Source: Spirochaetia bacterium (GTDB lineage: Bacteria > Spirochaetota > Spirochaetia > CADAEX01). From it: a stretch of 64,000 nt of DNA. The stretch spans positions 1-64,000 of the forward strand of contig CAXXHA010000032.1 in the NCBI GenBank assembly GCA_963662265.2. The letters are read 5' to 3'. The position numbers and the translations under genes were made by a program. Positions 1 through 64,000 of this stretch are shown one piece after another. Numbering within the stretch: position 1 is the stretch's first letter; each line of letters starts with the position of its first letter. The notes under the pieces were generated by a model that was not told where the DNA came from, made no database searches, and saw only the letters and a list, made by a program, of their open reading frames with translations.

Positions 1-287
1 AACCTTTCTCAGCACTTGATGCTATTACAAGAGAATCGATACAGGATCTGCTTCTTGAAATTCTTTCAGAAAGGGAAACAGGATCCCTGATCGTAACCCA
101 CAGTATTGAAGAGGCTGTTTTCCTTTCCTCTTCGATTTATATCATGCCCCCCTCCCCCCATGAAGGCTTCAAAAGGAAGATTGAAAATCCCTTCGGTTCG
201 GGGGGGCATTCCAGAAAATCTGAAATATTCTTTAAATGCTGCCTGGAAGTCAGGGAAATTATGGAGAAATATTCTGGAAACAGCTGA
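1..287 (+). CDS. ABC transporter ATP-binding protein, NitT/TauT family (3' part, truncated by window start)
   Basis: Not in the ORF track. Frame 3 reads PFSALDAITRESIQDLLLEIL...LIVTHSIEEAVFLS, i.e. the D-loop (SALD) and H-switch (VTHSIEEA); stop TGA at 285-287. Confidence 0.9.
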   Translation, partial: PFSALDAITRESIQDLLLEILSERETGSLIVTHSIEEAVFLSSSIYIMPPSPHEGFKRKIENPFGSGGHSRKSEIFFKCCLEVREIMEKYSGNS

Positions 288-315
288 TCTGTACATTACA
301 GCGGTAAATATACTG

Positions 316-921
316 ATGCACTCAGGCGCAACTGTTCTCCGTATTGCAGCAGCAATACTTCTATCGACAATTACAGCAGTACCTGCAGGAATATGTCTCG
401 GATTATCAGGAAAATGGAAAAGCTTCTTCAGTCCCCTGGTTTACATCCTCTACACAGTACCGAAAATATCTGTTTATCCTCTTGCTATAATACTTCTCGG
501 CCTTAACAGCAGGGCGGCAGTGTTTATAATGTCTCTTGTACTTTTTTTTCAGATACTGATTGCAGTGAGAGACAAAAGCAGCAGAATAAGCAGGCAATAC
601 TTCCTGTCGCTTGCATCCATAGGGGGGAGAAAAATGGATAACCTCCGATACATAGTAATCCCCTCTGTACTTACTTCCTATTTTACAGCTCTCAGGATAG
701 GAATATCTGCAGCCATTGCTGTGGCCTTCTTCACAGAATCAGCTTCCCCCTCATCATACGGACTTGGTAATTTTGTAATGACAAGCTGGTCAATAATTGA
801 CTACCCGATGATGGCAGCCGGGATAGCAGCTACAGCTGCTGTCGGTATTGTTCTTTATTCCATAGCAGGATACCTGGAAAGAAGATTTGTCCCGTGGGGC
901 AGAACAGGTAAAAAATATTAA
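316..921 (+). CDS. ABC transporter permease, NitT/TauT family (start uncertain)
   Basis: Hydrophobic protein with LYTVPKISVYP, an EAA-like loop (LASIGGRKMDNLRYIVIP) and TES...GLG. The track start at 106 overlaps the ATPase, so ATG 316 or CTG 274 is more likely. Confidence 0.8.
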   Translation: MHSGATVLRIAAAILLSTITAVPAGICLGLSGKWKSFFSPLVYILYTVPKISVYPLAIILLGLNSRAAVFIMSLVLFFQILIAVRDKSSRISRQYFLSLASIGGRKMDNLRYIVIPSVLTSYFTALRIGISAAIAVAFFTESASPSSYGLGNFVMTSWSIIDYPMMAAGIAATAAVGIVLYSIAGYLERRFVPWGRTGKKY

Positions 922-996
922 CAAATCCTCAACTGGAAGCAGGCCGGCACAAAAATATACAAGCTTCCATTTACATAGAGCCCGGAGTATAAGCTG

Positions 997-1734
997 TCAT
1001 AGTGTTTTCCACCTGCACAGCCATTTCTCAAGAAGATCAATTGAAACATAGAGGATAAACACTGACAGGGAGAGAACTGTGATCCCTGAATAAAGATCAA
1101 TATAATCAAGCCTCAGCCATGCATCCATTATGTAGTATCCCATTCCTTTTTCAGTCCCGTAGTACTCGATAAAAAAAAGGACTGCGCATGATATTCCCGC
1201 AGATATCTTGAGAGATGTTAATATATCAGGGAGAGAATAAGGGATTATTATATTCCTCACAGATCCCCATCTGTCCCCACCTATCGAATAATATGAAATG
1301 AAAAATTCCTCATTTATTTCCTTTATGCTGTCTCTCGCCGAAACAGCTGACGGAAAAAAAACAATGATAAAAATCAGAATTATCTTTGACAGCTCGCCTG
1401 TCCCGAAAAGAATCATCAGTAGAGGTATTAAAAGCACTTTGGGGATTGGAAAAATTGCATAAAAAAGGGGGGCTGTCAGGTTATCAACAGATCTGTTTCT
1501 CCCTGCAAAGAAACCGGCGGAAAACCCGGTCAGCGCGCCCAGAGTAAAACCTGAGGCAAGCCTGAAAAAAGTTGCTGCAAGGTGCGGCAGAGGGTGTCTG
1601 CCTGATAAATCAGAAAGGTTTTGCAATATTTTACCGGGAGGGGGGAGCAGCGGAGTATCTGAAGCTGCAGACAAGACCTGCCACACTGAAGCGATAAACA
1701 GCAGAGCCAGTATCGTCCCGGTAATTTTTCTCAA
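997..1734 (-). CDS. ABC transporter permease, NitT/TauT family
   Basis: LLPPP after TM1, PIPKVLLIP, EAA-like loop SIGGDRWGSVRNIIIP, IEYYGTEKGMGYYI; TTG start abuts the SBP stop. Confidence 0.9.
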   Translation of the reverse strand: MRKITGTILALLFIASVWQVLSAASDTPLLPPPGKILQNLSDLSGRHPLPHLAATFFRLASGFTLGALTGFSAGFFAGRNRSVDNLTAPLFYAIFPIPKVLLIPLLMILFGTGELSKIILIFIIVFFPSAVSARDSIKEINEEFFISYYSIGGDRWGSVRNIIIPYSLPDILTSLKISAGISCAVLFFIEYYGTEKGMGYYIMDAWLRLDYIDLYSGITVLSLSVFILYVSIDLLEKWLCRWKTL

Positions 1735-2673
1735 TTATTTTCCTTTTTTATCAACTCTGTATGATGATTTCAGAATATCTTCTGCTGACAGTGAACTTTC
1801 AACAAGATCCCGTTTTTTCAGCCATTCGAGAACATTTTCCATTTCAGGATAGCCGGGTACTTCAGCTTCAGGGTAAAACGGTATCTCGATAATTCCTTTG
1901 ACAGGAGGCGGGAATCCTATTTCAGAGATAATACTGTCAATCCACTCGTTCTGATCAGTACTGTTTATATATTCACATGCCCTGTTATAGGCTGTGTAGA
2001 ACCTGTCCAGCAGTTTATCGTTCTTTTTCACAAAATCACCCTTAAATATCATTACAGCAGGTTCAATCAACAGGTTGTCTGTCATATCAATCACCTTACC
2101 CCCTTTGCTGACAGCAAGGGATGCAAGAGGTTCCGGCAGGAGAGCTGAATCCAGTTTCCCTTCATCAAGCATCTGGAGCCGTACAGGCATCTGGGGAATT
2201 ACAACCTTTCTGACAAAATCGGGATCTGAGCCCCTCTTTTCGAGTATCCTGTCCGCGGCATATTCAATTATAGTGTTTCTTGATATACCGATTGTCCGGT
2301 TTTCAAGCCCATCAACTGAATTTATATCAAGACTGCCTGATGCCACTATCCGGTATGACCCTGTAGTTTTTGATGTCACATCAATGTCAAACCCGCTGTT
2401 TTCAGCAAATGCTGCAGAAAGAAGGTCTGAACTCACGCCGTTGACACTGCCGGAAAAGAAAGCAGTATCCCTGTCTTTGGCGCTTCTGTAGTATTCAATT
2501 TCAACATCAAGCCCCTCATCCATGAAATATCCGTTGATATCAGCGACAGCAAACGGTATTGAATTGAGATCAGGAAGAAGTGCAATCCTGACAGCCGCTG
2601 TTTCGTTTTTTCCGCTGCCGTAAAGCGGCATCAGGGCTGAAAAAACTATCAATACAAATATAATTTTTTTCAT
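1735..2673 (-). CDS. ABC transporter substrate-binding protein, NMT1/SsuA/THI5-like fold
   Basis: Signal peptide MKKIIFVLIVFSALMPLYGSGKNE, GYFMDEGLDVE and GKLDSALLPEP motifs; GGAG RBS before ATG 2673. Confidence 0.88.
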   Translation of the reverse strand: MKKIIFVLIVFSALMPLYGSGKNETAAVRIALLPDLNSIPFAVADINGYFMDEGLDVEIEYYRSAKDRDTAFFSGSVNGVSSDLLSAAFAENSGFDIDVTSKTTGSYRIVASGSLDINSVDGLENRTIGISRNTIIEYAADRILEKRGSDPDFVRKVVIPQMPVRLQMLDEGKLDSALLPEPLASLAVSKGGKVIDMTDNLLIEPAVMIFKGDFVKKNDKLLDRFYTAYNRACEYINSTDQNEWIDSIISEIGFPPPVKGIIEIPFYPEAEVPGYPEMENVLEWLKKRDLVESSLSAEDILKSSYRVDKKGK

Positions 2674-2677
2674 TAAA

Positions 2678-3247
2678 TCAACTCCATTCATCTGTGAGGT
2701 TATTTTCTATATCAAGTGCAGATAGTATCCGTCCTGCAATAAAATCGACAATTTCACCAATTGAGGCAGGTTTGAAGTAAAACCCGGGGGAGGCAGGGAG
2801 AATGATACCTCCCGCATCATGAAGTTTCAGCATGGCCTCAAGATTTATCCTGCTGTATGGACTCTCCCTCGGAACAACAACAAGTTTCCTCCCCTCTTTA
2901 AGCGTTACAGAGCAGGCCCTCCCGAGAAGATTATTAAGTGATCCTGATGCAATCCCGGACAGTGAAGTCATGCTGCAGGGAACAACAGCCATGCCGTCGA
3001 ACCGGAAAGACCCGCTTGCAACAGGGGCAAAAAGGTTGTCAACTTCATGCATGACAATACTGCCTGCTTTCAATAAATCTGAAAAATGATTATCCAGATT
3101 TTCCCCTGTTTCGAATTCAACCACCTTTTTCCCGTTGTCTGTTGCAATTACATGGACCTGGATACCATGATTTACAAGCTCCCTGATTACTTTTATTCCG
3201 TAAATACTGCCGCTTGCTCCTGTTATACCGATAACTATTTTTTTCAA
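2678..3247 (-). CDS. ubiX: UbiX family flavin prenyltransferase (MqnM-like)
   Basis: GITGASGSIYG, ASGSF, VVPCSM, KEGRKLVVVPRESP and PASPGFY are the UbiX signatures. Confidence 0.95.
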   Translation of the reverse strand: MKKIVIGITGASGSIYGIKVIRELVNHGIQVHVIATDNGKKVVEFETGENLDNHFSDLLKAGSIVMHEVDNLFAPVASGSFRFDGMAVVPCSMTSLSGIASGSLNNLLGRACSVTLKEGRKLVVVPRESPYSRINLEAMLKLHDAGGIILPASPGFYFKPASIGEIVDFIAGRILSALDIENNLTDEWS

Positions 3248-4110
3248 TTAATCCCTCCGGAAAAATAAACATCGCAAAATGTGAAAACAAGAAACAGGAC
3301 ACCGATAAGCTTGTTTATACTGTATGATGCTGTCTCTATTTTGTTTTTCCTTCTCCAGGCAATAAAGTGCTCTGTAAAAAGAAGAACAAGAACAGAAGCT
3401 GTTCCAACATGGAAGAAGAGTCCCCTCTTTTCCATAAATGAAAAAACAAACAGAAACAGGATTGTAAGAATATGACTTCCCGCAGACACAAACATACTCA
3501 CCCTTTTCCCGAACATTGCAGGGACAGAATAGAGATTCTCCTGCCTGTCAAAATCAGTATCCTGCGTTGAATAGATTATGTCAAATCCGGAAACCCAGAG
3601 CGCATTTGCAGATGTCAGCACAAGAGAACTCAGGCTGATACCTCCTGTTACAGCAATCCATGCACCAAGCGTTCCCCCTGCGCAGGCAGCTCCCAGAATC
3701 AGGTGGCTGAAAAAGGTAAAACGCTTCGAGTATGAGTAGAGTATAAACACGAATCCTGCAAGTGGAAGCAGATAGAAACACAGGGGCCGGAGGAGCCATG
3801 CAGAGGCAGCAAGAACTACCCCGGACAGGGCAGTAACTGCATAAGCTTCTTTCATACTGACTCTGCCTGAAGGTATATGCCTTCCCCTGGTCCTCGGGTT
3901 TTTAGCATCAATATCCCTGTCAATTATCCTGTTAAGTGCATTTGCAGCTGTCCGGGCGCCTGTGAATGCTGCTGTTATCAGTATAATTACAGGAAGTTCA
4001 GGTACCCTGTTTCCGGCAAGCAGCATTGAAGCAAGAGTAAAAGGAAGGGAGAAAAGGGTATGGGAGAACATAACCATCTCACCGTAGTTTTTAAGTCTCT
4101 TAAAAACCAT
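3244..4110 (-). CDS. ubiA: UbiA-like polyprenyltransferase (MqnP type)
   Basis: FSHTLFSLPF, NRIIDRDIDAKNPRT (first Asp-rich motif), YSYSKRF, GFDIIYSTQDTDFD; start overlaps the ubiD stop after a GGAGG RBS. Confidence 0.93.
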   Translation of the reverse strand: MVFKRLKNYGEMVMFSHTLFSLPFTLASMLLAGNRVPELPVIILITAAFTGARTAANALNRIIDRDIDAKNPRTRGRHIPSGRVSMKEAYAVTALSGVVLAASAWLLRPLCFYLLPLAGFVFILYSYSKRFTFFSHLILGAACAGGTLGAWIAVTGGISLSSLVLTSANALWVSGFDIIYSTQDTDFDRQENLYSVPAMFGKRVSMFVSAGSHILTILFLFVFSFMEKRGLFFHVGTASVLVLLFTEHFIAWRRKNKIETASYSINKLIGVLFLVFTFCDVYFSGGIN

Positions 4111-5539
4111 ATTCCTCCCACCGTTCATCCACCATCTTTTTGATATCGCTGCTCATTTCAATATCACCGGGCCATTCCCTGTTGTGCCCTTCTTCCCCCC
4201 GTTTCACAGTAGCATCTATACCCATCCTGTTGCCGAACAGGGGATGGGGAGAAGCATGGTCAAGCGCATCAAGAGGTCCTTCCGTAATCACGATATCACG
4301 TTTCGGATCAATATTATTGAATACCTTCCATGCGACTGTTGAGAGGTCAGAAGGATCTATATTTTCATCAACAACAACTATCATCTTTGTATACATCATC
4401 TGCCCCATTCCCCAGAGAGAATACATGATCTTTTTCGCATGACCCGGGAACTGCTTCCTGATAGATACGATTACGCAGTTATGGAAAACCCCTTCCAGGG
4501 GAAAGTTTATATCAACTATTTCAGGACACTGTATTTTAAGGAGGGGGAGAAAAATCCGTTCAGTCGCCTTCCCGAGGAAACAGTCTTCCATGGGAGGTTT
4601 GCCCACTATTGTGGCAGGATAAACAGGTTTTTTTCTCCTTGTTATTTTTTCAACATGAAAGACAGGGTACATCCCCTTGAGTGAGTAATAACCTGTATGG
4701 TCTCCAAACGGCCCCTCTTCCCTGAGAGGTTCTGCCGGATCCACATATCCTTCCAGCACAAACTCCGCGTTGGCCGGAACCCGTATATCATTAGTAATAC
4801 ACTTTACAGTTTCGACAGCCGACTTTCTCAGGAAACCGGCAAACATCATCTCATCGATAATCGGGGGAAGCGGGGCTGTGGCCGCGTATATAAGCGCGGG
4901 GTCTGATCCGAGGACAACAGAAACAGGCATGATTTCTCCACGCTTTCTGTATTTCTCAAATATCGATGAACCATCTTTATGCTTGTGCCAGTGCATCCCT
5001 GTCGTGTTCTTTGAATATACCTGCATCCGGTACATCCCCATATTCTGCTGCCCTGAATCAGGATCTCTTGTTATCACGAGGGGAAGCGTTATAAACCGCC
5101 CGCCGTCTTCAGGCCAGCAGTGAAGAACAGGTAGGGCTGACAGGTCGCAGTCTTCAACAACTTCCTGGCATATCCCTTTTGCAACATTTTTCGGAAAAAC
5201 AGAGATCATTCTGGAAAGGCGGGGAACAGCCTTGATCTTATCCAGGAGAGACATGTACCCTGAAACATTAATAAGTTCTTCGATATCTGAAGCGATCTGT
5301 TCAATCGATTCAACTTCAAACGCGAGATTCAGTTTATCGTAACCTGCAAATGTATTAATAAGAACAGGGTAATCAGAGCCTTTCACATTGGTAAAAAGAA
5401 GAGCCTCGCCCCCCTTTTTCACAGTCCTGTCTGCAATTTCTGTTATCTCAAGATAACTGTCAACCTCAGCATCTATCTGCCTGAGAAGCTTGTTTTTTCT
5501 CAGGATTTCGGCAAAATGCTGTAAGTCCCTGTATGCCAT
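4100..5539 (-). CDS. ubiD: UbiD family prFMN-dependent decarboxylase (menaquinone biosynthesis decarboxylase, MqnL type)
   Basis: EGPFGDHTGYY, WPEDGGRFIT, GMHWHKHKDG, GKPPMED and LDHAS motifs. Confidence 0.95.
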   Translation of the reverse strand: MAYRDLQHFAEILRKNKLLRQIDAEVDSYLEITEIADRTVKKGGEALLFTNVKGSDYPVLINTFAGYDKLNLAFEVESIEQIASDIEELINVSGYMSLLDKIKAVPRLSRMISVFPKNVAKGICQEVVEDCDLSALPVLHCWPEDGGRFITLPLVITRDPDSGQQNMGMYRMQVYSKNTTGMHWHKHKDGSSIFEKYRKRGEIMPVSVVLGSDPALIYAATAPLPPIIDEMMFAGFLRKSAVETVKCITNDIRVPANAEFVLEGYVDPAEPLREEGPFGDHTGYYSLKGMYPVFHVEKITRRKKPVYPATIVGKPPMEDCFLGKATERIFLPLLKIQCPEIVDINFPLEGVFHNCVIVSIRKQFPGHAKKIMYSLWGMGQMMYTKMIVVVDENIDPSDLSTVAWKVFNNIDPKRDIVITEGPLDALDHASPHPLFGNRMGIDATVKRGEEGHNREWPGDIEMSSDIKKMVDERWEEYGF

Positions 5540-5886
5540 AATTCACCCCTGTCTGCTTGTTTTCTGTTTACGGGCAGCTTGAGAAAACTCTCTTCTGCAG
5601 TTTTTCCAACTCAGTTATTCGCCCTCAAGGCGTTTTCACCTCAGTGGGGCCTGACGAAAAAACATAGCTTTTCATGCTTCCCTTGTAATAAAGACCTGAA
5701 ATTAAACACAGTGCTTTATCTTATAGTAATGATATTATTAAAAACAACTGATAACGTACCTGATATTAAAGAAGAATAAGATCAATATTACCATAATTAT
5801 TAATTATATATACTTATTTGCGTTTTTTTCCGTATTATCGCTTAAAGATAAAATTTTTTAAGATAATTTCGATATGGGGAGATAAC

Positions 5887-7914
5887 ATGGAGAAAACAAA
5901 TATAGTAGTCCTCGGCGGAGGGTATGCAGGAATAGAAACTGCGAAAGTGCTTTGCAGAAAATTCAGGAAAAAAAAGAGTATCAGCATCACGCTTATTGAT
6001 AAAAACACCTACCATACCCTTATGACAGAACTTCATGAAGTCGCGGGATCAAGGGTAGAGCCTGACTCTGTAATGGTCAGCTATGACAGAATTTTTGCAG
6101 GAACAGAAATCAATTTAGTAACAGATTTTATTACAGATATTAATTTTGAGTCAAAAGAAGTTAAATCGGAAAAACAGAGTTACCCGTATGATTATCTGGT
6201 TCTGGGAACAGGGGGAGCGCCTGAATTCTTCGATATCCCGGGAATACAGGAACACTCATTCTCTCTGTGGTCTCTTGAGGATTCAATGCGCATCAGGGAG
6301 CATTTTGAAGAACAATTCCGTCTTGCTGCAAAAGAAACAGATATTGTGAGAAAAAAGCAGATGCTGACTTTCGCGGTTGCGGGAGCAGGTTTTACAGGGA
6401 TCGAACTTGCGGGGGAATTCCTCGAAAGAAGAGATGTACTCTGCAGAAAATATCACATTGACAAATCTGATGTCAAAATAATGATAATTGAAGCGCTTGA
6501 TAAGATACTCCCGATTATTGAAGACAATTTGCGGATAAAAACAATCAATTACCTTGAAAAACATGGAGTGGAAATTCTCCTCAACACAAAGATTACCGGA
6601 GCTGAAGAAGATTCTGTAATAACAGACAGCGGAAAAAAAATCAAAACTGATACTTTCGTCTGGACATGTGGAATACATGGTTCAGAATTCACATCAAGAA
6701 TAAACCTTGCAAAGGGACACACAGCAAGGGGGGAATGCAGCTTTGCCTCTTCCGAAGGTATCCATGGAATGAAAGGCTGCAGGTTCGATGAAAACGAAAG
6801 ATATATTGTGGGGAAAAGAGGAAGGCTTCTTGTAAACGAGTTTATGCAGTCAGATGATCACGATGATGTATATATTGTCGGAGACAACATGTGGTACCTT
6901 GAAAACGGAAAGGTTCTTCCCCAGATTGTGGAAACTGCTCTTCAGACAGGCAAATGTGCTGCAGAAAACATTGCGGCAGATATAGAAAACAAAAACAAGA
7001 AAGAATTCAAATCAAACTACCATGGTTTCATGGTATCGGTCGGGGGAAGATATGCTGTTTCAAATGCGGGAGGAATCAAACTCTCCGGTTTTTTTGCAAT
7101 GGCAATGAAACATGTTGTAAATCTCCATTACCTGTTTGGCCTTGCCGGGTTAAATGCTGTATGGAATTACCTGAAACATGAGTTCTTTGATATGAAAGAC
7201 AGAAGATGCTTCCTGGGAGACCATTTATCATGGAAAATCCAGGGCTGGTGGGGAGTCCCTCTCAGGGCCTGGCTCGGAATAATGTGGATTGCAGAAGGTG
7301 TCAATAAAATAGGAGAAGGATGGCTGTCATTCTCTTCAGGAACAAAATCAGGCTGGATGTTCAGTCCGGGCATTGTACAGAAAGGGGTGGATGCAATTGC
7401 ATCAGCTTCGGAAACTGTTACAGAACCAGCTGATGCAGCAGCAGATGCGGTAAGCGCTGCATCCGGCCTTACAGAAACAGTAACACCTGTTTTCGCAAAG
7501 ATATGGGAAACAGGCAATTCAATAATTCCATATGATTCAGCATTTGTTACCTGGTTCAGGGAAACATTCATGGATAATATGATGGCATATATAAGCTATC
7601 CTTTTTTCCAGACAATGATTGTAGTTACAGAAATTGCAATCGGCCTTGCGCTGCTGGGAGGACTGTTTACATGGCTGGCAGCTGCAGCATCAATTGCAAT
7701 GTGCTTTGTCTTCACATTCTCAGGAATGTTCAGCTGGGACCAGGCATGGTTTGTTTTCGCGGCATTTTTGATGCTGGGTGGTGCAGGAAGAAGCCTTGGA
7801 ATTGACCACTGGGTAATGCCGTTAATAAAAAAGTGGTGGAACAGCACTTCTATCGCAAAAAGGACTTTTCTCTACCTCAATGAACCGGTCAGGAGAAACA
7901 GAAAAACAAAATAA
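5887..7914 (+). CDS. ndh: Type II NADH:quinone oxidoreductase with C-terminal DoxX-like membrane domain
   Basis: Two Rossmann motifs (GGGYAG; GAGFTGIELAGE), LPQIVETA, then LRAWLGIMWIAEGVNK and EIAIGLALLGGLFT...GAGRSLGID (DoxX-like). Start moved to ATG 5887 after GGGGAG. Confidence 0.88.
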   Translation: MEKTNIVVLGGGYAGIETAKVLCRKFRKKKSISITLIDKNTYHTLMTELHEVAGSRVEPDSVMVSYDRIFAGTEINLVTDFITDINFESKEVKSEKQSYPYDYLVLGTGGAPEFFDIPGIQEHSFSLWSLEDSMRIREHFEEQFRLAAKETDIVRKKQMLTFAVAGAGFTGIELAGEFLERRDVLCRKYHIDKSDVKIMIIEALDKILPIIEDNLRIKTINYLEKHGVEILLNTKITGAEEDSVITDSGKKIKTDTFVWTCGIHGSEFTSRINLAKGHTARGECSFASSEGIHGMKGCRFDENERYIVGKRGRLLVNEFMQSDDHDDVYIVGDNMWYLENGKVLPQIVETALQTGKCAAENIAADIENKNKKEFKSNYHGFMVSVGGRYAVSNAGGIKLSGFFAMAMKHVVNLHYLFGLAGLNAVWNYLKHEFFDMKDRRCFLGDHLSWKIQGWWGVPLRAWLGIMWIAEGVNKIGEGWLSFSSGTKSGWMFSPGIVQKGVDAIASASETVTEPADAAADAVSAASGLTETVTPVFAKIWETGNSIIPYDSAFVTWFRETFMDNMMAYISYPFFQTMIVVTEIAIGLALLGGLFTWLAAAASIAMCFVFTFSGMFSWDQAWFVFAAFLMLGGAGRSLGIDHWVMPLIKKWWNSTSIAKRTFLYLNEPVRRNRKTK

Positions 7915-7939
7915 GGAATACATCGGAAGCAGGAAGAAA

Positions 7940-8905
7940 TTGAAAAGTAATTTGGTCAGCAATTGTCAGCTGAAAGATAAAATTGAAAAGGTGAAAGAGA
8001 TTATTGCTCTATCATCAGAAAATTCCGCACCGCCTGTCAGGGCCTATATTTCCTCCCTCCTTGAAGGGGGAGGGAAAATGCTCAGACCTTCTTTTGTGAT
8101 CCTTGCAGCAGAATTCGGAAACCATGACAGGGACAGGATACTGAACATTGCAGCAGCCGTTGAAATGCTTCACATGGCATCCCTTGTGCATGATGATATA
8201 ATTGACAATTCAGATACAAGAAGAAACAGGCCTACAGCAATGAAACTCTTCGGAAACAAGATCAGCGTTCTTCTGGGAGATTATATCTTCTCAAAAAGCT
8301 TTGCGCTTTTAGCGGAAAACTCAATATCTGAAAACAGGGAAACATCTGCCTTGCTCATGAGCAGTATATGCGACGGGGAAATCAGGCAGAACAGCTCCCG
8401 TTTTTCTGATGATTTCAGCATGAGATCCTACAAGAGAAGAATTACTGCAAAAACAGCTCTTTTATTCATGATCAGTCTTTACCTGGGCGCTTCCGAAAGC
8501 AGTTGTTCATCCTCCCTGCTCTCTTTATTCAAAAGAATCGGATACAACATTGGAATGAGCTTTCAGATAACTGATGATATTCTTGATTATACAGGTTCGG
8601 AAAAAACAACAGGAAAACCTGCAGGAAACGACCTGAAAGAGGGAATATATACAGCTCCGTTTCTCCACTCTCTTGATACAGAGAACAGGGAACTTCGCCG
8701 GCTTTTAAAAAGGAAACCCTGGTCAAACAGTCAGAGAAAAAAAATTATAAAACTTGTTGAAGAAACCGGCGGAATTGATGAGGCTGAAAAATCAGCATCC
8801 ATATACACAGCAAGAGCATTAAGGGAAATTGACAGACTTCCTGAATGCGCCTCAAAAAATACCTTAAGGGAAATTACAGAAAGCCTTCTTATCCGCAGTT
8901 ACTGA
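7940..8905 (+). CDS. Polyprenyl (heptaprenyl-type) diphosphate synthase, HepT/DmkB-like
   Basis: GGKMLRP, HDDIID...RR (FARM), KTA, FQITDDILD (SARM), GKPAGNDL; probable TTG start at 7940. Confidence 0.92.
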   Translation: MKSNLVSNCQLKDKIEKVKEIIALSSENSAPPVRAYISSLLEGGGKMLRPSFVILAAEFGNHDRDRILNIAAAVEMLHMASLVHDDIIDNSDTRRNRPTAMKLFGNKISVLLGDYIFSKSFALLAENSISENRETSALLMSSICDGEIRQNSSRFSDDFSMRSYKRRITAKTALLFMISLYLGASESSCSSSLLSLFKRIGYNIGMSFQITDDILDYTGSEKTTGKPAGNDLKEGIYTAPFLHSLDTENRELRRLLKRKPWSNSQRKKIIKLVEETGGIDEAEKSASIYTARALREIDRLPECASKNTLREITESLLIRSY

Positions 8906-8908
8906 TTA

Positions 8909-10324
8909 TTACATACTGCGGATTCGTTTTCCAGTCCTCCCGGTATACTTGCCTACACTCTTTCCGGCAGTGGAATCATCAGAATTCCTTTTTTTCCCGT
9001 AAGAAGAATTTGATCCCCTTCTTCTCTGTTCCGGTTCAGAATCATTTCTATTAACACGTGAAGATATATTCCTTTTTCTTCTGCCCTGGTCAGAAGCAGA
9101 TATCCTGCCTTTGTTATGAGGAGAAACACTTTTTCTGCTGCCGGGTTTGCTTTTTCCTGTACTTCCCCCGCTTTTTTCAATTTCTGCTTTCAGGCTCTCG
9201 GAAACAAAATCTTCCAGAATTATTTTTTTTATGCTGCTGTTGAGATGCTTTTCAATATTCCTGAACTGATCAAGATCTTCAGAAGATATCAGTGATACAG
9301 CAGTTCCGGCCTCCCCGGCACGGCCTGTCCTTCCTATCCTGTGGATATAATCTTCAGGAACCTGAGGAAGCTGGAAATTAATAACACAGTCAAGCTGGTT
9401 GATATCAATACCGCGGGCAGCTATATCGGTTGCTACAAGAGCCTGTATTTTCCCGGTCTTGAAATTTTTCAGCGCCCGGGTTCTTGCCCCCTGGCTCTTG
9501 TCGCCGTGAATGGAATCAGAGGGAACACCTTTTTTCACAAGCTGAAGAGCAAGGCTCTGTGCCCTTCTCTTTGTTTTTGTAAATATTAAAACCTGATACC
9601 AGCCTTCATCCTTGATCAGGCGGTAAAGAAGTTTCAGTTTCTTGTCATTTTTAACAGGATATGCAGACTGGGTAACAGTTTTTGCCGCCCTGTTGTTCCG
9701 GGAAAGTTCAATTACTTCTGGATTATCAAGCATTCTGTCGGCAAGTTTTTTTATTTCGGAAGGGAAAGTGGCGGAAAACATCATTGTCTGCCTTTCTTTG
9801 GGAATATACCCGAGGATTTTCTTGATATCATTGATAAAGCCCATATCAAGCATACGGTCAGCCTCATCAAGGACAAGCATTTCAATGTTTTTCAGTTTTA
9901 TCACATCCTGATTAATGAGATCCAGGAGCCTTCCCGGGGTTGCTATCACAATATCAGTGCCTCTGTCCAGTTTCTTTATCTGGTTCTGTATATTTACCCC
10001 GCCGTAGACTTCTGTGCTCCTGAGCCTGAGGTATCTACCGTAGCTTTTCACGTTTTCATAGACCTGAAGCGCAAGCTCCCGTGTCGGGACAAGAATGAGC
10101 GCCCTCGGATGTTTTCCGCTGCTTTTCTTGCAGCTCAGCTTATCGAGAAGAGGTATTGAAAACGCAGCTGTCTTTCCTGTACCAGTCTCTGCACCTCCCA
10201 GAAGGTCGCTTCCTGCAAGCAGGGCAGGCACTGCACGGGCCTGTATAGGTGTAGGTGTTTTAAAGCCCTCTTTTTTCAGGGCATCAAGAATTGCGGCATT
10301 TATACCGAATTTTTCGAATGACAT
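8909..10324 (-). CDS. rhlE: DEAD-box RNA helicase, RhlE-like, with basic C-terminal tail
   Basis: PTPIQ, AETGTGKT, PTRELA, TPGRLLD, DEAD, SAT and HRIGRTGRAG motifs. Confidence 0.9.
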   Translation of the reverse strand: MSFEKFGINAAILDALKKEGFKTPTPIQARAVPALLAGSDLLGGAETGTGKTAAFSIPLLDKLSCKKSSGKHPRALILVPTRELALQVYENVKSYGRYLRLRSTEVYGGVNIQNQIKKLDRGTDIVIATPGRLLDLINQDVIKLKNIEMLVLDEADRMLDMGFINDIKKILGYIPKERQTMMFSATFPSEIKKLADRMLDNPEVIELSRNNRAAKTVTQSAYPVKNDKKLKLLYRLIKDEGWYQVLIFTKTKRRAQSLALQLVKKGVPSDSIHGDKSQGARTRALKNFKTGKIQALVATDIAARGIDINQLDCVINFQLPQVPEDYIHRIGRTGRAGEAGTAVSLISSEDLDQFRNIEKHLNSSIKKIILEDFVSESLKAEIEKSGGSTGKSKPGSRKSVSPHNKGRISASDQGRRKRNISSRVNRNDSEPEQRRRGSNSSYGKKRNSDDSTAGKSVGKYTGRTGKRIRSM

Positions 10325-10613
10325 ATATTACTCCATGGCTGTAAAAAACAGCCTGTTATGTGTTTTTTGTTTATTATTTCCTAAAAATATCTTTTTTACA
10401 GCTGATACAGCTTCTACAGTTACAGATGATTTTTTTGAATTTGTTTTTGAGAAATAAAGAACGGAACAGAAGTGACATCCTCCTGTATTCATATGGAAAC
10501 TAACATAATTAAAAACATTAGTACAGAGTTGAATGAATAACAGCAATAAGATTACATGCAGGGACTGTAATCTTTTTCACGAAAGACTTATTTTTAAATA
10601 TCAGGACTTGAAT

Positions 10614-11108
10614 CTACCCGTCCCACCACATTCTGTAGATAAAGCCGTCAAGCACAACACCTGATTCAACCTCAATCAGCTGTGCATTCAGAGTATAAAT
10701 ATCATCTTCCCTGTTTAAGGTACCTGTGAGTATGAGATCTGCGCCCAGATGCTTTCCAATCTGCGATTGTGTTTCTTCATCAACCAGAGATCCCATCTGG
10801 AATTTATATTCTTTCATAATCCTGTCAAGGGCCTGCCGGCTTACAACCTTGTGCCCCAGATGTTCATCACTTACAGCAGAAGCAATCTGAGAAGTAAGTG
10901 AATTGATAAGATAGTCGCTCAATTCAGACTCACTGCCGTTTTCTGTAAAGTAATAAACAGCAAGAGTTCTGTCCTCAAGGCTGTATAATCTGTCAATAAC
11001 ATCCCATGAGAGGTTTTCAACTGCCCTTTCTGAGGAGATTTCAGTTGCACATCCTGATAAAATCAATATAAGAAGTACAGCTGTATATATTAATGTTTTA
11101 TTGCTCAT
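10614..11108 (-). CDS. Lipoprotein, CsgG/FlgO/LpoB-like fold
   Basis: Lipobox LILSG-C; VVSRQALDRIMKE...QIGKHLGADLILTGT pattern typical of this fold. Confidence 0.75.
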   Translation of the reverse strand: MSNKTLIYTAVLLILILSGCATEISSERAVENLSWDVIDRLYSLEDRTLAVYYFTENGSESELSDYLINSLTSQIASAVSDEHLGHKVVSRQALDRIMKEYKFQMGSLVDEETQSQIGKHLGADLILTGTLNREDDIYTLNAQLIEVESGVVLDGFIYRMWWDG

Positions 11109-11222
11109 ATATAGCCTCCTGAATGTTTCAGATAACCTTTCACAAAAAAGTATAATTCATCAGACAGACGTTTTTCAGAAAAATAACCGGAAAAGGATTA
11201 TAATACTGTTATGAGGATTTTC

Positions 11223-12164
11223 ATGAATATACAGAAAACATATAAATTAAGGTTTCTGATAATATTATTATCCGTTTTATTCGTGACTGTATCATCATTA
11301 CATGCGCAGAAGATGTCTGAAATAAAGAATTTCACATATATTCTTCAGGCAGACAGCTTTGTAAAAAACAGGGAAAAAGCTGTTACAGAGCTTGCAGAAA
11401 CAAAAAGAGATCTCCTCATTCTTGACTACTCCTACTCGGGATATGATGAAGACAGGTGGAAAAGGAATGAAATTCTTGAAATAAAAAACAGCAGGAAAGG
11501 GCGGAAAATCATTTCATACATATCAATAGGTGAAGCTGAAGATTACAGGTATTACTGGGATAAAAAAGCTGCCTACCTGGAAAAAGAAAACCCTGAATGG
11601 GAGGGTAACTACAAGGTTTTCTTCTGGAACAGAGAATGGCAGAAAATTATTCTGGATTATATTGAAATAATCATTAACCAGGGTTTTGACGGGATATATC
11701 TCGATATAGTGGATGCATACCAGTATTTCGAATATGACAGGAAAACAGGCGAATGGATAAAAGACAGGATAAACCCGGAGACAGGAAACAGCTACCGGAA
11801 AGACATGATAGAATGGGTTACAGTAATATCAGAGTTCTGCAGAAAAAAATCTAAAGACTTCATTATTGTACCCCAGAACGGTTCTGAACTCCTTAATTAC
11901 CCGGAGTATACAGGAGTTATTGACGCAATCGGGATAGAAGACCTTTATACTGACGGGAACAGGAAACAGGACACCGAACATACTGAAAAAATACAGAAAA
12001 ACCTGGATAACCTGAAAGGAAAAAACAAACCTGTCTTTGTAACAGAATATGCAAGCAGAAAAAAATACACAGACTATGCTGCAGAAAAGAATAAGGAAAA
12101 CAGTTTCATTCTCCTTTTCACAGGCAGAGCCCTTGATAAAGCAGGAAGCAATACCCGGAACTGA
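11223..12164 (+). CDS. Secreted glycoside hydrolase, MJ1477/TM1410 family (GH114/GH166-like alpha-1,4-galactosaminidase)
   Basis: Signal peptide; SYISIGEAEDYRYYW, ENPEWEGNY, GFDGIYLDIVDAY, VPQNG and IGIEDL motifs. Confidence 0.82.
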   Translation: MNIQKTYKLRFLIILLSVLFVTVSSLHAQKMSEIKNFTYILQADSFVKNREKAVTELAETKRDLLILDYSYSGYDEDRWKRNEILEIKNSRKGRKIISYISIGEAEDYRYYWDKKAAYLEKENPEWEGNYKVFFWNREWQKIILDYIEIIINQGFDGIYLDIVDAYQYFEYDRKTGEWIKDRINPETGNSYRKDMIEWVTVISEFCRKKSKDFIIVPQNGSELLNYPEYTGVIDAIGIEDLYTDGNRKQDTEHTEKIQKNLDNLKGKNKPVFVTEYASRKKYTDYAAEKNKENSFILLFTGRALDKAGSNTRN

Positions 12165-12169
12165 AGCTG

Positions 12170-12607
12170 TCAGTTATAATCAAGACGTGTTTTTTCATCT
12201 GCAAAGAGATCTTTAAGCCTTTCCCTTGAAGCCTCGCTTTTCCAGGTGCCCAGGGCAGAATGTGTTTCATAATAACTTTCAGGAACAGGATGGGTACCGA
12301 GAACAACATCAATTCCGTACTTTTCAGGTATAAACTTCATAAAATCATTTATTCGGGGACAGGGGGGATAACCGACAACAAGGCCTGTTGCAAGATGAAT
12401 AACCTCAGCCCCGTTCTTTTTCATTTCTGCCGGGGCATATTCAATATTTCCGCCTGGGCAGCCTCCGCAGGTTGTGTAACCGACAAGTTCAACTTCCTCA
12501 TCCCTGTAAACAGAAAATCCCCCTTCCCTTTTTTTCAGAGAACGGAAGCATTTGCCACCTGCACAGCTGTGATACCGGTCACAGATAATTATTCCTATTT
12601 TCTTCAT
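12170..12607 (-). CDS. CGGC domain protein (putative metal-binding/redox)
   Basis: IIICDRYHSCAGGKC, TTCGGCPG, GYPPCP and GTH motifs. Confidence 0.9.
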   Translation of the reverse strand: MKKIGIIICDRYHSCAGGKCFRSLKKREGGFSVYRDEEVELVGYTTCGGCPGGNIEYAPAEMKKNGAEVIHLATGLVVGYPPCPRINDFMKFIPEKYGIDVVLGTHPVPESYYETHSALGTWKSEASRERLKDLFADEKTRLDYN

Positions 12608-12919
12608 GAGAAACTCCTTTGACTTCAGTTTTTCAGCAGCAAAAGCATTATAATAATAAACTTTTGTTCATTATAACCTTTTTTCTCTATCATGCAAATT
12701 ACAAATATGAAATCAAGGCAGTTTTATCTTTAATTCAGAAGGGTACCTTTTATACATACAAGAAAGGTGCAATGTTTGAACTGAAAACCGGAAAGACAGC
12801 TGGATTCTTCAAAAAGCGGAATAACACTACTTATTTAAATAAAAAAATACCTATTTCCCCCTTGATTTTTTCCTATATAGTATTTATTATATATATGATT
12901 ATCAACACAGGAGATGATT

Positions 12920-14938
12920 ATGGAAAAATTACTGATAATTGGCGGGGTTGCTGTGGGTGCAACAGCTGCAGCCAGGGCCAGGCGTTTAAATAACAATATT
13001 GAAATAACTATACTTGAATCAGGACCGGATGTTTCATTTGCAAACTGCGGACTGCCTTATTATATAGGCGGAGATATAAAAAGCAGAAGCAAACTGATCC
13101 TTCAAAGCCCTGAAAGCTTCAGGGAGCAGTATAATGTAAATGTCCACACTATGACTGAAGCATTTGAAATTGACAGAGAGTCTAAAACGGTAAAAGCATT
13201 TAACAGAAAAACCGGGAAAAATATAAATTACAGTTATGACAGACTGATTCTGGCCCAGGGAGGAAAGCCTTTTATTCCGGGACTAGAAGGTGCTGATAAT
13301 TCAAATGTCTTTTCACTATGGACACTCGAGGATATGGACAGGATTGACAGCTATATAAAGGAAAATAATCCGGAAACAGCCGTTGTTGTCGGCGGAGGAT
13401 TTATAGGGCTTGAAATGGTTGAAGCACTCAGGAAGCGGGGTCTTGAAGTCAGCAATGTGGAGCTTGCAGACCATGTAATGCCTATGCTTGAAGGGGAGAT
13501 CGCAGGATTTCTTCAGCAGGAACTGAAAGACTTTGGTGTCAACCTGTATACAGGGCGTTCTGTAACAGCTATAAGGAAAAATTCTGTGCTGCTTGATGAC
13601 GGAAATGAAGTCGACGCAGATATGGTGCTCATGTCTGTGGGGGTAAGGCCCACCTTAAGACTTGCAGAAGCTGCAGGCCTTGAAATAGGGGAATCAGGAG
13701 GTCTTCTTGTCGATAAATATCTTCAGACTTCGGACAGCAGCATATTTGCAGGCGGAGACATGGCTGAAACTACTCACAGGATTCTGGGCAGGAAGGTGAG
13801 AATACCTCTTGCAGGACCTGCAAACAGGCAGGGAAGGATAGCTGCTACAAATGCACTTGCAGAAAGGGAAGAAGATAAAATTGCATACAACGGGGCCCAG
13901 GGGACATCTATAGTACGGGCATTTGAAGCTGCTGCAGGTATTACAGGTATAAGTCTTAAACAGGCACTAAATGCGGGGCTTGATGTTCAGTCAATAACAG
14001 TTCACAAGGAGAACCATGTAACATACTACCCGGGAGCAGAAATGGTTACTGTTCACCTTGTATATGACAGGAAATCGGGGAAAATTCTCGGAGCACAGAC
14101 AGCTGGTTTCAACGGTTCAGACAAACGGCTTGATGTACTGTCTACAGCAATAGCTGCCGGCATGACTGTTGAAGATATCGGGGAACTTGACCTCTCATAC
14201 TCTCCCCCATTCGGATCTGCAAACGATCCAGTAAATATGGCAGGGTTTGCCGCATCAAACAGGATAGCAGGGTACAGCCCGGCTATTACAGTATCTGAGC
14301 TTGAAGATTACTTGAAAGACAGGAAAACAGCTGTAATTGATATAAGGGATTATTTCTCATTCAACAACAGACACCTTGAAGGTGCTTCAAACATACCGGA
14401 AGACAGGGTATCTGAAGCTGTTAAAAATCTTCCAGACAGTGCATACCTTCTGGTTATTGATGAAACAGGAAAGACTGCACACAGGGTTGTCAGAAAACTT
14501 CTTATGGAAGGATATGAAAACGCGTTTTATGTGAGCGGAGGATATATAAGCCTCGAGAGATATGCAGCTGTTTCCGGTTTCAGTTTCCTGCCTGTGCCGG
14601 AGAAAAAAATCGAAGCAAAAAGTCTTTCAGAAGAGGACAGCAGGCATGAGGAAAAAGGAAATGACAGCACAAGGGAAAACCTTAAAAGCAGCGGCAAGAT
14701 TCTTATAGATGTCAGAACAGTAGAAGAATATGAGATGGGAGCACATCCTGAAGCTGTAAATATTCCGCTGGATGATCTTGAACAAAGTATTGAGCAGCTG
14801 GGTGATAAAAACAGGGAGATTATACTGTACTGCGCATCAGGCGCACGAAGCGCATACGGGAAGAGAATACTTGATAATCTGGGCTTTACAAATGTAAAGA
14901 ACGGAGGAGGATTGATGCAGATAATGGCCGGCATATAA
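12920..14938 (+). CDS. CoA-disulfide/persulfide reductase family flavoprotein with two C-terminal rhodanese domains
   Basis: GGVAVGA, SFANCGLPY redox Cys, GGGFIGLE, LAGPANRQG, YSPPF; rhodanese domains IDIRD... and IDVRTVEEY...YCASGARS; AGGAG RBS before ATG 12920. Confidence 0.9.
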   Translation: MEKLLIIGGVAVGATAAARARRLNNNIEITILESGPDVSFANCGLPYYIGGDIKSRSKLILQSPESFREQYNVNVHTMTEAFEIDRESKTVKAFNRKTGKNINYSYDRLILAQGGKPFIPGLEGADNSNVFSLWTLEDMDRIDSYIKENNPETAVVVGGGFIGLEMVEALRKRGLEVSNVELADHVMPMLEGEIAGFLQQELKDFGVNLYTGRSVTAIRKNSVLLDDGNEVDADMVLMSVGVRPTLRLAEAAGLEIGESGGLLVDKYLQTSDSSIFAGGDMAETTHRILGRKVRIPLAGPANRQGRIAATNALAEREEDKIAYNGAQGTSIVRAFEAAAGITGISLKQALNAGLDVQSITVHKENHVTYYPGAEMVTVHLVYDRKSGKILGAQTAGFNGSDKRLDVLSTAIAAGMTVEDIGELDLSYSPPFGSANDPVNMAGFAASNRIAGYSPAITVSELEDYLKDRKTAVIDIRDYFSFNNRHLEGASNIPEDRVSEAVKNLPDSAYLLVIDETGKTAHRVVRKLLMEGYENAFYVSGGYISLERYAAVSGFSFLPVPEKKIEAKSLSEEDSRHEEKGNDSTRENLKSSGKILIDVRTVEEYEMGAHPEAVNIPLDDLEQSIEQLGDKNREIILYCASGARSAYGKRILDNLGFTNVKNGGGLMQIMAGI

Positions 14939-15030
14939 AGACCAGCCGGCCCAGATCCCCCCCCTTGCAGCAGGCTGCAAATTACAAGCTGCCGAAAGGT
15001 ATCAGATCCGCACTGCGGATAAACATCTGA

Positions 15031-15064
15031 AACAGGTCTGAGATTCATATCAGGCCTGTTTTTT
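15031..15064 (+). terminator. Rho-independent terminator after the CoA-disulfide reductase
   Basis: aacaggtctga/tcaggcctgtt stem followed by a T-run. Confidence 0.7.
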
Positions 15065-15316
15065 ATATGAAAGCCAGCAGTATATGCAAAGACCCTTTAA
15101 GCAGATCCTCCAGGTTTTAAATCTTTTTCTTCATCATCAAAACAGATGATGTCTTGAGGAAGAGCAGATAAGGTTGCAACCCCGAAAAAATGTATTTAGT
15201 ATTACAGAATCAGTAATTTGTATAACAGGATTCCCTCTCCTGCATGTTAATAATAATATGTACCATTCAGAGAAGACTAAACAGAATAACTTTAGAATAA
15301 TAACAGGGGATTTTTT

Positions 15317-16399
15317 ATGAGTAATTACAAAAGCACAGATGTTTATTTTACAAGGATCAACAGCAAAACAACTGCAGAAGAAATACAGAGTATTTCAAGA
15401 AATCTTCTTGAAAATTACATCAGTGATAAAAACATCACGCTTGAAAAGAAAGTCCCGCTCAAAGTCCATTTCGGTGAAAAAGGGAATCATTCATATGTGA
15501 AGCAGGAAAATTATGAAGGGATTATAGATTATCTTGAAGAAAACAGCATAGAAACCTGCTATATGGAAACTTCTGTAATGTACGGCGGTCAGCGGCATAA
15601 CCGCATGCTTCACATGAAAACAGCAGAGGAACATGGATTTAACAGAGTACCTGTGGTTATTGCAGACGGCGATCACGGGGAAAGCTTTAAAGAGATTGAA
15701 ATAAACAGGAAGCATTATAAAAGCTGCAAAATAGGTAAAGAACTTACAGGATATGACCAGATAATCGTACTTTCCCATTTTAAGGGGCATATGCTTGCAG
15801 GATTCGGAGGAGCTATAAAGCAGCTTTCGATGGGATATGCTTCCAAGGGGGGCAAGCTTGCAATGCATATGGGAATAAAACCCCACATAATCAACAGGAA
15901 ATGCAGGAATTGCAACCTCTGCAAAACTAGATGCAATGAAGATGCAATAACAATCGGGAAAAAATCATTCATAGACCATGACAAATGTGTCGGATGCGGA
16001 GCATGTGTTTCAATATGTCCTCACAAGGCAGTTTCAATAATATCTGTCAGGGGGATTACCAGGATGTTCGGAAGAGGCAGGGATTTCAGGGAAAAGCTTG
16101 CAGAATATGCATATGCATCCGATAAGGAAAGACGAAACATTTATATCAACTTTGTAATGAATATTACTGCAGGCTGCGACTGTGAGCCGAGGAAGATGAA
16201 GCCTCTCATGGATGATATAGGAATTTTCATCTCTACAGATCCTGTAGCAGTTGATAAGGCCTGTTATGATATAATCAAAGAGAACGGGAAAAAATTCAGG
16301 GGGAATGATGTGTTTCCCTACGCGGAAAAAACCGGCCTTGGATCAACAGATTACATTCTCACAGAAATAAAGGAAGAGGACAAAGTACTGCAGAAATAA
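15317..16399 (+). CDS. DUF362 domain Fe-S protein with 2x[4Fe-4S] ferredoxin insert
   Basis: KVHFGEKGN, SHFKGH..AGFGGAIKQLSMG, CRNCNLCKTRC, CVGCGACVSICP, CDC and STDPVAVD motifs. Confidence 0.88.
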   Translation: MSNYKSTDVYFTRINSKTTAEEIQSISRNLLENYISDKNITLEKKVPLKVHFGEKGNHSYVKQENYEGIIDYLEENSIETCYMETSVMYGGQRHNRMLHMKTAEEHGFNRVPVVIADGDHGESFKEIEINRKHYKSCKIGKELTGYDQIIVLSHFKGHMLAGFGGAIKQLSMGYASKGGKLAMHMGIKPHIINRKCRNCNLCKTRCNEDAITIGKKSFIDHDKCVGCGACVSICPHKAVSIISVRGITRMFGRGRDFREKLAEYAYASDKERRNIYINFVMNITAGCDCEPRKMKPLMDDIGIFISTDPVAVDKACYDIIKENGKKFRGNDVFPYAEKTGLGSTDYILTEIKEEDKVLQK

Positions 16400-16514
16400 A
16401 GTCTTTTTTCCAGCCTGAAAAGAAATTATCAAGAATGCAGCAGGGAATTATGACTTAACCTTAATTAGAATTATACAGCTGAAAACTGTAATCTTTATAA
16501 AAAAAGGGATTGGT

Positions 16515-17426
16515 GTGGATAATATAATAAAACTGGAAACAATATCACAGCTCCATGAAGGAATCGGATATGAAAAACCGAATCATCCGCTTGTATCTGT
16601 TATTGATCTCTCAAAAATCAGACCAGATGCTTTGCCTGGAAATACAAAAATACTGCAGGAACTCTATTCAGTTACACTCAAGGAAGTCAAATGCGGAACT
16701 CTGAGATACGGAAGGAAGAAACTGGATTTCCAGGAAGGTACTCTGCTCTGTGTATCTCCTGACCAGGTACTAACTATAGAACAGGAACCAAAAGAAAACA
16801 GTCATGATAATCATAAGGGGTGGGCACTCTATTTTCATCCAGATCTCATCAGGAGGAGCAGCCTTGGCAGAAAAATACATGAATATACTTTTTTTTCATA
16901 TGATACAGAGGAGGCTCTGCATCTTTCAGACAAAGAGAGAGAAATACTTATTTATATTTTCCAGAAAATAGATCAGGAAATAAACTCCAACATAGACAGC
17001 TTTACACAGGATCTGATTATTTCAAATATTGAACTGCTCTTGAATTACTGCAAGAGGTTTTACAGCAGACAGTTTATAACACGGAACAGGATGAATCATG
17101 ACATTGCAGTAAAATTCGAATATTTTATCAAGGAATACATAAATTCCGGAAGACTTGAAACTGAAGGAATACCGTCAGTAAAATACTGCGGAGAAGAAAT
17201 GGCTCTTTCTCCCAACTATCTGAGCGATCTCCTGAAAAAGGAAACAGGAAAAAATACACAGGAACATATCCATTACCATGTCATGGAAAAGGCAAAAACA
17301 CTTCTCTTGAGTTCAGATAAATCTGTAAGTGAAATTGCATATGAACTCGGATTCGAGTATCCCCAGTATTTTTCAAAGCTGTTTAAGGCAAGGGCCGGAA
17401 TAACACCTGGAAACTACAGGAAGTAG
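16515..17426 (+). CDS. AraC family transcriptional regulator
   Basis: C-terminal double HTH: SPNYLSDLLKKETG...SVSEIAYELGFEYPQYFSKLFK; GTG start. Confidence 0.92.
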   Translation: MDNIIKLETISQLHEGIGYEKPNHPLVSVIDLSKIRPDALPGNTKILQELYSVTLKEVKCGTLRYGRKKLDFQEGTLLCVSPDQVLTIEQEPKENSHDNHKGWALYFHPDLIRRSSLGRKIHEYTFFSYDTEEALHLSDKEREILIYIFQKIDQEINSNIDSFTQDLIISNIELLLNYCKRFYSRQFITRNRMNHDIAVKFEYFIKEYINSGRLETEGIPSVKYCGEEMALSPNYLSDLLKKETGKNTQEHIHYHVMEKAKTLLLSSDKSVSEIAYELGFEYPQYFSKLFKARAGITPGNYRK

Positions 17427-17460
17427 CCTTAAGCTGTCTTCCATACAACCTAAAACATCC

Positions 17461-17495
17461 CCGGATATTTTTATAAAAAAATATCCGGCCTTTTT
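17461..17495. terminator. Hairpin between convergent AraC and ppiC genes (likely bidirectional terminator)
   Basis: ccggatattttt/aaaaatatccgg inverted repeat followed by ccttttt. Confidence 0.6.
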
Positions 17496-17545
17496 GAGCC
17501 GGATTATTCACAGAATCATGATACTAATGGTAAGTTTTTATATTG

Positions 17546-17821
17546 TTACCGCTTGCCGGTGCATTTAATAACATGGTAGCCGAACTGAGTCCTTACAACA
17601 TCGCTGATGCTGCCTGCCCCGAGATTTCTCACAGCTCTTTCAAATTCAGGAACCATCTTCCCTTCTCCGAACCACCCGAGGTCTCCCCCGCTTGATTTAC
17701 TGGGACATGTAGAATACTCCCTTGCAAGTGCTTCGAAACTAGCTCCCTGCTTTGCCTTCTGTACAAGATTTCTTGCAAGACTTTCATCTTTGACAAGAAT
17801 GTGGCTTGCTCTCCATTCCAT
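17546..17821 (-). CDS. ppiC: Parvulin-type peptidyl-prolyl isomerase (single domain, PpiC-like)
   Basis: ASHILVK, FEALAREYSTCPS..GGDLGWF..GKMVPEFE, TQFGYHVI. Confidence 0.92.
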   Translation of the reverse strand: MEWRASHILVKDESLARNLVQKAKQGASFEALAREYSTCPSKSSGGDLGWFGEGKMVPEFERAVRNLGAGSISDVVRTQFGYHVIKCTGKR

Positions 17822-17935
17822 ATTGCAACTCCTGATAAGTTAGTCAGATAATAGTAAAATTACTGAAAATATTATCATTTCATATAAATAAATAAAAGAG
17901 AGTATAGGCAGATCATGGATAATTTCACTCCCAAT

Positions 17936-17972
17936 AAAAAAGCTGCTCAAGATAATCACCTCAGGCAGCTTT
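17936..17972 (-). terminator. Rho-independent terminator after the Gfo/Idh/MocA gene
   Basis: aaagctgc/gcagcttt stem with an A-run on + (U-run on -). Confidence 0.55.
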
Positions 17973-18041
17973 CCTTTATTTTCAACCGGATTTTTCTGTT
18001 TGTTTCTTATAATTCAGTTTCCGATTACTTCAGAGACAGGA

Positions 18042-19055
18042 CTAAAGTTTTACTATTTTACCTTCCCTGAAAGCTTCTGTTGCAGCAAAAGCAACTTCTG
18101 TGTTTTTAGTGCCGTCATATACAGTAATACCCGGTTTTCTGTTCTCAATTATGCAGTCGATAAATTCCTGCATCTCAAGCCTGTATGCTTCTGAAAATCT
18201 CTCCTGGAAGTTCTGAGAACATTCCCTTACTACGCCTGTGTTGTCGAAAATTGCACACATATTCTTAACAGGTTCTGCAGCAATTCTCAGTGTTCCCCTG
18301 GTACCGGTAATTTCTGTTTCAACCTGGTAACCGTGCTGGGCAATTCTTCCGCTGTGAAGCATTGCCATAGATTTGTCCTTGAATTTCATTAGAGCACAAG
18401 TGTTGTCTCCATCATCATATGCATCGAATTCCTTGTATGCGTAGCTTCCGCCTATCGCATATACCTCTTCAACCTCTGATTCGAGAAACCATCTTGCAAG
18501 ATCTATATCATGAACAGCCATATCAATGAAAAGCCCCCCGCTTGTCGCACCGAACCTTATAGCACCTTCAATTGTATGCTCAGGGTCACAGCTTGTGCTT
18601 TTAACAAGAAAAGGTTTTCCGATTTTTCCCTGTTCAATAAGTTTCTTGGCATATGCATATGAAGGATCATATCTTCTCATGAAACCGAGAAAAAACACTT
18701 TTTCAGGGTTTCTTTCAACAGCTTTTTCTGCTTCTTTGCATTCATCTATATTAACACCAAGAGGCTTATCAGTAAAAACATGGAGTTTCTTATCAAGAGC
18801 AGCAACAATATGTTCAACATGAAGAGGTGATGGGGAGAGAACTGCAACAGCATCAAGCTCCTCATTGTTTATCATCTCTGTATAATCTGTATAACCGTAT
18901 TTAATCCCCCACTCTTTCTGCACCTTGTCAACTTCACCCTGTTCCGCACTGCATACAGCAATAAGTTCTGCATTGGGTATTCTGAATGCAAGATTACCAG
19001 CATGAACAATTCCGAGCCTTCCGAGACCTACTATTCCAACCTTGATTTTTTCCAT
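18042..19055 (-). CDS. Gfo/Idh/MocA oxidoreductase, inositol 2-dehydrogenase-like
   Basis: GLGRLG, DKPL, GFMRRYDPSY, SGGLFIDMAVHDID and HGYQVETE motifs. Confidence 0.88.
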   Translation of the reverse strand: MEKIKVGIVGLGRLGIVHAGNLAFRIPNAELIAVCSAEQGEVDKVQKEWGIKYGYTDYTEMINNEELDAVAVLSPSPLHVEHIVAALDKKLHVFTDKPLGVNIDECKEAEKAVERNPEKVFFLGFMRRYDPSYAYAKKLIEQGKIGKPFLVKSTSCDPEHTIEGAIRFGATSGGLFIDMAVHDIDLARWFLESEVEEVYAIGGSYAYKEFDAYDDGDNTCALMKFKDKSMAMLHSGRIAQHGYQVETEITGTRGTLRIAAEPVKNMCAIFDNTGVVRECSQNFQERFSEAYRLEMQEFIDCIIENRKPGITVYDGTKNTEVAFAATEAFREGKIVKL

Positions 19056-19105
19056 GTCTTTTCCTCCACTGAAAGTCAGTTAATTATTTTCAATCAAATA
19101 TATAC

Positions 19106-19116
19106 GCAAACGTTTG
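19106..19116. promoter_or_regulatory. LacI-family operator (proximal)
   Basis: GCAAACGTTTG contains the palindrome CAAACGTTTG with a central CG, typical of LacI/GalR operators; it lies between the LacI gene and the dehydrogenase. Confidence 0.7.
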
Positions 19117-19233
19117 TTTTTTAATACAGATATCTTAATTCATAATATTGGAGAAGTCAATGAATTTCACAGAACATACCTGCTTTTTACAGTTGATTAT
19201 CAATATATTGGCCACATATGATAAAACATCGCT

Positions 19234-19244
19234 GCAAACGTTTG
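19234..19244. promoter_or_regulatory. LacI-family operator (distal)
   Basis: Second identical GCAAACGTTTG, 128 bp from the first. Confidence 0.68.
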
Positions 19245-19282
19245 GGTATTATTTATTTTCTGCTTTTAATTTTTACTGATAA

Positions 19283-20314
19283 TCAGGAGTGCCTGGATAT
19301 ATTGAGAAAATTACGCCTCGTTGTTCCCCGCTCAATGAGCTCCGGTTCAAGTACTATTTTCCTGGATACTGTTTCAAGCCCCTCTTCCTTCTTTCTTATA
19401 TCTTCAAGAAGAGTTTCCATCATGATTTTTCCGATCAAATATTTAGGCTGCTTGACTGTTGTAAGATTAACCATTGGAAGATCCGAGTATTTAATATCAT
19501 CAAATCCCACGACACCTACATCATCTCCCGCCTTGATATTATTCTGATCCAGATATTTAAGCACTCCGAGCGCTGTCACATCGTTGCAGGCAAAAACAGC
19601 ATCCACATCTTTATGAAGGGAAAACACATCTTTTGCCACATTATAACCGCTGTCAATATTGAACTCACCTGTAAAGGTTAGTGATCTGTCATAGGAAATA
19701 TGCTTTTCCTCAAAAGCTTTCAGGAAGCCTTTATATCTGTCGCTGTGGGAAAAAGAATTTTTCTTGCCGCCTATGAATGCTATTTTCCTGTAACCGCAGT
19801 CAAGCAGATATTTAGCCGCAATATATCCCCCCTTAACATTATCCACTTCCACAAAGCTGTAGTTTTCACGGGCTGAACTGTTTTCAAAACCAATGACAGG
19901 AAGCCTGAGGTTTTCAAAATTATCAGCAGGAGAATCATCGGCAGACTTTATAATCACCCCATCCACCCTTTTTTCGACAAAGGCTCTCAGGTATTCAGCC
20001 TCTTTTTTCCGGTCCCAGTTTGATATGCAGAGAAAAACGTCATATTTATTCTTGTTAGCTGTTTCGAGTATTCCAGTTGCTATTTCATTAAAGAGAGGGT
20101 TGAGAATTTCAGGTATAATAACCCCAATTGTCCTCGATATTCTGCTTACAAGACCTCTTGCAAGTTCATTAGGCCTGTACCCCATCTTCTCGGCAGTTTC
20201 TGTTATTTTTTTTCTTGTTGCCTCGCTGACTCCGGGTTTTCCATTCAATGCCCTGGAAACTGAGGAATAGCATATACCAAGTTCTTTCGCAATATCCTTG
20301 ATCGTCACATTCAT
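19283..20314 (-). CDS. LacI family transcriptional regulator
   Basis: VTIKDIAKELGICYSSVSRALN HTH, YRPNELARGL hinge, sugar-binding domain with VGFDD. Confidence 0.95.
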   Translation of the reverse strand: MNVTIKDIAKELGICYSSVSRALNGKPGVSEATRKKITETAEKMGYRPNELARGLVSRISRTIGVIIPEILNPLFNEIATGILETANKNKYDVFLCISNWDRKKEAEYLRAFVEKRVDGVIIKSADDSPADNFENLRLPVIGFENSSARENYSFVEVDNVKGGYIAAKYLLDCGYRKIAFIGGKKNSFSHSDRYKGFLKAFEEKHISYDRSLTFTGEFNIDSGYNVAKDVFSLHKDVDAVFACNDVTALGVLKYLDQNNIKAGDDVGVVGFDDIKYSDLPMVNLTTVKQPKYLIGKIMMETLLEDIRKKEEGLETVSRKIVLEPELIERGTTRRNFLNISRHS

Positions 20315-20370
20315 GAGTATTTATTATAATGGTTTTTTAAAAAAAGGGATATATAAATCAGAAATACAGC

Positions 20371-22428
20371 TTAATTTTCCAGGACTTCATTAACCTTATC
20401 TATGAGCTGATTTACGCTGAATGGTTTCTGCAGGAAATTTATCCCTTCGTCAAGAATACCGCTGTCTGCAATTATATTGGCAGTATAACCTGACATGAAG
20501 ATTGTCCTGATATCGGGAAACATTTCCCTGACCCTGTCATTAAGTTCTTGCCCATTCATTCCCGGCATTACAACATCAGTAATAAGAAGATCAAATTTAA
20601 GGGAACTTTTCTTTATCGCTTCGATGGCATCTTTTCCGTTTTCAGCAGTCAGAACATTATAACTTGCTTTCTGCAGAACCCTTGTAATAAGGGTAAGTAT
20701 TGATTCTTCATCTTCTACTACAAGAATATTCCTGTTCTCTGCAGATAAGCTGCTGTTTTCTTCTATTTCCTTTTTGCTTTCAGACACAGGACTGTCCCCT
20801 TTCTTAAAATAAATTTTAAATGTACTTCCTATCCCTTCTTCTGAATAGGGAATTATATATCCGCTGTTCTGCTTTACTATCCCGTAAACAGTTGAAAGAC
20901 CAAGCCCTGCACTTGAAGAGGTTTTTGTGGAAAAGAAAGGTTCAAAAATATGGGCCCTTGTTTCACTGCTCATACCGCACCCGTTATCACTTACTGATAA
21001 AACAACAAATTCACCCGGTGAAAAGTATGGATGGAGATTACAGTATTCTTCATCAATGACCGAATTGAAAGTCTCCACAATTATGGATCCCTTCTTACCC
21101 GAAATCGAATCACTGCTGTTGATTATCAGATTTGTTATTATCTGGTCAACCTGTGACGGATCAATAACAACCGGCCAGAGATCCTTTTCAATCTTCAATT
21201 CAATATTTATATCAGGATTGATAAGCCGTTCCAGAAGATTTAATGATTTCTGCAGAGTAGAATTAAGATCTATGGTTCTGGGTGATACATGCTGTTTTCT
21301 GGCAAATGCCAGCAGCTGACCTGTAAGGTCAGAGGCTTTTGAAGAAGCTTTTTTTATCTCATCAAGATATTTTTTAACTGTCTCGCTGTCTGCTTCCTGT
21401 GCAAGTTCTGTATAACCTGAAATAATCTGCATGATATTGTTGAAGTCATGAGCGACTCCCCCTGCAAGGTTTCCTATGGAATCAAGCCTCTGAATTCCTG
21501 CAATTTTCCCTTCAAGTTCTTTCTTTTCCGCCTGGTTTTTAATTCTGATAATTGAATTACATAGAGCATTACCAGCCATTCTGAGAAGATAAATATCCTC
21601 ATCAGTCCATTTCCGCCCATTTTTAACTGAATCAAAACCGAAAAAACCCCTGAGACTGTTGTCATAAAATGAAGGTATGATAGCTATTGATTTTATATTC
21701 TGATCTTCAAGAACTTTCTTTTCATATGAAGCTTCGGCAGGCATATTGCTGATATCCTCATAACATATAGGTATATTTGCCTTCATTTGAACTGTCCACC
21801 AGGGGGCAGTGGAAGATTTTATGTTCTGTAGATTGTCTATTTCCGGCTCAATCCCTTCGGAGCACCATTCATAAATATTGGAAAAGAAAACCAGGTCATC
21901 TGAATAGGTGAAATAATATACCCTGTCGACACCTGTTTCAATTCCAAGATGCCTGAATGCATGGTTTACTTTTTCATCAATATTATCAGAATCAGCAATA
22001 GTAAGACTGGATGAAAACGTGGAAATTACCTTTTCGAGCCTGAGACGGGCCTGAAGATCCTCTTTTGTCTTTTTTTCTTCAGTCACATCGCTTACAAAAG
22101 CAAAATACCTGTTTTCCTTTACTTTAACAGCATCAACCTTCAGGAAGCAGTCGCTGCAGTCAGGCTGTTTATAGAAAACAACACCGGAAGAAGATCCCTC
22201 ATCAAGAAGTCTATTAAGGTGTAGAAATGAATCACCGCCTGATGATTCTGCAAAAAGTTTGGAGAGAGTCATTGACAGGAGATCTTCCCTGCTTCTGCCG
22301 CATATATGACATGCTTCAGGATTGACTTCAAGAATTCTGCCGATCCTGTCAAAAATAAATAACCCGTATGGGGCCTGATCTAGATAGTCTTTACAATATT
22401 CTACAAAATCTGTCAAAAGCCCTCCCAT
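20371..22428 (-). CDS. Hybrid sensor histidine kinase (PAS-GAF-HisKA-HATPase-REC), cytoplasmic
   Basis: GGVAHDFNN H-box, NLIINS, DNGCGM, FEPFFSTK; receiver with VVEDE, DVVMP and KPF. Confidence 0.92.
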   Translation of the reverse strand: MGGLLTDFVEYCKDYLDQAPYGLFIFDRIGRILEVNPEACHICGRSREDLLSMTLSKLFAESSGGDSFLHLNRLLDEGSSSGVVFYKQPDCSDCFLKVDAVKVKENRYFAFVSDVTEEKKTKEDLQARLRLEKVISTFSSSLTIADSDNIDEKVNHAFRHLGIETGVDRVYYFTYSDDLVFFSNIYEWCSEGIEPEIDNLQNIKSSTAPWWTVQMKANIPICYEDISNMPAEASYEKKVLEDQNIKSIAIIPSFYDNSLRGFFGFDSVKNGRKWTDEDIYLLRMAGNALCNSIIRIKNQAEKKELEGKIAGIQRLDSIGNLAGGVAHDFNNIMQIISGYTELAQEADSETVKKYLDEIKKASSKASDLTGQLLAFARKQHVSPRTIDLNSTLQKSLNLLERLINPDINIELKIEKDLWPVVIDPSQVDQIITNLIINSSDSISGKKGSIIVETFNSVIDEEYCNLHPYFSPGEFVVLSVSDNGCGMSSETRAHIFEPFFSTKTSSSAGLGLSTVYGIVKQNSGYIIPYSEEGIGSTFKIYFKKGDSPVSESKKEIEENSSLSAENRNILVVEDEESILTLITRVLQKASYNVLTAENGKDAIEAIKKSSLKFDLLITDVVMPGMNGQELNDRVREMFPDIRTIFMSGYTANIIADSGILDEGINFLQKPFSVNQLIDKVNEVLEN

Positions 22429-22505
22429 CTATACTATTTTAATAGGGGATCTTTCAGCTGTAAACTTATTTTTATATAAATAAAGCTCAGAGGCACAGAC
22501 AGGTA

Positions 22506-23768
22506 TCAGCCAAGTCTCTTCCCTGTTTCAAGCATGGACCGGTATTCATCTTCAGGGACAAACAGCCCCCCTGTAAGCCATGCGATGTGAATTCCTTTTT
22601 TCAATGCATTACCGGTAAATACCGGTCCATGAAGAGAGGCTGCAGCAGAGACTTCAATCTTCTCATCTTCAAGCAGTTTCAGTTTGAAGAGGTCTCTGTA
22701 CATGATGTCATCTTCCAGTGTATAAAATCCGTCAATCAGTGTTGTGCAGATGTCAAGGACTAGCTCTGACGGGGAATCCACGGCAAGCCCGTCTGCATCT
22801 GTATCCATGGAGAAATCATATTCAGAGAAATATATTTTTCTTTTTTCCAGAAAACCAAGCATGATAGAAGGGGCGCTGACAGGTTCTGCAAAGTAGCACT
22901 TAACATTATCACCATAAACATGCTTAAGCCCGAAGCTTATACCGCCGGGCGCGCCCCCCACCCCGCATGGAAGATAAACATGGAGTGGATTTTCACTGTC
23001 AACTATTATCCCTTTTTCATCAAGCTGTTTTTCAAGCCTTAAAGCGGCAGCGCTGTATCCGAGGAAAAGTTCCCTGGAATTCTCATCATCGACAAAATAT
23101 GAAAAAGGGTCTTTTTCACACTCCTTCCTCCCCCCTTCAACAGCTTCAGCATAGGAACCCTGATGCTCGATAACATTTACACCGAGGCTCCTGAGCCTGT
23201 TTTTCTTCCACTCTTTGGCATCTCTTGACATGTGAATAGTAACTTTGAAACCGAGTTTTGCAGATATTATACCTATACTCATCCCCAGGTTGCCTGTTGA
23301 ACCGACAACAATATGGTATCTGGAAAGGATATTTTTTATTTCAGGGGATGAAAAAACAGAATAGTCAGATTCAGGAGTAACCAGGCAGTTTTCAATCGCC
23401 AGTTTTTCGGCAAACTTAAGAATCTCATATATTCCCCCCCTTGCCTTGATAGAACCTGCAACCGGAAGGGATGAGTCGCACTTGATATAGAAATTATCCC
23501 AAAGCCCCAGAACTTCCTTTGAAAAGGAAAAAGCACTTTTAAGTTCCGATTCTATGATGCCGCCATCTGTATCAGGAAATTCTTTTTCAAGAAACGGGGC
23601 GAAACGCCTGAGCCGCCTGTCTGTATCATGAATGCTTTCAAGATTAAGTCCATGTTTCTTATCTGCCTCACAGAGAGCTTCAGAAGCAGGCAGCTTTTCA
23701 GAATTTTCAAGATACTGAGGCTGTTTACCAAGTATTTTATCAAGAATTTCTTTATAAGTGTTTTTCAT
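22506..23768 (-). CDS. dsdA: D-serine ammonia-lyase (PLP)
   Basis: LPVAGSIKARGG, GSTGNLG, FVDDENS, YLPCGVGGAPGG, ADGLAV and WLTGG motifs. Confidence 0.92.
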   Translation of the reverse strand: MKNTYKEILDKILGKQPQYLENSEKLPASEALCEADKKHGLNLESIHDTDRRLRRFAPFLEKEFPDTDGGIIESELKSAFSFSKEVLGLWDNFYIKCDSSLPVAGSIKARGGIYEILKFAEKLAIENCLVTPESDYSVFSSPEIKNILSRYHIVVGSTGNLGMSIGIISAKLGFKVTIHMSRDAKEWKKNRLRSLGVNVIEHQGSYAEAVEGGRKECEKDPFSYFVDDENSRELFLGYSAAALRLEKQLDEKGIIVDSENPLHVYLPCGVGGAPGGISFGLKHVYGDNVKCYFAEPVSAPSIMLGFLEKRKIYFSEYDFSMDTDADGLAVDSPSELVLDICTTLIDGFYTLEDDIMYRDLFKLKLLEDEKIEVSAAASLHGPVFTGNALKKGIHIAWLTGGLFVPEDEYRSMLETGKRLG

Positions 23769-23799
23769 AATTATCTTCCCCGTAATAATTCAGCCTTTT

Positions 23800-24323
23800 A
23801 TTCTGAAATCATCCAGTCAATTATTGCTGACAAAAAAAGCGCTGAAAGGATTGTAAGACTAATTATAATACTACTTCCTTCCAGGCGCTTGTTTCAAACA
23901 TTATTCTTCAAGAACAGCTTATAAACATAATAATTATCTGAACAATATTGTAGTCTCTGCTGCTGACTGTTTAGACAAGAAGTCTTCCTGTTCCTGTCCA
24001 TCCGAAAATTGTTTCTGTTACAACAACTTCAGCTATTATAAGTCCTTACCCAGAATTACTAAAGGGAATGATGTATTGGCTATTGCATGTTTCCTTACAG
24101 CATCTTTCCATGTCAGCCTTCTGGCAAGTCCTGTGTTCATATAAGGCTGGTTCAAAACTTCGAGCATTGCAGATCTAGTAATTAGGGCAAAAAGCAGACT
24201 CGCACAGGAGGGGTTAGGTAATAACAGGCATGATAAAAAAAAGCCCCCCCTGGTTACCGTTTTTTCATTTTGTATTCCATAAAAGCCAACAAATATTCTG
24301 TTACCGGAATCAAGGTTTTTCAT
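23800..24323 (-). pseudogene. Decayed dipeptide/oligopeptide ABC permease remnant (dppB-like, possibly followed by a dppC C-terminal piece)
   Basis: Minus-strand fragments IMPVIT*, ITRSAMLEVLNQPYMNTGLARRL...KHAIAN and VVVTETIFGWTGTGRLLV*TVSSRDYNIVQ match the DppB/OppB consensus across frameshifts and stops (TAA at 23971-23973). Confidence 0.8.
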
Positions 24324-24463
24324 TGTTCTCTCTCCTAATATTTAATAATATATTCAGGTAACTAATGCTTGTATTTTTTAATTTTTTATCGATTAGCAAA
24401 AATGAAAATATGAGGGGTTTTTAATATAAAATTTTTAACCCTGTTGATCAAAAAACTCTAAGA

Positions 24464-25333
24464 CTACAGATTCCGCAGATTCTTTGATATTCTGCATGCA
24501 GCAGGCGTTGCGGCAAGCCCTCCGAGGGAAGTTTCTTTGAGAGTCATATCCATTTTACTGCCTATTTCCTTCATGGCAGATATTATTTCATCAGGAGGTA
24601 TAATGCTTTTTATACCGGCAAGAGCCATTTCGATTGCTGCAAAAGCATTGACAGCTCCCATTCCATTCCGGTACACACAGGGATACTCGACATAGCCCCC
24701 TACAGGATCACAGACAAGTCCCATTGAATTAATAAGGGAAAGAGAGAATGCATTTGAAACCTGCTCAGGGTTTCCTCCCAGAAGCTCACATCCGGCAGCT
24801 GCTGCCATGGCTGCTGCTGAACCGCATTCTGCCTGACATCCCCCTTCAGCGCCTGAAAGGGTACTGTTCCTGTCAATTATGGTGCCGAATCCTGCAGCTG
24901 TGAAAAGGGAAAGCACTACTTTATCTCTTTCAATTTTCTTTTCATCCTCCAGCACTGTGAGAAGTCCCGGAATTATCCCGCAGGAACCGGCTGTGGGTGC
25001 AGCCACAATCCTGCCCATGGATGCATTTACTTCTGATACTGCTAAAGCATTTCTAATAATCCGGGAACTCAGTTCAGCACCGGAATTATTTTCTCCTTCG
25101 ATAAATTTATCCATAAGACAGGCATCACCGCCGCTCAATCCAGTCACTGATTTTTTATTCACTCTTATCCCTGCCCGAACAGAGTCTCTCATAACCTGAT
25201 ACCTTAATGACATTTTTTCAATCAGATCCTTTTCAGGAACTGATGAGTCAAGAGCCTGCTGAGTAACAATTATTGATGATATTGAAACATTTTTTTCTAT
25301 AGCTGAATCAACAAGGTCATGTATACTATCCAT
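24464..25333 (-). CDS. sdaAA: L-serine dehydratase, Fe-S dependent, alpha subunit
   Basis: EVNASMGRIVAAPTAGSCG, SGAEGGCQAECG and GLVCDPVGGYVEYPC; GGAG RBS before ATG 25333. Confidence 0.95.
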   Translation of the reverse strand: MDSIHDLVDSAIEKNVSISSIIVTQQALDSSVPEKDLIEKMSLRYQVMRDSVRAGIRVNKKSVTGLSGGDACLMDKFIEGENNSGAELSSRIIRNALAVSEVNASMGRIVAAPTAGSCGIIPGLLTVLEDEKKIERDKVVLSLFTAAGFGTIIDRNSTLSGAEGGCQAECGSAAAMAAAAGCELLGGNPEQVSNAFSLSLINSMGLVCDPVGGYVEYPCVYRNGMGAVNAFAAIEMALAGIKSIIPPDEIISAMKEIGSKMDMTLKETSLGGLAATPAACRISKNLRNL

Positions 25334-25346
25334 ATCTACTCCGCAA

Positions 25347-26009
25347 TCAGTATAATCTATCAAGATAGATTATTTTTTCAATTTCAGGGACAGACCTGCA
25401 GTTCTGAAGAAAGTTATCATCAACAGGCTTATCCAGATTTACAATCATAACAGAATTTCTATTATCTTCAGACTGGTAAACCCTCATTTCCACAATATTT
25501 ATCTTCTGGTTTGCAATTAAGCTGCTGACAGATACAACAACTCCGGGGACATCTTCATTGAAAATCACCAGAGTAGGATACTTTCCTTCAAAACGGACCA
25601 TGACCCCGTCAATTTCACTGAGTATGATCTTCCCGCCGCCTATTGAAGAAAGTAGAACAGCAATACTTCTTCCCTTTTCGCCGCTTGCCCTGATTAAAGC
25701 AGTATTTGGATGAACACTTCCCAGGTCAGAAGCTTCAAATTTATAAACCAGGCCTCTCTTTTCAGCATGAATAAAACTGTCCCTGATTCTTTCATCATCA
25801 GGGGCAAACCCGAGGAGTCCGCCGATTATTGCCCTGTCAGTACCATGCCCCTTCGCAGTCATGGCAAATGATCCGTGAAGAACAATTTCCGCACTGACAA
25901 TCCTGTCATTAAGTAGGTTTGATGCGAGATTCCCCATCCTTACAGCACCTGCTGTATGGGAACTTGAGGGGCCAATCATTACAGGGCCCAGAATATCAAA
26001 AATTTCCAT
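25347..26009 (-). CDS. sdaAB: L-serine dehydratase beta subunit with ACT domain
   Basis: FDILGPVMIGPSSSHTAGA, GHGTD, HPNT, SIGGG and a C-terminal ACT domain (DVPGVV). Confidence 0.95.
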   Translation of the reverse strand: MEIFDILGPVMIGPSSSHTAGAVRMGNLASNLLNDRIVSAEIVLHGSFAMTAKGHGTDRAIIGGLLGFAPDDERIRDSFIHAEKRGLVYKFEASDLGSVHPNTALIRASGEKGRSIAVLLSSIGGGKIILSEIDGVMVRFEGKYPTLVIFNEDVPGVVVSVSSLIANQKINIVEMRVYQSEDNRNSVMIVNLDKPVDDNFLQNCRSVPEIEKIIYLDRLY

Positions 26010-26547
26010 ATTGTATATCTTATTCTTATTCTGAATAAAAGACAAACAGGATGTATTATTTTTTATATCAATTCAACAGGATAGTCGGGGATCTATTGTT
26101 CGCAATCTCTCACACAACCCCAGGAGCGATCTTTCTCCGCATGTCATTACCCATTCAAGCAAAAAAACAGACTTTTCAACCTTAAAGGCTCTGTTTCCAA
26201 CCTCATTAATTCATCTGATACCTTATTCCGTTTAAAACAAATACAAAAGGATAAGTCTTTTTAATGATATTTTTACCCAGTAGGATTTAGCCGCCTGATA
26301 ATTGTAGGGAATAATTCTTTTACCTGAAAGAAAATCCTTTTCTTTATTTGTAATATAAATCCGGTCTATAGGCTGATTGAAAAACCTGATTTCATCTTCA
26401 ATTGATTTTCTGAAATCTGCATCTGGTTCATTGAGCTTCAGATCTTTTTAAAATAAAAATCAGGAAACGGAAAAGAGCCGAAAACTGCTGAAATTATAAT
26501 TTTGAAATAATTATTTTTTAAGGTATAATATGTCAAAAGAGGTGATT

Positions 26548-27111
26548 ATGAAAAAGACTTTTCTCATTTTTTTAATAATTGCAGTATCTTCTGTTTCACT
26601 TTACGCAGCCCCGAAAATTGCCGGAGTACAGCTGGAAGACAGCGTCATGTATGACGGATATGAATACAAACTGAATGGTGCAGGAATAAGAAAAAAACTT
26701 GTACTGAAGCTTTATGTCGGATCACTCTATACAAACAGGGAGGCAAAAAACGAAGAAAGAATTTTAAAAGGACCTGTAGCTTCTGTCATACGGCTCGATA
26801 TAATTTCAAAACTGATAACTAGTAAACTCATGAAGGAGACTATCCAGGAAGGCTTTGAAAAAGCAATGAACGGGAACACCGCCCCGCTTCAGAAACAGAT
26901 TGATAATTTTATCGCAGTGTTCAGCGAGGAAATTAAAAAAGGGGATCAGTTTACCTTTGTAAGCCTTCCGGGAGTAGGCGTCACAGCATACAAGGGATAT
27001 GACAAGCTCACCGTTATTCTTGATGACAGGTTCAGGGAAGTCCTTTTTTCAATCTGGCTGGGAGACGATCCTGCAGACAGGAAACTCAAAAAGAAGATGC
27101 TGGAAGGATAA
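26548..27111 (+). CDS. Chalcone-isomerase-like fold protein, exported
   Basis: Signal peptide; LNGAGIRKK...LYVGSLY and FSIWLGDDPAD..LKKKML motifs; GAGGTG RBS. Confidence 0.85.
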   Translation: MKKTFLIFLIIAVSSVSLYAAPKIAGVQLEDSVMYDGYEYKLNGAGIRKKLVLKLYVGSLYTNREAKNEERILKGPVASVIRLDIISKLITSKLMKETIQEGFEKAMNGNTAPLQKQIDNFIAVFSEEIKKGDQFTFVSLPGVGVTAYKGYDKLTVILDDRFREVLFSIWLGDDPADRKLKKKMLEG

Positions 27112-27346
27112 TAAAGGATTCACTGCATGCTGCTGTTAAAGATACTTTACCGACGCAGATAAGACAGAAATAACTGTAAATAAACAAAATTCATCCTGAT
27201 CTGAAATCATTTGCTTCTCCTGAAATAATATAATTTGTTTCAGGAAAAAAACAGTTAATCAGACACTCCCTTTATAATTATAACCTAACATAAAAGGTGC
27301 CCACTATTTGAGGGGCAGTCTGCTGCCCGGTTGCCGGACCTTCAAT

Positions 27347-29293
27347 CTATCTTTTCTTTCTGCCTCTGTCATCATGCAGCTTATCAATAAGTTCATGAAA
27401 TCTTTCTGCAATATATTTCCTTTTGATCTTCAGTGTCTGGGTAAGCTCTTCTCCCATCTTGAAATCATTGGGGACTATTTTTATCTTTGATATGCTTTCA
27501 AAAGGCTTGAACCCATGTTCTTTTGTAATCAGAGAATTTATATCTCTCATAAGCCTTTCATAGATCACATCATGTTCTATTGAATACCTGCCTTCTGTCT
27601 TTACATCTGTTACTGTCAGTTTAAGCTCTTCAGCCATGCTCAGCAGCTCTTCTTCATTAATTGCCACAATTGCAGACAGCTGCTTCTGATCCTGCCCGAG
27701 GACTACGGCGTGATCGATATAACGGCTTTCCTTCATTTTATCTTCAATAGGTTCAGGTTCCACATTTTCTCCCCCCAGAAGCACTATTGTGTCCTTGCTT
27801 CTTCCCACAATGATAAACTCCCCGTTTTCACTCCTTACAGCAAGGTCTCCTGTATTAAGCCATCCGTCAGAACTCAGCACAGCTTTTGTAGCTTTCTCAT
27901 TCTTGTAGTATCCAGACATTACCTGAGGTCCGCGGACAAAAAGTGTACCCTGCTCACCGATACCAGGTATTTCACCGTTATCTCTCCTTATTTCCACTTC
28001 AGTGTTTATAAAGGGGATACCTGCAGTACCGAATGTGTTACATTCTATTGTTCTTGAAAGGATTCCGGGGGCTGATTCTGTCATGCCGTATGCATTGACA
28101 ATTCTGATTCCCAGGGCACCGAAAAACTCATCCAGATACTTGGGCAGAGATCCTGCCCCCGAGGTTGCAACTCTCAGTCTCCCCCCGACTTTTTCCCTGA
28201 AAGGTCTGAACAGCAATTCTGCCGCCCTGTGTCCGGGATAGAATAATATAACCCTGAGAAAATGATAAATTCCTGCTGTTGTCATTGCAAAAATATTCCT
28301 TTTCCTGAGTGAAACATAACAGCCCTTAAGGTACAGGGAAGATGAAAGAAAAACCTGGTTTATTTTAATGAGAACAAGAATTAAATTCCTTTTCACGGGA
28401 GACATCCGGCTGACAGCCTTAATTATCTTCTGATATACAGATTCCCAGATTCTGGGAACTGAAATTATATTCTCAGGCTTTTCTGTCTCAAGGTCTGCTG
28501 CAAATCTGGATGCTGATGAGTATATAAAAGTAAGGGCGGCAGATATTCCGCAGAATTCAAATGCTCTTTCATAAACATGCCATGAGGGAAGCATGATAAC
28601 AGTTTTTTCCCCCTTTGCTGTATCAATTTTAAGCCGGGGAGTATTCCCGTAAACATTCTGAAGAAAATTTTTATGAGAAAGCATTACCCCTTTCGGGTTG
28701 CCTGTTGTTCCGGATGTATAGACAATTGTCATGATATCATTTTCAGTAATTCTTTCTGAAAGTTTTTCAACAAGCAGAGGTTCTTTTTCATATTCTCGTT
28801 CCCCTGCTTCAGAAAGTTCCTTGTAATAAACGCATTTTTCAAGGATATAATCAGGGATTGTGACTGCTTCATCATTATCCATGATAAAAATCTTTCTGCA
28901 TCTTTCCCAGTCCCCGGAAGAGAAGAAGTCAAGTAGGCTGCTTAACTGGCTGTTGCTTTCCAGTATCATATATACAGAATCTGAATGCCGGTAAATAAAA
29001 TTAAGCTCAGCCGGGGTTGAATCCGAGCCTCTCGGTACAGATACGGCACCCAGTGCGATAAGGGCAAAATCAGTGCTTATCCATTCATATCTGTTGTTAA
29101 CAAAGAAAGAAACATGATCATTCTTTTCTATTTCGAAATAATCAAAACCGGCAGTAAGAATTCTTATAAAACGGGCAAAATCACTGTATTTTACAGGGAC
29201 AAAAGATTTACTGCGGTTGTCTTTATGAGAAATTCTGTCAGGAAACTGCTCAGCAGTCCTGAATGGTATATCAAGTAGGCTGTTATATTTCAT
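27347..29293 (-). CDS. Long-chain-fatty-acid--CoA ligase (AMP-binding enzyme)
   Basis: YTSGTTGNPKG, AYGMTES, GWLNTGD and GRSKDTIVLLGGENVEP motifs. Confidence 0.92.
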   Translation of the reverse strand: MKYNSLLDIPFRTAEQFPDRISHKDNRSKSFVPVKYSDFARFIRILTAGFDYFEIEKNDHVSFFVNNRYEWISTDFALIALGAVSVPRGSDSTPAELNFIYRHSDSVYMILESNSQLSSLLDFFSSGDWERCRKIFIMDNDEAVTIPDYILEKCVYYKELSEAGEREYEKEPLLVEKLSERITENDIMTIVYTSGTTGNPKGVMLSHKNFLQNVYGNTPRLKIDTAKGEKTVIMLPSWHVYERAFEFCGISAALTFIYSSASRFAADLETEKPENIISVPRIWESVYQKIIKAVSRMSPVKRNLILVLIKINQVFLSSSLYLKGCYVSLRKRNIFAMTTAGIYHFLRVILFYPGHRAAELLFRPFREKVGGRLRVATSGAGSLPKYLDEFFGALGIRIVNAYGMTESAPGILSRTIECNTFGTAGIPFINTEVEIRRDNGEIPGIGEQGTLFVRGPQVMSGYYKNEKATKAVLSSDGWLNTGDLAVRSENGEFIIVGRSKDTIVLLGGENVEPEPIEDKMKESRYIDHAVVLGQDQKQLSAIVAINEEELLSMAEELKLTVTDVKTEGRYSIEHDVIYERLMRDINSLITKEHGFKPFESISKIKIVPNDFKMGEELTQTLKIKRKYIAERFHELIDKLHDDRGRKKR

Positions 29294-29408
29294 ATATATC
29301 TCTTACAGGAAAAAATAAGTTACTTAATATAATCTTAATACATTTATTTATCCAGTACAAAATAACGGGCAGCCCTTTATATGATATAATAAAAGCCGGT
29401 TTATTGTT

Positions 29409-30203
29409 ATGAAATTAAAACATTCACCATACCAAATCTTTAAACAGAGCAAATCCCCGGCAGCTCTTTATGCCAGAAAAAAATGGATAGGAGAATCTGA
29501 ATCCCTGGAATGGAAAAGGGATTTTAAAATTACTGTAGATAAAATCCTTGATAACGGAATCTGGGATGATGATAATACAGCTTCAGTTGTCAGAAAGCTT
29601 TTCAGTCTTCATCTCACAGTAAGGGATAAGACACCTGAAATTGAAGATGCGCTTTTCAGACTGATTGAGAAATCGGAAGTTTTTCTGACAACCATGGAAG
29701 AATCATTAATATCGGAACCTGATCTTGAAAATCTTCCTTTTGCCTCAGGAAAGAACTTCATTGTCATCCCTGCAGCTGCACTCTTTCTGGCATCTATTTT
29801 CGGACTGTCAGGCACCCGGGCAGCTGATAAGCTTTTTAAAAATATCACTTCTTTATCAGGCAGTTTTACATCTCCTGCAGACAGTATTGTATTCAGCCAC
29901 AATCTTTTCAGAGCCCTTGCAGTAACACCTGAATATATGTTTCATCCCGAAACTGAAAGGATAATAAAAATGCTTATAGAAACACAGTCTGAAAAAGGTG
30001 ACTGGGACGGGGAACTGCCGTTTTACCAGGCAGTAAATGCAGCAGCCCATATAAAATCAGAATATTCAGACATAATCATAAATAAAGCACTTCCCTCTAT
30101 TTTAAGTAATCAGAACAGAGACGGTTCGTGGGGCGAGGTAAAAAACAGGGAATGGAATACCTTCCTTACTGTTCATGCTTTGAAAAACAGGAATTTACTG
30201 TAA
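29409..30203 (+). CDS. Hypothetical protein with prenyltransferase/squalene-cyclase-like QW repeats
   Basis: 264-aa ORF with TQSEKGDW and NQNRDGSW motifs. Confidence 0.6.
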   Translation: MKLKHSPYQIFKQSKSPAALYARKKWIGESESLEWKRDFKITVDKILDNGIWDDDNTASVVRKLFSLHLTVRDKTPEIEDALFRLIEKSEVFLTTMEESLISEPDLENLPFASGKNFIVIPAAALFLASIFGLSGTRAADKLFKNITSLSGSFTSPADSIVFSHNLFRALAVTPEYMFHPETERIIKMLIETQSEKGDWDGELPFYQAVNAAAHIKSEYSDIIINKALPSILSNQNRDGSWGEVKNREWNTFLTVHALKNRNLL

Positions 30204-30279
30204 ATCAAGGGAAGACATTCATAATATATGAGAATTTTCATGGAAAGTTTTCTGAAAATCTATGTAAGCAAAGCTGTTT

Positions 30280-30558
30280 CTAGAAAAATATAGCACCTAT
30301 AGTAATAAGCGAGAAGAAAAAGCCTGCACCATTTGCAATAAGAAGAAACAGGTCTTTCCTGTATAAACCGTAAGCAAACCACACAACTGTACTTATAATT
30401 GTCATTAATGGCTGAAACCAGATTGTTGTAATTCCCCGGTGGTTATTGACTGCAATTTCTATCATGCTGGAAAACATTACTGTTGTAAGAATTGCCCCGA
30501 AGAGCCCCATTATTTTTTCCGGTGTAAATCTCTTGTTCTTTACTGCTGCTGTACTCAT
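30280..30558 (-). CDS. SemiSWEET/PQ-loop-type small transporter
   Basis: Three hydrophobic helices with QP and WFAYG...DLFLLIAN motifs; likely start ATG 30558. Confidence 0.72.
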   Translation of the reverse strand: MSTAAVKNKRFTPEKIMGLFGAILTTVMFSSMIEIAVNNHRGITTIWFQPLMTIISTVVWFAYGLYRKDLFLLIANGAGFFFSLITIGAIFF

Positions 30559-30713
30559 CCTTCCGGGTTCCTTATATTTTATAAAATTCTGGTAAACAAT
30601 TATCAGCTTCAGGATATATACACTCAGCAAGGTTTAATGTCAACTATTGCTGATAGTGTTTTATCGATTATTTATATTGAAAAAATGATTATAATTTATC
30701 TTCAGTTAAAGAA

Positions 30714-31679
30714 TCAGTAATCCCTCCCCTTTCCAGAATCAGTAATAACTGTCAGTTTTGCAGGATATGGTTTCAAAAAAAACTGTCCTTTTAAATAAGT
30801 GTTGTTGAATCTGACTGCATATGAATCAAGCATATGGAGAGGCACGCTCAAAGGAATTCTTTCATCCCTGTATTCTTCGACAGTATCAAGAAACAGCTTT
30901 TTTTCATCTGTAGACAGCCCCTCTGATATCCATCCGAATGCATGATAAAGCGAATTAATTATTGCAGTATATTTAGGAGGAGATGAAAGTATTTTATTCA
31001 TTTCTTTTTCATAAAGTGAAAAGACTTCATTATGATTAAGCTTTTTGTGATTGGCAACAATTGAACCGCATTTACGGAACGATGATTCCCGGTAAGCAAG
31101 AAAAAGGAGCTTGTGAGATGCCTGGAATTTAACAAGATCTTTCATTTTTTCATCTTTTTTTATTTGCCGAAATCTTGCTAATGTAAAAAGTTTTATAAGA
31201 AAATGTTCCCTGATAGAAAAATTCCTGAGTCTTCCCTCATCTTCGACTGCTGCATGAGGATATTTTTCCAATACAGCTGATCCGAAAAAACCATTACCCC
31301 GATAACTTCTTGCAGAAGGATCTGTCCCTTTATAAATCTTTACATCAGAAATTCCGCATGTAGGAGAACGGTTTTTAAGTATAAATCCGTCTATTTCTCC
31401 AGAACCTTCAAGATATGTATCAATAAAATCATTCATTTTATCAGTAACATCAAGATCAGAAGATGGCTGGAAAAGTTTATATTTTCCATTAATATCGGAT
31501 ATTCTGACAGCTTTTCTCGGAACTCCAAGTCCTATTTCTGTTTCAGGACATGTTGTTACAATTTCTGCATAATTTCTGATTTTTTCGACAAAAGGATCTT
31601 TAAGTGTCTGCCCGTCATACCTGCACTTTGCAAATCCGAGGCATTTGCTTACAAAGATTCTGGGTTTAATTGTATCCAT
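30714..31679 (-). CDS. DUF523 (TudS desulfidase)-DUF1722 fusion protein, RudS/YbgA-like
   Basis: VSKCLG..CRYDG, TCPE..IGLGVPR, LKNRSPTCG, EDEGRL, then LVKFQASHK and HAFGW...YL.GQ.FL.PYP. Confidence 0.88.
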   Translation of the reverse strand: MDTIKPRIFVSKCLGFAKCRYDGQTLKDPFVEKIRNYAEIVTTCPETEIGLGVPRKAVRISDINGKYKLFQPSSDLDVTDKMNDFIDTYLEGSGEIDGFILKNRSPTCGISDVKIYKGTDPSARSYRGNGFFGSAVLEKYPHAAVEDEGRLRNFSIREHFLIKLFTLARFRQIKKDEKMKDLVKFQASHKLLFLAYRESSFRKCGSIVANHKKLNHNEVFSLYEKEMNKILSSPPKYTAIINSLYHAFGWISEGLSTDEKKLFLDTVEEYRDERIPLSVPLHMLDSYAVRFNNTYLKGQFFLKPYPAKLTVITDSGKGRDY

Positions 31680-32003
31680 AGATATAATTGTAAGCATTAA
31701 AAGTGTTCGTTTCAATTTTAAATTCAAAATCATTAAATTTTTGCTTCAAATATTTTCCTTTTTGTTATCAAAACCCCCATATTGATTATATTTCTTTATT
31801 TATCTATTATACCGTTTAATGAAATGAACTGGAGCCGGTGAATAATACATAAAAATAGCTATAAATATTTTCCTGTTAAATAAATATTTTTTTATTTTTT
31901 GATGGTTAAAAATTATTATTTCCGGCATAATATGGACAATGTAGATTCTATCAAAAGAAACAAGATAGAAGACTCTAAACAGCACATAAATATGGAGAAA
32001 ATT

Positions 32004-33227
32004 ATGGATGGAAGAGAAATTATACTTTTAAACGTATCAGGAGAAGACAAACCAGGTCTTACAGCAACACTGACAAAAATTCTTGCTGATTATGATGTTA
32101 ACATTCTTGATATCGGTCAGGCAGTAATACATGATGTACTGTCGCTGGGTATACTGTTTGAAGTACCCGGAAAGCATAATTCCTCGCCAATCCTGAAAGA
32201 TCTCCTTTTTAAAACTCATGAACTTGGAATAAATGTCAAATTCGATCCTATCCCGGAAGAACATTACTCAGAATGGGTCAATTCCCAGGGAAGAGACCTT
32301 TTCATTATTACACTTCTGGGAAGGGAACTGACATCAAATCATATTTCAGAAATAACAACTATTATCTATGACCAGGGATTCAATATAGATAAAATTGACA
32401 GGCTCTCCGAGAGGATTCCTGTTGGATGCGAAGACAACAGGAAAATAAAGAGGTCCTGTATAGAATTTGCAGTAAGAGGAACTCCTGACAATATTTCTGA
32501 AATGAAAAAGAAATTTCTTGAAATAAGCCATGAACAGAATATTGATATTTCATTTCAGAAAGACAATATATACAGACGAAACAGAAGGCTTATCTGCTTT
32601 GACATGGATTCAACACTGATACAGTGCGAGGTTATTGTAGAGCTTGCAAAACGGGCAGGTGTTGGTGAAAAAGTTGCCGAAATTACAGAAGCTGCAATGA
32701 GGGGGGAATTCGACTTCAAGGAAAGCTTCAAAAGACGGGTAGCACTTCTTAAAGGGCTTGATGAGTCTGTCATGAAGGAAATAGCTGAAAGCCTTCCCAT
32801 AACAGAAGGGGCTGAAAGGTTAATCAGAAACCTGAAGCACCTGGGATACAAGGTTGCAATACTTTCAGGAGGTTTCACTTACTTCGGAAATCATCTGAAG
32901 AAAGTACTTGGCGTCGACTATGTATTTTCCAATGAACTTGAAATAAAGAACGGAAAACTCACAGGGAAACATGTGGGTGAAATTGTTGACGGTGCGAAAA
33001 AAGCGGAATACCTGAAGACACTCATTGAAATTGAAAAAATCCACCCTGACCAGAGTATTGCGGTGGGAGACGGTGCCAATGATCTTCCAATGATCAATCT
33101 CGCGGGGCTTGGCGTGGCATTCCATGCGAAACCGGTTGTAAAGGAAAACTCAGAATATTCAATATCATCTCTCGGCCTTGATGGTCTTCTATACCTTCTC
33201 GGATTCAGAGACAGGGATGTAATTTAA
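32004..33227 (+). CDS. serB: Phosphoserine phosphatase with two N-terminal ACT domains
   Basis: GEDKPG ACT domain, FDMDSTLI HAD motif, SGGF, GDGANDLPM; GGAG RBS before ATG 32004. Confidence 0.95.
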   Translation: MDGREIILLNVSGEDKPGLTATLTKILADYDVNILDIGQAVIHDVLSLGILFEVPGKHNSSPILKDLLFKTHELGINVKFDPIPEEHYSEWVNSQGRDLFIITLLGRELTSNHISEITTIIYDQGFNIDKIDRLSERIPVGCEDNRKIKRSCIEFAVRGTPDNISEMKKKFLEISHEQNIDISFQKDNIYRRNRRLICFDMDSTLIQCEVIVELAKRAGVGEKVAEITEAAMRGEFDFKESFKRRVALLKGLDESVMKEIAESLPITEGAERLIRNLKHLGYKVAILSGGFTYFGNHLKKVLGVDYVFSNELEIKNGKLTGKHVGEIVDGAKKAEYLKTLIEIEKIHPDQSIAVGDGANDLPMINLAGLGVAFHAKPVVKENSEYSISSLGLDGLLYLLGFRDRDVI

Positions 33228-33548
33228 GTATCCCGGATCATGAGAATTCTGTTCTGTTTCATGTTATAATTCAGCAGCTTCCACCTGCTGGCATGCCGGA
33301 AAAGACAGGTATTAACATCTTGTAGGCATTTCTGGAAATACGTGTTTTTTCCTTTGATACCTGAAAGCAGGGAAATATCATAAAATACAGGCTGAAAGCT
33401 GCCGGTAATATTTATCAGAAGCATTCAGCCTTTTTTTCAATAATGATTCCAGTTAAGAAAACATCTTTTAAACAAAAAGCCCCGCATTTATAAACAGTCA
33501 AGACGGATGCAAGGCTTTTGTGCAATGTTAAATCTATGTTTAAGTATT

Positions 33549-35615
33549 TTAAATCACTTTGGCAGATTCTTTCGCAAGCCTTCTCTTCTGTACAAGAATA
33601 ATTCCGAAATAAACCGCTACAGAGAGAACTGAAACAATTATACTTTTCCCGCCGATTCCAATCATATCAGCAACAAGATATGGCCTGAAAAGTGTGAAAG
33701 TTATTATTATCAGCATTACAGTCTCATACCACCTGTTTTTCATCACAGTGAAATTCTGTGTTCCTGATGAGAAGGCAAACATGGCAATAAGCGAAGTAAA
33801 GAAAATCCATACAACCTTATAGACTGATGATATTCCGATCAGGAGAAGGTCTGTATTGAATATGAAAATAAAGGGAAGTATTACAGTTCTCAGTGAATAG
33901 CTGAATGCCTGTATTCCTGTTTTTATCGGATTTGATTTTGCAAGTGCCGCGGCTGCAAATGCTGCAAGTCCAACCGGGGGGGTAACATCGGCGAGTATTC
34001 CGAAAAAGAATACAAACAAATGTGCCGCAATAAGGGGAAATTCAACCCCTGCCTTTGCCCCGAGTGTCACAATAACAGGGGCTGTAAGTGTTGCCATTAC
34101 TATGTAGTTGGCTGTAGTCGGGAGCCCCATACCGAGTATGAGACTTGCTATTGCAGTAATTACAAGGATGAGTATAAAATTCCCCCCTGAGAGTATTTCA
34201 ATAACCTCTGTAATAATTCCGCCCAGCCCGAGAGTAACAACACCTACAATAATACCGGCAGCTGCAACTGCAACACCGATTCCCATCATGTTTTTTCCGC
34301 CTGCAACAAGCGCGTCATAAATCTGCCTTGCACTCATTATAAGAGCCTCTTTCAGGGATCCTCCGTCCCTCCTTGCAATTATAATATTCTGCACAGGAAT
34401 AAGTACTGCAAGAACACAGATAGCCTTGAAAGCTGCAAGCTGAGGAGAATGCCTGAAAACAACAAGTTCAATAATAAGGAACAGAAGCGGAAGCATGAAG
34501 TGAAGACCGGAAATAAGAGTCTTGAAAAAGTTCGGTATCTCATCTTTTGGAAGTCCTTTGAGTCCCAGTTTTCCAGCTTCAATATGTGATATATAAACAA
34601 GAGCAACATATGCAATTACTGCAGGAATAAAAGCTGCTTTGATAACTTCGAAATAAGGTATGTTGCAGTATTCTGCTATTATGAACGCTGCAGCTCCCAT
34701 GATAGGGGGCATCAGCTGGCCGTTTGTACTGCATGCAACCTCTACAGCCCCAGCCTTGTGTGCCGGGTACCCGACACTCTTCATGAGCGGTATTGTAAAT
34801 GTCCCGGTAGTTACTGTGTTTGCAATACTTGACCCGGAGACCATTCCGGTAAGACCGCTTGCAAGAATTGCAGCTTTTGCAGGCCCCCCCCTGAAACGTC
34901 CGAGGAGAGAAAACGCTATATCAACGAAATATTTCCCCGCCCCGGCCTTGTCAAGCATTGCCCCGAAAAGGACAAACAGAAATACAATAGTTGCAGATAC
35001 ATCAAGTGGAACACCGTAAATACCTTCAGTCGAAAGAGTAAGCTGTCCCAGGAAACGGTTTACAGATACCCCTTTAAAAGCTATGACAGCAGGCATATAG
35101 GGGCCGAAAAAAGCATAAAGAATAAAAAAAGATGCAATCACAGACAGGGCTGGTCCCAGTGATCTTCTTGCAGCTTCAAGAAGCAGCACAATCAAAACAA
35201 AACCGACAATTATATCGCGGGGAAGAGGCGAGCCCTGCCTGGTGCTGATTCCAACATAATCAAATGCAATGTAAAGAGCTGCAAGGGAAGCAGTCAGTGC
35301 TATTGCCAGATCAAACATTGTAATTCTGTCCCTGGAGGCAAAATAGTTGAGGATCCTGTTCTTTTTGGGCTTTTTAAAAAAAGGATGGCTCAAAAATACA
35401 AGAAAAATTGCAAATGCAAAATGTATTGCCCTGACAATTGTCGAATTAAGGAGCAGAAATGTTGCAAGTGAAAGCTGAAAAAGGGACCAGGCTGCAGCAA
35501 CTGCGGGGATAAGCCATTTAGTCCAGTTATCAATTTTTCTTAAATCACCTTCAGCTTCATCAACTATCCTCTGTGCCTCATCAATATCTTCTCTCTTTAT
35601 TTCATCAATAGCCAA
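33549..35615 (-). CDS. TRAP transporter fused permease (4TM/12TM, TAXI type)
   Basis: GGPAKAA, SGSSIANTVTTG, GQLMPPIMGAAAF, GMGLPTTANY and DVTPPVGLAA motifs. Confidence 0.93.
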   Translation of the reverse strand: MAIDEIKREDIDEAQRIVDEAEGDLRKIDNWTKWLIPAVAAAWSLFQLSLATFLLLNSTIVRAIHFAFAIFLVFLSHPFFKKPKKNRILNYFASRDRITMFDLAIALTASLAALYIAFDYVGISTRQGSPLPRDIIVGFVLIVLLLEAARRSLGPALSVIASFFILYAFFGPYMPAVIAFKGVSVNRFLGQLTLSTEGIYGVPLDVSATIVFLFVLFGAMLDKAGAGKYFVDIAFSLLGRFRGGPAKAAILASGLTGMVSGSSIANTVTTGTFTIPLMKSVGYPAHKAGAVEVACSTNGQLMPPIMGAAAFIIAEYCNIPYFEVIKAAFIPAVIAYVALVYISHIEAGKLGLKGLPKDEIPNFFKTLISGLHFMLPLLFLIIELVVFRHSPQLAAFKAICVLAVLIPVQNIIIARRDGGSLKEALIMSARQIYDALVAGGKNMMGIGVAVAAAGIIVGVVTLGLGGIITEVIEILSGGNFILILVITAIASLILGMGLPTTANYIVMATLTAPVIVTLGAKAGVEFPLIAAHLFVFFFGILADVTPPVGLAAFAAAALAKSNPIKTGIQAFSYSLRTVILPFIFIFNTDLLLIGISSVYKVVWIFFTSLIAMFAFSSGTQNFTVMKNRWYETVMLIIITFTLFRPYLVADMIGIGGKSIIVSVLSVAVYFGIILVQKRRLAKESAKVI

Positions 35616-35951
35616 ATTCTGTCTCCTGTATCTGTTGTATGATCCTGTTTTGCAATAACGGAAAAACGGGATATTTTAATTTACACTTACAATATCTTCA
35701 TTACAAACAGGATATACAGACAAGCCTGTTTACTCTGCAGGAATAAAAACCGTAATATAAAGGTATATACTGTAAGGATTAGTCAGCATAATGACCCGGT
35801 ACCGGGCAAATAAAATGCATGTCCAGATTGTATTTTAAATGAATATATTAAAGCAGTAAATAGCTCTGAAATTGAAGGACAGTTTTTTTGGCAGGATTGC
35901 CGGCTTTTTTATCAGGCAGAAACTTTTCAGCAGAAATTATCAGTAGAATTT

Positions 35952-35983
35952 AAAAGAGGCTTCCATAATCAGCAGAAGCCTCT
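35952..35983 (-). terminator. Stem-loop/terminator after the TAXI binding-protein gene
   Basis: agaggcttc/gaagcctct stem, followed by TTTT on the minus strand. Confidence 0.6.
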
Positions 35984-36019
35984 CTTATCAGTATTGTTTT
36001 AATACTTGTGATATCTATA

Positions 36020-37006
36020 TTACTTGAGTCCTGCTTCCTTGAAGTATTTCATTGCACCGTCATGAATCGGAGCAGAAAGACCTGTAAGCATGCTTTCTTT
36101 TGTTATATCTGCAAATGCAGGATGAAGAGTCTTGAAATCTTCGAGATTGTCGAAAAGCTCTTTTGTTATTGCATAAACAATATCATCACTCACATCAGAA
36201 GAAGTACAGAGAGTAGCTTTAACACCATATGTTACAGCATCATCCTTGTTTGTAGCATTTGGATAGTATTTTACAGGAATTGTTGATTTTGCAAAATAAG
36301 GGAATTCAGCAAGAAGATTATCAACCTTATCAATGCTTACAAAATGTGTTTTTCTTGTACCGGCAGTAGCTTCCTTGAAAGAACCGTTAGGATGACCTAC
36401 TGTATAGAAATAAGCATCAATTCTTCCGTCCTGAAGCATTTTTGCACATTCTGACGGTTTAAGTCCTTCAGGAGTAATATCTTTTTCCCAGTCCATGCCG
36501 TAAGCCTTGAATGTTTCAATTGCATTTCCCCTGTTTCCGCTTCCCGGATTACCGATATTTACAACCTTACCCTTGAGGCTTTCAAAATCTGTAATTCCCG
36601 CGTCATCAGCAGCAAGAAGTGTAATTGATTCCGGATAGATGGAACATACTGCTCTTAATTTTTCCTGTTTTCCTTTTTCTGCCCACTCTGCAGTTCCATA
36701 GTATGCCTGATACTGTCTGTCAGACTGAACCATACCGAACTCGAGGTCACCTGCAAGAATAGCATTTACATTGAATACTGATCCGCCTGTAGATTCAACT
36801 GTAACTTTAAGGTTATATATATCAGATTTTTTGTTGACAATTTTACTGATAGAACCGCCTGTAGGATAGTAAGTACCGGTAACTCCCCCTGTACCTATTG
36901 TTGCAAATTTCAGAGCTCCTGATTTTGTATCTGATTCACTTTTGCTGCATGACATTACTGATGCAAGCAGCATAACTGCAAGCAGTACTGTTAAAAGCTT
37001 TTTCAC
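36020..37006 (-). CDS. TAXI family TRAP solute-binding lipoprotein
   Basis: Lipobox SVMS-C; IGTGGVTGTYYPTG, STGGSVFN, GNPGSG and PIHDGA motifs. Confidence 0.93.
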   Translation of the reverse strand: MKKLLTVLLAVMLLASVMSCSKSESDTKSGALKFATIGTGGVTGTYYPTGGSISKIVNKKSDIYNLKVTVESTGGSVFNVNAILAGDLEFGMVQSDRQYQAYYGTAEWAEKGKQEKLRAVCSIYPESITLLAADDAGITDFESLKGKVVNIGNPGSGNRGNAIETFKAYGMDWEKDITPEGLKPSECAKMLQDGRIDAYFYTVGHPNGSFKEATAGTRKTHFVSIDKVDNLLAEFPYFAKSTIPVKYYPNATNKDDAVTYGVKATLCTSSDVSDDIVYAITKELFDNLEDFKTLHPAFADITKESMLTGLSAPIHDGAMKYFKEAGLK

Positions 37007-37282
37007 TAGATGTCTCCTTTGATGATTTATAAAGATATATCTTTATGAAATTGTACAGATATTCACAGAATTTAGCAATAAATATTAATAACAATATCAG
37101 CAGGGTAACTTCAGGTTATAAATAGATATGGAGGAATCTCAACCCGCTCATCCATGGTGTAATATTGCAGCCAACTTTCCGGGATATGCGGAAGTTATTC
37201 CCCTGTAAAACCGGTGTTAAAATGTTTAAGGTATTTTCCCCGGGGCAAAGGAAGGAGAACAAAACCTTCCTTTAGAAAAAAT

Positions 37283-37317
37283 AAAAAAATGCGGTTTCCC
37301 CTGGGGAAGAACCGCAT
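37283..37317 (-). terminator. Rho-independent terminator downstream of ettA
   Basis: Minus strand atgcggttcttcccc-aggggaaaccgcat followed by a T-run. Confidence 0.65.
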
Positions 37318-37474
37318 CATATAATTTTATAATCCCGTGTCAGGTGCCGCTACTCTGCAAGGCTGGACACCGGGGCAGCATGATTCTCAAAACATACGAA
37401 TCATCTGCCAAGTGCCGTTGCTTAATGCTTCAGGGTACATGAACATAATAATTTTCAATAAAAAACAGGATAAA

Positions 37475-39160
37475 TTAGTCCCTTGTCAGGTGCCTGTACT
37501 TGATCCTGTGAGGCTGGTCTGCATCTATGCCGAGCCTTTTCTTTCTGTCAGCCTCATACTCTGAGTAGTTGCCTTCAAACCAGTAAACCTTGCTGTCTCC
37601 CTCGAAAGCAAGAATATGTGTTGCAATCCTGTCAAGGAACCACCTGTCGTGGCTTATGACAACAGCACAGCCTGCAAAGTTCAGAAGTCCCTCTTCAAGA
37701 GCACGGAGAGTGTTGACATCAAGGTCGTTGGTCGGCTCATCAAGAAGAAGAACATTAGCCTCTTCCTTAAGCATCATCGCAAGGTTAACCCTGTTTCTTT
37801 CTCCACCGGAAAGCACTTCAAGTTTTTTCTGCTGATCAGCTCCGGTAAAATTAAACCTGGCAACATAGGCACGGGAATTCATCTCCTTGCTTCCGATTTT
37901 TACTATATCGCTGTTGCCGGAAATTGTTTCCCAGATAGTCTTATTGTCATCAAGCCCTTCCCTTGTCTGGTCGACATGGGCAAGTTTAACAGTTTCACCG
38001 AGTTTAATGCTTCCGTTGTCAGGTGTTTCAACACCTGTAATCATCTTAAACAGTGTTGTCTTACCAGCTCCGTTAGGCCCTACTATACCGATAATACCTC
38101 CGGGAGGCAGGGTAAAATCCATGCCTTCGACAAGTATCCTGTCCTCAAAGCTCTTTGTAATATTTTTAGCTTCAATAACCACATCACCAAGCCGGGGTCC
38201 CGGCGGAATATAAATCTGAAGATCAGAGAGGGTCGCTTTTGCCTCCTGGCTCAACAGGTTCTCGTATGAACTGATCCTTGCCTTTGATTTTGCATGTCGC
38301 CCCTTGGGATTCATTCTGATCCATTCAAGCTCTTTCTGGAGAGTCTTCTGTCTTTCAGTTTCCTGTTTGGCTTCCTGAGCAAGCCTGTTTTCCTTCTGCT
38401 CAAGCCATGATGAATAGTTACCTTTCCATGGAATTCCCTTGCCCCTGTCAAGCTCTAGAATCCAGCCTGCAACATTATCTAGAAAATACCTGTCATGAGT
38501 TACTGCAATAATTGTACCCTCATATCTCTGGAGATGGTGTTCAAGCCATGCAACAGTTTCAGCATCAAGATGGTTTGTCGGTTCATCAAGGAGGAGAATA
38601 TCAGGTTTCTGAAGGAGAAGACGGCAGAGAGCCACCCTTCTTTTCTCCCCTCCTGAAAGGACCTGAACTTTAGTATCTTCAGGCGGGCACCTGAGTGCAT
38701 CCATTGCCATTTCAAGCCTTGAATCAAGCTCCCATGCATCTGCAGCATCAAGTTCCTCCTGGACCTTTCCCTGCCGGATGAGAAGCTTGTCCATCTCATC
38801 ATCATCCATAGGCTCGCCGAATTTTTCATTGATCTCATCAAACTCTTTAAGAAGAGCAACAACAGGGCCCACACCCTCTTCAACAATATCCCTTACTGTT
38901 TTTTCAGGATCAAGTTCAGGTTCCTGTTCAAGATAGCCCAGTGTATATCCTGGGCTTACAGCAGTTTCACCGTTGAACTCCTTGTCGACTCCTGCAAGTA
39001 TTTTCAGGAGGGAACTTTTCCCGGATCCGTTGAGACCAAGGACACCTATTTTTGCCCCGTAGAAATAGGAAAGTGAAATATCTTCAAGAACCTTTTTTGT
39101 ACCGTGGCTCTTGCTTACCCTCATCATCGAGTAAATTATTTTTTTATCATCATCAGCCAT
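37475..39160 (-). CDS. ettA: Energy-dependent translational throttle protein EttA (ABC-F)
   Basis: GAKIGVLGLNGSGKS, two ABC domains, ELEWIR..PKGRHAKSKAR linker and PHRIKYR tail. Confidence 0.95.
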   Translation of the reverse strand: MADDDKKIIYSMMRVSKSHGTKKVLEDISLSYFYGAKIGVLGLNGSGKSSLLKILAGVDKEFNGETAVSPGYTLGYLEQEPELDPEKTVRDIVEEGVGPVVALLKEFDEINEKFGEPMDDDEMDKLLIRQGKVQEELDAADAWELDSRLEMAMDALRCPPEDTKVQVLSGGEKRRVALCRLLLQKPDILLLDEPTNHLDAETVAWLEHHLQRYEGTIIAVTHDRYFLDNVAGWILELDRGKGIPWKGNYSSWLEQKENRLAQEAKQETERQKTLQKELEWIRMNPKGRHAKSKARISSYENLLSQEAKATLSDLQIYIPPGPRLGDVVIEAKNITKSFEDRILVEGMDFTLPPGGIIGIVGPNGAGKTTLFKMITGVETPDNGSIKLGETVKLAHVDQTREGLDDNKTIWETISGNSDIVKIGSKEMNSRAYVARFNFTGADQQKKLEVLSGGERNRVNLAMMLKEEANVLLLDEPTNDLDVNTLRALEEGLLNFAGCAVVISHDRWFLDRIATHILAFEGDSKVYWFEGNYSEYEADRKKRLGIDADQPHRIKYRHLTRD

Positions 39161-39453
39161 AATATCTCCTTTAACATGATCAGTTTATATGCAATTCCTA
39201 AAATTATATTTTTTGAAGTATTGTTCCATAAAATCTGCATTCTCCGGTGAAGATCTAACTCACAGCAGAATTTTTTAACTACATTTCATTGTATGATCTA
39301 TACTTACATAAAATCCGGAATCAGTCTATCACCGGTAAATCATGAGCATGAGTATTATAGATATTGAGCTGTTTATTCAACTGAAATTTAAAAAAATCTG
39401 TAAAATATTTTAACAGAGGATTTTCAGAATATTTTAAAACATCTATGCATAAA

Positions 39454-42351
39454 TCAAACAGGCAGCTTTATCTTATCCAATTTATATCTGGAAAAATATT
39501 CACTGTATGATTCAAGCGCTTCACTGCCGCACAGAGAGGATCTTGAAGCGCTGTTGTAGTTTTCATAGAGCCGTTCAGCAGCTTTTACGATATCACTGAC
39601 AGTTGTTTTCAGCATTCTTTCTCTGTTTTTCTGCCTTATCTCATCCGAAAGGCCGTATAAATACCTTCTGATGTTTACATGACCTTTTTCTCCGGGGGAA
39701 AGAGGCTTTATCTCTTTTCCGACACAGTTGAGAACTGCTTTAAAAAGTTCATCCTTTGTAATATTTCCATCAATAATATATTTGAGAGAATCATGGAAAG
39801 CATCCTGTGTCCCTCTTATTGAAGGGTCCCTGTAGGATGAAAAGGTAAGAATACCCTCCATGCCGTTGACTGCAGAACCGACACCGTAAGCACCGTTTTC
39901 CATCCTCACCTTCTCCCAGAGGAAACCTGTATCAATAATCCTTGTCAAAAGCTTTTCATGGATAAATTCCCTGCTTCCCGATCTTGATGCCCTGATCACA
40001 GCAGCGTTGTAATTGACAAGCGACGGAATAATCATAGCCTGATAATTATTACCTGCCGCGCCTGATTCATTATTATCATCATAGACAGGGGAAGATGAAA
40101 CAGACTGGGGATTCTTTAAATACCTTGAAAGTATTTCAGAATTTTTTTCAAAACACTTTTTGTCTGATGTGAGTCCCGCAGTTACAGTTGCGTTATTGAC
40201 AATCCAGTCCCTTATTTTCTTGAGTATGCCTGCGGTATTTCTGATGACATCGGGATTCTCGGTATCAATATCTGTCAGAAACATCACCTGATCAGCTCCT
40301 GCCCATCCGGCCTGCCTTTTCAGCGACCTGCTCATTTTTTTTGATGCTGCAAGGGATGCGACATAGTTGCCTCTCCTAAGGAGTGATGCCCTGAAATCGC
40401 TTTTAAGCTCTGTGATAATATCTTTCAGTCTGTCATGATCATCAAAATCTGCCCCTTCAAGTATGCTGAAAACAAGATCAGACGCGCTTTCAAAACGCTC
40501 TTCAATAGCCTTATACCTCACAATTACATATTCATTGATACTGCTGTCAAAAGCCTTGCCTGTCTCTGGAAAAACAAAGAAACCGCCTGTGTTGAGCGCA
40601 AGTTCCCTTGCAACATCATAAAACGGGACTCCCGGCAGGCCTGATTCCCTCATTGCTCTAGCAAAGAGCGGAATATACATTTTCAGCTCTTCATCCATCG
40701 TTCTTATGTCATAGAAAAAATCAGCATAGACTATGCCGGCAGTAAAATAATCATGATAGAAGCAGGGTGAGGAATTTATCCTCCCTTCTGTATAGTCAAT
40801 TGTAAGCACTTTCCCGGGGATGTCGCTTTTATCAAGAACAGGTATTTTCCTGAGATCCTCTTCGCTGTCCCTGCTGTCCCTGTATTTTTCAAACAGGTCA
40901 GTATCTTCTTCAAGCTGCTCAGGGTTTATTTCGGGAATATATTCATCCTCTTCCTTAACATCACTGCTGTCAGGCTTTACAGTAACAATAGAACGGTGAC
41001 TGTTTTTAAGGAGCTTTTCTTTAATAAGCTTCTCAAAGTAATGCTCATCTTTTTCAAGGTTGCTTCTTACAGTTTTCATGTGGCTGGTGAAACCGATTGT
41101 ATGTGAAGGTTCTTTCCCATGAAGCCATCCCTGGCATGTCATATCCATGAGAAAAAGCCCGTACGGCCTTCCCCCTTTTATTTCACGGTTTACAAATTCC
41201 GCTGTCCTTAACGCTCCCTCTATCAGGTTTTTATCAAGCCCTTCAGACGCAGCCTTTTCAAGAGTATTGAAAATCAGCTTTTCAAAATCCTCTTCCCTCC
41301 CGGGGGATGTATCTCTCATACCTACTGAAAAGACAATCTGCCTGAGGTCTGTATCAATTCCGCTTACAGGGGCGAGATCCCCGCCTATATCAGATTTTAC
41401 AATTTCAAGATACAAAGGAGATGCGGAAGAACCTATCAGGATTTCTGTAAGAAGCTCCATTTCAAGGGCTTCAACAGGATCTGTTGAATCTCCGCAGAGC
41501 CAGTTGAGTGTTATACTGCATATACCCTTGCCATCCTCTGAATGGGATGTCCTGACAAGTTTTAACGGTTCTATTTTTTCCTGAAGAGGTGTTTCAGGGG
41601 GGCTGAATTCAGGTTTTGAAAAACTCTTAAGGAAATTCTCCTGCAGGAATTCAAGCTGTTTTTCTGTATCAAAGGAGCCGTAAAGAAAGATTCTGCAGTT
41701 TGATGGGTGATAGTATATTTTGTGGAATTCAAGAAATTCCTCATATGTCAGCTTCTTAATTTCATCAGGCATACCGCCGGAATCGTATTTATAGTTGTTA
41801 TCAGGAAAAAGGGAGCGGTAAGACCATTCCGCAAGAACAGAGTTATGATCGCTATAGCTTCCCTTCATTTCATTGAATACAATTCCTCCGGGTACTAGCT
41901 TATCGCCCTCTTTTTCATACCTTATCCCCTCCTGCATGAATGTCTCCTTCTTCAGAAGAGGGTAAAATACAGCATCCCCGTAAACCTTCATGAGGTTGAA
42001 ATAATCTTTTTCAACCGTACTTGCCCCGGGATAGACTGTTTTATCAGGATATGTCATTGCATTCAGAAATGTGTACATGCTGCTTTTCAGAAGCTCGATA
42101 AACGGATCCCTGAGGGGAAATTCCCTTGAACCGGCAAGAACAGAATGTTCTATAATATGCGCAGTCCCTTTGTTGCCCAGGGGGAGAGTCCTGAAAATAA
42201 AGGAAAAGAAATTCTCCTCGCTGTCATTTGCTATATGATATAAATCGCATCCGGTTTCTTCATGGATAAATCTTTTTCCGGATGATCTGTACTCGCCGAG
42301 ATCATCCTCAGAAACAAATTTAAAACCGTATTTTGATTCGCCAATTTTCAT
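39454..42351 (-). CDS. Zn-metallopeptidase M16C (presequence protease/insulinase family)
   Basis: Inverted zinc motif HIIEH, FLNAMTYPDKTVYP, VFNEMKG, GAYG and SYRDP. Confidence 0.93.
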   Translation of the reverse strand: MKIGESKYGFKFVSEDDLGEYRSSGKRFIHEETGCDLYHIANDSEENFFSFIFRTLPLGNKGTAHIIEHSVLAGSREFPLRDPFIELLKSSMYTFLNAMTYPDKTVYPGASTVEKDYFNLMKVYGDAVFYPLLKKETFMQEGIRYEKEGDKLVPGGIVFNEMKGSYSDHNSVLAEWSYRSLFPDNNYKYDSGGMPDEIKKLTYEEFLEFHKIYYHPSNCRIFLYGSFDTEKQLEFLQENFLKSFSKPEFSPPETPLQEKIEPLKLVRTSHSEDGKGICSITLNWLCGDSTDPVEALEMELLTEILIGSSASPLYLEIVKSDIGGDLAPVSGIDTDLRQIVFSVGMRDTSPGREEDFEKLIFNTLEKAASEGLDKNLIEGALRTAEFVNREIKGGRPYGLFLMDMTCQGWLHGKEPSHTIGFTSHMKTVRSNLEKDEHYFEKLIKEKLLKNSHRSIVTVKPDSSDVKEEDEYIPEINPEQLEEDTDLFEKYRDSRDSEEDLRKIPVLDKSDIPGKVLTIDYTEGRINSSPCFYHDYFTAGIVYADFFYDIRTMDEELKMYIPLFARAMRESGLPGVPFYDVARELALNTGGFFVFPETGKAFDSSINEYVIVRYKAIEERFESASDLVFSILEGADFDDHDRLKDIITELKSDFRASLLRRGNYVASLAASKKMSRSLKRQAGWAGADQVMFLTDIDTENPDVIRNTAGILKKIRDWIVNNATVTAGLTSDKKCFEKNSEILSRYLKNPQSVSSSPVYDDNNESGAAGNNYQAMIIPSLVNYNAAVIRASRSGSREFIHEKLLTRIIDTGFLWEKVRMENGAYGVGSAVNGMEGILTFSSYRDPSIRGTQDAFHDSLKYIIDGNITKDELFKAVLNCVGKEIKPLSPGEKGHVNIRRYLYGLSDEIRQKNRERMLKTTVSDIVKAAERLYENYNSASRSSLCGSEALESYSEYFSRYKLDKIKLPV

Positions 42352-42578
42352 TAATAATTACTCCCCGGTTGTTTTCTTTCAGATGCTGTGTCAGGCTTTA
42401 TTAAGTCAAAACACGGCATCATGGTCTGATTCAACAGACAATGCTTTCATATCTGAAGCTCATGATTTCACCTTAATGCCTTCTCAAACTCCCAGGGTAA
42501 TTATTACCCTGTTGTGTTTTCAGCCTGCAGGCAGCTTAAGGCATTTTATCATTCAATAGAGCTGTCAATTTCAGGCTG

Positions 42579-44732
42579 TTATACATCCCTGATGGAAAGT
42601 GAAATCCTCTTCCTTTCAGTGTCAATCTCAATCACTCTCACCTTTACTTTCTGGTTTACCTTCAGGAAATCAGCAGGGTCATTCACAAATGCATCTGCAA
42701 TCCTGCTCTTATGCACAAGCCCGTCCTGATGGACACCTATATCAACAAATGCTCCGAAAGCTGTTATATTGGTAACAGTACCTGAAAGAACAAGTCCTTC
42801 CTCAAGATCCTCGATAGAATTGATCCCGTCAGTATAACTGAAAAGCTCATACTCTTTTCTCGGGTCTCTGCCCGGCTTTTCAAGTTCACTGACAATATCT
42901 TTCAGTGTCGGAAGACCTGTTTTATCTGTAATATATTTTTCTATCCTTATCCTGGAAACATAATCCCTGTTTCCAACAAGCTTTTCAAGCGGCTCCCCAA
43001 TGTCTTCTGCTATCCTGTAGACAGTTTCATAACTTTCGGGATGGACAGAGCTTGAATCAAGAGGATTATTCCCCCCCTTGATTTTAAGAAATCCGGCAGC
43101 CTGCTGATATGATTTATCTCCCATACCCTTTACTTTCAGAAGCTCTGTACGGTTTTTGAACCTGCCGTTTTCATTCCTGTACAGAACTATATTATCTGCA
43201 AGCCTGCTGTTAAGACCGGAAACATAGTTTAAAAGCTCTGTTCCGCAGCTGTTCAAATCCACACCTACCTGGTTTACACAGGAAATTACAACATCATCAA
43301 GAGCAGATGTCAGTTTTTTCTGATTCACATCATGCTGGTACTGCCCCACTCCAATTGATTTCGGATCAATTTTTATCAGCTCGGAAAGAGGATCCTGAAG
43401 ACGCCGTCCAATTGAAACAGCCCCCCTTATTGTAAGGTCAAGATCAGGAAATTCCCTTCTTGCATTTTCTGATGCTGAATACACAGATGCTCCGCTTTCA
43501 TTTACAATTACACAGGGCGTATCTTTCAGAAATGAGATAGACTTGAGAAAATCAAGAACTTCCCTTCCACCAGTTCCGTTGCCAACAGCAACAGCTTCAA
43601 TATTATACTTATCGTGAAACCTCTTTATAATATCCACCCCGTTTTCCTTTTTTTTCTCATCAAAAGGAAAAAACACACCATATTCCAGCAGTTTGCCTGT
43701 CTCATCGACTGCGACAACCTTGCACCCTGTCCTGATACCCGGATCCACGGCAATAACAGCCTTGTTTCCATAAGGAGACTCTAGGAGAAGGTTTTTAAGA
43801 TTGTCTGAAAAAATAGCAATAGAAACATCATCAGCCTTTTCACGTAAAGCTGAAATCACCTCGTTTTCAAGAGAGGGATGGAGAAGCCGGCTGAAACTGT
43901 CGAGAAACGACTCTATTAGAAATGAATATACCTGGTCGGAATATTTTATATTTCTGCTTAACACAGTTCTTTTGATTATTGAAAGAGCCTTCTCCTCATC
44001 AACCTCTATCTTGACAGTGAGGAAGGAACTGTTCTTCCCCCTGAGAACTGCAAGTATACGGTGGGGAGCTGCCCTGTAAGCTCTCTCACTGTAATCAAAA
44101 TAATCCCGGAAACGGGATGCCTCGTCCTGTTTCTTCTTTATGACTGATGATGTCAGAAGAGATGTCTTTTCATAGAACTCCCTCAGGACTTTTCTCACAT
44201 CAGCATTTTCATTCACCTTTTCAGCGATAATATCGGATGCCCCTTTAAGAGCTTCTTCTGTTGTGGCAACCCCTTTATCCGGATCAATATATTTCTGAGC
44301 TTCTTTTTCAGGGCTGACTGTCTTTCCATAGAAGATGCTGTCAGCAAGCCCTTCAAGCCCTTTCTCTTTTGCTGCCTTTGCCCTTGTTTTTCTTCCCGAC
44401 TTGTAGGGAAGGTACAGATCCTCGAGTTCTGCAAGAGTCTCTGCACTGTTTATTCTTTTTTCAAGATCATCAGTAAGCGAGTCTTTTTTCTCTATAACTT
44501 CCCTTATGTACTGCTTCCGCTTTTCAAGCTTTTCATAGAAGTCCTGTTTTTCCTTGACTGCCTGTATAACAGTCTCATCAAGAGAGCCTGTCATCTCTTT
44601 CCTGTACCTGGCAATAAACGGAACAGTTGCCCCTTCTTCAAGAAGTTTAAGTACTGCTTTTATATTTTTTTCAGCTATTCCGAGGTCATCAGAAACTGAT
44701 TTTACTATTTTAATGTTTTCATATTTTTCCAA
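42579..44732 (-). CDS. tex: Tex family RNA-binding transcription accessory protein (S1 domain)
   Basis: GATVPFIARYRKE, LEDLYLPYK, DPGIRTGCK, GASVYSAS, IGVGQYQHD and a C-terminal S1 domain (FGAFVDIGVHQDGLVH). Confidence 0.95.
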   Translation of the reverse strand: MEKYENIKIVKSVSDDLGIAEKNIKAVLKLLEEGATVPFIARYRKEMTGSLDETVIQAVKEKQDFYEKLEKRKQYIREVIEKKDSLTDDLEKRINSAETLAELEDLYLPYKSGRKTRAKAAKEKGLEGLADSIFYGKTVSPEKEAQKYIDPDKGVATTEEALKGASDIIAEKVNENADVRKVLREFYEKTSLLTSSVIKKKQDEASRFRDYFDYSERAYRAAPHRILAVLRGKNSSFLTVKIEVDEEKALSIIKRTVLSRNIKYSDQVYSFLIESFLDSFSRLLHPSLENEVISALREKADDVSIAIFSDNLKNLLLESPYGNKAVIAVDPGIRTGCKVVAVDETGKLLEYGVFFPFDEKKKENGVDIIKRFHDKYNIEAVAVGNGTGGREVLDFLKSISFLKDTPCVIVNESGASVYSASENARREFPDLDLTIRGAVSIGRRLQDPLSELIKIDPKSIGVGQYQHDVNQKKLTSALDDVVISCVNQVGVDLNSCGTELLNYVSGLNSRLADNIVLYRNENGRFKNRTELLKVKGMGDKSYQQAAGFLKIKGGNNPLDSSSVHPESYETVYRIAEDIGEPLEKLVGNRDYVSRIRIEKYITDKTGLPTLKDIVSELEKPGRDPRKEYELFSYTDGINSIEDLEEGLVLSGTVTNITAFGAFVDIGVHQDGLVHKSRIADAFVNDPADFLKVNQKVKVRVIEIDTERKRISLSIRDV

Positions 44733-45117
44733 GGGAACACCTGCCTGAAGCGATTTTTAGGATTTAAGCATCCTGTCCTGTGCTGAAAAACACTGTCTGT
44801 AAGGATATACATTTCTGTCATTAACTGTAAACACAGTAAGGAGATAATTAGGTACAGTAATGAAAGGTTTTAGCTGTTTTTTTCTGTATTCAGATATTAT
44901 TTCAATAATAATGAGCATAATCCTGATAACAAGGCAAATTTCAAATGCAATCTGTTTTCAATATGAACCCGGGTTTTCTCAAAGTCTTATTCATTGAAAT
45001 ACATGCAATTAAACAATATAGGGAAAAAAGTGAGTATTATGTGCTCTCAGGTTTTATGAAGCACTGTCAGGAGAGCAGTCTATTGACAATAACTGTTTTG
45101 CTGATTACAAAAAAGAT

Positions 45118-46068
45118 ATGAGATTCGAGCTTTTGAAAAAACGTTCAGATATTATCAGGACAGTGAGGGATTTTTTTTACAACAGGAACTATCTTGAAAT
45201 AGAAACACCTCTTCTGTCGCCCCATCTTATACCTGAAGCACCGATAGAAATATTCAAAACAGAAAGAATATCCCCCTACAGCAGCAGCCGGGCAGAAATG
45301 TACCTAACACCTTCTCCAGAAATATGGATGAAAAAAGCAATTTCAGAAGGGTCCGGAAATATTTTCCAGATTACAAAATCTTTCAGAAACTCGGAGCAGA
45401 AAGGAAAACAGCACAACAACGAGTTTACCATGATGGAATGGTATACAATGGGCGCAGATTACAACAGCTCTCTAAGCCTTACAGAAGAGCTCCTAGAAGA
45501 ACTCCACGGCAGGTTCAGATCAGAAAGCATAGAAAAGCCGGTTCTGAAGATATCGATGAGCGAGGCTTTTGACAGCTACACAGGCATAGATCTAAGCAGA
45601 TGCGGGACAACTGATGAACTGCACGAGGAGATAAAAAGGTGCGGGTATGAAGTCGGCGGCGGATACAGCTGGGAAGAGGCATTTAATTCAGTTTTTCTTT
45701 CCGAGGTTGAGTCCCGTCTCCCGGCAGACAGGCCGGTTGCATTGTTCGACTACCCTGGGCAGATACCATGCCTTGCGAAGAAGACAGAAAACGGGAAATT
45801 CCATGAAAGATGGGAACTCTATATCAACGGAATAGAGACAGCAAACTGCTACACCGAGGAAACTGACAAAGATATTGTGGACAGTTTCTTCAGGTCAGAA
45901 TTCAGACTGAAATCAGAATCCTCCGTCCCCCATTGTGTTGATTTCTCATATACAGACCTGTTTCATTCCTTCCCCCCCTGCTCAGGGACAGCTCTCGGCA
46001 TTGACAGGCTGGTAATGGCAGTATCAGGCACCGATGATATAAAAGATATTCTTTCTTTTATTTTCTGA
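45118..46068 (+). CDS. epmA: EF-P lysine aminoacylase EpmA (class II LysRS-like, no anticodon domain)
   Basis: EIETPLL, YLTPSPE..MK, FRNSE..HNNEFTMMEWY, ERWELYINGIETAN and SGTALGIDRL. Confidence 0.88.
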   Translation: MRFELLKKRSDIIRTVRDFFYNRNYLEIETPLLSPHLIPEAPIEIFKTERISPYSSSRAEMYLTPSPEIWMKKAISEGSGNIFQITKSFRNSEQKGKQHNNEFTMMEWYTMGADYNSSLSLTEELLEELHGRFRSESIEKPVLKISMSEAFDSYTGIDLSRCGTTDELHEEIKRCGYEVGGGYSWEEAFNSVFLSEVESRLPADRPVALFDYPGQIPCLAKKTENGKFHERWELYINGIETANCYTEETDKDIVDSFFRSEFRLKSESSVPHCVDFSYTDLFHSFPPCSGTALGIDRLVMAVSGTDDIKDILSFIF

Positions 46069-46292
46069 TTTTTCCTTTTATAATATTATTGAAAACAGCA
46101 GAGCAGTTATTTCGGTTTATCATCTGCAGCCAATCCTTGTAAGCAGATGGTTGTACTCTGCAAACCGGCAGCTTTAATTATCAGACATTCTGATATTACT
46201 ACTTTAAAAAATCATAGTTTGATTTAAAAAAACGAAAGAATATGAATTCAGTATTAAATAAACAGTTTAAAGATATTAAACAGGGGGAATAA

Positions 46293-47624
46293 ATGGACTT
46301 CAGAATCAAGAATCTCGGAGAATGCAGGTATAAATCACCTTTAATTGATGACCTGGATAAATTACAGACAGCCTTTGTCGATGACAGCAAAAGGGTAAGG
46401 CTTAATGTAATTGTTGACGAGAATACTGAAAGCAGCGAAGAACCTACCTTGGAAATAGCAGGGCAGAGAAGAGATATTTATTTCAACCCTCCCTATACAA
46501 GAGCAGCTATTGTTACCTGCGGAGGCCTCTGCCCCGGTCTCAACGATGTGATCCGGTCAATTGTAATGGAATCACATTATCATTACGGCATAAATTCGAT
46601 TACAGGTATCAGGTACGGGTACAACGGGCTTAAGAATTTTAAAAAATATCCACCTATCGAGCTGACCCCCGATGTTGTCAAGGATATCCATACTATAGGG
46701 GGAACAATACTCGGATCATCGAGGGGCGGTACAGACAATATTGATGAGCTTGTAGATGCGCTTGAGCATATGGGAATAAATATTCTTTATGCTATAGGGG
46801 GCGACGGAACATTAAGCGGGGCAAGGGATATTTCTAAAAGGGCATCTGAACGGGGACTGCCGCTTTCCGTGATAGGTATTCCGAAGACAATTGACAATGA
46901 TATTAACTATATCCAGAAATCATTCGGTTTTGAAACAGCATTCTCCAAGGCTGTTGAGGCAATATCAGGGGCCCATGTTGAAGCAAACGGGGCGCCGAAC
47001 GGTATCGGCATTGTCAAACTGATGGGTAGGCATTCAGGCTTTATAGCAGCCTACGCTACACTTGCCATGAATGATGTAAACTTTGTGCTTGTCCCGGAAG
47101 ACACATTCGACCTTGATCCTCCCAACGGACTGTTGGCCCACCTTGAGCAGTATCTTATCAAGAGAAAGCACGCAGTAATCTGTGTTGCGGAAGGGGCTGG
47201 ACAGGAACTGATAAAATCAGACAAGGAACTGGGAACAGATAAATCCGGCAATGTGAAACTGAAGGATATAGGCTTGTATTTAAAAGACAGGATTGATAAC
47301 TATTTCAGAGACAGGATGGAAGTCAATGTGAAATACATTGATCCAAGCTACATCATAAGGAGTGAGCCTGCCTGCCCGAACGACTCTCTTTTCTGCGCAC
47401 TTCTCGGACAGTATGCAGTGCATGCAGGAATGGCCGGAAAAACAGAAATGGTTGTGGGGCTTATAAACAATGTCTATGTACATGTGCCGATTGAAATCGC
47501 GGTATCTGAAAGGAAAATAATCGATATAAAATCCCAGTTCTGGAACAATGTGCTTCAGGCGACAGGTCAGCCATACAACATGAGAAACTGCTGTGATCTT
47601 AACCTGGATAAAGATAATAAATAA
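46293..47624 (+). CDS. pfkA: ATP-dependent 6-phosphofructokinase (group X, PPi-PFK-like clade)
   Basis: TCGGLCPGLN, GGTILGSSRG, GGDG (ATP-type Gly), PKTIDND, MGR and YIDPSYIIRS. Confidence 0.9.
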   Translation: MDFRIKNLGECRYKSPLIDDLDKLQTAFVDDSKRVRLNVIVDENTESSEEPTLEIAGQRRDIYFNPPYTRAAIVTCGGLCPGLNDVIRSIVMESHYHYGINSITGIRYGYNGLKNFKKYPPIELTPDVVKDIHTIGGTILGSSRGGTDNIDELVDALEHMGINILYAIGGDGTLSGARDISKRASERGLPLSVIGIPKTIDNDINYIQKSFGFETAFSKAVEAISGAHVEANGAPNGIGIVKLMGRHSGFIAAYATLAMNDVNFVLVPEDTFDLDPPNGLLAHLEQYLIKRKHAVICVAEGAGQELIKSDKELGTDKSGNVKLKDIGLYLKDRIDNYFRDRMEVNVKYIDPSYIIRSEPACPNDSLFCALLGQYAVHAGMAGKTEMVVGLINNVYVHVPIEIAVSERKIIDIKSQFWNNVLQATGQPYNMRNCCDLNLDKDNK

Positions 47625-47641
47625 CCGGGAAATAATATGAT

Positions 47642-47675
47642 GAGGGGGGCTTTATTTAAAGCCACCCCCTCTTTT
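47642..47675 (+). terminator. Rho-independent terminator after pfk
   Basis: gaggggggcttt/aaagccaccccctc stem followed by tttt. Confidence 0.65.
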
Positions 47676-47833
47676 CCCATATATAAGCTGAATAAACTCA
47701 AACATACACATTCGGAATCAGAGGATTTTCCTGATCACACTTAAACAAAGAGTATCAGTCATCACCCTCAGAACAAACACTACACAGTTTTGAGTCAGCA
47801 TGCTGCTGAGCCCCTGTATCACGGGCCTGTAAC

Positions 47834-47862
47834 AAAAAAAAAAGCTGCCGGATGGCAGCTTT
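47834..47862 (-). terminator. Rho-independent terminator after glycerate kinase
   Basis: aaagctgcc-ggat-ggcagcttt with a long A-run on + (U-run on -). Confidence 0.75.
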
Positions 47863-47877
47863 CAGATATGTTTAAAT

Positions 47878-49240
47878 CTAACCCAGCAGTATTATCTGAA
47901 CATCCCCGACATTGGTATTTGTGGCGCCAGTCATAAGAAGCGAATCACATTTTTTGAAAAAATGGTATGAATCATTACGGCTCAGATAGTCCTGGATATC
48001 AAGATCTTTCCCGCTGCTCTTTTCAAGCACTTCAAGAGATGCATATGCGCCTGCCGCATCTGTAGGCCCGTCATTACCATCAGTTCCGCCGGAAAGGAAA
48101 CAGCAGTTTTCATAAAGGGAAGGAGATCTTTTAATTTCATCTAGAAACGCAAGAGCCATTTCCTGGTTCCTGCCCCCCTTGCCTTTTCCACGGATAGTTA
48201 CTGTAGTCTCTCCGCCTGCTATAATGCAGACAGGCTTATCAGTACCTCCTGCAAGAAGGCTCCTGCCGTCCCTCGCCAGGGCTGAATAGAATTTTGCCAC
48301 TTCCCTTGCCTCCCCGGTAATTGAAGATGAAAGGACATATGTTTCATAACCGAGAGAAACTGCTTTTTCCCTGGCAGATATCAATGATTCCGTATTTGTC
48401 CCCATCAGGATATTATTCACTTTATCAAAGACAGCATCATTCTCATCAGGTGTATCTGGAATTTCACCGCTGCAGCCAAGCTCAACAGCATTCTTCACAT
48501 TCTCAGGAAGACTGTCATATATTCCGTATTTCAGAAATATATTTTTTGTATCATTGAAACTGCTTCTGTCGGGAGAAGTAATTCCCGATGCAATTACAGA
48601 AAGATCATCACCAACAACATCGGAAAGAATAATGTTGAATGAAACAGCAGGATACATGGCAGCTGCTGTCTTTCCCCCCTTAACATCTGAAAGGTGTTTC
48701 CTTATTGTATTAAGTTCATGGATATCAGCACCGCATGAAAGAAGAAGCTTTGTTGTCTCCTGTTTTTCAGCAAGTGTCAGTGAAATTTTATCATTAGAGA
48801 CAGGATTGCAGTAGAGAGCAGATCCTCCCCCTGAAATCAAATTGATAAACAGGGTTTTCTCATCACCGGACAGGTGAAGCTCCCTTATTCTTTTCCCCGC
48901 TTCAAGGCTTTTCTCACCCGGCACAGGGTATTCAGCTTCTATTGTTTCAATATATTCAAGCTTTTCAGTATGTCCTGTTTTGACACTAATAAGGCCGCCT
49001 GAAATTCCTGCTTCCCAGAACCTTTTCAACCGCAAGAGCCATTCTGGCTGTCGCTTTTCCTATACCTGTAACAACAATTCTTTCAAAATCATCAAGATTA
49101 ACAGATTTTATCTCTCTCCCCGACCGAAGTTCCAGAATATTTCCGGCAACCTTCATGTTACCTGTAATCATCTTGTAGGGATTTACCCGGTCAAGGGCAG
49201 CATTGAAAATTTCATCAATATCTTTGTTTATTTGAGCCAT
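47878..49240 (-). pseudogene. Glycerate 2-kinase (DUF4147/MOFRL family), frameshifted
   Basis: The N-terminal ORF (MAQINK...GIGKATARMA) and the C-terminal ORF (LISGGGSAL, RKHLS.VKGG, SDVVGD, GGETTV, GGRNQE, GTDGNDG, TNTNVGD) are joined by a one-base frameshift near 49006-49008. Confidence 0.8.
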
Positions 49241-51033
49241 ACAACTTCCCATGGATGCAGGGTGATCATTGCAGAACAACCTGATCCTTCATCATTATTA
49301 TCACAGCAGCAGTTCCCGGAATCACTCTTTTCCCTTTCAGGATCATGTGAAATGATCAGGGCACCAGACCCCTGCTGAAAGATTATATCATATAATCTTT
49401 TTTTGTCAAAACAGCTTAATACATCCCAGTGAACAAAAGATTTGAGAAGCTTTCCGCTTATGTTTACAAGACACAGTACTTTTTCATTGCCGTCAGGAGA
49501 TATCCTGAGAATTGCAAGAAGAGGTCCCGATGTATCGAGTATTTCCTGTTTACCCCCGGGATCAAAGGCTGGTTCCTTCCGCCTTGCATCAAGCATTTTC
49601 CTGTACCCTGAAAGAACCCTGCTTCTCATCGACTTTGGATCTGAAAGCTCTTCAACAAGCCTGTTGTAATCAAGTTTTTCCCTGTTAATTGTACGGTTCA
49701 TACCTGTAACAGAAACCCCGGCCCTGTAGTTTACAGAACCAAGCAGACTGTGGATATAAATCCCCGGCATGCCTGTCATTGCAAGGATAACAGACTGAGA
49801 GGTGAGGAATTTGGAAACAGCTGTGTCATTATCTTTCTCATTACCTGATATTGCGGAAAAATAATTGATATTCAGCTCATAGGGGATATCGCCGTCTTTT
49901 GTCGCCTTGTATGATATAAGCCCGCCTCTTTTTTCAACTTCCGAAAGCATATTATCCATCTCTTCGCTGTTAAGAATACCTTTTGCAGGAAGTACCCCAA
50001 TACCGTCATGAGATGCATGAAAATTGAAAAAAGAAACACTGTCGGAGGGTTTATCAAGCGCCCCTGCAGCCCATTCCCTCAAGTGGCTGGCATCTTCACG
50101 GAGGAAAGCATCAAAGGTGAGAGGAGGAAGGGCAAACTGGTAAACCATCTGGGCCTCATCATATCCGTTTCCGAAATATGAAAGGTTATCCTTGTGAGGC
50201 ACATTTGTTTCTGTAATTATAATTACCCAGGGGGCATATTCCCGGATAATTTCGCGGAAAAGCTTTACAGCAGCATGTGTCTTCTCATGATGAAGACAGG
50301 GATGCCCCTCTTCTTTCCAGAGAAAAGCGACAGCATCGAGTCTTATTACCTGGACCCCCATCTGTATGTAATAGAAAAGAATTTGAATCATTTCCATCAT
50401 CACCTCCGGGTTGCTGTAATTCAGATCAACCTGGTCTGCACTGAAAGTTGTCCAGACAAGTTTTTTGCCGTCTCTTGTTTCAAATTCAGTCAGGAGGGGA
50501 AGCGCCCTTGGTCTGAAAACATAGGAAAGATCAGTGCCCGGTTCAACAGTAATAAAATAATCTTTATATTTTTCATCCCATTCGAGAAATTTCTGAAACC
50601 AGTCACTCTTTACAGAACAGTGATTCAGAACAAGATCTGCCATCAGCCTGTAGGAGGAGGCAATTTCCCTTATATCATCCCAGGTCCCCATATCAGGATC
50701 AACTTCCCTGTAATCTATTACAGAGAACCCGTCATCGGAGGAATACGGGGAAAAGGGAAGAATATGGACACCGGATACAGAATCCTTAAGGTATGAATCA
50801 AGAAATGATTTTAGATTATTCAGGGGATTGACATCTGTTCCATGGAACTGGTCCCCGTATGTTATTACAATTGCGTCTTTCTCATTAACCGGAAGATCCT
50901 TTTTAAGACTTCCTGCAGGCTGAATTATTTTAGAGCTTTCCGTATCAAGCAGGAACTGGAATTTTTCTGATACCTGGCTGCAGATATCACTGCTGTAGAT
51001 AAATTCAAGGAGATTTTTAATATTTTCTTTCAT
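49228..51033 (-). CDS. GH13_18 sugar phosphorylase, probably glucosylglycerate phosphorylase
   Basis: ITYGD, SSDDGF, RLDAV nucleophile, ITETN acid/base loop, SHDGIG and PYELN loop; translationally coupled to glycerate kinase. Confidence 0.85.
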   Translation of the reverse strand: MKENIKNLLEFIYSSDICSQVSEKFQFLLDTESSKIIQPAGSLKKDLPVNEKDAIVITYGDQFHGTDVNPLNNLKSFLDSYLKDSVSGVHILPFSPYSSDDGFSVIDYREVDPDMGTWDDIREIASSYRLMADLVLNHCSVKSDWFQKFLEWDEKYKDYFITVEPGTDLSYVFRPRALPLLTEFETRDGKKLVWTTFSADQVDLNYSNPEVMMEMIQILFYYIQMGVQVIRLDAVAFLWKEEGHPCLHHEKTHAAVKLFREIIREYAPWVIIITETNVPHKDNLSYFGNGYDEAQMVYQFALPPLTFDAFLREDASHLREWAAGALDKPSDSVSFFNFHASHDGIGVLPAKGILNSEEMDNMLSEVEKRGGLISYKATKDGDIPYELNINYFSAISGNEKDNDTAVSKFLTSQSVILAMTGMPGIYIHSLLGSVNYRAGVSVTGMNRTINREKLDYNRLVEELSDPKSMRSRVLSGYRKMLDARRKEPAFDPGGKQEILDTSGPLLAILRISPDGNEKVLCLVNISGKLLKSFVHWDVLSCFDKKRLYDIIFQQGSGALIISHDPEREKSDSGNCCCDNNDEGSGCSAMITLHPWEVVWLK

Positions 51034-51190
51034 AATACTTAAACAATATTACAACTATTCTTACTCTGCAAATAAAAAAGCATTTACCGGGTATTTTAAT
51101 ATACAAACAGGGCAGTCTGAATAATATACTTATCAGGATCTTTAAAAGATTTTTTGACAAAATGCATACATGCATAATACCATTATAAGC

Positions 51191-52765
51191 ATGGAAAAAA
51201 TCAAACTTGCAGTATTTCACTACCATTTCGTTCCCGGAGGAATAACAACAGTAGTAAAGCTTTCACTTATTTCACTGCTTGAAAACCTGAATAATATAGA
51301 AAAAATTGTTCTTGTTTCAGGCAGAGATGATAATGCGGAAAACCTGGTATCTGTAATAAAATCATCAGTTTCAGGTGAAAAGAACAACACCGGTAAGATA
51401 GAAATCTCATGGGAGACTGTTCCTGAAATTGATTATGTAAGAGACGATGCAGAAAATGATTCCGTCAAAGAATCCGCTATCACAGAAATGCTTGAAAAAT
51501 ACAGGGGATATATTTACTGGATCCACAACCATCATATAGGTAAAAATCCTCTCTTTACAAAAACTGCTGCAGAATTTGCCGAAAAAAACAGTGATGAAAA
51601 GTTTTTTTTCCATATCCATGATTTTCCTGAATGCTCCAGGTACAGCAATTACAGGTTTCTGAAAAAAACTGTGGATAATCCCTACCCTTCAGGAAGCAAT
51701 ATTAAATACGCAGTTCTCAATTCCAGAGACTATAATTATCTGAAAGATGCAGGAATTGATGACAATTCACTGTTTCTCCTTCCAAACCCTGTCATTCAGG
51801 GAAAATCCGCCTTCAGTAAAATGGAGAAATCTGAAAAGAAAAAAATAAAAGAGAAACTTTACAGAAACACAAAAGGATTTTTCTCCTTTGATCCTGAAAA
51901 ACCAGTCTTTCTCTATCCTGTAAGGGCGATAAGAAGGAAAAACATTCTGGAGGCAGGTCTCATAGTACGGCTCACCGGGGAGGGGGGAAATCTTATTCAG
52001 ACTCTGCCGGGAATTTCTGATCAGGAAATATCATATTCAAGAACAGTTTCCAATCATTACAGGGACGGCAGCATTAAAGGTATCTGGGGAACCGGGATAA
52101 CGGGATCCCCTGCAGAAGCTGACCTTAAAGAGATAATAGGGATAAGCGATATTATAATTTCATCATCTGTGATGGAGGGGTTCGGCTACATATTTACAGA
52201 TACAATTTCATGGGGCAAACCTATTCTTTCAAGATATCTTGAAACATCGGAAGACTTCCTTCCGCTCTTTTCTGAAAACAATTCACACTTCTACAGAACA
52301 TTCAGAATACCGCTTTCACCGGAACTCAAAAACAGGATGTCGGAAAGGATAAAAACCTATTTTTCAGAAATAGACAGGGAAATCTCAACTTTACTTGATC
52401 GGGAAGATTATATAAAAGCAATCATGCAGGGTAATACTGTGGATTATTCATATCTGCCATCCGATATCCAGGGAGAAATACTGGAAAGGGCAGTTAAAAG
52501 TTCAGAATTCAGAACTGAACTCAAGGAAATAAACAGTGCTTTACTTACAAAGACATTGACTTTACTGCAGTCTGAACCGGATATAACATGCAGAGATATA
52601 TCAGAATATTTCGGTCCGGGAATATTTGCAGAAAACTTTAAAAAAATAGTAAATTCATACAGACTGGATTCACCTTGCACAGCTAATCACTCAGGAATAA
52701 CTGAAAAACTTTTATTAAAATTCACAACTCATAAATCTGTGCGTTTAATCAACGGACCGGGATGA
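51191..52765 (+). CDS. GT-B fold glycosyltransferase (GT4-like), function unknown
   Basis: HYHFVPGGITTV, IHNHHIGKNP, HIHDFPE, YPVRAIRRKN and EGFGY motifs. Confidence 0.75.
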   Translation: MEKIKLAVFHYHFVPGGITTVVKLSLISLLENLNNIEKIVLVSGRDDNAENLVSVIKSSVSGEKNNTGKIEISWETVPEIDYVRDDAENDSVKESAITEMLEKYRGYIYWIHNHHIGKNPLFTKTAAEFAEKNSDEKFFFHIHDFPECSRYSNYRFLKKTVDNPYPSGSNIKYAVLNSRDYNYLKDAGIDDNSLFLLPNPVIQGKSAFSKMEKSEKKKIKEKLYRNTKGFFSFDPEKPVFLYPVRAIRRKNILEAGLIVRLTGEGGNLIQTLPGISDQEISYSRTVSNHYRDGSIKGIWGTGITGSPAEADLKEIIGISDIIISSSVMEGFGYIFTDTISWGKPILSRYLETSEDFLPLFSENNSHFYRTFRIPLSPELKNRMSERIKTYFSEIDREISTLLDREDYIKAIMQGNTVDYSYLPSDIQGEILERAVKSSEFRTELKEINSALLTKTLTLLQSEPDITCRDISEYFGPGIFAENFKKIVNSYRLDSPCTANHSGITEKLLLKFTTHKSVRLINGPG

Positions 52766-52918
52766 TTAATTTATCATCGATAACTTTTAGTCAGCAAACA
52801 TTTGCTTTGTTATTTATATGTTATTTTCAATAACTTTTAGTAATTTCAAATTGAGCATTATATAAAAGCATGTTATAGTACTTCTGTCTTGATCTTATAC
52901 AACTCCAAATGGTTCTCA

Positions 52919-52938
52919 CATGTGAATAAAATCACATG
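52919..52938. promoter_or_regulatory. Rex- or CRP/FNR-type palindromic operator upstream of PFOR
   Basis: CATGTGA-ATAAAA-TCACATG (TGTGA-N6-TCACA core), about 80 bp before the nifJ start. Confidence 0.65.
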
Positions 52939-53016
52939 ATCTTTATACTATTGTCATTGAAATAGAATTTTTCTATAATAATGGCGAAAATATTCTTTAA
53001 AAGATGAGGAAAAATA

Positions 53017-56000
53017 ATGTCAGAAAAAAAATGGGTCACTATTGACGGTAATGCTGCTGCCGCGCATGTAGCATATGCTTTCAGTGAAGTGGCTGCTATC
53101 TATCCTATTACACCTTCTTCACCAATGGGTGAATATTCAGATGAATGGGCATCAAAAGGGATGAAAAACGTTTTCGGCAAGACTGTTGATGTAATTGAAA
53201 TGCAGTCAGAAGCCGGAGCTGCAGGTGCAGTACACGGATCATTAAGTGCTGGAGCTCTTACAACTACATTTACAGCATCACAGGGACTTTTCCTGATGAT
53301 TCCCAACATGCACAAAATTGCAGGGGAAATGCTTCCCACAGTATTCCACGTTTCTGCAAGATCTATCGCTGCTCAGTCTCTTTCAATCTTCGGAGACCAT
53401 TCAGATGTAATGGCTGTCAGAAATACAGGTTTCGCAATGACAGCTGCGGCTTCTATTCAGGAAACAATGGACCTCGCTCTTGTAGCTCATCTTTCTTCAC
53501 TCAAAGGTCAGATTCCTTTCCTGAGTTTCTTTGACGGATTCAGAACTTCTCATGAAATCCAGAAAGTAGAAGAAATTTCATTTGATACAATCAAGAGTCT
53601 TATTGAACCTGAATATATTGAAAGATTCAGAGACAGAGCTATGAGACCTGATAATCCTATCATCAAAGTAGGTGCTCAGAACCCGGATGTATACTTCCAG
53701 GGAAGAGAAACAGTCAACAAATACTATGATGATCTTCCTGCAATTGTTCAGGACTACATGAACAAGGTTGCAGAAGTAACAGGAAGAAAATATAATCTTT
53801 TCGATTATGTTGGTGCTCCTGATGCTGAAAAAGTTATCATTGCAATGGGCTCAGCATGCGATACAATCGACATGACAGTGAAATACCTTGTTGCAAAAGG
53901 TGAAAAAGTCGGAGCAATTAAAGTAAGACTCTACAGACCATTTTCTGTAGATGCTTTCATCGGCGCTGTTCCTGCAAGCTGTAAGAAAATTGCAGTTCTT
54001 GACAGAACAAAAGAACCGGGATCAATCGGTGAACCACTCTACCTTGATATTGTTACAGCACTTAACGGCAAAGGTATCAAAATCATCGGCGGTAGATACG
54101 GTCTCTCAAGTAAAGAGTTTACACCTTCAATGGTTAAAGCTGTATATGATCACCTTGACGGTGCAGCTTTCCACAACTTTACTGTCGGTATTGAAGATGA
54201 TGTTACAAACCTTTCACTTAAGGTTACTGAAGAAATCGATGTTTCTGCAGAAGATGTTATCAGCTGCATGTTCTGGGGACTCGGAGCTGACGGTACTGTA
54301 GGTGCAAACAAAAACTCAATTAAAATCATCGGTGGAAACACTGATATGAATGCTCAGGCATACTTTTCATATGACTCAAAGAAATCAGGTGGTGTAACAG
54401 TATCACACCTCAGATTCGGTAAGAGCACAGTGAACATGCCATGGCTTATCACAGATGCAGACTTTGTTGCATGTCACAACCCTGCATATATCGGAAGATA
54501 TGATATGCTCAGTCCTCTGAAAGAAGGGGGAGTGTTCCTTCTCAACTCAGAAATCGACAGTGCTGAAGTATTCAACCACCTTACAAAAGAAGAACAGCAG
54601 CTTATAATTGACAGAAAAATCAAGTTCTACAACATTGATGCTCTCAAGATTGCTGAAGCTTCAGGTCTCGGCGGAAGAATCAACACTGTAATGCAGGCAG
54701 CATTCTTTAAAATCTCAGGCATCCTTCCTGAAGATGAAGCTATCAAGCTTATCAAGGATGCAATCAAGAAAACTTTCATCAAAAAAGGTGAAGATATTGT
54801 AAAGATGAACTGGGCAGCTGTAGACAACACATCAGCAGCGCTTCAGAAAGTAGAAGTACCAGCATCAATTACAGAATCATACAAACCTGCTGAACTGATC
54901 TGTGAATCTGAAGGTACATTTGCCAAAAAAATAATTGAACCTATCATGCATCAGAAAGGTGATGATATTCCTGTTTCAGCTATGTCATTTGACGGAACTA
55001 TTCCTTCAGGAACAACAAAACTTGAAAAACGGGGTGTTGCACCCAGAGTTCCAAAATGGGTTTCAGACAACTGTATTCAGTGTAACCAGTGTGTTATGGC
55101 ATGTCCTCATGCAGTAGTAAGAGCTAAACAGGTTGCTCCTGCAGATCTTAAAGACAAACCTGCATGCTTTGAAACAATAAAATCAAACACTAAAAATGAA
55201 AAAGATCTTGAATACAGACTTCAGGTTTATATCGAAGACTGTACAGGATGCGGTGTCTGTGTAGATGTATGTCCAGGCAAAAAACAGCAGAAAGCACTCG
55301 AGTTCAGTACTCTTGAAGCAGAAAGAGAAGCTGGACAGAATGAGGCAGTTTGTTTCTTCGAAGGACTTCCAAACAATGTTCTGGACGGCGCTGCAGAAAC
55401 TAATGTTAAAGGCATCGGTTTCAAACAGCCTCTCTTCGAGTTCTCAGGAGCCTGCGCAGGATGCGGTGAAACACCTTATGTTAAACTTGCAACTCAGGTT
55501 TGCGGTGAAAACATGGTTGTTGCAAATGCTACCGGCTGTTCATCAATCTACGGCGGTACTTTCCCGACAATTCCATACTGCAAAGATGACAGAGGAAGAG
55601 GACCTACATGGGGTAACTCACTGTTTGAAGATAATGCTGAATACGGTTTCGGTATGAGACTTGCTGTTGACAGCAACAGAAAACTTCTTAAAGTAAAAGT
55701 CGACAATGTAATGAAAGCAGGAATCAATGCAGATCTTAAAGCTGCGCTTGATAAATGTGTTTCACTCTGGGACAAAAAAGATGCAGAAGCAATTGCTGCA
55801 CAGACTGCTGTCGGCAAACTTCTCCCTGCTGCAGTTGATGCTGCTTCTGGCGAAGTTAAGGAAGACCTCAGAAAAATCCTTGAACTCAAAGACTATTTTA
55901 TAGACAAGAGTGTATGGATCCTCGGTGGTGACGGATGGGCATACGACATCGGATACGGTGGTGTTGACCATGTTGTTGCTTCCGGCAAAAACGTTAATAT

Positions 56001-56544
56001 CCTTGTTCTTGATACAGAGGTTTACTCTAACACTGGCGGACAGGCTTCTAAAGCTACACCTATCGGTGCGGTTGCCAAGTTTGCCAACGCTGGCATGAGA
56101 CTCGGCAAGAAAAACCTCGGCTTCATGTGTATGAGCTATGGTTACGTTTATGTTGCATCTGTAGCTATGGGAGCAAACAGGGCACAGACAATCAAGGCAT
56201 TCAGGGAAGCTGAAGCTTACAACGGACCTTCAATCATTATGGCTTACTCACCATGTATTGCACACGGTATTGATATGTCAAAGACTCAGAATGAGCAGAA
56301 GAGAGCTGTTGAAGCTGGCTACTGGCCTCTCTACAGATATAATCCTGAAGCACCTGAAGGTGAAAAATTCACCTGGGAAACCAGAGAACCTAAGGAAAGC
56401 TTCCAGGACTTCATCAGAAGTGAAAGAAGATATACAGCTCTTCTTAAAACAGCTCCTGAAGAAGCAGAAAAACTTTTTGCAGAAGCAGAAGTTGATGCGA
56501 AAAGAAGAATGGATTTCTACAAAAATCTCGGCGGCTTAATGTAA
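53017..56544 (+). CDS. nifJ: Pyruvate:ferredoxin (flavodoxin) oxidoreductase, single chain
   Basis: YPITPS, EMQSEAGAAG, CIQCNQC, CTGCGVC, FEFSGACAGCGETPY and GGDGWAYDIG (TPP) motifs. Confidence 0.97.
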   Translation: MSEKKWVTIDGNAAAAHVAYAFSEVAAIYPITPSSPMGEYSDEWASKGMKNVFGKTVDVIEMQSEAGAAGAVHGSLSAGALTTTFTASQGLFLMIPNMHKIAGEMLPTVFHVSARSIAAQSLSIFGDHSDVMAVRNTGFAMTAAASIQETMDLALVAHLSSLKGQIPFLSFFDGFRTSHEIQKVEEISFDTIKSLIEPEYIERFRDRAMRPDNPIIKVGAQNPDVYFQGRETVNKYYDDLPAIVQDYMNKVAEVTGRKYNLFDYVGAPDAEKVIIAMGSACDTIDMTVKYLVAKGEKVGAIKVRLYRPFSVDAFIGAVPASCKKIAVLDRTKEPGSIGEPLYLDIVTALNGKGIKIIGGRYGLSSKEFTPSMVKAVYDHLDGAAFHNFTVGIEDDVTNLSLKVTEEIDVSAEDVISCMFWGLGADGTVGANKNSIKIIGGNTDMNAQAYFSYDSKKSGGVTVSHLRFGKSTVNMPWLITDADFVACHNPAYIGRYDMLSPLKEGGVFLLNSEIDSAEVFNHLTKEEQQLIIDRKIKFYNIDALKIAEASGLGGRINTVMQAAFFKISGILPEDEAIKLIKDAIKKTFIKKGEDIVKMNWAAVDNTSAALQKVEVPASITESYKPAELICESEGTFAKKIIEPIMHQKGDDIPVSAMSFDGTIPSGTTKLEKRGVAPRVPKWVSDNCIQCNQCVMACPHAVVRAKQVAPADLKDKPACFETIKSNTKNEKDLEYRLQVYIEDCTGCGVCVDVCPGKKQQKALEFSTLEAEREAGQNEAVCFFEGLPNNVLDGAAETNVKGIGFKQPLFEFSGACAGCGETPYVKLATQVCGENMVVANATGCSSIYGGTFPTIPYCKDDRGRGPTWGNSLFEDNAEYGFGMRLAVDSNRKLLKVKVDNVMKAGINADLKAALDKCVSLWDKKDAEAIAAQTAVGKLLPAAVDAASGEVKEDLRKILELKDYFIDKSVWILGGDGWAYDIGYGGVDHVVASGKNVNILVLDTEVYSNTGGQASKATPIGAVAKFANAGMRLGKKNLGFMCMSYGYVYVASVAMGANRAQTIKAFREAEAYNGPSIIMAYSPCIAHGIDMSKTQNEQKRAVEAGYWPLYRYNPEAPEGEKFTWETREPKESFQDFIRSERRYTALLKTAPEEAEKLFAEAEVDAKRRMDFYKNLGGLM

Positions 56545-56639
56545 TTTTAAGTACAACCTGTTGTTTTATTCAGGTTTAACCGGGATTCAGCGGATACTGC
56601 ATAGTCAGCTTCCGCTGAAATATTCCATAATAATTACAG

Positions 56640-56674
56640 GGGTATCTGCAAGTTTCATGCAGATACCCTTTTTT
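56640..56674 (+). terminator. Rho-independent terminator after nifJ
   Basis: gggtatctgca/tgcagataccc 11-bp stem followed by T6. Confidence 0.8.
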
Positions 56675-56831
56675 ATTTGTTATTATTTATCAGGTGTAAT
56701 TCCTTCATACACAGTTTTGGAAAATAAATCAGGTATATCTGGGTAAAAAACTCTTTATTCAAATCAAATTACAGGTACCACGGTATTTTGATTTGACAAA
56801 GGCAAATATAGTAATAATAATATATTTGACA

Positions 56832-58730
56832 ATGAAATTTATATCAAAGATATCCGGATTGAAATATTTTTACAGAACTCTTGCACCTGTTCTTGTAACA
56901 TTTATAATTTTCATCTATATAATCTTTTTTACCATAGTACCCTCATTCAAAAATTTCATGATTGAACAGAAGAAATACTTTCTCAAGAACATAATATCAA
57001 CTTCTTGGCATATTATAGATAATGCCTATGATAAATATCTTAACGGGCTTATTTCAGAAAATGATGCAAAAACAGAAATTATAAAAACAATAGAATCACT
57101 GCGATACGGACCGGAAATGAAAGAGTACTTCTGGATATCAAACATGGATACAATACTCATTGCACACCCCTATCGAAAGGATCTTGTTGATATTGAAACA
57201 AACAAGCTGATAACACCGGAATCCATACAGCTTTTTGAAGAGTTTGTTAAGGTTACTGAAGAAACCGGTGAGAATTTTCATTTTTACAACTGGCAGTTTT
57301 ACGGAGATAGCAGCAACATACAGCCGAAGATAGCATACCTTAAACGGTTCAAACCCTGGGGCTGGATAATAGGAACAGGGCTTTATATGGATGACATTGA
57401 CATGGAATTAAAAACAAGGATAAGTGATGTAGTTTTTATCCTTCTGATTTCAACAATAATAATAATATCAATGTCAATGTATTCCGCATTTCAGACATAT
57501 AAGGCCAATAAAAACCTTGTATTTGAGGAACTTAAACTGCAGGGGATCTTCAACAATTCACCTCATTTCATAGGACTTCTGAATACAGACGGTTCATTTG
57601 CAAAGGCAAACAGGACATCAATAGATTTCTTTGAGCTTGGAAACTACGAATCCGAAAATACAAAAATATGGGATATCCTGGAATCCTTCAATGATAAAAA
57701 CACAGATCTTCTCAAAAGCATATTTCTCGAATGCTTAAACGGAGAAAGAAGGAAGTATAAAACTGAATTAATAAAGAACAATAATAAAGTCTATCTTGAT
57801 ATTTTCATACAGCCTGTTTCCCTGAGTGACAGATTCATTAAATATCTCCTGATTGAAGGCAACGATATCACGGAACTTGTAAATGCCCATAATACACTGA
57901 TTGAAATGAATAATGAGCTTGAAAGAATTGTCAAGCGTAGAACAGAAAAACTTGAAAAATCACTCAAAGATCTTCAGACAGCCCAGGATGAACTGGTTGA
58001 ATCAGAAAAACTCGCATCTCTTGGAAACCTCGTTGCCGGGGTAGCTCACGAAATAAACACTCCTCTGGGTATCACATATACCAATATAACTTATATAAAT
58101 GAAAAACTGCACGACCTCAATGATATGTACAGGGAAAACCGCCTTTCAAAAACTTTCTTTGAGGAAAATCTGAGCGTAATAATTGAAGCGCTTTCAGGAG
58201 CAATTCACAATATCGACAGGTCAAGTAAGCTTATTAAAAGCTTTAAAAATGTTGCTGTTGACCAGATTGTTGAGGAAAAGAGGGATTTCAACATCAAGGA
58301 ATACCTCAATGAGGTAATCATGAGTATCCGCCCTACCCTGAAGGGAACTAATTATAAAATCAATTTCGATCCAGAAGGGCAGCTTATGATCAATTCATAT
58401 CCGGGTATTTTTCTCCAGATAATAAATAATCTCATCAATAATTCAATTCAGCATGGTTTTGAAGGAAGAAATGAAGGAAATATTTATATTGCTGTTGAAG
58501 AAAATGATGATAAAATAATAATAAATTATTCCGATGACGGCATAGGAATGGAAATTGAGCAGCTTAGCAGGATATTCGAACCTTTTTTCACCACAAAGAG
58601 AGGCAGGGGCGGAGCCGGACTCGGCATGAATATAGTGTACAATCTTGTGACAAAACGTCTGGAGGGGGTTATCACCTGTAAAAGTAATAAAAGCAGCGGA
58701 ACTGTTTTTATAATCACTTTTCCAAAATAA
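56832..58730 (+). CDS. Membrane sensor histidine kinase (Cache-PAS-HisKA-HATPase)
   Basis: TM, Cache-2-like domain (LRYG..EYFWI, PWGWIIGTGLY), TM, PAS, AHEINTPLG, NLINNSIQHG and GGAGLG. Confidence 0.9.
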   Translation: MKFISKISGLKYFYRTLAPVLVTFIIFIYIIFFTIVPSFKNFMIEQKKYFLKNIISTSWHIIDNAYDKYLNGLISENDAKTEIIKTIESLRYGPEMKEYFWISNMDTILIAHPYRKDLVDIETNKLITPESIQLFEEFVKVTEETGENFHFYNWQFYGDSSNIQPKIAYLKRFKPWGWIIGTGLYMDDIDMELKTRISDVVFILLISTIIIISMSMYSAFQTYKANKNLVFEELKLQGIFNNSPHFIGLLNTDGSFAKANRTSIDFFELGNYESENTKIWDILESFNDKNTDLLKSIFLECLNGERRKYKTELIKNNNKVYLDIFIQPVSLSDRFIKYLLIEGNDITELVNAHNTLIEMNNELERIVKRRTEKLEKSLKDLQTAQDELVESEKLASLGNLVAGVAHEINTPLGITYTNITYINEKLHDLNDMYRENRLSKTFFEENLSVIIEALSGAIHNIDRSSKLIKSFKNVAVDQIVEEKRDFNIKEYLNEVIMSIRPTLKGTNYKINFDPEGQLMINSYPGIFLQIINNLINNSIQHGFEGRNEGNIYIAVEENDDKIIINYSDDGIGMEIEQLSRIFEPFFTTKRGRGGAGLGMNIVYNLVTKRLEGVITCKSNKSSGTVFIITFPK

Positions 58731-58736
58731 ACAATT

Positions 58737-60329
58737 ATGCAGCATATTAAGAAGAATGAATTATTAAATAAAGAAACTGATAAAAAAGATTCTGATCTGC
58801 TTTTCAATGACAACGAATCAATACCTGGTGATTCAGAGGCCATAGAAAAATCTTTACATATTTCTAAACCCTGGAAAGTAATAATTGCAGATGATGATAT
58901 ACAGGTACATTCATCAACCCGTATCGTCCTCAGCGATCTGATTTATGATGACAGGAAAATTAATTTTATCAGCGCTTATTCAGCCTCTGAACTGGTAGAT
59001 GTGCTGAAAGATAATCCGGATGCAGCAGTAGTGCTTCTTGATGTAGTCATGGAAAGTACTTCAGCCGGCCTCGATATAATTAAAGTAATCAGGGAGGAAC
59101 TGAAAAATACAAATATAAGAATAATCCTGAGAACAGGCCAGCCCGGCCATGCTCCTGAAAAAAAAGTTGTAATGGAATATGATATAAATGACTACAAGGA
59201 AAAAAACGAACTTACTTCCCAGAAACTGTTCACAACTGTTTACTCAGCTTTACGGGCATACAAAGATATTGTTGCAGTAAAAAAAGGGAGAGAAGCGGTC
59301 CGCTTTATACTTGATGCATCCGATGACCTTGTAAAGACCAGATCAGTTAATAAAATGGCGGATAAATCACTCGAGTTCATACATGATCTTGCCCAACTAC
59401 TGGATTCTGAAAATATACCTGTCAAGAGTTTTTCAGCACTGCTGCAGGAGGATAAAATCAATATTCTTTCCAAAAAGGGTGATTTAACTGAAACAGATGA
59501 GATATCAGACAGCAATTCAGATATATATAATAAATTAATAAATTATTCACATCAGAGAAAACACTATTTTGAAGACCAGAGCAGTTCATACCTCATATCG
59601 CCTGCCCAGTTTAAAAAACACCTGATTTATCTGAAAGATTTCAAACCGGAGTCTTTAGATGAAAAACAGCTCCTTACACTGATAAATGAAAAAATCGGAA
59701 TTGCTTTTGAAAATCTTTTCCTCAATAATGAAATAATAAACACCCAGATAGAACTTATCCAGGTTCTTGGTGAAATAATCGAAAACAGATCCCATGAAAC
59801 AGCTTATCATGTTACAAGAGTAAGTAAAATGACAGAAATAATAATGAAAAAGATGGGATTCTCTGATGAAGATACAGAAAGATATTCTCATGCATCCCCC
59901 CTGCATGATGTTGGAAAAATTGGGATACCGGATTCAATCCTCCTCAAACCCGGTAAACTTACTGATATAGAATTTGATAAAATAAAGACCCATACAAGTA
60001 TAGGCTACAAGCTTCTTTCCAGTTCATCCAAAGAACTCTTGAAAACTGCTGCCCTGATTGCTCTGCAGCATCATGAAAAATGGAACGGAAAAGGATATCC
60101 GAACGGCTTGAAAAAGAATGAAATAGACAGGGTATCCAGGATAGTAAGCCTTGTAGATGTATTTGATGCTCTTTCAAATGACAGGATCTACAAGAAAGCC
60201 TGGGAGACAGGCAAAGTTCTGCAGTATATCGAAGATGAAAAGGAGATAAGTTTCGATCCTGAAGTAGTTGAAACCTTTTTCAGCAACTGGGAAGAAATAA
60301 AAGATATAATCGCTGTCTATAAAGATTAA
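58737..60329 (+). CDS. Response regulator REC-DUF3369-HD-GYP (cyclic dinucleotide phosphodiesterase)
   Basis: IIADDD, LDVVME, RIILRTGQPG, YDINDYKEK, HDVGKIG and HHEKWNGKGYP motifs. Confidence 0.9.
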   Translation: MQHIKKNELLNKETDKKDSDLLFNDNESIPGDSEAIEKSLHISKPWKVIIADDDIQVHSSTRIVLSDLIYDDRKINFISAYSASELVDVLKDNPDAAVVLLDVVMESTSAGLDIIKVIREELKNTNIRIILRTGQPGHAPEKKVVMEYDINDYKEKNELTSQKLFTTVYSALRAYKDIVAVKKGREAVRFILDASDDLVKTRSVNKMADKSLEFIHDLAQLLDSENIPVKSFSALLQEDKINILSKKGDLTETDEISDSNSDIYNKLINYSHQRKHYFEDQSSSYLISPAQFKKHLIYLKDFKPESLDEKQLLTLINEKIGIAFENLFLNNEIINTQIELIQVLGEIIENRSHETAYHVTRVSKMTEIIMKKMGFSDEDTERYSHASPLHDVGKIGIPDSILLKPGKLTDIEFDKIKTHTSIGYKLLSSSSKELLKTAALIALQHHEKWNGKGYPNGLKKNEIDRVSRIVSLVDVFDALSNDRIYKKAWETGKVLQYIEDEKEISFDPEVVETFFSNWEEIKDIIAVYKD

Positions 60330-60547
60330 TTAACCTTTTTCAGCTATATTTACCTTTATACCGCTATTTTTCCTGATAAATTACCATATTTACTCTTTTT
60401 AAGTTATTTTAACCTAATTTATTACCTATCTATCATTATAAATACTGCAGAAATCAAGATTTTTCATACTTTTTTCCGCTTTGTCTGATATTCTGTTATT
60501 GCATATTTTCAGATTATGTTTAATAATATCCTCAGGAGGAGATAACA

Positions 60548-61726
60548 ATGTTAGAGAATGTATGGAGACGATTACAGGCGTTAAACCCGGAAACAGAAAT
60601 CTGGTGGGATTCTTCCCCGCTTGTATGGCCTAACTTTGTAAACGACTATCAGAAAAAACTTCCTGAAGCTGACAGAAAATGGTTTGTTGATGAACTCAAC
60701 AGCATGTTTCTCGATGCACCGGTAGAAAACTGGATTTTCAAGGGATGTACAACAAACCCTCCCCTTTCATGGGCAGTACTTCAGCAGAGAACTGATGAAT
60801 GGGTTGAAATCATCAAAAATATCAGAAAAAGCTACAAGGGAAGATCACAGTACGGTCTTTTCAGAGAAGTTTATAAGGAAAATATTAAAAGAGGTGCGGA
60901 AAAATTTCTGCCGCTTTTCGAAGCGTCAAACGGAAAACTCGGTCATATTTCAGGCCAGGTAGATCCCAACCTTATTAAAGACAAAGCAGCAATGATTGAA
61001 ATGGCTGAAGAACTTGCAGATCTTGGACCAAACGTGATGATCAAGGTTTCAGCATCAACACAGGGTATTCCTGTATTCAAACACCTCGCATCAAAAGGTA
61101 TTGCTACAAACGCGACAACATGTTTCAACCTTCCCCAGATTATGGCAGTTGCAAATGCTGTTACTGAAGGTATCAGGGAACACAGAAAAAGCGGTAGCGA
61201 AAGACATGGATGGAGAGCAGTAATTACCCAGATGTCTGGCCGATTCGAAGATTCTGCAGCATTCAGAGGATATATCAACAAAAACAACATGGATATCAGT
61301 CCTCTCGAACTCAGAGAAGCATCAAATGCTGTTGTCAAGAAGTGCGCAAAACTGATTGAAAGAGATAATCTTGAAGCCAAGATTCTTTTCTGTTCAGCAA
61401 GAAAGCATGTAGATTTCGAAGGTAATGTATTTTACCCTCACTTTGATATGTTTGCCGGAGGACCTGTTGTTTATACATGTCCACCTCCAATGATCGGTGA
61501 TATTCTCTACCACTACAGGAACAGAGAAATCACTCCTCAGTGGGACAGACAGACTTCAGATGATGTATTGAAAAAACTCTACCAGGTTCCTTTCTTCGTG
61601 GAAGGATATGAAGAAGACGGTTATGCTGTTGAACAGTTCAATGAAATTGTATCACTCAAAGAAAATGCAGCCCTCTTTTCACAGGCTACAAATGATATGA
61701 TCGATTTCGTAGGGAAATTTGTTTAA
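60548..61726 (+). CDS. Transaldolase family protein (divergent, 392 aa)
   Basis: GCTTNPPL, SGQVDP, NVMIKV (Schiff-base Lys), GIATNAT and QMSGR motifs; AGGAGG RBS. Confidence 0.8.
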   Translation: MLENVWRRLQALNPETEIWWDSSPLVWPNFVNDYQKKLPEADRKWFVDELNSMFLDAPVENWIFKGCTTNPPLSWAVLQQRTDEWVEIIKNIRKSYKGRSQYGLFREVYKENIKRGAEKFLPLFEASNGKLGHISGQVDPNLIKDKAAMIEMAEELADLGPNVMIKVSASTQGIPVFKHLASKGIATNATTCFNLPQIMAVANAVTEGIREHRKSGSERHGWRAVITQMSGRFEDSAAFRGYINKNNMDISPLELREASNAVVKKCAKLIERDNLEAKILFCSARKHVDFEGNVFYPHFDMFAGGPVVYTCPPPMIGDILYHYRNREITPQWDRQTSDDVLKKLYQVPFFVEGYEEDGYAVEQFNEIVSLKENAALFSQATNDMIDFVGKFV

Positions 61727-61747
61727 TATTTGCTTTCTTTTTAAGAC

Positions 61748-61777
61748 AAGGGCTGTCATTACCGGCAGCCCTTTTTT
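61748..61777 (+). terminator. Rho-independent terminator after the transaldolase
   Basis: aagggctgtc/ggcagccctt stem followed by a T-run. Confidence 0.78.
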
Positions 61778-62019
61778 ATTCCCAATATATGTTTATTACA
61801 GCACAAAAGTGTAATCTATCATGAATATTTAAATAATTTATATCCATAATCCTGCTTTAACTTATATTACGCAAACTTGCTGATTTAACATTTCAGTATT
61901 ATAATAGATAATTAAGTGTGTAATTTAATAATTAACATTTGAATCTACAACCATATTTCTTATTATTAAATTCTTTTTTAACCGATCCATGAAAATACAA
62001 AAAAACGCAGGAGAAATCC

Positions 62020-64000
62020 ATGTATATTAATATAAAAAAAACAATACTATTATTTGCAACCATAATACTTCTATTTAATATTATATCCTGCCCCAATAAC
62101 CAGATGAGAGATCTTGTGGAACTGAAAGTTTCTGATCCGGTTGCTGATTCATTTACAATAGGATCAGGACCTACAACTGCATCAAGGACAGTCACTCTTT
62201 ATTCAGATGTTACAAAAGAGGAAGATGCACTTGAAATGAGATTCAGAAATTCAGGAGATAACTGGTCGGATTGGGAAACTTATTCAAATACAAAAATATG
62301 GGACCTCAGTTTTCTGGATGGGCTTAAAACAGTATATGCTGAATACAGGGATGAAGGACATCATGTTGTTTCCAGGGAAAATACAATAACACTGAATACT
62401 GGTGCACCGGGGGGAGAATTTTATATTTTCGGTAATGGCTTAATAGATAACCCGGTAGAAGACAACCAGCATGAATATACCAATACAACATCAGTAAAAC
62501 TCTGCATGAACATAACAAATGTAGAGTCTATGAGATTTTCAAATACCTTTATTGATAATAATATTTCATCATGGGATGCTGTAACCCCCTTAATTCCTTT
62601 TTCAGAAGAATATGACTGGTCCCTGCCTGCAGGAGACGGAGAAAAGACTGTATATGCTCAGTTTGTCACAAATGCAGGCACTCCTAATGTTTTTCCTAAT
62701 TCCCCTGTAGACGGCCATCAGCCCTATCTTGATACAACAGCTCCTTCCACTTCAAATTTTAGTATCAATGGAGGGGCAGCAATTGCTTCATCAATATCAG
62801 TAACTTTATCTTATGATATATCTGAAACAGTATTTGATTCAGAACATAAAATGTGGGCTGAATACCGTAATGACGGGGGCAGCTGGAGCGCAAAAGAAAC
62901 TGTTTCAACAGGCAGTATAACACCAAAACCCTGGGTTTTGAGATCTGAAGTAGGTACAAGGACTGTTTATGTAAGGCTTTCAGATATTGCAGGAAACAGC
63001 GCGGTTTTTTCAGATACAATAGATCTTGACAATGCAGCACCCCCAATACCATCCCCAACTACTGCAACACCAACAAATAATACAAAACCTACATGGACAT
63101 GGGCAGCTGTTCCTGGTGCTGTAAACTATAGATGTTACTTCCCCGATTTCCCAATAATAGAACTCGGAGATGTAACTTCATATACTCCTGATGATCCTCT
63201 TTATGAAAATCAAGACCATGAATTCCATCTTCAGGCAGCAGATGCTGCTGGAAACTGGTCAGCACCTGGTACACATACTGTTACGATTGATACAGAATTG
63301 CCGCCATCACCAACTGGTCTTGATCTTGCTGAATCAGACGATACAGGATCATCAAATTCAGATAATATAACAAGAACGACTTCCAATCTTACAATATCAG
63401 GAAATGCAGAATCAAATTCAGAAGTATTGATTTACAATAATACAACACTTCTGACTACTGTAAATACAAACGGATCAGGTGATTTTTCAGGCGATATAAG
63501 TCTCTCAGGAGACGGAGTAAAATCAGTCAGAGCCATATGTATTGATACAGCAGGAAATCAATCTCCATATTCATCAACATTATCAATCACTATAGATACT
63601 ACATTACCATCTGCCCCTTCAACACCTGATCTTGCGGCAGCAGATGACCATGGAAGCTCCAGCAGTGATAATATCACAAACCAGACTTCAAATCTTACAT
63701 TTTCAGGAACTGCTGAAGCAGGATCATCAGTGACTATATATGAAAGTTCAACAGCAAGAGGAACTTTTACAGCCTCTGGCGGCACATATTCTGGAGATAT
63801 AAGTCTCTCTGCAGGGAGCAATAAAAATATAAGTGCCAGAGCAACTGATATTGCAGGAAACATATCCAGCAGCTCTACTGGATTATCTGTAACAATTGAT
63901 ACAACTTCACCATCTGCCCCTTCAACACCTGATCTTGCAACAGCAGATGACCATGGAAGCTCCAGCAGTGATAATATCACAAACCAGACTTCAAATCTAA
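62020..64000 (+). CDS. Large surface lipoprotein with tandem Ig-like repeats (runs off the window end)
   Basis: Not in the ORF track. AGGAG RBS and ATG 62020; the frame stays open to 64000 by my translation. Signal MYINIKKTILLFATIILLFNIIS-C, then beta-rich repeats including DLA..DD.GSS.SDNIT and D.AGN. Confidence 0.88.
   Translation, partial: MYINIKKTILLFATIILLFNIISCPNNQMRDLVELKVSDPVADSFTIGSGPTTASRTVTLYSDVTKEEDALEMRFRNSGDNWSDWETYSNTKIWDLSFLDGLKTVYAEYRDEGHHVVSRENTITLNTGAPGGEFYIFGNGLIDNPVEDNQHEYTNTTSVKLCMNITNVESMRFSNTFIDNNISSWDAVTPLIPFSEEYDWSLPAGDGEKTVYAQFVTNAGTPNVFPNSPVDGHQPYLDTTAPSTSNFSINGGAAIASSISVTLSYDISETVFDSEHKMWAEYRNDGGSWSAKETVSTGSITPKPWVLRSEVGTRTVYVRLSDIAGNSAVFSDTIDLDNAAPPIPSPTTATPTNNTKPTWTWAAVPGAVNYRCYFPDFPIIELGDVTSYTPDDPLYENQDHEFHLQAADAAGNWSAPGTHTVTIDTELPPSPTGLDLAESDDTGSSNSDNITRTTSNLTISGNAESNSEVLIYNNTTLLTTVNTNGSGDFSGDISLSGDGVKSVRAICIDTAGNQSPYSSTLSITIDTTLPSAPSTPDLAAADDHGSSSSDNITNQTSNLTFSGTAEAGSSVTIYESSTARGTFTASGGTYSGDISLSAGSNKNISARATDIAGNISSSSTGLSVTIDTTSPSAPSTPDLATADDHGSSSSDNITNQTSNL
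63607..63998 (+). repeat. Near-identical intragenic direct repeat, period 303 bp (101 aa)
   Basis: 63607-63695 and 63910-63998 (ccatctgccccttcaacacctgatcttgc...cagacttcaaatct) differ at only 2 positions by eye. Confidence 0.9.

Follow-up and report, generated by a model that had tools for sequence, protein, structure and literature searches.

A gene cluster of a spirochaete seems to take up a preformed quinone ring made by other microbes, to attach a polyprenyl tail to it and to supply its own membrane NADH dehydrogenase. A module that covers only the tail end of quinone synthesis and is fed by an imported head group is, in our view, the probable reading of this locus. The cluster occupies positions 1-8905 of the window, the 64,000-nucleotide stretch of DNA that was analyzed (G000:C32:1-64000), whose first base is base 1 of contig C32. 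Genes were called from the open reading frame (ORF) listing together with Pfam and NCBIfam profile matches, and at the level of sequence their identities were established to the family (Table 1).

Table 1. Features of the cluster, with positions in the window and the profile matches or properties on which the assignment is based
Feature	Position	Strand	Basis or remark
ABC transporter ATPase gene, 3' end (last 94 codons)	3..287	+	truncated by contig end
Second TauC/SsuC-like ABC permease	316..921	+	Pfam BPD_transp_1, 44.5 bits
First TauC/SsuC-like ABC permease, last gene of the operon	997..1734	-	Pfam BPD_transp_1, 79.2 bits
NMT1/SsuA (NitT/TauT) family exported SBP	1735..2691	-	Pfam NMT1 55.4, NMT1_2 42.4 bits
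UbiX/MqnM-type flavin prenyltransferase	2678..3247	-	Pfam Flavoprotein, 141.8 bits
UbiA-superfamily aromatic polyprenyltransferase, MqnP-like	3244..4128	-	Pfam UbiA, 183.2 bits
UbiD-family decarboxylase, MqnL (SCO4490) type	4100..5539	-	TIGR03701 mena_SCO4490, 643 bits (cut-off 495.9)
Intergenic region between divergent ubiD and ndh-doxX	5540..5886	.	347 bp, 32.6% GC
Type II NADH dehydrogenase (NDH-2) with C-terminal DoxX-type membrane domain	5887..7914	+	Pfam
Long-chain trans-polyprenyl diphosphate synthase, HepT/DmkB-like	7880..8905	+	Pfam polyprenyl_synt, 219.3 bits

The core of the locus is a minus-strand operon, ubiD-ubiA-ubiX-SBP-permease, in which the genes overlap or abut. According to the ORF coordinates, ubiA and ubiD overlap by 29 nt and ubiX and ubiA by 4 nt, while the start of the permease gene abuts the stop codon of the SBP gene. 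The first-pass annotation had already described this coupled unit, and all of its genes were found again by ORF, Pfam and NCBIfam evidence. The genes for NDH-2::DoxX and the polyprenyl diphosphate synthase, which it had placed divergently from the ubiDAX unit, are both located on the plus strand. It had further proposed a shared divergent promoter region. The divergent layout with its gap was found, but promoter-like sites in the gap are no commoner than in shuffled sequence, and we infer promoters there from the layout only.

The same annotation had taken the SBP and one permease for the importer. Both are present, but this picture was incomplete, as a second permease gene and the 3' end of an ATPase gene lie on the plus strand and point towards the minus-strand operon. 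An SBP, two permeases and an ATPase, encoded in two convergent units, would thus make up the importer. The translated ATPase fragment contains the D-loop/H-loop region of an ABC ATPase and shares 43.5% identity with residues 164-248 of the ATPase from the related locus L041 (tblastn). The ORF of the second permease spans 106-921; its start is uncertain, with the ATG at 316 being the likeliest, and its NCBIfam matches are TauC/SaoP-like, under the cut-offs. The first permease scores 106.9 bits with SaoP and 102.8 bits with TauC, both under the equivalog cut-offs. The identical convergent importer layout was found in L041, L040/L109 and L081.

No ring-building genes had been noticed in the window. 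This is true, and it extends to the whole assembly at family cut-offs (90.6% complete, 41 contigs). In this genome there is no PF02621 match (MqnA/D) and no match to MenB, and none over the cut-off to MqnC (best 43 bits versus 428), MqnE (40 versus 435) or MenG/UbiE (69 versus 158); UbiC was not found either. A full set of de novo genes outside the window, which had been named as a possible refutation, was likewise not found at these cut-offs. Among the related Spirochaetia, MenB was detected in 0/61 genomes and MqnC in 0/61 at E ≤ 1e-30. Only marginal PF02621 matches (26-36 bits) occur in 8/61, five of the eight on ORFs that also weakly match the SBP query. The Bacillota and Thermotogota with the same cluster yielded neither MqnC (0/15) nor MenB (0/15).

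The cell might still build the ring itself, either with genes that the assembly lacks or along an undescribed pathway; the cluster would then be an ordinary late-step operon, and the transporter would do something else. Genes may indeed be missing, since the assembly is incomplete and the ATPase gene is cut by the contig end; the marginal PF02621 matches in the relatives would also fit, as would a pair of U32 and class-III aminotransferase genes that recurs beside the cluster. However, the ring genes are absent from every carrier tested, i.e., from 13 Spirochaetia (including the single-contig genome G009) and 15 others, which include the complete chromosomes of Petroclostridium sp. X23 and Clostridiaceae 35-E11. 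The same searches do detect MqnC in 5/6 Negativicutes and in control genomes, and the genome under study lacks a U32/aminotransferase pair of the linked type. Internal synthesis is very unlikely on these grounds.

The decarboxylase and the prenyltransferase point to the futalosine branch, as had been proposed. The UbiD is 57 to 58% identical to the MqnL of five Negativicutes having MqnC. In the UbiD tree, the MqnL of MqnC-bearing Negativicutes nest among the SBP-linked UbiD sequences, and the E. coli UbiD falls outside on a branch of 1.93. The UbiA passes the TIGR01475 ubiA_other model (264.6 bits, cut-off 180.8), reaches 219 to 249 bits with three curated MqnP models (under their cut-offs of 375 to 430) and 125 bits with the proteobacterial UbiA model. 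Its tree contains a clade (96% SH-aLRT) with the Negativicutes MqnP that excludes the E. coli UbiA; here too, the MqnP of MqnC-bearing genomes nest among SBP-linked sequences. The UbiX exceeds the TIGR00421 ubiX_pad cut-off (191.9 versus 108.9 bits). The product of UbiX is the prFMN cofactor used by UbiD.

These three enzymes are also precisely those used in the 4-hydroxybenzoate branch of ubiquinone synthesis, and the head group could be a different one. In that case the importer would bring in 4-hydroxybenzoate or another hydroxybenzoate, from which UbiA, UbiD and UbiX would form a polyprenylphenol, used as such or hydroxylated to a simple benzoquinol. Hydroxybenzoates are common where plant material or tyrosine is degraded under anoxia, and since the genome has no UbiC, 4-hydroxybenzoate would need import as well. 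The UbiA scores over the cut-off of the generic model alone and under those of the MqnP models, in line with this explanation. A 620-640-aa U32 protein that lies beside the cluster in 10/80 loci, and in L049, L054 and L059, has its best NCBIfam matches with TrhP and UbiU of the anaerobic ring hydroxylase family, and could be the missing source of hydroxylation. The U32 gene of this 630-aa type is, however, absent from the vicinity of the module in the genome under study, where the top-scoring U32 protein is of the collagenase type, 802 aa long and encoded on contig C37. A polyprenylphenol becomes redox-active only after hydroxylation, which sits badly with the module's tie to an NADH:quinone reductase. 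Moreover, the UbiD scores over the cut-off of the MqnL equivalog (643 versus 495.9 bits) but under that of the E. coli-type UbiD model PRK10922 (422.5 versus 788 bits), and the E. coli UbiD and UbiA lie outside the clades that join the window's proteins to the MqnL and MqnP of MqnC-bearers. A hydroxybenzoate head group is therefore considered unlikely.

The UbiD/UbiX pair might even have no part in quinone synthesis and instead degrade or detoxify imported aromatic acids by reversible decarboxylation. Both families include phenolic acid decarboxylase-like enzymes, the VdcC and VdcB models score 236 and 182 bits (under cut-offs), and an aromatic-acid importer would suit such a role. Such a role is nonetheless extremely improbable, given that a membrane prenyltransferase gene sits between ubiD and ubiX in the overlapping operon, that the UbiD is over a menaquinone-specific equivalog cut-off, and that the polyprenyl diphosphate synthase and the NADH:quinone reductase share both the location and the distribution of the pair.

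The NADH dehydrogenase likely starts at ATG 5887, which is preceded by a GGAG-type site and gives a protein of 675 aa; the longest ORF begins at 5818. Pfam assigns Pyr_redox_2 (124 bits) and DoxX (28.7 bits, cut-off 23.6), the C-terminal part being hydrophobic. This part has at least 779 relatives; of the best 120, those with a name all come from Spirochaetia and are named generically. The whole protein aligns end to end with the 625-aa NDH-2 of a Brassicibacter module (36% identity), and a paralogue that is 65% identical is encoded on contig C13. In 13/13 Spirochaetia loci the polyprenyl diphosphate synthase gene follows that of NDH-2::DoxX; the best NCBIfam model of the synthase is TIGR02748 GerC3_HepT (249.9 bits, under the cut-off of 456.55). 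An MqnL-type and/or MenA-like module is present in 26 of the 27 Spirochaetia genomes with NDH-2::DoxX, as opposed to 2 of the 34 without it (61 genomes in total).

The SBP carries an N-terminal signal peptide, as do all eight orthologues inspected; its database form begins six codons downstream. The AlphaFold model (pLDDT 91.6) has TauA, SsuA, ThiY, a thiamin SBP and PqqT as fold neighbours, at 13 to 21% identity. The solved relatives bind sulfonates, taurine, nitrate or bicarbonate, pyrimidines, thiamin or PQQ, and none a naphthoate. PqqT was solved with PQQ bound, and the fold family hence covers another carboxylated quinone cofactor. Among 5.8 billion entries, only 114 clusters match it at E ≤ 1e-20, and all named ones are generically named. 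In the SBP tree, a 76-row clade (99% SH-aLRT) contains the window's SBP as well as SBPs from Negativicutes, and takes in 40 of the 46 MqnPLM-linked SBPs, from three phyla. By sequence, the SBP thus belongs to a rare and separate clade.

The conserved linkage of this SBP to ubiDAX, on which the first-pass annotation had made its proposal depend, was borne out by the neighbourhood survey. The SBP adjoins ubiD/A/X in 12 of the 13 related Spirochaetia genomes having an MqnL-type UbiD, and 45/80 SBP-subfamily loci (from Spirochaetota, Bacillota and Thermotogota) contain UbiD, UbiA or UbiX at ≥100 bits within 10 kb of the SBP, although the genomes are related and not independent samples, so that such counts overstate the support. 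A permease is found within 10 kb in 55/80 loci and ApbE near the SBP in 8/80. As the arrangement recurs in dozens of genomes, chance juxtaposition can be rejected. The module is accessory, since it is absent from the two genomes of the same genus. The remaining 35 loci, without adjacent ubiD/A/X, are nearly all from Negativicutes. The ring-building marker MqnC is present in 5/6 of the tested Negativicutes with an unlinked SBP, so the SBP cannot serve auxotrophy there; in Selenomonas it lies beside polyamine genes and the permease is absent. In 5/5 Negativicutes tested, all with MqnC, MqnL lies beside MqnP; the SBP clade thus travels with genomes that carry MqnL/MqnP. A second, independent pairing is the adjacency of SBP and MenA-like genes. 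Four genomes that lack MqnL (G055, G033, G027 and G032) carry more distantly related members of the SBP family next to a MenA-like prenyltransferase, the gene order in G055 being PplA-like, MenA-like, SBP, ATPase, permease, NDH-2. Three of these four SBPs were placed in the tree (that of G055 was left out), all outside the 76-row clade.

The transporter might instead take a usual substrate of its family (sulfonate/taurine or HMP/thiamin) or a flavin, and be merely co-transcribed with the quinone genes. Every sequence or fold relative of known ligand binds such compounds, and the Negativicutes have the SBP away from quinone genes. Prenyl-FMN and flavinylated electron-transfer proteins need flavin; FMN is required by UbiX, and the flavin-trafficking ApbE, PplA-like and EetB-type genes adjoin the module in some relatives. 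Against this, the SBP is linked to prenyltransferase/decarboxylase genes far more often than to ApbE (45/80 versus 8/80), and it also adjoins MenA-like genes, whose products work without a flavin cofactor. The genome encodes the lumazine synthase RibH (196.8 bits) and so probably makes its own riboflavin; the region holds no FMN, TPP or other riboswitch, with no Rfam family of note in 5540-5886 at E ≤ 1. The SBP also scores far under the cut-offs of the TIGR01728 SsuA_fam (55.5 versus 163.5 bits) and SaoX (20.3 versus 300 bits) models, and its clade is rare and separate. Taken together, another cargo is improbable.

In some relatives, electron acceptors in the periplasm or outside the cell are suggested by the ApbE, PplA-like and EetB-type genes that flank the module. 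The Ndh2 of Listeria has a membrane tail, and the earlier analogy to the Listeria flavin-based electron-transfer locus is upheld by these flanking genes in the relatives. The corresponding search for pplA and eetB homologues was negative in the genome under study, where neither PplA nor the EetB family was found. In the same genome there is no cytochrome bd, only one 25-bit match to Succ_DH_flav_C, and no quinol-oxidizing enzyme was found. ETF-QO and an Nqr-like cluster are encoded as other quinone-dependent enzymes.

For the tail-end module with an imported head group, the following mechanism is proposed. The periplasmic SBP would capture a soluble hydroxy-aromatic acid shed by other microbes. 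Gene context points to 1,4-dihydroxy-6-naphthoate as the likeliest ligand, the compound with which the ring-building half of the futalosine pathway ends. The NitT/TauT-type ABC importer, with its two permeases and ATPase, would take the head group into the cell. There, the MqnP-like UbiA would join the ring to a long polyprenyl tail, provided as diphosphate by the co-encoded HepT-like synthase, and the MqnL-type UbiD would remove the carboxyl group with prenyl-FMN from UbiX. As no MenG/UbiE was found, the end product is likely a demethylmenaquinone-type naphthoquinone. The divergently transcribed NDH-2::DoxX would then oxidize NADH and reduce this quinone in the membrane.

Importers of quinone precursors are stated as not known in passages of Ravcheev & Thiele (2016, PMC4746308), Fenn et al. 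(2017, PMC5738691) and Stevens et al. (2023, PMC10746273). The ABC transporter of this cluster is a candidate for such an importer.

Open reading frames together with Pfam and NCBIfam matches bear out the arrangement proposed in the first-pass annotation, in which a ubiD-ubiA-ubiX-SBP-permease unit (SBP: an exported NMT1/SsuA-type substrate-binding protein) is divergent from the genes for an NADH dehydrogenase/DoxX fusion (NDH-2::DoxX) and a polyprenyl-PP synthase (PPS). The minus-strand unit is an operon of five genes, each overlapping or abutting the next. The gene set that had been described was found as well, with two corrections: an ATPase fragment at the contig end and an additional plus-strand permease. 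Ten features are thus counted within window 1-8905.

Features of the module and of the genes that follow it in the window
Feature	Position (nt)	Strand	Remark
ABC ATPase, last 94 codons	3-287	+	gene truncated by contig end
TauC-like permease	ORF 106-921, probable start 316	+	convergent with minus-strand operon
Second TauC-like permease	997-1734	-	
NMT1/SsuA-type SBP with signal peptide	1735-2691	-	
ubiX	2678-3247	-	TIGR00421
ubiA	3244-4128	-	MqnP-like
ubiD	4100-5539	-	MqnL type, TIGR03701
Intergenic region, 347 bp	between ubiD and NDH-2::DoxX		AT-rich
Type II NADH dehydrogenase with C-terminal DoxX-type membrane domain	5887-7914	+	
HepT-like polyprenyl-PP synthase	7880-8905	+	
RhlE-type DEAD-box helicase	8909-10324	-	directly downstream of module
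Small LpoB/CsgG-like lipoprotein	10614-11108	-	
GH114/TM1410-family glycoside hydrolase	11211-12164	+	

An exported SBP of the NMT1 family, BPD_transp_1 permeases and an ABC ATPase are combined in this one locus, as in importers of the NitT/TauT type. Because the contig ends there, the ATPase is known only from its last 94 residues. An N-terminal ABC fragment at the end of contig C27 was considered as its 5' half; the neighbor of that fragment is a Bmp/PnrA-type SBP, so it probably belongs to another transporter. Promoter and terminator scans of the module region gave no excess over shuffled sequences, and matches to riboswitches or other RNAs stayed at chance level. The GC content is 42.7% for the module, 38.5% for the source genome (3.77 Mb in 41 contigs, 90.6% complete, 2.26% contaminated) and 39.6% for the remainder of the window. 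The module is absent from both same-genus genomes, and its UbiD and SBP have their closest relatives in different families of the class; horizontal movement as an accessory cassette is probable. The genes at 8909-12164 look unrelated to it. A RhlE-like gene near NDH-2::DoxX is also present in two of the other loci fetched (L065 and L072).

The UbiD of the module passes the MqnL equivalog TIGR03701 (643 bits, cut-off 495.9) over profile positions 2-432 of 433 and fails the E. coli-type UbiD model (422 vs. 788 bits). UbiX passes both TIGR00421 (191.9 vs. 108.9) and NF004685 (190.8 vs. 188). For UbiA, the generic TIGR01475 (ubiA_other, 264.6 vs. 180.8) is the sole model passed, and the proteobacterial UbiA model is failed (125 vs. 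275 bits). All three MqnP models are missed (NF041586, 249 bits for a cut-off of 430; NF041584, 235 for 420; NF041585, 219 for 375), and the protein is therefore named MqnP-like here, not MqnP. UbiD is 57-58% identical to homologues in five Negativicutes having MqnC, whose MqnL sequences form one clade nested among the SBP-linked sequences of a 47-row UbiD tree, with E. coli UbiD on a very long branch (1.93). The UbiA tree retains 49 rows, as 8 of 57 were dropped for stops or odd length, and groups the window protein with 40 SBP-linked and four Negativicutes rows (96% SH-aLRT). The E. coli UbiA and three MenA-like proteins fall outside this clade, a coarse separation with one 4-hydroxybenzoate enzyme only. 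Both trees are quick IQ-TREE searches, and in each the E. coli sequence is the sole 4-hydroxybenzoate representative. The equivalog match and the grouping of UbiD and UbiA with proteins of MqnC-bearing Negativicutes agree with the futalosine-type assignment that had been suggested for the three enzymes.

MqnP, MqnL and MqnM were predicted by Ravcheev & Thiele in 2016 (PMC4746308). In the main account of that paper, which covers 254 gut genomes, all those with the Mqn pathway have mqnP/L/M and the others lack them; its supplementary tables may list exceptions. The module resembles these late futalosine steps in that the same three families are clustered. Compared with the genomes of that account, however, its genes occur without MqnA/C/D/E, with an importer in their place, and MenG/UbiE is missing too. 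The chemistry is also that of UbiA, UbiD and UbiX in ubiquinone biosynthesis, where a hydroxy-aromatic acid is prenylated and then decarboxylated with the help of prFMN, and this likeness would accommodate 4-hydroxybenzoate as the head group. Yet the E. coli-type models are failed and the E. coli proteins lie outside the UbiD and UbiA clades; a 4-hydroxybenzoate head group is considered unlikely. Neither UbiC nor MenG/UbiE (best 69.3 bits, cut-off 158.35) was found in the source genome.

The window had been noted to lack ring-building genes, and a search of the rest of the genome gave the same picture, as none of MqnA/D, MqnC, MqnE, MenB and MenG/UbiE exceeded a cut-off. In this 90.6% complete assembly no match was obtained for MqnA/D (PF02621) or for MenB, while MqnC reached 43.2 bits (cut-off 428.1) and MqnE 40.1 bits (cut-off 434.55). 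A complete futalosine pathway, judged by MqnA/MqnD, MqnC and MqnE, was not found. The same holds for a classical pathway, judged by MenB, MenA and MenG over cut-off, the MenA model reaching at best 72.4 bits (cut-off 102.15) on two MenA-like genes outside the window. Control genomes gave the expected matches in each ring-gene search. Among 61 related Spirochaetia genomes (the source genome included), MenB is over its cut-off in none and MqnC reaches E<=1e-30 in none; PF02621 matches are marginal (26-36 bits) and occur in eight, five of them on ORFs that weakly match the SBP query too. MqnL is over its cut-off in 12 of the 61, and in a 13th (G040) it is split across two contig ends. In the non-spirochaete carriers of the cluster that were tested, MqnC and MenB were over cut-off in 0 of 15 each. 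Absence of ring genes from draft genomes is no proof, yet it recurs in every carrier. Draft assemblies would leave room for a hidden de novo route by which the ring is made in the cell; in view of this recurrence, such a route is judged very unlikely. A parallel is offered by the MenA-only DHNA auxotrophs of gut and oral communities. As outlined in PMC4746308 and PMC5738691, they too lack the early steps, keep the late ones and need the precursor of their neighbors. These auxotrophs, however, use the classical branch, with DHNA, MenA and usually MenG.

If the ring is not made in the cell, it would have to be imported, and the genomic association of the SBP with the tail-end enzymes bears directly on this. 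An SBP orthologue adjoins ubiD/A/X in 12 of the 13 MqnL-positive Spirochaetia genomes; in the other (G057) it lies about 19 kb away. The SBP subfamily is rare: among 5.8 billion, just 114 clusters reach E<=1e-20, and wherever one of them has a name it is a generic one. A profile scan, taking one genome per species, yielded 80 SBP loci. In 45 of them the flanking sequence fetched contains UbiD, UbiA or UbiX at >=100 bits (UbiD in 41, UbiA in 43, UbiX in 37), and in 55 it contains a permease. The 45 linked loci come from Spirochaetota, many Clostridia (Caloramator, Brassicibacter, Thermotalea, Fusibacter, Petroclostridium and Christensenellaceae), one Limnochordia MAG and one Thermotogota MAG. 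The linkage of the SBP to ubiDAX, which the first-pass annotation had made a test of its salvage idea, is thus conserved both within the Spirochaetia and beyond.

The 35 SBP loci without ubiD/A/X are nearly all from Negativicutes. MqnC is present in five of the six tested, Schwartzia being the exception, and in all five MqnL lies beside MqnP at another genomic site. The SBP tree (89 of 101 rows, 12 having been dropped as duplicates, for stops or for odd length) contains a 76-row clade (99% SH-aLRT) with the window protein, most MqnPLM-linked SBPs and the Negativicutes SBPs. The clade thus travels with MqnL/P genomes, and it adjoins the MqnL/P genes in all cases in which the search for the ring markers MqnC and MenB came up empty. 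More distant SBPs of the same family (27-35% identity) lie beside a MenA-like gene in four Spirochaetia genomes (G055, G033, G027 and G032), all without MqnL. In G055 the order is PplA-like flavoprotein, MenA-like gene, SBP, ATPase, permease and NDH-2. Three of these four SBPs were included in the tree (that of G055 was left out), and all three fall outside the 76-row clade. The SBP importer therefore accompanies both kinds of aromatic prenyltransferase, and SBP relatedness tracks the type of the partner prenyltransferase rather than host taxonomy.

Some of the remaining SBP neighborhoods were inspected individually (loci L086, L093, L092, L113 and L085, from Negativicutes and Haloimpatiens). 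In Selenomonas the SBP gene stands alone, after a DUF3783 gene and before genes for arginine decarboxylase, spermidine synthase and agmatinase. In Pelosinus, genes for an ABM monooxygenase, an FMN reductase and a nitroreductase come after an SBP-ATPase-permease unit, and in Haloimpatiens an FMN reductase gene precedes the SBP unit. Such quinone-reductase-type neighbors may hint at a quinone-like ligand.

A U32-family protein of 620-640 aa is encoded beside the SBP-ubiDAX-ABC cluster in 10 of the 80 loci (>=100 bits; L082, L107, L122, L130, L139, L143, L146, L148, L154 and L155), and also in L049, L054 and L059. Its best NCBIfam matches are TrhP and UbiU, below cut-off, and a class-III aminotransferase follows it wherever the neighbor was inspected (L049, L054, L059, L082 and L148). 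The U32 protein may serve in ring hydroxylation or amination, or in the processing of a different imported precursor. The pair was looked for in the source genome, where the matches on contig C37 proved to be an 802-aa collagenase-type U32 protein and an unrelated aminotransferase near IclR and M20 genes.

The AlphaFold model of the SBP is confident (pLDDT 91.6), and its fold neighbors are TauA, SsuA, ThiY, Thi5, a thiamin SBP and PqqT with PQQ, at 13-21% identity. The Foldseek probability is 1.00 for TauA, SsuA, ThiY and PqqT; profile matches to solved chains are weak. The protein is below the substrate-class cut-offs, with 55.5 vs. 163.5 bits for TIGR01728 and 20.3 vs. 300 for NF040735 (SaoX). 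MqnA and MqnD share a fold clan with this SBP family, and the SBP was also considered as a disguised cytoplasmic enzyme of the MqnA/MqnD type. This was rejected, as signal peptides or lipoboxes are present in the SBP and in all eight orthologues inspected, and as permease and ATPase genes accompany it. The residues that are invariant or nearly so in 51 SBP sequences include two arginines, a tryptophan, a tyrosine and a phenylalanine; these would suit an aromatic carboxylate, proving nothing.

The NMT1/NMT1_2 SBP fold is common to TauABC, SsuABC, ThiY-type systems and PqqT, and the module adds TauC-like permeases and a single ATPase. It is this kinship with importers of other compounds that would allow the transporter to carry a cargo unrelated to quinones. 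The module SBP, however, shares just 13-21% identity with the solved NitT/TauT members and belongs to a rare clade of its own, and its context consists of quinone tail-end genes, not of sulfur, nitrogen or thiamin genes. Moreover, in PqqT the same fold was shown to bind a carboxylated quinone cofactor (PDB titles 9b1u and 9ooz). Against flavin as the cargo it can be held that RibH is encoded in the source genome, that no riboswitch lies ahead of the genes and that ApbE is a much rarer neighbor of the SBP than the prenyltransferase genes are. An unrelated cargo is, all told, regarded as improbable, and a catabolic role of the locus as extremely so.

On the electron-transfer side, Pyr_redox_2 (124 bits) and Pyr_redox (46 bits) match the predicted NDH-2, in the translation of which two GxGxxG stretches can be recognized. 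The DoxX Pfam match is weak and partial (28.7 vs. 23.6 bits, residues 589-635 of the 698-aa ORF), and PF07681 is part of the precomputed annotation of many NDH-2::DoxX relatives. The C-terminal part has at least 779 relatives; those named among the best 120 are all from Spirochaetia and are called only FAD-dependent oxidoreductase or NADH dehydrogenase. The fusion aligns end to end with the 625-aa NDH-2 of the Brassicibacter module at 36% identity. A PPS gene follows in 13 of the 13 Spirochaetia loci in which NDH-2::DoxX was found. The fusion occurs in 27 of the 61 genomes, 26 of which have an MqnL-type and/or MenA-like module, compared with just 2 of the 34 genomes without it; these genomes are kin, and the counts overstate their independence. 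The loop between membrane helices 1 and 2 of the DoxX-type domain is of low complexity, rich in Ala, Asp, Thr and Glu. It varies widely in length among the relatives (total protein lengths 624-789 aa), and in a paralogue on contig C13 (L077:8545-10818) tandem copies of an 18-residue-like unit lengthen it.

The arrangement of NDH-2::DoxX and PPS divergent from a prenyltransferase operon is consistent with the Listeria-like scheme that had been suggested. By gene content, a membrane-domain NDH-2 encoded together with an aromatic prenyltransferase and a synthase for long-chain prenyl-PP would be common to the module and to the flavin-based extracellular electron transfer (FLEET) locus of Listeria and Lactiplantibacillus (DmkA, DmkB and Ndh2, with PplA, FmnB/ApbE and EetA/EetB), where a dedicated NDH-2 is likewise encoded with a prenyltransferase and a heptaprenyl-PP-synthase-like gene. 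Both would also depend on a soluble naphthoate whose ring is not self-made, which for the module is a proposal. According to the text of PMC10746273, dmkA and dmkB encode a DHNA polyprenyltransferase and a heptaprenyl diphosphate synthase, respectively, and L. plantarum is a quinone auxotroph.

In some relatives, further FLEET-type genes flank the module: ApbE, PplA-like genes (183-185 bits on NF041941) and PF07456. For ApbE this is so in 8 of the 80 loci, and in L047 and L050. In Clostridiaceae 35-E11 a PplA-like gene (183 bits to NF041941) and ApbE are divergent from ubiD, and in Caloramator the row reads NusG_II, PF07456, ApbE, ubiD/A/X, SBP, ATPase and permease. NusG_II is here taken to correspond to EetA. 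PF07456 is described in PMC9973259 as the EetB family, an FAD-exporting ECF subunit often beside apbE. In the source genome, the flavin electron-transfer genes proposed for checking were recovered in part: ApbE is present on contig C41, although the Rnf and Nqr-like complexes encoded in this genome, which would need it, explain its presence equally well, and PplA (NF041941), the PF07456 family and cytochrome bd were not found. Succ_DH_flav_C gave a lone 25-bit match.

The module differs from FLEET in other respects as well. Its host is a diderm spirochaete and its NDH-2 bears a DoxX-type domain. An SBP-dependent ABC importer lies inside the operon, whereas none is known for Listeria or Lactobacillus from the text of PMC10746273. 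The MqnP-like prenyltransferase depends on a separate decarboxylase, UbiD/UbiX, and this speaks for the 6-carboxy isomer of the futalosine branch over DHNA. Finally, a MenA-type copy of the scheme exists elsewhere in the same genome.

This copy is found on contig C13 (L077:6720-12655). A MenA-like prenyltransferase (best model PRK13387, 154 bits vs. a cut-off of 316) and an exported protein of 254 aa are encoded there, and divergent from them lies an NDH-2::DoxX that shares 65% identity with that of the window; a PPS of its own and a nitroreductase come after it. The same-genus genome of locus L061 keeps this C13 module (81% and 86% identity) and is without the module of the window. Judged from its genes, the source genome holds both MenA-type and MqnP-type tail ends. 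The 254-aa protein (L077:7688-8452, minus strand) and its L061 orthologue both contain the sequence D-A-V-S-G-A-S, which we take to fit the ApbE flavinylation motif. It gave nothing in Pfam or NCBIfam, and the best ESM Atlas match (0.81), to a spirochaete cluster without a name, offered no lead; the protein could be a new extracytoplasmic flavoprotein that replaces PplA. Contig C14 (L076:3562-7950) carries a gene row consisting of a fused ETF of 628 aa, an ETF:quinone oxidoreductase that matches a ubiquinone-binding domain, and a MenA-like gene, the third of the UbiA family; the row adjoins carotenoid genes (phytoene synthase, desaturase and a PPS). The oxidoreductase adds a further quinone-dependent enzyme to this genome, which is without ring synthesis. 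Contig C16 (L161:6100-10278) carries an NqrB-C-D-E-F-like cluster, in which NqrD is over its equivalog cut-off, NqrF was recognized by Fer2, FAD_binding_6 and NAD_binding_1, and no NqrA was seen upstream. A separate Rnf cluster lies on contig C11.

It had been proposed that a naphthoate-type precursor is imported, prenylated and decarboxylated and then used by a dedicated NADH dehydrogenase. The underlying observation is confirmed, and this interpretation is supported as far as comparative genomics goes. In the proposed mechanism a soluble hydroxy-aromatic acid, most likely 1,4-dihydroxy-6-naphthoate, would be imported and prenylated by the MqnP-like enzyme with the product of PPS. Subsequently, MqnL would decarboxylate the prenylated acid with prFMN made by UbiX, yielding demethylmenaquinone, which NDH-2::DoxX would reduce with NADH. 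Salvage of the head group in general, with a naphthoate as the likeliest ligand, is considered somewhat probable.

A broader proposal is put forward tentatively, its chances being slightly below even: the SBP/ABC system would be a dedicated quinone head-group importer that exposes an unrecognized cross-feeding economy, borne by a portable cassette and with an SBP specificity that tracks the prenyltransferase type. If so, futalosine-pathway producers would leak 1,4-dihydroxy-6-naphthoate, and the cassette would comprise the importer, MqnP/L/M, a membrane-domain NDH-2 and a prenyl-PP synthase, to which ApbE/PplA/EetB may be added. Spirochaetota, Clostridia and Thermotogota that are otherwise fermentative would make demethylmenaquinone and run a short NADH-oxidizing chain, and the sister SBPs beside MenA-like genes would do likewise for DHNA. 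Since a number of carriers are in culture (Caloramator quimbayensis, Fusibacter ferrireducens, F. bizertensis, Brassicibacter mesophilus, Thermotalea metallivorans and Petroclostridium sp. X23), the idea is directly testable.

Soluble quinone precursors serve as growth factors and as sources of electron shuttles in gut, oral and sediment communities. To our knowledge, no dedicated quinone head-group importer has been described. Among the titles listed from the open-access main texts searched, none names an importer of DHNA or deals with uptake or salvage of 1,4-dihydroxy-6-naphthoate. Nothing was found there that joins Sphaerochaeta, menaquinone and NADH dehydrogenase, and for flavinylation, ApbE, UbiD and UbiX taken together only unrelated reviews came up. 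The uptake of such precursors is an acknowledged gap in the texts of PMC4746308, PMC5738691 and PMC10746273: their importers 'remain to be annotated' (Ravcheev & Thiele, PMC4746308), and the route of quinone incorporation 'remains to be identified' (Stevens et al., PMC10746273). With the module comes a concrete candidate for such an importer, amenable to expression and testing. As a genomic marker, the module may point to quinone auxotrophy of the futalosine branch in at least three phyla. It would also imply a membrane quinone loop in many Spirochaetia regarded as fermenters, and would take electron transfer of the Listeria type into diderm bacteria and onto the other branch of menaquinone synthesis.
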